In this document: positions 1-22,368 of the stretch, piece after piece
Numbering within the stretch: position 1 is the stretch's first letter
Layout: each line of letters begins with the position of its first letter
Source of the DNA: an uncultured archaeon
Lineage (GTDB): Archaea; Thermoproteota; Bathyarchaeia; Bathyarchaeales; Bathycorpusculaceae
DNA: 22,368 bases
Direction of reading: 5' to 3'
NCBI GenBank assembly: GCA_963810275.1
Contig: CAWENF010000016.1
Span: 1 to 22,368, forward strand
The notes under the pieces: generated by a model
The model's input: only the letters and a program-made list of their open reading frames with translations
Database searches by the model: none
Told to the model about the DNA's origin: nothing
Position numbers and translations under genes: made by a program

Positions 1-240
1 AATGGACAAAAATTCACAAAAAGCGTGGATATGAGCTACCTCGGCACATATCCTGGGGTATTCGATCAAAGATGAGGTGTGATGTTTCTAAATGTTTCTG
101 ATGGTAAAACGCTCATAAACACCCTGCATGTAAAAATCATTCGTCAAGATGTAACTACCGATGCACCGCTTGAATATTTAAGCGGTAAAAAAGGAAAGGT
201 TTTATGAAGGAATGACGTGAATTTTGAACTAAGCAAAGTC

Positions 241-313
241 GGGCCGTTAATCTAGTTGGCTAGGACGTCGCCCTCACGCGCGAAGATTACTGGTTCAAAT
301 CCGGTATGGGCGA
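241..313 (+). pseudogene. Degenerate tRNA-Val(CAC)
   Basis: The cloverleaf is recognisable: GGGCCGT start, D-arm (ATCT..GGAC), anticodon loop CTCACGC (CAC at 275-277) and intact T-arm ACTGG-TTCAAAT-CCGGT. Defects: the 3' anticodon stem lacks one G (GCGA vs GGCGA), the acceptor stem has two G-G mismatches (ATGGGCG vs ACGGCCC) and there is an A10-C25 mismatch. TATA-like TTTTATGA lies at ~199-206 and a T-tract at 322-328. Confidence 0.8.
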
Positions 314-446
314 TTATTCTGTTTTTTTCCTAAGCAGGTTTGCGATTAAGTGTATCTTTGGGGATTGCTGGTGTAGCTTGCCAGTCACATATTTTTAAGT
401 TTACATAAACATCCATTTCATTGAGAAAGTTTTGGGAGGTGTATTT

Positions 447-623
447 TTGCAAGAAGATTTTAATTTGAGTGAAAAATTGCAGCGGATGGGGCAAGATCTC
501 AAAAATCAATGTAAAAACGCGGATGTAAATATTAAGACTTGGAATTTCGCTGTAGGCAAAGTAGATGACGAGTTTATTGTTGAAGTTAACGTAAAGTTGG
601 GTTTCAAAGCTAAACATTGTTAG
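447..623 (+). CDS. Small hypothetical protein (~58 aa)
   Basis: ORF 432-623. A strong SD (GGAGGTG, 435-441) points to a TTG start at 447. Composition is protein-like (helix, then beta-strand pattern KTWNFAVGKVDDEFIVEVNVKLGF). Confidence 0.6.
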   Translation: MQEDFNLSEKLQRMGQDLKNQCKNADVNIKTWNFAVGKVDDEFIVEVNVKLGFKAKHC

Positions 624-651
624 AGCAACCGTCTTTTGAGTTTGAGAACCA

Positions 652-664
652 AAACAGTTAAAAA
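652..664 (+). promoter_or_regulatory. BRE/TATA-like promoter motif AAACAGTTAAAAA
   Basis: Lies ~45 bp upstream of the GAGGA SD and ATG at 710. The same 13-mer recurs at 1580 and 2695. Confidence 0.45.
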
Positions 665-709
665 CTTGGCATGCTATCCATCACAACGAATTAACGAGGA
701 CTAATCAAA

Positions 710-900
710 ATGCCATCTAAAGAACTGAGGTCGATAAATTCGTGGCCATGAGTTCCAAACAAAATAGTGTCGAGTTAAATGCCTAAAAGACGGCGTGAAA
801 CTCAAGCTACGTATGCCAAGCCAACCAGCATGAATGAAATTGAAGCGTCTGTGGGGGGACGAAATCATAAAGCGGCTTCAAATGCGGATGAAATGCAAGA
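710..900 (+). pseudogene. rpl38e: Ribosomal protein L38e (eL38) pseudogene
   Basis: Joining three frames gives MPSK/TEVDKFVAMSSK/K*CRVKCLKDGVKLKLRMPSQPA*MKLKRLWGDEIIKRLQ. This matches the archaeal eL38 pattern (MP..I.d..kF..l...A..CRVK..kd.vKLKLRt...lyT.k......eii..l). It has two frameshifts and in-frame stops at 765 and 831. SD GAGGA at 696-700. Confidence 0.65.
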
Positions 901-1090
901 CCCAGAGGACCAAAGACTAAACCATTCTTTTCACGATAACTTTAATTGCATGAAATTTGTTGCAGCGTAAGCTTTGTTGCTCTGCAATAGATTTCTTGCA
1001 TATCTGAACTTCTTTTTAAAAGTATATAGAATGTCATGAAATCCACTTTACGTATTTTTGATCCCAAAACCATGAACAAACATCAGGTTT

Positions 1091-1124
1091 TTGGCCGTAT
1101 ACAAAAGCATCTCCAAAACACAGT
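1091..1124 (+). repeat. 28-bp element, copy 1
   Basis: TTGGCC-GTATACAAAAGCATC(1097-1111)-TCCA-AAACACAGT. Confidence 0.95.
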
Positions 1125-1159
1125 CCAAGTCGAAAAGTAGCTCTTAAAACACCTGGAGA

Positions 1160-1193
1160 TTTTCGAAAACAAGCGAAGCTTATATAATCACGC
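1160..1193 (+). promoter_or_regulatory. TTTTCGAAAA palindrome plus BRE/TATA (CGAAGCTTATATAAT) block downstream of copy 1
   Basis: 30/34 identical to the reverse complement of 7791-7824. Contains a canonical archaeal TATA (TTATATAA). Confidence 0.65.
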
Positions 1194-1556
1194 CCAGCTA
1201 AAAACCTCCATTAAACAACGACGTGCATCCAAGTCATGCGAACAACAAAATACGCGCCAGGCTAACCCTTAGTTAACCCAGAACCTTTGCCTAAACTATT
1301 ATCATAGCGTTTAGGGTGGAAAAATGCTGACTGTAAGCATTCCACACATGCAATAATTAGACTTTTATGGCGTTGCAAACTGGTTTTGGTTTGCTGGATT
1401 GCGATTTTAGGAGTATGTGGTAGTTTGCGGATAGCTTGATTGTTGTTGACGCCGTTATGGGAGTGGTTTTTCTGTGTTTTTGTTTTTAGTTTTTTGTATG
1501 TGATAGCGGAGTTTGCTGCGTTAAGCATTATGTCAGTTTATAATGAGCGAAATTTT

Positions 1557-1594
1557 TTCGAACGCTCACTTTTTACATTAAACAGTTAAAAAAT
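1557..1594 (+). repeat. Direct repeat A: TTCGAACG-N15-AAACAGTTAAAAAAT
   Basis: Same two boxes at identical spacing as 2672-2709. Confidence 0.75.
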
Positions 1595-1741
1595 TTAGTC
1601 ATCACATTTGTTAAATGCTTTAATAGATACATTTTCCATGAAAACCGGTCCCCAAAAGGTTTTAACAACCGAAAAACAAGCTTTAGCAAAAGTTTATTCC
1701 ACACGACTCACCTTAGTTAAACTGATTTTTAGGTGACGCCA

Positions 1742-2464
1742 ATGAAGGAACTCTACATTCCAAATATCCAAGATGCCCTCTTGGTAACTGACATCCAAAT
1801 CGACTTCCTACCAGGAGGTGCACTGCCCGTGGAGAACGGTGACGAAATCATCCCCGTCATAAACGAATACATCCATCACTTCAACAAAAACAAAGCCTCC
1901 GTAATCGCATCCCGTGATTGGCACCCCAGAAACCACATTTCATTTACCACTCGAGGTGGACCTTGGCCGCCTCACTGCGTTGCAGAGACAGCAGGCGCTA
2001 AGTTCAGCCCCGATCTAAAACTCCCTGACCACACGACAGTGATTTCTAAAGCCACAGAAGTTGACCATGAAGCATACTCTGCGTTTGATCACACAAACCT
2101 GGAGGAGACGCTAAGGCGTCTGGGTATTAAGCGGCTTTTTGTGACGGGGTTAGCAACTGATTACTGTGTAGTTAATACTGTTTTGGATGCACGCAAGCTT
2201 GGCTTTGAAGTAGTAGTTTTGATGGATGCCACTCTAGGTATAAACGTTAAAGAAGGCGACGTTGACCGTGCAATTCAAGCCATGGTGGAAATCGGCGCGG
2301 ATCAAGCTACTGACGAGGATTTCGCTGAGATTCAAGACCTATTGTCCACAGAGGAAACAGCCGCGGATTCATTAGCGGAAAAGCCATTGACATTGCATGA
2401 TGCTAAAAAGCAGGCGCGTATGCGTCCTAAAACTGCCAGCCGAAAGCTTAAGACGGAAAAGTAA
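1742..2464 (+). CDS. pncA: Nicotinamidase/pyrazinamidase (isochorismatase family)
   Basis: Motifs DIQIDFLPGGAL, SRDWHP, WPPHCV, ISKA and GLATDYCV give the Asp-Lys-Cys triad and Asp/His/His metal ligands. SD AGGTGA at 1731-1736 favours ATG 1742. Confidence 0.93.
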   Translation: MKELYIPNIQDALLVTDIQIDFLPGGALPVENGDEIIPVINEYIHHFNKNKASVIASRDWHPRNHISFTTRGGPWPPHCVAETAGAKFSPDLKLPDHTTVISKATEVDHEAYSAFDHTNLEETLRRLGIKRLFVTGLATDYCVVNTVLDARKLGFEVVVLMDATLGINVKEGDVDRAIQAMVEIGADQATDEDFAEIQDLLSTEETAADSLAEKPLTLHDAKKQARMRPKTASRKLKTEK

Positions 2465-2671
2465 ACGGTAGAATTTTGCCGAAGAACTGCGAACCCTAAA
2501 TAATCATTCCTTTGCTTTGGGTAGAAATATAGCTTAGGCTGTTTTTGGCGTGTTTTTATTATTTTAAAGGAGTTTTATCTGCTTATTTGGGTTTTTTCCC
2601 AGGATTTACTATGTTTTTCTGTTTTGGATTACTTTAATACCAGTATTTTTTCAGCGTTATTTTCGAAAATC

Positions 2672-2709
2672 TTCGAACGATTATTTTTTGAAGCAAACAG
2701 TTAAAAAAT
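2672..2709 (+). repeat. Direct repeat B: TTCGAACG-N15-AAACAGTTAAAAAAT
   Basis: Partner of 1557-1594. Preceded by the palindrome TTTTCGAAAA at 2660-2669. Confidence 0.75.
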
Positions 2710-2797
2710 GGCAACTATAATGTGGAATTTTATAGAGAAGAGTTCAAAAAATCCCCTTATCATACTCTTTTCGGTTAAACGAACAACGAATGGTGAA

Positions 2798-3211
2798 CTA
2801 TTCGCCCATAACTTGAATTAGAATGGTTCTCTCCCTAGGATATACGTCGGTTTCCACATAAAGCAGCGACTGCCAAGTCCCAAAAACAACTTCCCCCTCT
2901 ACGATCGGTAAGGTTTTGTCCGGTGGCAGAAGCATCGAGCGCAAATGGGAATGCGCGTTTGAAGGGTGATGATATTTGCCTTTTTTAGGTGCCAGTTGCT
3001 CCAGAAATATCTTGATGTCATCTAGCAGGGCGGGGTCGTTTTCGGTTAGAACCAAGATGCCTGTTGCATGTGGTGCGAAGACATGGGCAACGCCATTTTT
3101 TATCTGTGAAGCTTGAACCGTTTGATTCACTGTTTGGGAGAGGTCTATGAAATCGATTTCCCCTCTGGTTTTGATTTTGATTATTTTGTTCACAACTTTA
3201 AAATTCGCCAT
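2798..3211 (-). CDS. yjbQ: YjbQ/UPF0047 family protein (secondary thiamine-phosphate synthase-like)
   Basis: Motifs HATG..LTEN.P, Y.H..NAHSHLRS.L and GTWQ..Y.E.D..PR.R. The ORF track starts at GTG 3223; ATG 3211 is likely. Confidence 0.92.
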   Translation of the reverse strand: MANFKVVNKIIKIKTRGEIDFIDLSQTVNQTVQASQIKNGVAHVFAPHATGILVLTENDPALLDDIKIFLEQLAPKKGKYHHPSNAHSHLRSMLLPPDKTLPIVEGEVVFGTWQSLLYVETDVYPRERTILIQVMGE

Positions 3212-3274
3212 AGAATCATCCACATATAACTTATGACGTTTCGATAGAAAAACTTTGATTATTCTGTGTTTGAA

Positions 3275-3308
3275 ACTGTGTTTTGGTGATGCTTTTGTAT
3301 ACGGCCAA
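3275..3308 (-). repeat. 28-bp element, copy 2
   Basis: Reverse complement reads TTGGCC-GTATACAAAAGCATC(core 3288-3302)-ACCA-AAACACAGT; 33/34 identical to copy 1. Confidence 0.95.
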
Positions 3309-4687
3309 ACATAAAAAGCGCTTACGTACCTTGCACTTTGTTGCTAATTTAACCCTTTCAAACAGCTTAAACTCAACCAAGCCTTTAACCCAATTAGTTA
3401 CTCCCATTTTAGGAGATGAAGAAGGATGTTTTTTAGACTTCGATAAGCTACCTTTTTTAGTAAGAAAAAACTCGAGCATATCCTGGCCGATTATGACAAT
3501 ATTGTAGAACATTCCCACTGAAGTCTATAGTGACTGCGTAATGCTTTTTGAAACCTTAGAGGGTAACATTGTAACCAATCGTTGTCAAATGCACTAAGGA
3601 AGAACAGCGATATTTCTGGATGATAAAATACATATTTTTTAAAGAAATATTAGTTATAGCAAAAATTACCTTCTAACAAAGTTCATTATCATACAGTATA
3701 GTTATGTCAAAAAATAAACTCCCGAAAGCACAATGCTTAGTCTTCAGCAGCGAAAAGCCTGCACTGCACTCGCCATCTTAAGCTACTTTGAAACAACAAC
3801 CTACGCTTTGTATGCATTACTGCGGGTACCCGACATCAAATGAACATTGACAGACTAAAACCTCCGAAAATTAATATTGGAAACACAATCTGATATTTGC
3901 AGCACATTAACCTTCTGCAACTACAAACGCACAAATGTTTTTTTTGTTAAAAACACAACTAAAAGCAACAAACCATCGCTTTTGACCACAACAAATAAGC
4001 GTCAACGAAGTCTCAGACGAGCAAGTAAATCTGCCGCAAAATTACAAGCGTTTGTGCATGAAAAACAGTTGCCTTCTGATAGTACTCATTTGGCTCCCAA
4101 TTCACAGTCAACACAGGCGAAGCATTCTCAAGAGAATCTTAAGGAACTCCAAGGATGCTGAACGAGTTTCTCCTTTTTTGTTGCTGGTGGCATACCAGAC
4201 TCTGCAGGCGCTCGCTTAGGTCTCACCTGTTCTAACGGCAAAATCAGGCGTTTCAAAACCAACCTTTAGGGTTAATGCGGAGTCAAAGCAAAGAAAATAG
4301 TTGCCGTCGTACCCCACGCCTAATTATTCAACTTCCATCCAACTACACACTTTTTTAGCGCATTTCTGCTAAAACTGCAGGAAGTCTGGCTGCTTGAAGT
4401 ACACAATCTAAAGAGCCTTCAAAATTTTTCTTCCTGATTAAAACCTCCAAATCGGTTAATCGTAGGGGTTTTTTCAACAAAAAACCTTTAAACTGCACCG
4501 TTTTTAATTTAAAGACCGCACTCCACAGCTGTTTAGTTGCGAAATATAGTCAGCCAAAAACTGTTAGCACTTTTTCGTCTAAAAACAAAATCTAAAGACG
4601 TAAAAAAGACTTTAAATCTAAAATGCACTTTGGAAAAGGCTTATTAGGGTATGGGGTAGGTGCTTGGCATGGGGAATATCGGAGCCT

Positions 4688-4717
4688 CATATAAGTACTG
4701 TCGAAAATCTCCATGTG
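4688..4717 (-). promoter_or_regulatory. CACATGGAGATTTTCGA..CTTATATG block downstream of copy 3
   Basis: The reverse complement of 4701-4717 is 16/17 identical to 1150-1166 and is followed by TATA-like CTTATATG. Confidence 0.5.
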
Positions 4718-4830
4718 AAGCAAAACGCGAGTTTTTCGAGCCATCTTCGAGCTTAGGTTTGACTTTTTTTAGGAAAATTTATTTTTTTGAAAACTTTGAT
4801 GTTTTTGTTCTGGCTTATGGTTTTGATGGG

Positions 4831-4858
4831 GTGTTCGTTGATGCTTTTGTATACAAAA
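4831..4858 (-). repeat. 28-bp element, copy 3 (second box degenerate)
   Basis: Exact core GATGCTTTTGTATAC at 4840-4854, overlapping the palindrome TTTTGTATACAAAA (4845-4858). Confidence 0.9.
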
Positions 4859-5141
4859 ATTTTTGTGATAGTTTTATTGTATTTAGGCAACTTACCTTTT
4901 TTATGAGTGTTGTCTGTGGTTTGACGAATTTTTGTTCTCTTAGGGAACATAGATTGCTCTTATGGTTGTTGGATGTTTATTAAGCGGTAGCTTTTGTGGC
5001 TGTTACTGATGGGCTATATTGGCAATATTTTGTGTGGATTAATGTTGGAAAAATCGTGTTCGGTTGGTATGGTTGTATTGGTATTATCTTTCGGAGGCAT
5101 GTTCACCAGTGGGTTCTAGCTTCCACCAAGCGGATTCAGCG

Positions 5142-5177
5142 GTATACAAAAGCATCCCCCAAACATAGTTTTGCGCT
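5142..5177 (+). repeat. 28-bp element, copy 4
   Basis: GTATACAAAAGCATC(5142-5156)-CCCC-AAACATAGT-TTTGCGCT; identical to copy 6 apart from one T. Confidence 0.95.
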
Positions 5178-5221
5178 GGTGCTGTCAACAATTTTTAATT
5201 AAGCTAATTCCAAAATAGCAG

Positions 5222-5689
5222 TTGGAGCACAAAAATGTGAGCACCCCAGAAGACCGCATACGGCTAAGACGCTGGCGTAAACGAGGTTTCTACAGTGAAA
5301 CAGCCTTAGTCAAGCTACTCCAGAAAAAAGGCTACTTCGCTGTTCGCGTCCCTGTCTCTAACCCCAGCCTAAACCCCCTGCCGGACCTAATGGCGCGTCG
5401 TGGACCCCACGTCTACGCTTTTGAAGTTAAAAACGCCACCTACTACGCCTACTTTCCTCTTCCCCAAATCGACAAGTTGTTCCGTTTCCTTAACCAGTTC
5501 ATCCCCTCAGGCAACGAGTATAAGCATGCGGTGGTGGCGGCGCACTTGGGCAAACGGTGGTTATTTAAAGAAATCAGCTGGACCGATTGGCAGAAAGAAA
5601 AAATACCCGATAAAGTCCGCATCTTAAAGCGTGATCGCGGCAACCTGAACATGGACACTTGCTACCTTGAAGATGTTCCAGTCGAGTAA
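5222..5689 (+). CDS. Hjc/Hje-like (archaeal Holliday junction resolvase family) PD-(D/E)XK nuclease
   Basis: RG..SE..LVK.L...GY.AVRVP.S....PD..A.R....YAFEVK follows the Hjc catalytic pattern. The start may be GTG 5237 (GGAG at 5224-5227). Confidence 0.8.
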   Translation: MEHKNVSTPEDRIRLRRWRKRGFYSETALVKLLQKKGYFAVRVPVSNPSLNPLPDLMARRGPHVYAFEVKNATYYAYFPLPQIDKLFRFLNQFIPSGNEYKHAVVAAHLGKRWLFKEISWTDWQKEKIPDKVRILKRDRGNLNMDTCYLEDVPVE

Positions 5690-5759
5690 AGGCCTGTACC
5701 TAAAATCTATTATAAAGTAACCGGCAACTTGAAAACTATTCAGGTTTGTGGGTTTAACC

Positions 5760-5880
5760 ATGGCTAAAAACTGGTTGGTTCAGACCCAGTTACTTGAAAA
5801 AACCATTATGGTCGCGAAGAAACAATGCCTGTCCTAAAAGGAATAGACATGGCAATCAGTTGGGGTAGTTTTGCAGTTCA
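5760..5880 (+). pseudogene. N-terminal remnant of an ABC transporter ATP-binding protein (LolD/MacB-like)
   Basis: Joining two frames gives MAKNWLVQTQLLEK/HYGREETMPVLKGIDMAISWGSFAV, the typical pre-Walker-A segment. The Walker A motif and the rest are missing. Confidence 0.55.
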
Positions 5881-5925
5881 GTTAACCGCGATGTTGCTAT
5901 CCAAACCATAGAAACTACAGTTTAG

Positions 5926-6353
5926 GCGGTGGACTCAAGTTTGGTTATCTTCGGCCTTGACGGATTAATGGCACTGAACAGACGTATTTGGCCTCAACTT
6001 GGCAATCAATCATGCTTATGCCTCTTCTCAATTTAGCCTTCGCTATGGCTTGTGAGTTATATAATGATCTCAGCGGATAAGTAGCTTCAAGAATTCGGAA
6101 TGCGGGCGGTAGGTGTCAAACCCAAACAAATCAGTTCAGTGTCTGCGATTGAGTGCCTGCTGGTAATTGAATACAGTTTCGGGGTTTGTAGCTTTTGTAC
6201 ATGATAATTACTCTACTATTTTGATGGCGAACCCGATAATAGCCGCGTTATTGTAGGCTACATTGCAGTGTTGATTGGCGCAGTTGATAACTATTCATTT
6301 TAAGCTTTATTCCAGCTTATAGGCTTTCTAAAAATCATATTTTTGAATCATAG
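5926..6353 (+). pseudogene. C-terminal remnant of an FtsX-like ABC permease
   Basis: Fragments in different frames: YLASTWQSIMLMPLLNLAFA, QEFGMRAVGVKPKQI...IE (FtsX 'EfGilRAlG' motif), IITLL/ILMANPII and SFIPAYRLSK. Multiple stops and frameshifts. Confidence 0.6.
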
Positions 6354-7043
6354 TTTGCCGAATTTTTTAGGGGCGCACTTGACATTTTGCGTGTATAGTG
6401 GCAGTTGGCAAATAAAGTCTTGTAGCTGCAAAACCGAAACCACTGGCACCTCATAATAAAACTTGTATGCACCGGGCATTAGCGACAAAACGGCTGGAAC
6501 AAACAATGCAGAATCCCACTTGATGCACTCCAAATCTATTTTAGGGCTGGGCAGCGCATCAGCCAATGCCTCCACCCGCCGCGTCTGATCCTCCACGATT
6601 TTTCGCAACGCAGACGCAGCAATAGAATGCTGCCAACGCTTACAATCAATGCACACAACAAGAGGTTTTCGGCATCCTACAACGTCTATCTCGAAGCGTC
6701 GGCTGCCATGTTTAAAGCGTAGGTTGCGTCGTACGGTGTAGCCGTTGCTTTTAAGGGCGTAGGCGGCGATTTGTTCGAATTCTTGCCACCCCAGAAGATT
6801 GCTAACTGTCTGCATGTCGGCTCCGAGGTTGACGGCTTTGACGGCCAGTTTTATCCGGTTTTCTACGATGACCTCAATTTTTTCGTTACTTAAATTAATG
6901 AGTTTTTCTTTTTGCAGTTTTTGAAGCAATAGCCAATAAATGTCTTCTGGGAGTTTGGCGTCGATTTTGACATCTTCAATTAAAGCATCTGTTTTTTGGG
7001 TCTTTTTTAGAGTAGAAATTAACAATTTACGCTCAACACTCAA
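6348..7043 (-). CDS. Restriction endonuclease-like (Mrr/NERD-type PD-(D/E)XK) protein with N-terminal winged-helix-like region
   Basis: Motifs WQEFE, EIDVVG and IDCKRW. The N-terminal ~65 aa follows a wHTH-like helix/strand pattern. SD GGAGGTG at 7050-7056 favours TTG 7043 over GTG 7052. Confidence 0.8.
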   Translation of the reverse strand: MSVERKLLISTLKKTQKTDALIEDVKIDAKLPEDIYWLLLQKLQKEKLINLSNEKIEVIVENRIKLAVKAVNLGADMQTVSNLLGWQEFEQIAAYALKSNGYTVRRNLRFKHGSRRFEIDVVGCRKPLVVCIDCKRWQHSIAASALRKIVEDQTRRVEALADALPSPKIDLECIKWDSALFVPAVLSLMPGAYKFYYEVPVVSVLQLQDFICQLPLYTQNVKCAPKKFGKL

Positions 7044-7120
7044 CGAATGCACCTCCAGTTTTGGCAGTTTTCATGCAAAAAATGGCTAAAAATCCGTCAA
7101 GACGGCTGCCCGAATCGTAT

Positions 7121-7150
7121 CCGTATACAAAAGCATCAACAAAACACAGT
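7121..7150 (+). repeat. 28-bp element, copy 5
   Basis: CC-GTATACAAAAGCATC(7123-7137)-AACA-AAACACAGT. Confidence 0.95.
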
Positions 7151-7790
7151 TTTAAACGCCAACACTCAGACCCCGTGGTTTCAACCGCCACACCCCCAAC
7201 CTCCATCTCATCTTATATCGTCCCTTTTCCAATAAATCTTCCAGGCAATGCGAGTGAGAAAAACTTTTTCCCCAAATTTCCTGAACTGACCCCTTCTTCG
7301 CCGAACATGCCGCAAATTATCCCCTTCCGCTGTTGAAATTGCATTTTTCTTATCTTATTCAAGCAATCAACCCCCAACATTTTAACTATTTAATGTAAAA
7401 AGTGACCATTCGATGTTTTTTCGGTAATTGGAAAAAGCCATAGCAGATAACCTTGACAGGACAGCCCTAAAGAGTTATCTATTCAGCAACAGTTTGCGGC
7501 TCATCTGCTTAGCCGAGAGGTCCTCATATGTCAGTTAACCTTCCAACAGCAGACCTTCTGGTGGGTTCTGCTTGGTGGGGCGATTCTATCAGACTAAGAA
7601 GTCCTCCCCGCATCAAATTTAGCTCTTTTAGAGAACTAAAAAGCGACATCTTAAGTGATTCTGAAGTAAACTTTTTGTTTTGACTGTTAGTTCTACCCCA
7701 TCTCATGTTATCTGTCGCCGTTTTATTCTCCGCCGGGTAAGCGCTAAATGTATTGGCGGCATTATTGCTCAGAAAATTCTAATCACTCGT

Positions 7791-7824
7791 GCATGATTAT
7801 ATAAGGTTCGCTGTTTTTCGAAAA
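7791..7824 (-). promoter_or_regulatory. TTTTCGAAAA palindrome plus BRE/TATA (CGAACCTTATATAAT) block downstream of copy 6
   Basis: Reverse complement is 30/34 identical to 1160-1193, at nearly the same distance from the core. Confidence 0.65.
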
Positions 7825-7852
7825 AAATTATGTTTTCAACGATTTTTTTCTG

Positions 7853-7892
7853 AGCGCAAAAACTATGTTTGGGGGATGCTTTTGTATACGGC
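7853..7892 (-). repeat. 28-bp element, copy 6
   Basis: Reverse complement reads GCC-GTATACAAAAGCATC(core 7875-7889)-CCCC-AAACATAGT-TTTTGCGCT. Confidence 0.95.
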
Positions 7893-7941
7893 ACGATAGG
7901 CTTATCTTTAAAAAAGGCTAATCAGTACGTGGAGGCTTACC

Positions 7942-9468
7942 ATGACAAAACTTAATCAACCGATAAACAGCCGTGAAATGCGTGCCTTAGAAGTCAACGC
8001 CGAATACTTCGGCTTTAGCCTGTTGCAATTAATGGAGATGGCTGGTATGAGCATCGCCAGAGAAATCACGGCTCGATTCAGCCCCGACAAGAACGTTATT
8101 TTCTTCTGTGGGTTAGGCGGAAACGGCGGGGATGGTTTTGTGGCGGCGCGTCACCTTCTATCTGAAGGATTTGGTGTGACTGTTGTCTTGGTTGGCCGAG
8201 GACGTGACGTAAATCATGAATCCGCCTCCAAAAACTGGCATATTTTACAATCGATTAAAGCTAAATTGACCATCGTAGAGGTCACCGACAGCTCGGCAAT
8301 TCCACTGATGAAAGCCGATGTCGTCGTGGACGCATTATTGGGCACGGGTTCTAGAGGCAAACTCAAAGCTCCCGTAAGCAAAGTCGTCGAAGCCATAAAC
8401 GCCATGGGCGGCTTCAAAGTTGCCGTGGACGTCCCAACAGGTATCGACTCTGACTCTGGCGAAGTTTTGGGAATGGCTGTTAAGGCGGATTTGACCGTGA
8501 CTTTCCATCGAGCTAAAACTGGTTTGGAGAAGGCTAAAACCTATGCTGGGGAGATTGTTGTGGCACCGATTGGGTTACCCGCTGAGTTGGAGCGGTTTGT
8601 GGGTCCCGGCGACGTGCAGTTTGCTGCTAAACCCCGTAGCTCCACGGGGCATAAGGGCGACTTTGGGCGGCTTCTGGTCATAGGTGGCAGCGAAGTCTAT
8701 TCAGGAGCTCCTGCACTGGTTTCGTTGGCGGCTATGCGCACGGGTGTAGACCTTGTATATTTGGCATCACCTCAGTTGAATGCATACGAGATTTCCTCTA
8801 TAAGTCCAGACATGATAACCATAAAACTCGAAGGAAGAAACCTCAGTCTCAAAAACCTCGAAACGCTTAAGCCCTACATAAAAAACGTTGACGTTGTCGC
8901 TATAGGGTCTGGCTTGGGCTTGAATGCTGAAACTGAAAAGTTCGTGGAAGCATGCGTAATCGAAGTTGAACGTGCGGGCAAGCCGCTGCTTCTGGATGCG
9001 GATGGTTTGAAAGCTTTCTCGAAGTTCAAGCGTGCGTTGAAAGTTCCGCTGGTTTTGACGCCACATACAGGAGAATATGTAATACTGACAGGCAAAGCGC
9101 TCCCTGAAGTTTTAGAAAACAAAATCGAGGTAATCCAGAAAAACGCCAAGAAACTAAACGCAACTATCCTTGTTAAAGGAAAAACCGACATAATCTGCGA
9201 TTCAAAACGAGCGAAGCTTAATTTCACTGGTAACCCGGGTATGACTGTGGGCGGTACAGGGGATGTTTTAAGCGGCGTCGTGGCTGGATTGATGGCACAG
9301 CATGCTTCGCCCTTTGAGGCAGCTGTTGCGGGGGCGTTTGTGAACGGAGCTGCGGGCGACTTTGTTGCGTCCGAAATCGGCTACCACATGGTTGCAACTG
9401 ACCTCATTAATTGGATTCCGCAGGTGCTGGCTGACCCGATAAGTCACTTAAAGGTGAAACAGCTATAG
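7942..9468 (+). CDS. nnr: Bifunctional NAD(P)H-hydrate epimerase/dehydratase (YjeF_N + carbohydrate kinase-like)
   Basis: Motifs LMEMAG, CGLGGNGGDG, DALLGTG, AVDVPTG, HKGDFG, GGS..YSGA, LDADG, LTPH.GE and GGTGDVLSG. SD GGAGG. Confidence 0.96.
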   Translation: MTKLNQPINSREMRALEVNAEYFGFSLLQLMEMAGMSIAREITARFSPDKNVIFFCGLGGNGGDGFVAARHLLSEGFGVTVVLVGRGRDVNHESASKNWHILQSIKAKLTIVEVTDSSAIPLMKADVVVDALLGTGSRGKLKAPVSKVVEAINAMGGFKVAVDVPTGIDSDSGEVLGMAVKADLTVTFHRAKTGLEKAKTYAGEIVVAPIGLPAELERFVGPGDVQFAAKPRSSTGHKGDFGRLLVIGGSEVYSGAPALVSLAAMRTGVDLVYLASPQLNAYEISSISPDMITIKLEGRNLSLKNLETLKPYIKNVDVVAIGSGLGLNAETEKFVEACVIEVERAGKPLLLDADGLKAFSKFKRALKVPLVLTPHTGEYVILTGKALPEVLENKIEVIQKNAKKLNATILVKGKTDIICDSKRAKLNFTGNPGMTVGGTGDVLSGVVAGLMAQHASPFEAAVAGAFVNGAAGDFVASEIGYHMVATDLINWIPQVLADPISHLKVKQL

Positions 9469-9500
9469 AAGAAAACTCCTTAGCTGAACCTAACCCGCAG

Positions 9501-10019
9501 TTGCCTGTTAGGATAACAATTTACCATGCTGCACAGGATGACCCTAAAAAGAACACGGCGCTTCGCCTCAAACGCAGGGGCTTAGCACGTATTGTCTCCA
9601 AAGTACGGTTCCTCCCAAAGCGCGCCATAGTCTTAAATCCGTTTAGCGAAATAGCGTTTTCACCAGCTGATCATGAGCGGCTTGAGCAGTTTGGGATTGC
9701 AGCGTTGGATTGCAGTTGGGAACACGCTCAGAAAGTCATGGGAGAACATGTGCGTGGAACCAGCCGCTGCCTGCCCGTACTCATAGCAGGCAATCCCGTG
9801 AATTATGGGAAACTAACGAAGCTCTCGACGGTGGAAGCAATTGCAGCAGCGCTATACATTGGCGGTTTTTCAGACGAAGCGCATACGATTTTGGATATTT
9901 TTCCATGGGGACACACGTTTTTTGAGATAAACCAAACGTTACTAGATAGTTATACTCAGGCTATGAATAGCGCTGAGATTGTGGAGATACAGAAACGGCT
10001 GCTTAACGTTAAAAAGTAA
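9501..10019 (+). CDS. tsr3: 16S rRNA aminocarboxypropyltransferase Tsr3 (DUF367)
   Basis: Motifs QDDPKKNTA, LDCSW, R.LP.LIAGNPVNYGK..KLST.EA.AAALYI and F.WGHTF. Confidence 0.95.
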   Translation: MPVRITIYHAAQDDPKKNTALRLKRRGLARIVSKVRFLPKRAIVLNPFSEIAFSPADHERLEQFGIAALDCSWEHAQKVMGEHVRGTSRCLPVLIAGNPVNYGKLTKLSTVEAIAAALYIGGFSDEAHTILDIFPWGHTFFEINQTLLDSYTQAMNSAEIVEIQKRLLNVKK

Positions 10020-10080
10020 GCTTATTGTTCTGGCTGGGTGGTTGCATAGTTAATTAAACATGCAGCGTAAAAGGTTAGAT

Positions 10081-10635
10081 ATGGAATTTAAAATCGTAAA
10101 CGCAACCCTGCAACTGGTAAAAGACGACATAACCAAAATCGAAGCTGATGCTATCGTTAACGCCGCTAACTCAATGCTGCTGGGTGGTTCCGGAGTAGAC
10201 GGTGCCATTCACGCTAAGGGTGGACCCCAAATACTCGAAGAATGTAAACGTCTACGCAATACACAGTGGCCTGACGGTTTGCCAACGGGTAACGCAGCAA
10301 TGACTAACGCGGGAAAATTGAAAGCCAAAAAAGTCATTCACACCGTTGGACCGATATGGCGGGGTGGCGTTCAAGAAGAGCCCAAACTGCTGCGTCGGGC
10401 TTACTGGAACACACTTAAACTTGCCTCAAACAATGGGCTGAAGTCAGTGGCATTTCCATCCATCAGCACAGGTGCATATAATTATCCAACTGATCAAGCC
10501 AGTCAAATCGCGGTAACAGCCATAAAGGATTTCTTGGAAAAAGACGAGAAAATTGAAAAAGTGATTTTGGTGTTGTTTTCGCAGCGGGATTTCGACATTT
10601 ACGCGAAATCCGCAAAGAAGATACTCAAAGCTTAG
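10081..10635 (+). CDS. Macrodomain protein (O-acetyl-ADP-ribose deacetylase, YmdB/MacroD-like)
   Basis: Motifs DIT...DAIVNAAN, GGSGVDGAIH, VIHTVGP and AFPSISTG.Y. Start is 10060 or 10081. Confidence 0.93.
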   Translation: MEFKIVNATLQLVKDDITKIEADAIVNAANSMLLGGSGVDGAIHAKGGPQILEECKRLRNTQWPDGLPTGNAAMTNAGKLKAKKVIHTVGPIWRGGVQEEPKLLRRAYWNTLKLASNNGLKSVAFPSISTGAYNYPTDQASQIAVTAIKDFLEKDEKIEKVILVLFSQRDFDIYAKSAKKILKA

Positions 10636-10886
10636 GGTACTTCGGAGATTTCCATAATTGATGCTACTGGAACGTCAAGCTGTTCTTGAACCACTTCGAG
10701 CACCGTATCTTGGCTAGGTCCCTCTATGATAAAAGCCGCTCGATTTTCTTGGCTGCAGCAGTAGCAGGCTGTTGCTTCGACGTCTTTGATTTTTCCTTTA
10801 GCGAGATTTTTGGCGACACCTTCAGCACAGCTCTGTGCGTTTTTTTCTGATTTTAGAATTGCGGATTGAACTAAATATTTAGGCAA
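10632..10886 (-). CDS. Small Cys-containing protein, possibly DUF4242/DUF3303-like ferredoxin fold
   Basis: Pattern MPKYLV...CYCC......FIIEGPS..........I.EI. SD AGGAGA overlaps the upstream stop. The family call is tentative. Confidence 0.6.
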   Translation of the reverse strand: MPKYLVQSAILKSEKNAQSCAEGVAKNLAKGKIKDVEATACYCCSQENRAAFIIEGPSQDTVLEVVQEQLDVPVASIMEISEVP

Positions 10887-10898
10887 TGATATTGTCTC

Positions 10899-11196
10899 CT
10901 ATACGATGGTTAATGTTAGGGTTGATTTGATGCTGTTTAGACAACGGATTCTTTTAATGACGTCTTCACGTAGATTCTCAATGGATTCTGCAGGTTACCT
11001 TGGCGACGAGATCGTAAGCGCCTCGAGCATGGTATACCTCTTGGACTTCTCTTATGCTTTGCAGTTCCCTAAACGCCATATCGCAGCAATCAGGTTCTGC
11101 AGTGATAAATAAAAATGCGCTTCGTTTGATCTGTTGGTTTTGCTGAGCGCTGGATGTGCTTATTTGTTTTTGCCTGGGAATTAGGATTGTTTCCAA
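10899..11196 (-). CDS. Lrp/AsnC ligand-binding (RAM) domain protein, frameshifted
   Basis: AFLFITAEP...L.SI.EV.EVY...GAYDLVAKV continues after one extra base (~10993) as AESIENLREDVIKRIRCLNSIKSTLTLTIV* (stop 10899-10901). Confidence 0.85.
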
Positions 11197-11342
11197 AACG
11201 TGTTTCTCCTTTTGTTAATGTTGGGGTTTATTGGTATTAAAGACGCGTTGCTGTCTTGATACAACCACAAATAGAAATCCAAAAGTTAAGCGAAAGAAAG
11301 GGAGAAATCGCCTGACAAAGAGGTCAAGCGTTTATCAAAATT

Positions 11343-11880
11343 TTAGATGTCATCGGGAGTTTTGTATTTGACCAGCGAGAAAACCTCGTGCTGTATTGCC
11401 TAAGAACTTTCTGCCGCCCAAATAATCCAGCTCGATGAGGAATCCGAGGCCTGCGACTTTGCCTCCCAATTGCTCCACAAGTTCAATGTTGGCTTTGGCC
11501 GTTCCGCCTGTAGCCAGCAAATCGTCAACGATTAGTACATTTTGGCCTTTTGTGATGGAGTCTTCGTGGATTTGGATGCAGTCGGTGCTGTACTCAGTTT
11601 TGTACTCAAAGTCAAAGCACTTGTAGGGAAGTTTGCCCTTTTTGCGGATGGGCACAAAGGCGACACCCAGCTCGTAGGCTAAAGGGGCGCCGACGATGAA
11701 GCCCCGGGCTTCGTTTGAGACAATTACATCGATTTTTTTGCATTGATAATGGTTGGCTAGTTGTTTGATGGTTTCTTTGTATGCAGCGGGGTCTTTTAGC
11801 AGGGTGGTTATGTCCCAGAATACGACGCCTTTAAATTCAGGGATTCGACGTATTTTGTTTTTAAGATTCATTTCAGACAT
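11343..11880 (-). CDS. apt: Adenine phosphoribosyltransferase (C-terminal frameshift)
   Basis: Motifs F.DITTLL, EARGF, PIRKKGKLP and IVDDLLATGGT. Removing one base near 11394 restores the canonical end HEVFSLVKY...* (stop 11343-11345). Confidence 0.93.
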
Positions 11881-11895
11881 TTTTCTCTCTCCAGA

Positions 11896-12687
11896 CTAAG
11901 CGAATGCGCCCATCAGTGCGCTGTTGCATTTACAGCCGCATGTGACGGGAGTTTTTTTGATTGTTTCTGCTATAATGCGTTTGACATTTTCACCATTGGT
12001 TTTCATGATGGCAACGATGTCATCAACGCAGACGTTGTGGTCTTTCCAACAATCATAGTCGGTGACAGTTGAGATGTTGGTATAGCAGATCTCTGCTTCT
12101 CGTGCCAGCACGACTTCGGGAACCATTGTCATGCCGATGATGTCTGCGCCCCACTTCTGGTACATGCGCGACTCAGCTTTCGTACTAAAGCGAGGGCCTT
12201 CTATACAGACGTAGGTACCTGTTTCATGCATTTTAATGCCCAATCTCTTGGCGACATCCACGACGGTTTGGTGAAGCTCTGGGCACATGGGGTCTGCCGG
12301 GGATATGTGGCACACTTTGCCCTCGTCTAAGGTGTAGAATGATTGTTCGCGACGTGTGGTTCGGTCGATGAATTGGTCGCAGAACACGATCTCACCCGGT
12401 GCATAGTCCTCGCGAAGCGACCCTACCGTTGATGCAGCGAGGATACGCCGTATGCCGAGGCGTTTTAACGCCCAGATGTTGGCTCTTTGGTTTAGGTCTG
12501 TTGGGCGTATGGTGTGAAGTTTGCCATGTCTTGGCAGAAACGCAACTGTTCGCCCGTTTAGTTCGCCGATTGTGAAAGCGTCCGAGGGCTTGCCGTAAGG
12601 GGTGTCTATGGTAATTTCCTGAATGTTCTTGAGAAGGTTAGGGTCATAAAGACCTGTTCCTCCGATAACTCCAAATTCTACTTGCAT
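11896..12687 (-). CDS. mtaP: S-methyl-5'-thioadenosine phosphorylase
   Basis: Motifs GVIGGTG, TPYG.PS, LPRHG..H, VGSL, DQFID.T, EGPRFST.AES, GMT..PE..LAREA and VTDYDCW. Confidence 0.95.
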   Translation of the reverse strand: MQVEFGVIGGTGLYDPNLLKNIQEITIDTPYGKPSDAFTIGELNGRTVAFLPRHGKLHTIRPTDLNQRANIWALKRLGIRRILAASTVGSLREDYAPGEIVFCDQFIDRTTRREQSFYTLDEGKVCHISPADPMCPELHQTVVDVAKRLGIKMHETGTYVCIEGPRFSTKAESRMYQKWGADIIGMTMVPEVVLAREAEICYTNISTVTDYDCWKDHNVCVDDIVAIMKTNGENVKRIIAETIKKTPVTCGCKCNSALMGAFA

Positions 12688-13234
12688 AAATGGTAAAAGG
12701 CGAGCGTTTGGCTTATAAAAATACCGCCATATCCGTTTTTCTAATTTAAGGTGCTGGAGCGCCCTTTTTATGCATTTTCTTCTTAAAGCCAGTATATAGA
12801 GTCAGTTTTTGTGTTGGCGTTTGCAGGCGGTTGAGTGCTAATTGTGGCGGTTTATGCTATTACCTTATTTTATTCTAATTGCGTCACAAAGGTGCTGTAA
12901 CAAACAAGCGTCGGATGCTGGAGTGCCATTCGTAGACCAGCGTAGATAAACATCTTTTCCGCTGGAACTTTCCAGCCTACCCTTTAGCAATCTTTGAGTT
13001 TAGTGTACGTCTCACATAACGAAAATTTTAGGCATCAGCTTACTTTGCTGTCCGCAGGTTTATTCATAATTTAAGTTCTATTGTTCGAGGTATCATCCTT
13101 TCCTAATAATTAACGATTTTATACCATCAGTATTCAGCTGAAATGATCCTCATTTGCATTTATTGCAAATTTTGAAATTCTGGTTTCTAAAAAAATGAGT
13201 TTTGTTTTTACATTGATCGTGAAGAAAAAAGGAA

Positions 13235-14462
13235 TTATGCGTTGCTAATCATGACTGCAACAGTCTGAGTTTGTCCGTTGCGTACAACTGTGAAGTCCAC
13301 GGTTTGACCCGGCAAAGTGTTGCGTTCAAGGTAAGATAGTAAGTCATCTGTGTTTGCGATGCGTACCTTGCCTACACCGATTATAATGTCTCCACCTATG
13401 ACTACGTTTTGGTTTAAGACTGCCACGGTTTGTGTGCCGCCCTGCAAACCATTTGACGCATCGACTTTTTCGATTAGGACACCGTAGCTTACGGGCGTGC
13501 CCATGGATTGGGCGATGGGGTAGTTCATATCGATGCCTTGTGCGTTTATAGATGGGTGTTTGTCGTATCTGCCTGTGGTGACAAGCGAGTTAATTTCGCG
13601 AATTATAGTTGCGGAGGGAATAGCGAAGCCCAATCCTTGGGAGTCTGCGATGCCTGCGGTGGTTATGCCGACTACTTGCCCTGCGTAGTTGAGTAAGAGG
13701 TCCGCCTGAATTTCCGGGGTTGATGGCTGTGCTTGTCTGTATGGTATCGGGGATTAAAACGCCGTTTTCTGAGTCGTCCTCACTAATGGTTCTGCCTAGA
13801 GCACTGACAACGCCTGTAGTTAAGGTGCCAGCTAATCCATATGGGGAACCTACTGCAACTACGGGGTCGCCAACCGTCAAAGTCAAAGAATTGACCATGC
13901 TTAACGCCATTATTCCGTTTGGCATCTCTGGGACCGATAAAACCGCAAGGTCTGCTTTGGCGTCCTGCCCCACAACCGACGCTGGCAGGCAAATACCATC
14001 AGCAAACGTCACCGTCACGTTTATGGTTCCTTCAATTACGTGATTGTTGGTTACGACGACTTTTTCGCCGTTGACCTGTACCAGAAAACCTGAACCCTGC
14101 TGCAGGGTATAGACGCGTTGGCCAAAGAATGTATAGCCAGGCGAAAGGTCTTGAACAACTACTACAGATCCTTTAACGTATTCATATAGGTCGGCGAGGG
14201 AGACATTCTCTTTTAACACGTACGTTTGTGTATCTCCTGAGAAGCTACCTTGGTAGAAGCCAAGCTGAGCCTGCAAATTGTCAAGTTTGCTGTTGAATTG
14301 GGTGTAGGTTACGGTGTAGCCGATTATTCCTCCTGCAAGCAAACCAACAAGTAGTAGCGCGAACAAAACGGTTAGGGAGCGCTTCTTTTTGGGCGTCGGC
14401 GGCGGAGGACATGTTGGAAAAGAAATTATTGGCTTGGATTCATTTTCTGGGCTTGACTCCAT
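13235..14462 (-). CDS. htrA: Membrane-anchored HtrA/DegP-like trypsin serine protease with PDZ domain, frameshifted
   Basis: N-terminal TM helix, then GSGF, TNNHV, DLAVL and AINPGNSGGPL. One extra base at ~13695; the shifted frame reads LNYAGQVVGITTAGIADSQGLGFAIPS into the PDZ ORF 13235-13633. Confidence 0.9.
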
Positions 14463-14473
14463 ATCTTACACCT

Positions 14474-14818
14474 TCATGTCGAGAATAGCTCGTATATTAC
14501 GCTAAGGGACTTATTGCAGGCGCTGCATACTTCATCGTAGATTTTGATGGCGCCTCCGCGATGTGGGCACTTGCTGTTTTCCTTCGCCAAATGCAACCCT
14601 GTTCTTTCTTTTATGATTTTGCTGTTTTTTAATAGCAACATGCATCCCGTATGATTAGCAGATTGCCAATTATTCTGTTGATTACTTCCTGATTTGCCAT
14701 TAATCCTGCAGGTATAGAAACAATTATTGACAGATAAAACGAACAATGAAATGCCAAAAAGTGAAGGATGAACTTTTCGTCTTGAAATATTTGGTACTGC
14801 AAGACTAAGTATTCCCAT
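14474..14818 (-). pseudogene. Fused remnants: ABC permease (MacB/FtsX) N-terminus and a zinc-ribbon C-terminus
   Basis: MGILSLAVPNISRRKV.../SIIVSIPAGLMANQE over two frames resembles the 'A.rNl.RrK.R..L' permease start. KCPHRGGAIKIYDEVCSAC resembles a CPxCG..CxxC ribbon with one Cys lost. Confidence 0.5.
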
Positions 14819-14967
14819 GTAAACACCTAATAACTTTTAACGATCAACCAAGAAGGGATAAGAGGGTTATTTGGGCAGTTTGGAGGCGTTTGGCGCCGTT
14901 TTCACATCCCTTCATGGTTGTCTATTCATGCTGAGTCGATTTTTCTATTAAACGATTTTTCAATATT

Positions 14968-14988
14968 TTACCCAAATCTTACCCAATT
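14968..14988. promoter_or_regulatory. Tandem direct repeat TTACCCAAAT-C-TTACCCAATT, candidate operator
   Basis: 11-bp period, in the divergent intergenic region upstream of the wHTH regulator. Weaker TTTGG repeats with 10-bp period lie in the opposite orientation at 14869-14898. Confidence 0.45.
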
Positions 14989-15154
14989 CTAAACTGGCTG
15001 CTTGATAATTCATATGAACAATTAGAAAAAATATTAAGACTAATGAGTTGAGGCAGCTTAACATGCATTTTTGTGTGTTAAGAAACTTGAAAAGCGCACA
15101 TTTATTACTCTAAGCAAACAAACAGTGAAATCAATCTTGCACGGAGCAACAAAG

Positions 15155-15457
15155 TTGGCTGCAAATCTGCGTTCATTACGTTACCTGCTAGGCTGGTTAA
15201 TAGCTGGAACCAGAGGCGGCCCCACACGTGCAAAAATAATCATGGCGCTAAAAGAGTCTCCTCAAAACGCGAATCAACTTGCAACTTTGCTTGGCATGGA
15301 TTACAAGACGATGCGTCATCACCTTGAGGTTTTGGAAAAAAACAAAATGCTCACCTCTATTGGCGACCATTATGGTTCGACGTATTTTCTTTCGCAGGTT
15401 TTGGAGGACAACTACGAAATGTTTGAGGAGATGGCGAAGAAAATTGGGAAAAAGTAG
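15155..15457 (+). CDS. ArsR-like winged-helix transcriptional regulator
   Basis: WLIAGTRGGPTRAKII..L...P.NANQLA..L..DYKT.RHHL.VL is the archaeal ArsR/HTH_20 subfamily pattern. TTG 15155 is more plausible than 15071. Confidence 0.88.
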   Translation: MAANLRSLRYLLGWLIAGTRGGPTRAKIIMALKESPQNANQLATLLGMDYKTMRHHLEVLEKNKMLTSIGDHYGSTYFLSQVLEDNYEMFEEMAKKIGKK

Positions 15458-15487
15458 AAAAAGGATCACACAAAAAGGGGAAAAACA

Positions 15488-15919
15488 ATGAACAGAACAC
15501 ACACCATCTTGGTTCTTCTTGTCGTTTTATTAGGTCTATCTGCGTTGCTTGCAGTAATCATTACTTCATATCAAGAAAGCCATAACAATTTCTTTTTCGA
15601 CACACACATTTATCGCCCAAACACCGGCGACTTTGAACTCTACTACACCGCCCGAACCATACTTTCCACCATAAACATCGTGCTAACTGTTATTTTGATA
15701 TTCAACTATGCAAATATATACCATAAAACCAAATCTGAATTCACAGTAGGCTTGATGCTTTTTGCTGCGTTTTTCCTCATAAAAGACGTAGCGTGGAGTC
15801 CCTTTGTAATAGGTTTAGCTGGGTTCGGCACTTTTGGTTTGGGTCCTTTCGCGTTTTTGCCTGATCTCTTTGAGATGGCGGCGCTTCTGGTACTGTTTTA
15901 CTTAAGCGTAAAATATTAA
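15488..15919 (+). CDS. Hypothetical 4-TM membrane protein, co-transcribed with the wHTH regulator
   Basis: Four hydrophobic segments and a Y.KTKS.FT.GL motif. SD-like GGGGA upstream. Confidence 0.85.
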   Translation: MNRTHTILVLLVVLLGLSALLAVIITSYQESHNNFFFDTHIYRPNTGDFELYYTARTILSTINIVLTVILIFNYANIYHKTKSEFTVGLMLFAAFFLIKDVAWSPFVIGLAGFGTFGLGPFAFLPDLFEMAALLVLFYLSVKY

Positions 15920-16008
15920 CCTCTTTCATGATTGGTGGTTGGGATTGAATCTGGAAACCCTTTTGAACTTAAAGGTTCATTATCCGCCAAAGTGGTAAGA
16001 GAAAGATA

Positions 16009-16610
16009 GTGTACCAAAAAAACCCCATAGCTGTCATTGCATTATCAATAATTTGTGTACTCTTTAGCGCCGGTTTAGTCACTACAATGATGCTTTATTT
16101 GCCCATCTAAGACGAAATAAGCGGCCAGCAGCAAACTATCCAAACGCTTAACCAGCGAAAAGTCACATTAGAGAAGGAAGTCGTTAACGCCCCCGACTTA
16201 TCAGTTTGTCAAAAGCCTTTTCAGTCAACTGGAAGCCACGGTGCCAACGCTTTTCAACAGCACTTTAGCCTAATATATAGATGAGTATGGTCAACCATCT
16301 AACATAGTGGCGCTTAACACGCATAGCCTCGCCTAAAGCCATACAGCTGATTTAGCGCCTGAAGGAGAAACGTTACTGTTTTCGAAGCCACTTTGGGTTA
16401 TGAATTTAATCTTGGAAGATACTACTTTCGAAATTCATCACCTAATTATGCACTAATAATCTATACGTTCAGAGACAACTCGTACACGTTTAATCGCACT
16501 TTAGGTGTGGTTATTTCCAGGGTCGCCTACTAATATAGAAATGGTAATTGAAACTTTTAAGCCGGAAGAGAGGACCCATGTGGAAGCCGTAATTACTTAT
16601 TTACTTATTA
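16009..16610 (+). pseudogene. Decayed membrane-anchored coiled-coil protein
   Basis: VYQKNPIAVIALSIICVLFSAGLVTTMMLYLPI* (stop 16108) reads on in frame as DEISGQQQTIQTLNQRKVTLEKEV. Later beta-rich fragments (NYALIIYTFRDNSYTFNRTLG; TNIEMVIETF...VEAVITY) lie in broken frames. Confidence 0.5.
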
Positions 16611-16688
16611 CTGTTGGCCATCATTTTTTGTGTTTGCATCTACTAATAAGGCACGGTGTACACTGTAAAAATTAGGAGACTCCTTTTT

Positions 16689-18782
16689 ATGTCACACAAC
16701 CCTGTTACCAATAATAAAAAGCCTAATCGCTTAATCAGCGAGAAGAGTCCTTATCTTTTGCAGCACGCCTATAACCCGGTAGATTGGTACCCTTGGGGGG
16801 ATGAAGCATTTGAGCGGGCTAAGGCCGAGAATAAACCTGTTTTTGTCTCCATCGGCTACTCCTCCTGCCATTGGTGCCATGTTATGGAGAAAGAATCCTT
16901 CGAAGACTCCCAAGTGGCACACTTGATGAACGATGCATTTGTGTGTATCAAGGTCGACAGAGAAGAACGTCCAGACATCGACGCCGTGTACATGGCTGTT
17001 TGTCAAGCGATGGGTAAAAACTGCGGTTGGCCTCTAAATGTGATTTTAACTCCTAACAAGAAGCCGTTTTTTGTAGCCAGCTACATTCCAAAAGACAACC
17101 GCTACGGTGCATATGGCATGATTGATTTGGTTCCTCAAATCAAGGTTGTTTACGAGAAACAACACTTAGAAATGGAGGCAAGGGGCACTGAATTGCAGGA
17201 GCGGATAAGTACTTTGCCGCAGCCCGCCCCGATGGAAAGCGAACTAGGCAAAATTGAACTGGATGAAGCATATGACCAGCTTTATCTAGCTTTTGACCAC
17301 GAAAACGGCGGGTTTGGCGTTCAGCCTAAATTTCCAACGCCCCACAACCTTATGTTTCTGATGCGGTATTACCAGCAAACGAAACAGGAGGGGGCATGGA
17401 CCATGGTTGAGCGAACATTAAGGGCGATGCGGTTAGGCGGCATTTTTGACCAAGTCGGGTTAGGTTTTCACCGCTACTCCACCGACTCTCGGTGGCTGGT
17501 GCCGCACTTCGAGAAAATGCTCTACGACCAGGCCATGCTATGCTTAGCTTACGTGGAGGCGTACCAGCTTTCGGGACAACTAAAATTTAAAGTAACATCA
17601 AAAGAAACGCTGGATTATATATTGCGCGATTTGACTTCGCCAGAGGGCTGCTTCTACTCGGCGGAGGACGCTGACAGTGAGGGGGAGGAGGGCAAATTTT
17701 ATCTCTGGACGCAGGAGGATTTGCAGGAAGTGTTGCCGCCGGAGCTTTTCGAGTTTGCCAAAGAGCTCTATGGTGTGCGGCCGTTGGGCAACTATTTCGA
17801 GCAGGGCAAGGGTAGAGAGGGAAAAAATATTCTGCACATTGCTGTACCAATTGAGGAGATGGCATCTAAACACGACTGGACCGTTGATCAGGTTATCGGG
17901 AAGATGTCGCAGACTGTGAATTTATTGTTTGAAGCGCGCAAAAACCGGGTGCGCCCTTCACTAGATGATAAGGTGTTGGTGGACTGGAATGGCTTAACTA
18001 TAGCCGCCTTAGCCAAAGCAGCCCAAACGTTTGGCGAACAAAAATACCTCCTCGCAGCCGAGAAAGCCGCTGACTTTATCCTCTCTGAGTTGCGCAAAGA
18101 CGACGGTGGACTCTACCACCGCTACGCCAAGAAAGAAAAAGCCATAGACGCTTTTCTTGACGACTACGCTTACCTAACATACGGGTTGATAGAGCTCTAT
18201 GAGGCGGGACTCGACGAGATTTACCTTCAAGAAGCAATAGCATTGACCAAACGCATGATTGAGAATTTCTGGGACCCAAAAAACGGAGGATTCTACCTCT
18301 CAGCATCCGCCCAGGAGACCCTTCCACAGATGAAACAGACCCATGACGGCGCCATACCGTCCGGCAACTCAGTGGCACTCCACGACCTGCTTAGACTCTC
18401 GCGTTTAAGCGGCGAAGTCAAATTCGAAGAATACGCAAATAAGCTACTTCGGGCGGTCTCTGAGGAAGTTAAAGCGTACCCGATGGGCCACACTTTCCTG
18501 CTCTCTGGACTATACTTATCGATGGGACCTTCCTACACTGTGGTCTTAGCAGGGGGAATCCATGAAGAAGACACGCAGACTATGCTTGCCGAGTTGCGGA
18601 AACGGTTTATGCCAAACGTGACGGTGCGGTTGTGGACACCTGAGAACGCCCAAGCTAAGCCGATGGCCACAAACTATGAACGAATCGGAGGAAAATCCAC
18701 CGCTTACGTTTGCAAAAACCAGATGTGTATGCCGCCCACCAACGACTCATCGAAAATGCTTGAGTATTTGGATGCAAAGTAG
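16689..18782 (+). CDS. Thioredoxin-domain/six-hairpin glycosidase-like protein (YyaL/SPATA20, DUF255)
   Basis: Motifs [54 protein letters not shown] and DDK.L.DWNGL. SD AGGAGA favours ATG 16689. Confidence 0.95.
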
Positions 18783-19224
18783 AAAAACAATAAAAGCTTC
18801 GTTTGCAAAATTGCATCCATGGGCCATTCCAACCCTATCTGAAATTGTAATTGCTGCTAAGACCCGTCCAGAAGTATACATCGCAGTCCAATGGGCACAG
18901 CAAGATGGCTGTAACCCCCCGGCTTAATCGATTTAGGATGCTTCTGCCAACCGATCCCACAGCTTTCTATGCAACCACGCTAAACAGCGAGAAATCATGG
19001 TCGTCATATCACTTATCCACTACCCCGACTCGGTTACAGTTCCAAGTCAAACCATTTATCTGTACATTCTCGACCCCCCTACATCGCAGGCACAGAATTT
19101 GCTAGAAATAGGCAGATGCAGAATGTTTTCGGCGTGATTATGAGTACCGTGGTTAGGATGTACTCTAATAAATCCCCTGACGTGGGTTATGCAAGGTTTT
19201 TTGGGTGACAAGGTTTGAGCTCGG

Positions 19225-19893
19225 TTAATGCCTTTTTTTGTATTTTTCTTTGGGCACTCTACCTTTCGGCTTGGTTTTAGCTTTGGTTTTAGGTTGATGT
19301 TTGCTCATCGCAGAAGCCTTCCGCAAATCAGCAGGCGACGTAGCTGTGAAAAAGGAGCGAAATTCAGGGTCAATCTGCTCAATAACCAGCGTTGATAGGT
19401 ACCTTACACCTTGCAATTTTTCCACCATCGCAGCCATGTCCGCTCTTCCCTCACAGAGAACTGCTTTTGCGGCTTCAATAGCCCTGGCAGTATTATATAC
19501 CGCGTGTAGAGGCTCAGGTTCCTGGTTGGTCCATCGGGGCACAACCGCCGCTTTTCCGGGTGCACATTCGAAGAGCAGCAAGAGCAGATCGGGTAACACG
19601 AAGGGGCTTCCTGCGGGTAACACGAGTGTGTAGTCGCCCTGTGCAGCTTCAAACCCTGCAAGTGCCCCGAATAGTTTGCCCTCGAAAGGTGCTGGGTTAA
19701 CGGTAAATTTTACGTCTGGCGCTACAAGTTTCGCATAAGCGTCAGCGCATTCCTGTGAGTCCACGACTACGATTATTTCGTTCACCAAATTCCTAATCGT
19801 GTCGACTACGTAGTTGAGGAGTGGTTTGCCTTCCAGTTCAGAAACAGCCTGCGCTGTAATCCCGCCTGCTAAAATAACAGCTGACTTATCCAT
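19225..19893 (-). CDS. MobA-like (molybdenum cofactor guanylyltransferase fold) protein with degenerate active site
   Basis: ILAGG, GKPL, EPLHAVY and SFF....ADL are present. The RxGxDK, GPL, CDxP and NxNT motifs are altered. Confidence 0.8.
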   Translation of the reverse strand: MDKSAVILAGGITAQAVSELEGKPLLNYVVDTIRNLVNEIIVVVDSQECADAYAKLVAPDVKFTVNPAPFEGKLFGALAGFEAAQGDYTLVLPAGSPFVLPDLLLLLFECAPGKAAVVPRWTNQEPEPLHAVYNTARAIEAAKAVLCEGRADMAAMVEKLQGVRYLSTLVIEQIDPEFRSFFTATSPADLRKASAMSKHQPKTKAKTKPKGRVPKEKYKKRH

Positions 19894-20147
19894 GAATAAA
19901 CATCCTTGAAAAGATACCTAAACGATCAAGTTTAAGACTTTTGCGGGAAAAACAAACTAAACATGTCTCTACATCACACCATAACAATTAATCTAACGCT
20001 ATGTTGGAATATACAAGAAAACAACATTGTCACGTTGGGCCAAACAAAAAAACGATATATTTCAATGAAAACTAAAACATAAAGAAGTTAATTTATTTCT
20101 CGTAAGAAACATCACAAATAAAGAGAGAACAAAAAGTCAAAAGAAGT

Positions 20148-20936
20148 CTATTTGACTTCGTTTTGGTCGATTCTTTGTGCCATTTCCGAAACGATTCTTG
20201 TAAATGGGTGGTCAGGCTTATCCTGTACAAAAATGAAGTTGCCCTCGGCGCGTAGCACCTCGCAGAAACAGGGTACGATGCCCAGAAGCGGCACTTGGTA
20301 ATCGGCTTTGATTTTGGCTGACATTTCGGCTTTTCTTGATGTAGCAGAGGGATCAAGCACTTTGTTTAAGACAAGACCGGTTTTCTTTTCAAACAAGTTG
20401 TAGAGTTCTGAGAGCATTCGTTTAGTGCCGTCGACATCGGAACGGTCGCCGGTGGTTGCGACTACTACAAAGTCGGCTGCAACTATGGCGTTGATTGAGC
20501 TGTATTGGAGTCCTGGGCTGGTGTCAAAGACTAGGTAGTCAAATTTTTGGTCACGAAGCAACGTCTCCCTTAGCGCCAAAAGCCGTCCTAATGCACGCAT
20601 TTCCCATTTTCTGTCTTTACTTGACATGTCTCGTATCGCTTCGGTCGTGGGGTTTGCTATGCACGCGTAGAGTTTTCCTCCGTTGACGCGGTCGCTTAAA
20701 TCAACCAGTCCCTTGTTGATTTCGCAGTTGTTGTTTAAGTAATCGTTTAGGTAGAACTCGGGGTTTTGGACTTTTAGGATGGCAAACAGGCTTGGCGCCC
20801 GAAAGTCCAAGTCAAATACGCAAACCTTTTTTCCCATCTTCGCAAGTGTTGCAGCCAAACTAACGGACATAGAGGTTTTGCCGGTTCCGCCTTTATAGGA
20901 ATGTACAGCAATAATTTTTGACGCCATATCCATCAA
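20148..20936 (-). CDS. ParA/MinD family ATPase
   Basis: Deviant Walker A HSYKGGTGKT, A' FDLDFRAP and Walker B FDTSPG. The start overlaps the upstream gene's stop. Confidence 0.92.
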   Translation of the reverse strand: MMDMASKIIAVHSYKGGTGKTSMSVSLAATLAKMGKKVCVFDLDFRAPSLFAILKVQNPEFYLNDYLNNNCEINKGLVDLSDRVNGGKLYACIANPTTEAIRDMSSKDRKWEMRALGRLLALRETLLRDQKFDYLVFDTSPGLQYSSINAIVAADFVVVATTGDRSDVDGTKRMLSELYNLFEKKTGLVLNKVLDPSATSRKAEMSAKIKADYQVPLLGIVPCFCEVLRAEGNFIFVQDKPDHPFTRIVSEMAQRIDQNEVK

Positions 20937-21286
20937 CTCTGTGACTCCCGATCTACATAGAAATACGCTTTCCGCCCTTGGCGCTCCTTCTTAAGATAAC
21001 CCATGATCACCAACTGATTAAGATATGCACTTTCCACTGCACGCGCACGTTCCGTTTGCTCAGCAATCTCCTCAGCAGTAGCACGCCCACTACGGCAAAT
21101 AGTCATAGCAGTTTTACGCAAATGATCAGGCATAGACAACAATGTCATAACATCCAAGGAAGCATCAGGAAGAATTGCTCCAATCTTGGGATTCCCACCA
21201 CCATTGTTCCTTTGGAGCTCAATCATAACCTCCATCTTAGCATTCAACCTTTCGAGGTTCTCCTCAATTTTCTCCAAAATACTCAA
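20933..21286 (-). CDS. Coiled-coil + helix-turn-helix DNA-binding protein
   Basis: N-terminal heptads (ILEKIEENLERLNAKMEVM), then wHTH ATAEEIA..T.RARAVES.YLNQLV.MGYL.K.R.GR..YF. TTG 21286 is the probable start (the ORF extends to 21325). Confidence 0.85.
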   Translation of the reverse strand: MSILEKIEENLERLNAKMEVMIELQRNNGGGNPKIGAILPDASLDVMTLLSMPDHLRKTAMTICRSGRATAEEIAEQTERARAVESAYLNQLVIMGYLKKERQGRKAYFYVDRESQS

Positions 21287-21489
21287 AGGCTTCCTACTAG
21301 ACAAATTAGTACGAATCAAACACAATTCCCCGAACTGTTTTTCACATATACACTTAATGAGTACATATCAAAATACAGTTTATTAAGTCTTGCGAAACTA
21401 AAATACATATTCAAAAAACAACAAATATACAACAAATGTCAAAAAATATTAGGAATTGATAAAATAATGTTGGGTATAAAATTGGGCGG

Positions 21490-21783
21490 TTAGTAGGGGG
21501 CGGGCGCTTGGTTCCGAGCTTCCTCTACTATTGGCAAAACCTGTTTGAGTTCTTTGAAGTATTTTAGGACGGTTATGCCTCGTTGGGTTACTGCGAAGAC
21601 TACACGTCGTTTGCCGATGACGCGTTCTTCCACTAAGTCCTGTTTTATGAGGAAGTCAAGATATTCTTTGAGGACGCTGCAGTTAACGTTGGCTTTATAC
21701 ATTACGTGGGTTAGTTTTAGGGGACCACGGTGTGCAAGTACGGTTAGGATGTCCACATACATTTCGAGTTTGGATCGACGCAC
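21490..21783 (-). CDS. Winged-helix DNA-binding protein (HTH_45/DUF4364, ArnR1-like)
   Basis: RRSKLE..VDIL..L......T.VMYKAN.N...LK.YL..L....L and VT.RG. SD GAGGAG. Confidence 0.9.
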   Translation of the reverse strand: MRRSKLEMYVDILTVLAHRGPLKLTHVMYKANVNCSVLKEYLDFLIKQDLVEERVIGKRRVVFAVTQRGITVLKYFKELKQVLPIVEEARNQAPAPY

Positions 21784-21875
21784 TTTATACTCCTCGTGTT
21801 TGTGTTTTATGATTCATGCTTTGAGTATAAATCACTTATGTATTACTAATCAGCAGATATTTCCATGGCAAGCGC

Positions 21876-22055
21876 TTAGCAGATAGCTTTTTCTGTTGCA
21901 GTGTTTAACACGTTTAATCTATTTTCGAAGGCAGTCACCATGTCATCTAGCAATATTGAACGCAATTCTGTTGGCAGATCGACGATTTCCTGATTAAACA
22001 CTGTGGAAAGTTTTGCTTCGAGTTCTTTTCTATTTTTATCCGCATTTTGTTTCAT
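21876..22055 (-). CDS. Small hypothetical helical protein (~59 aa)
   Basis: SD GAGGA upstream of ATG 22055. Amphipathic LPTELRSILLDDMVTAFENRLNVL. Confidence 0.65.
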   Translation of the reverse strand: MKQNADKNRKELEAKLSTVFNQEIVDLPTELRSILLDDMVTAFENRLNVLNTATEKAIC

Positions 22056-22368
22056 ACACACATCATCCTCTATTTGAAAGTAAAATCCAAATATGCGCAA
22101 GACGTATAACTTACTTATGAAGACATCTTCAAAACCCAAAATTAGTAATCTAAACACTAAGCATTACAATTAATTGACAATCTTTATTTGTAGTCCTAAT
22201 TTTAATACATCTAAAACTACCAATTATATATTATCTTATTTCATTCATAACCTAATGTAGCCATTCAAACTGAAGTGAAACTTTTTTAGCAGCCGTCCAA
22301 AAGCTTGTTAGTGATGTTTGTACAGCCACAAACCGGTTAAATCTCACTTTGAGGCATTTGAATTTTGA

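What the first reader, a model, noticed from the sequence alone, without database searches (positions are those of the whole stretch)
1091..7892. Six-copy non-palindromic 28-bp DNA element with an invariant 15-bp core, confined to a gene-poor 6.8-kb segment
Seen: GTATACAAAAGCATC occurs exactly at 1097(+), 3288(-), 4840(-), 5142(+), 7123(+) and 7875(-). In five of six copies it is followed by N4-AAACAYAGT. All copies are non-coding, irregularly spaced (0.3-2.2 kb), and I found none in the remaining 14.5 kb. The core is invariant although neighbouring non-coding DNA is full of decayed genes, which implies selection or recent spread. It does not resemble an ORB, a dif site, attC or a CRISPR repeat. 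Inference: a sequence-specific protein-binding array. Candidates are iterons of a non-Orc1/Cdc6 origin, a centromere-like (parS/SegB/AspA-type) region, polar Ter-like sites, recombination sites, or an orientation-independent regulator site (four copies are ~50-80 bp from the starts of yjbQ, the Hjc-like gene, the REase-like gene and nnr).
Basis: partly seen in the sequence, partly recalled or inferred. Interest (0 to 1): 0.9.

Follow-up and report, generated by a model that had tools for sequence, protein, structure and literature searches.

The report
Conserved promoter-upstream regulator site in Bathyarchaeia
A 31-base DNA word repeated six times here is most likely the docking site of a still unidentified gene regulator, kept in front of the same small set of genes in many uncultured Bathyarchaeia, so it is a real conserved control element and not a replication origin, centromere or mobile repeat.

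Summary
GTATACAAAAGCATC occurs exactly six times in the window, at the stated places (0.07 expected). It is the invariant 5' half of a 31-bp non-palindromic element. It is not confined to this segment: a PWM finds 11 sites in the 2.26-Mb genome, five of them on other contigs. The element is conserved in 24 of 24 same-genus genomes and in four families of the order. It sits at the same places in front of orthologous genes: yjbQ, an Hjc-like/ABC operon, a wHTH-nuclease gene (F1), nnr, pncA, gdh and mazG. It lies directly upstream of BRE/TATA-like boxes, its core about 50-80 nt from start codons. The six copies cluster because their target genes are neighbours in a hub kept in at least 70 related assemblies. 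Best reading (0.65): the upstream operator (UAS-like) of a lineage-specific transcription factor. The binder is unknown; F1 is a weak candidate. Not supported: inverton, MITE, restriction site, structured RNA or small ORF. Weak or disfavoured: origin, centromere. It is a new member of a known kind, and the conserved non-coding promoter modules in the hub remain unexplained.

The parts
1097..1127 (+). Element copy c1 (core 1097-1111). It is followed by promoter-like blocks B and C and then pncA.
   Evidence: PWM score 41.2 bits; same arrangement in G014 (L043).
3272..3302 (-). Element copy c2 (core 3288-3302). It points at yjbQ; the core 3' end is 77 nt from the inferred ATG at 3211.
   Evidence: 48.7 bits. 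An element within 200 nt before yjbQ, in the same orientation, is seen in 5 of the 9 loci compared (WIN, L042, L045, L046, L047); L043 has one inside its over-long yjbQ ORF call.
4824..4854 (-). Element copy c3 (core 4840-4854; 3' half degenerate). It is the divergent partner of c4 and is followed by the B-like promoter block.
   Evidence: 32.2 bits. A partner about 230-270 bp from the Hjc-operon copy is seen in many of the 80 loci.
5142..5172 (+). Element copy c4 (core 5142-5156). It points at the Hjc-like gene; the core end is 81 nt from the inferred GTG at 5237.
   Evidence: 46.2 bits. An orthologous copy lies before the Hjc-like gene in 7 of 7 same-genus loci.
7123..7153 (+). Element copy c5 (core 7123-7137). 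It lies upstream of the F1 gene in reverse orientation, 80 nt from the inferred TTG at 7043.
   Evidence: 49.4 bits. 70 of 80 F1 loci have both this proximal copy and the distal inverted partner.
7859..7889 (-). Element copy c6 (core 7875-7889). It is the distal inverted partner of c5, lies 53 nt from the nnr ATG in reverse orientation, and points at block B.
   Evidence: 46.2 bits.
1160..1193 (+). Block B, a BRE/TATA-like promoter (TTTTCGAAAA..AGCGAAgCTTATATAATCA) about 63 nt after c1.
   Evidence: (I5). The block is specific to this contig in the genome.
7791..7824 (-). Block B about 65 nt after c6, pointing towards c5 and F1.
   Evidence: It is forward in 61 of 70 loci and reversed in 0 of 70.
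4665..4750 (-). B-like promoter block after c3 (CTCGAAG..CTCGAAAAAC..GATTTTCGACAGTACTTATATGAGGCTCCGATATTCCCCATGCC).
   Evidence: At least 80% column conservation in 56 sequences. The TATA-to-ATG string was found in 46 of 56.
1529..1595 (+). Block C (..TCGAAcGcTCACTTTTTACATTAAACAGTTAAAA), the second promoter-like block, about 140 nt before pncA.
   Evidence: (I1, D3).
7380..7442 (-). Block C in the c6-c5 spacer, pointing towards F1.
   Evidence: It is forward in 53 of 70 loci.
2470..2710 (+). Degenerate third B'/C' pair in the pncA/yjbQ convergent spacer.
   Evidence: (D3, I14).
4960..5141 (.). Conserved non-coding spacer between the divergent pair c3/c4. It carries short conserved blocks (CTGGTG repeats, GTAATAC, CAACCA and others on the minus strand).
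   Evidence: No consensus RNA fold and no consistently open frame. One contig of an RNA library covers 5013-5152.
1742..2464 (+). Isochorismatase-family gene (pncA-like).
   Evidence: Pfam PF00857, 2.1e-35. A contig of the RNA library covers 1737-2142.
2798..3211 (-). yjbQ (UPF0047).
   Evidence: Pfam PF01894, 2.5e-31. Start placed by alignment with orthologues.
5237..5689 (+). Hjc-like PD-ExK nuclease gene. In relatives it is the first gene of an Hjc-ABC ATPase-ABC permease operon.
   Evidence: Pfam PF01870, 1.6e-11.
5875..6347 (+). Remnant of the FtsX/MacB-type ABC permease (matches residues about 460-621 of 624). The ATPase gene and the N-terminal two thirds are lost.
   Evidence: tblastn.
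6348..7043 (-). F1, a wHTH + PD-(D/E)xK (Mrr_cat/NERD) protein of 231 aa. It is the hub's constant gene.
   Evidence: AF2 model with pLDDT 90.7. Found in 156 of 201 genomes of the class.
7942..9468 (+). nnr (YjeF_N + carbohydrate kinase). Its TATA-like box is preceded by GATAGGCTTATC.

Best explanation
The 15-mer is the invariant 5' half of a 31-bp, directional, non-palindromic cis-element: GTATACAAAAGCATC-A-[AC]-C-[AC]-AAAC-A-C-A-N-TTTT. It reads as two imperfect 12-bp direct repeats, TAtACAAAAG and TCaACAAAAC. I read it as the upstream operator (UAS-like site) of a lineage-specific transcription factor. The factor would dock directly upstream of the BRE/TATA box of about eleven promoters in this genome and modulate, most likely activate, recruitment of TBP/TFB. 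Six copies stand together because their targets are neighbours in a conserved hub: yjbQ, the Hjc-like(-ABC) operon, the wHTH-nuclease gene F1, nnr-tsr3-macro, pncA and three non-coding promoter modules. Shown: the element, its genome-wide count, its conservation at orthologous positions, its distance and orientation relative to start codons, and the fixed hub architecture. Inferred: the BRE/TATA assignments and transcription starts, that a protein binds, the sign of regulation, and the binder. F1 is the only DNA-binding-type gene constantly beside the sites. I give it about 0.2-0.25.
For: (1) Non-random and small in number: 6 exact copies against 0.07 expected. A 31-bp PWM gives exactly 11 hits above 18 bits in 2.26 Mb, all at 32 bits or more; the reversed PWM gives 0. 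(2) Selection, not recent spread: 24 of 24 same-genus genomes have 2-13 copies at up to 1 mismatch, and the reversed-pattern control gives 0-1. The exact 13-mer is found in families f1 26/27, f11 9/9, f7 7/7 and f2 1/1, but in only 3 of about 150 genomes of other orders. In 336 instances, positions 16-31, which were not used for selection, still carry information, while the flanks carry none. (3) Orthologous placement. An element lies within 200 nt before yjbQ in 5 of 9 loci compared (a sixth, L043, has it inside an over-long ORF call). It lies before the Hjc-like gene in 7 of 7 genus loci and before the ABC operon in a second family. It lies before nnr in 7 of 7 and before F1 in 7 of 7 genus loci. 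Of 80 F1 loci, 78 carry the element, and its core starts 62-127 nt before the F1 start. (4) Promoter geometry. A conserved BRE/TATA-like box follows the element: CGAAACATTTTTCA at yjbQ, CAACAATTTTTAT at Hjc, CTTATCTTTTAA at nnr, GGCAAATCTTATCTAGCC at gdh and CTTTAAAA at mazG. Of 45 non-hub sites, 24 have an ORF start within 150 nt. Twenty of these point at the gene, with the core end 15-112 nt from the start (16 of them 49-85 nt), and 6 point away. (5) It is accessory, not the core promoter. This genome's gdh keeps GGCAAGTCTTATCTAGCC but has no element, whereas 10 relatives have one there. (6) The site drifts with lineage, as transcription-factor sites do: GGATAC... in family f7 and TTGGAAAAGCATA before the Hjc-like gene in family f6. 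(7) Known archaeal activators (Ptr2, LysM, Ss-LrpB) bind just upstream of the BRE (passages of PMC2995911).
Against: No binding or expression data exist. All TATA boxes and transcription starts are inferred from sequence. The site is not a dyad, unlike most wHTH or Lrp operators. Distance to the TATA-like box varies from about 6 to 55 nt, and both orientations occur, which is looser than the 'highly constrained' position reported for Ptr2-type sites. Five of the 11 sites in this genome have no ORF start within 150 nt on the side they point to (c1, c3, C1, C5, C19:78791). Three hub copies precede non-coding promoter modules whose products are unknown. As for F1 as the binder: its predicted recognition helix (residues 33-45) varies within the genus while the DNA core is invariant. 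F1 is class-wide (156/201) while the element is limited to part of one order. F1 loci of other orders and of family f7 have no element upstream.
Confidence: 0.65

Rival explanations
1. The element is the recognition or loading site of the F1 wHTH-PD-(D/E)xK protein acting on DNA itself (site-specific nicking, cutting or DNA remodelling), not a transcription-factor operator. The hub would then be F1's field of action.
For: F1 is flanked by an inverted pair of elements in 70 of 80 loci at fixed distances. The catalytic E..D..D-x-K residues are invariant in 24 sequences. The model shows a wHTH plus a nuclease fold, with Can2/Card1/VC1899-type nuclease domains as the best structural matches. A second nuclease gene (Hjc-like) is linked to F1 across the order. 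The element begins with the palindrome GTATAC.
Against: The dispersed copies sit at promoter-typical distances before metabolic genes. The F1 wHTH helix 3 is variable although the site is invariant. F1 is class-wide but the element is not. GTATAC is not avoided in the genome: 270 observed against 302 expected.
Confidence: 0.1
2. The hub is an Orc-independent replication origin or a centromere-like region. Its elements would be initiator or segregation-protein sites, and the dispersed copies secondary.
For: Inverted element pairs bracket conserved non-coding DNA of 0.27 kb and 0.6-0.9 kb in many species. An HTH + ParA-like operon lies in the same contig at 20148-21325 and directly beside the hub in 10 of 80 loci.
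Against: The orc1/cdc6 genes are 0.4-1.2 Mb from the hub in three one-contig genomes. ParA/HTH adjacency is found in only 10 of 80 loci. Five of 11 sites are dispersed, most of them upstream of genes. The spacers hold strong BRE/TATA-like promoters, not an obvious AT-rich unwinding element. GC skew sampled at 20 places of one closed genome shows no polarity anywhere, so it cannot decide.
Confidence: 0.07
3. The element is an upstream promoter element dedicated to non-coding transcripts, or part of such RNAs. The protein-gene associations would be secondary.
For: Three hub copies (c1, c3, c6) are each followed at 60-150 nt by a conserved BRE/TATA-like block with no conserved ORF behind it. Several dispersed copies are followed by G-poor, A/C-rich tracts without an ORF. 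One contig of an RNA library covers 5013-5152 between c3 and c4.
Against: Rfam gives no hit apart from a sub-threshold tRNA-like match elsewhere. RNAalifold gives no consensus structure for the two best-conserved stretches on the strands tested (-0.15 and 0.0 kcal/mol). The sequence between blocks B and C is not conserved. Most non-hub sites precede protein genes at a fixed distance. The single RNA-library contig does not show transcription.
Confidence: 0.1
4. The copies are terminal inverted repeats of a MITE or other mobile element, or the arms of an invertible promoter switch.
For: c5 and c6 are 33-bp inverted repeats, 88% complementary, around a 0.75-kb segment that holds a promoter.
Against: Positions are fixed relative to orthologous genes in at least 70 related assemblies, while the internal sequence has diverged. 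I see no direct repeat flanking c5/c6 in the sequence. The element family has only 11 members and no shared interior. Block B is forward in 61 of 70 loci and reversed in 0 of 70. No recombinase or transposase family gene belongs to the conserved hub. DNA contigs of three runs cross c5 in the reference arrangement and no joints were reported.
Confidence: 0.02

Closest known systems
Upstream activator sites of archaeal Lrp-type activators (Ptr2, LysM, Ss-LrpB)
   Same: A short specific site lies a few base pairs to a few tens of base pairs upstream of the BRE/TATA. Additional upstream sites occur, and a site lies at the candidate regulator's own gene (PMC2995911, passages read; geometry here).
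   Different: Those sites are dyad-symmetric dimer sites with a tightly fixed position. This element is a 31-bp directional imperfect direct repeat, its distance to the TATA-like box varies, and no Lrp-type gene is linked to it. Binding and activation are not shown here.
Origin recognition boxes (ORB) at archaeal oriC
   Same: Repeated elements of about 30 bp, some in inverted pairs around non-coding DNA and clustered at one locus.
   Different: The locus is not next to orc1/cdc6. Copies also occur before dispersed genes. Lack of sequence likeness to the ORB consensus is my recollection and was not tested with a model.
Invertible promoter switches (fimS/hin type, Bacteroides invertons)
   Same: Inverted repeats flank a sub-kilobase segment that contains a promoter.
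   Different: Only one orientation is seen in 70 loci, and no tyrosine or serine recombinase lies in the conserved hub. That these systems need such recombinases is recalled.
Archaeal SegAB / AspA-ParB-ParA centromere sites
   Same: A clustered array of specific sites, with an HTH + ParA-like operon in the same contig.
   Different: The operon adjoins the hub in only 10 of 80 loci, and the sites also sit at promoter distance from unrelated genes. The properties of SegB and AspA are recalled, not tested.
Small bacterial metabolic regulons with a hub at the regulator gene (e.g. NrtR, NiaR of NAD metabolism; recalled)
   Same: About ten operators lie before salvage and repair genes (pncA-like, nnr, a macro-domain gene downstream, a PNP-family phosphorylase/PRTase pair, mazG, gdh), densest around one locus.
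   Different: No homologue of those regulators was looked for or seen. The functional theme is my reading of Pfam names, and the effector is unknown.

Membership tests
Archaeal upstream activator/operator site (transcription-factor binding site) | Lies in non-coding DNA at a constrained distance upstream of promoters or start codons | tested here: met
   Window: the core is 53-81 nt from four start codons. Non-hub: 24 of 45 sites have an ORF start within 150 nt, 16 of the 20 same-orientation cases at 49-85 nt. BRE/TATA-like boxes follow (inferred).
Archaeal upstream activator/operator site (transcription-factor binding site) | Kept at orthologous genes across species while the flanks diverge (phylogenetic footprint) | tested here: met
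Archaeal upstream activator/operator site (transcription-factor binding site) | Bound by a specific regulator that changes transcription | not testable with these tools
   Needs EMSA, DAP-seq or in-vitro transcription. Only one RNA-library run held any of the stretch, as two contigs.
Archaeal upstream activator/operator site (transcription-factor binding site) | Dyad symmetry typical of dimeric HTH or Lrp operators | tested here: not met
   Only GTATAC is palindromic. The 31-bp profile is directional.
oriC / ORB array | Adjacent to an orc1/cdc6 gene | tested here: not met
   Cdc6_C matches lie at G003 1.48 and 2.17 Mb (hub 0.96-0.97 Mb), G014 0.52 and 1.37 Mb (hub 1.90 Mb), and G040 0.11 and 1.61 Mb (hub 1.20-1.21 Mb).
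oriC / ORB array | Strand-composition switch at the locus | tested here: inconclusive
   Twenty 20-kb samples of G003 give GC skew within about +/-0.04 (one at -0.09) and no polarity anywhere, the cdc6 regions included.
MITE / IS terminal inverted repeats | Target-site duplication, shared interior, and variable insertion sites between relatives | tested here: not met
   No flanking direct repeat at c5/c6. The interiors are unrelated. Positions are fixed in at least 70 loci.
Invertible promoter (inverton) | Both orientations of the segment occur | tested here: not met
   Block B is forward in 61 of 70 loci, reversed in 0 of 70, and undetected in 9. Block C is forward in 53 of 70, with reverse-strand matches of a short AT-rich probe in 6 of 70. 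No joints appear in the laid contigs.
Centromere-like partition site (parS / SegB / AspA type) | Linked to a ParA-type ATPase operon with a site-specific DNA-binding partner | tested here: not met
   The ParA-like and TrmB-like HTH genes lie within 6 kb of F1 in 10 of 80 loci. In the window they are 12 kb away.
PD-(D/E)xK nuclease superfamily (for F1, 6348-7043-) | Pfam nuclease-domain match above the cut-off, conserved D..(D/E)-x-K, and the fold | tested here: met
   Mrr_cat 31.8 bits (cut-off 21), NERD 27.2 (22.1) and UPF0102 26.0 (23.6). E118, D120, D133 and K135 are invariant. AF2 model with pLDDT 90.7; Foldseek top hits are nuclease-domain proteins, E 5e-5 to 1e-3 with low TM of 0.3-0.4.
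Structured non-coding RNA (for the conserved spacers) | Consensus secondary structure with covariation, or an Rfam match | tested here: not met
   Rfam at E<=1 gives only a tRNA-like match at 241-313. RNAalifold gives -0.15 kcal/mol with 4 pairs and 0 compensatory changes, and 0.0 on both strands for the second stretch.

The most novel reading that the evidence does not exclude
The hub is a dedicated DNA 'organ' of this Bathyarchaeia order. F1 is a single-copy wHTH-PD-(D/E)xK protein present across the whole class. In this reading F1 itself reads the 31-bp elements, as a nuclease-fold transcription factor or a site-specific nicking/initiator protein. The inverted and divergent element pairs would bracket conserved non-coding promoter modules (A-B-C units), whose transcripts or transcription control F1, the Hjc-like resolvase and a salvage/repair regulon, or would mark an Orc-independent origin.
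Probability: 0.12. Interest if true: 0.8.

Novelty: new member of a known kind. Interest (0 to 1): 0.42.

Why it matters
No transcription-factor regulon has been described for Bathyarchaeia in the full-text library searched. These archaea are abundant and largely uncultured. This element gives a concrete, testable 31-bp bait and a defined target set: yjbQ, an Hjc-like/ABC operon, nnr, a pncA-like gene, gdh, mazG, a PNP-family phosphorylase/PRTase pair and nth. The same targets recur across four families. The element could therefore be used to fish out the regulator and to read the physiological state of these organisms from metatranscriptomes. It also flags a class-wide, uncharacterised wHTH-nuclease gene and a set of deeply conserved non-coding promoter modules with no known product.

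Tried and rejected
Inverton: rejected. Block B is never reversed in 70 loci.

MITE: rejected. Positions are fixed, there is no target-site duplication and no shared interior.

Conserved small ORFs in the c6-c5 spacer: none. The peptide clusters were only translations of the DNA blocks in several frames.

Leaderless ORF after the B-like TATA: ORFs are 3-60 aa, mostly 4.

Structured RNA: no Rfam hit and no RNAalifold consensus. For the c3/c4 spacer only the minus strand was folded.

Coding potential of the c3/c4 spacer: the median longest open stretch is 50-56 aa in a median of 367 nt, on either strand.

Restriction-site reading of GTATAC: the hexamer is not avoided.

Membrane-anchored wHTH family (C27:77695-78231) as a self-regulated binder: the element lies upstream in 1 of 30 loci.

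wHTH gene between F1 and the Hjc-like gene in family f11: no match in this genome with that single query.

GC skew as an origin test: uninformative.

PDB sequence search for F1: nothing meaningful.

RNA evidence: only one RNA-library run held any of the stretch. It covers 1737-2142 and 5013-5152. The rest of 900-8100 has no cover in that run, which shows nothing either way. The DNA runs gave partial cover only.

Supplementary files of papers were not consulted. Only passages of PMC2995911 were read. Other papers were seen as search listings and abstracts only.

Kin caveat: the 80 loci and the genus genomes are relatives, and three loci (L063, L065, L066) come from one assembly. The counts are therefore not independent events.

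Rows dropped: 10 of 80 loci lacked one of the two F1-side copies under my distance limits and were left out. 24-25 of 80 lacked the Hjc-side copy or enough flank and were left out, and 5 more of the 55 were not sent. The two 1-mismatch matches that are not real copies (C20:45221, and low-scoring ones) were kept in the tables, but C20:45221 is not counted among the 11.

Full report
OBSERVATION. GTATACAAAAGCATC occurs exactly at 1097+, 3288-, 4840-, 5142+, 7123+ and 7875-. It occurs nowhere else in the window even with two mismatches. Shuffles give 0.07 expected, and 0 of 100 reach six. Aligning the copies shows a sharp 5' edge, one or two weakly conserved bases before the core, and a conserved tail in five of six copies. 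From 336 instances collected in related loci, the full element is 31 bp: GTATACAAAAGCATC-A-[AC]-C-[AC]-AAAC-A-C-A-N-TTTT. Positions 16-31 were not used to select the instances. They still carry 0.5-1.9 bits each, while both flanks carry none. Only GTATAC is palindromic. I read the whole as two imperfect 12-bp direct repeats.

NOT CONFINED TO THE SEGMENT. The window is a whole 22,368-bp contig of a 2.26-Mb, 28-contig genome. A scan for up to 3 mismatches and a 31-bp PWM agree on eleven sites. Six are here, and five are on other contigs: C1:68997-, C5:51288+, C19:78791+, C27:77616- and C19:101951-. All score 32 bits or more, nothing lies between 18 and 32 bits, and the reversed PWM gives no hit. 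Six of eleven sites within 6.8 kb of 2.26 Mb is a strong cluster, but the family is dispersed.

CONSERVATION. All 24 same-genus genomes searched carry 2-13 copies at up to 1 mismatch, and the reversed-pattern control gives 0-1. Each of the better assembled genomes has a cluster of 4-7 copies within 6-10 kb. The exact 13-mer ATACAAAAGCATC is found in families f1 (26/27), f11 (9/9), f7 (7/7) and f2 (1/1) of the order. It is not found in f6 (0/4) or f10 (0/2), and in only 3 of about 150 genomes of other orders of the class. Family f7 uses GGATAC... Family f6 has TTGGAAAAGCATA at the corresponding place before its Hjc-like gene. Homologous proteins and contigs are labelled Bathyarchaeia/Bathyarchaeota by their sources.

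WHAT THE COPIES SIT NEXT TO. Pfam identifies an isochorismatase-family gene (pncA-like, 1742-2464+), yjbQ/UPF0047 (2798-3211-), an Hjc-like gene (5237-5689+), a wHTH + Mrr_cat/NERD gene called F1 here (6348-7043-) and nnr (7942-9468+). The core lies 77 nt from the yjbQ start, 81 nt from hjc, 80 nt from F1 and 53 nt from nnr. I compared seven same-genus loci and two loci of another family. The element stands before the Hjc-like gene, F1 and nnr in 7 of 7 genus loci. It stands within 200 nt before yjbQ in 5 of the 9 loci, and a sixth locus has it inside an over-long ORF call. It stands before the ABC operon in the second family. In relatives the Hjc-like gene is followed by an ABC ATPase and a FtsX/MacB-type permease. 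The window keeps only a C-terminal remnant of the permease at 5875-6347. That is the real 'decayed gene'.

PROMOTER GEOMETRY. Between the element and each start codon there is a conserved BRE/TATA-like box:
- CGAAACATTTTTCA at yjbQ
- CAACAATTTTTAT at hjc
- GATAGGCTTATCTTTTAA at nnr
- GGCAAATCTTATCTAGCC at gdh
- CTTTAAAA at mazG

These come, and the assignments are my inference. The core would then centre roughly 55-80 nt before the transcription start, directly upstream of the BRE. Reviews place archaeal activators such as Ptr2, LysM and Ss-LrpB at that position (PMC2995911, passages).

NON-HUB SITES. Outside the hub I examined 45 sites: 5 in this genome and 40 in other genus genomes. By my ORF filter 37 are intergenic. 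Twenty-four have an ORF start within 150 nt; 20 of these point at the gene, with the core end 15-112 nt away (16 of them 49-85 nt), and 6 point away. Recurrent targets are listed below.
- glutamate dehydrogenase: 10 loci
- mazG: 4 loci
- the S19/L2 ribosomal-protein gene side: 4 loci
- DUF47/CofD: 3 loci
- endonuclease III with a divergent RHH gene: 2 loci
- a PNP-family phosphorylase with a PRTase (read as mtaP-apt): 2 loci
- an AAA_18 kinase: 2 loci

This genome's gdh keeps its promoter box but has no element. The element is therefore an accessory module and not the core promoter.

THE HUB. A profile of F1 recovered 80 loci from species-representative genomes. Of these, 78 carry the element. 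Seventy have both a proximal copy and an inverted distal copy. The proximal copy's core starts 62-127 nt before F1, mostly 93-110 nt. The distal copy lies 650-930 nt upstream. Another copy lies about 3.84 kb downstream, before the convergent Hjc operon. It often has a divergent partner about 230-270 bp further on. Between the F1-side pair lie two promoter-like blocks. Block B is TTTTCGAAAA..AGCGAAcCTTATATAA, and block C is ..TCGAAtGgTCAcTTTTTACATTAAAtAGTTAAAA. Both point at F1. Block B is forward in 61 of 70 loci and never reversed; block C is forward in 53 of 70. The DNA between the blocks is not conserved and holds no conserved ORF. In the window the same A-B-C order recurs three times (c1, c3 and c6). 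Blocks B and C occur nowhere else in the genome. Two stretches are conserved at 80% or more of columns in 56 sequences: the spacer between c3 and c4 (4960-5141) and the B-like block (4665-4750). Neither yields a consensus RNA fold. What these modules produce is unexplained.

WHO BINDS. F1 is the only DNA-binding-type gene constantly beside the sites. Its model (pLDDT 90.7) shows an N-terminal winged helix and a PD-(D/E)xK domain, and the catalytic residues are invariant.
- Its helix 3 varies within the genus although the DNA core does not.
- It is a single-copy gene in 156 of 201 genomes of the class, far beyond the element's range.
- F1 loci of other orders and of family f7 have no element upstream.

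A membrane-anchored wHTH gene with an element upstream in this genome is not so arranged elsewhere: 1 of 30 loci. The binder therefore remains unknown.

RIVALS.
- Origin: orc1/cdc6 genes are far from the hub in three one-contig genomes, and GC skew is uninformative.
- Centromere: the HTH + ParA-like operon of the contig adjoins the hub in only 10 of 80 loci.
- Inverton and MITE: rejected.
- Restriction site: GTATAC is not avoided.
- RNA-level function: no structural support. One RNA-library contig (5013-5152) lies in the conserved c3/c4 spacer and another covers pncA. These are weak hints only.

VERDICT. The finding is real and under selection. Its most likely nature is ordinary in kind: the upstream operator of a small, lineage-specific regulon. 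The cluster is explained by conserved gene neighbourhood. The motif is not in the searched literature, and no paper combining Bathyarchaeia, transcription factor and regulon was found. Two things remain unusual: the deeply conserved non-coding promoter modules, and the constant association with a class-wide wHTH-nuclease gene.

Noticed in passing
window 241-313 (+): tRNA-like sequence just below Rfam's threshold (27.8 bits against 29). ARAGORN does not call it, and by eye its acceptor arms do not pair. It may be a tRNA remnant or pseudogene near the contig start.
   Followed up: partly
window 5875-6347 (+): C-terminal remnant of the FtsX/MacB-type ABC permease. The ABC ATPase gene and most of the permease, which follow the Hjc-like gene in relatives, have been lost here.
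   Followed up: yes
window 4960-5141: Non-coding spacer between the divergent element pair. Short blocks with conserved spacing are kept in 50+ related assemblies (CTGGTG repeats, GTAATAC, CAACCA, TTTAGACTACACTAAGC-like on the minus strand). No RNA fold and no open frame. One contig of an RNA library, with adapters at both ends, covers 5013-5152.
   Followed up: partly
window 4665-4750 (-), 1160-1193 (+), 7791-7824 (-): Strong BRE/TATA-like blocks preceded by a TTTTCGAAAA or CTCGAAAAAC motif. They are conserved from upstream of the TATA to the presumed start site, which is unusual for a plain promoter. TTTTCGAAAA occurs only 6 times in the genome, 3 of them here.
   Followed up: partly
window 7895-7916; L137 and other gdh loci: A shared CTTATCT box (GATAGGCTTATCTTT at nnr, GGCAAATCTTATCTAGCC at gdh) lies between the element and the start codon. 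It is either the TATA variant of these promoters or a second factor's site.
   Followed up: no
window 20148-21325 (-) and 21490-21783 (-): A TrmB-like HTH gene overlaps a ParA/MinD-like ATPase gene by 4 nt, and an HTH_45 gene lies beside them. This block lies directly beside the hub in 10 of 80 related loci.
   Followed up: partly
window 6348-7043 (-): The wHTH-PD-(D/E)xK gene is a near-universal single-copy gene of the class (156 of 201 genomes; 109 of 121 high-quality ones). It has no solved relative by sequence. Within the order it is linked to the Hjc-like gene.
   Followed up: yes
window 429-614 (+) and 679-893 (+): Small conserved ORFs shared with related hubs. The second matches a 94-aa ORF of relatives in two frames, which suggests a frameshift here.
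   Followed up: no
L187 5038-6599 (family f11): In family f11 the F1 gene, a 98-aa HTH_24 wHTH gene and the Hjc-like gene lie head to tail like an operon. The small wHTH gene was not found in this genome with that single query.
   Followed up: partly
G000:C27:77695-78231 and paralogues: A family of membrane-anchored wHTH proteins. In the genomes sampled there are typically 4-10 copies per genome in families f1 and f7 and 1-3 in most other families of the order.
   Followed up: partly
L001 2155-2940 (-), L046 8599-9315, L049 5127-5720: Phage_integrase-type or integrase-like ORFs lie within 0.4-1 kb of element copies in three loci. Only the first is a clear Pfam match. No att-like relation was seen.
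   Followed up: no
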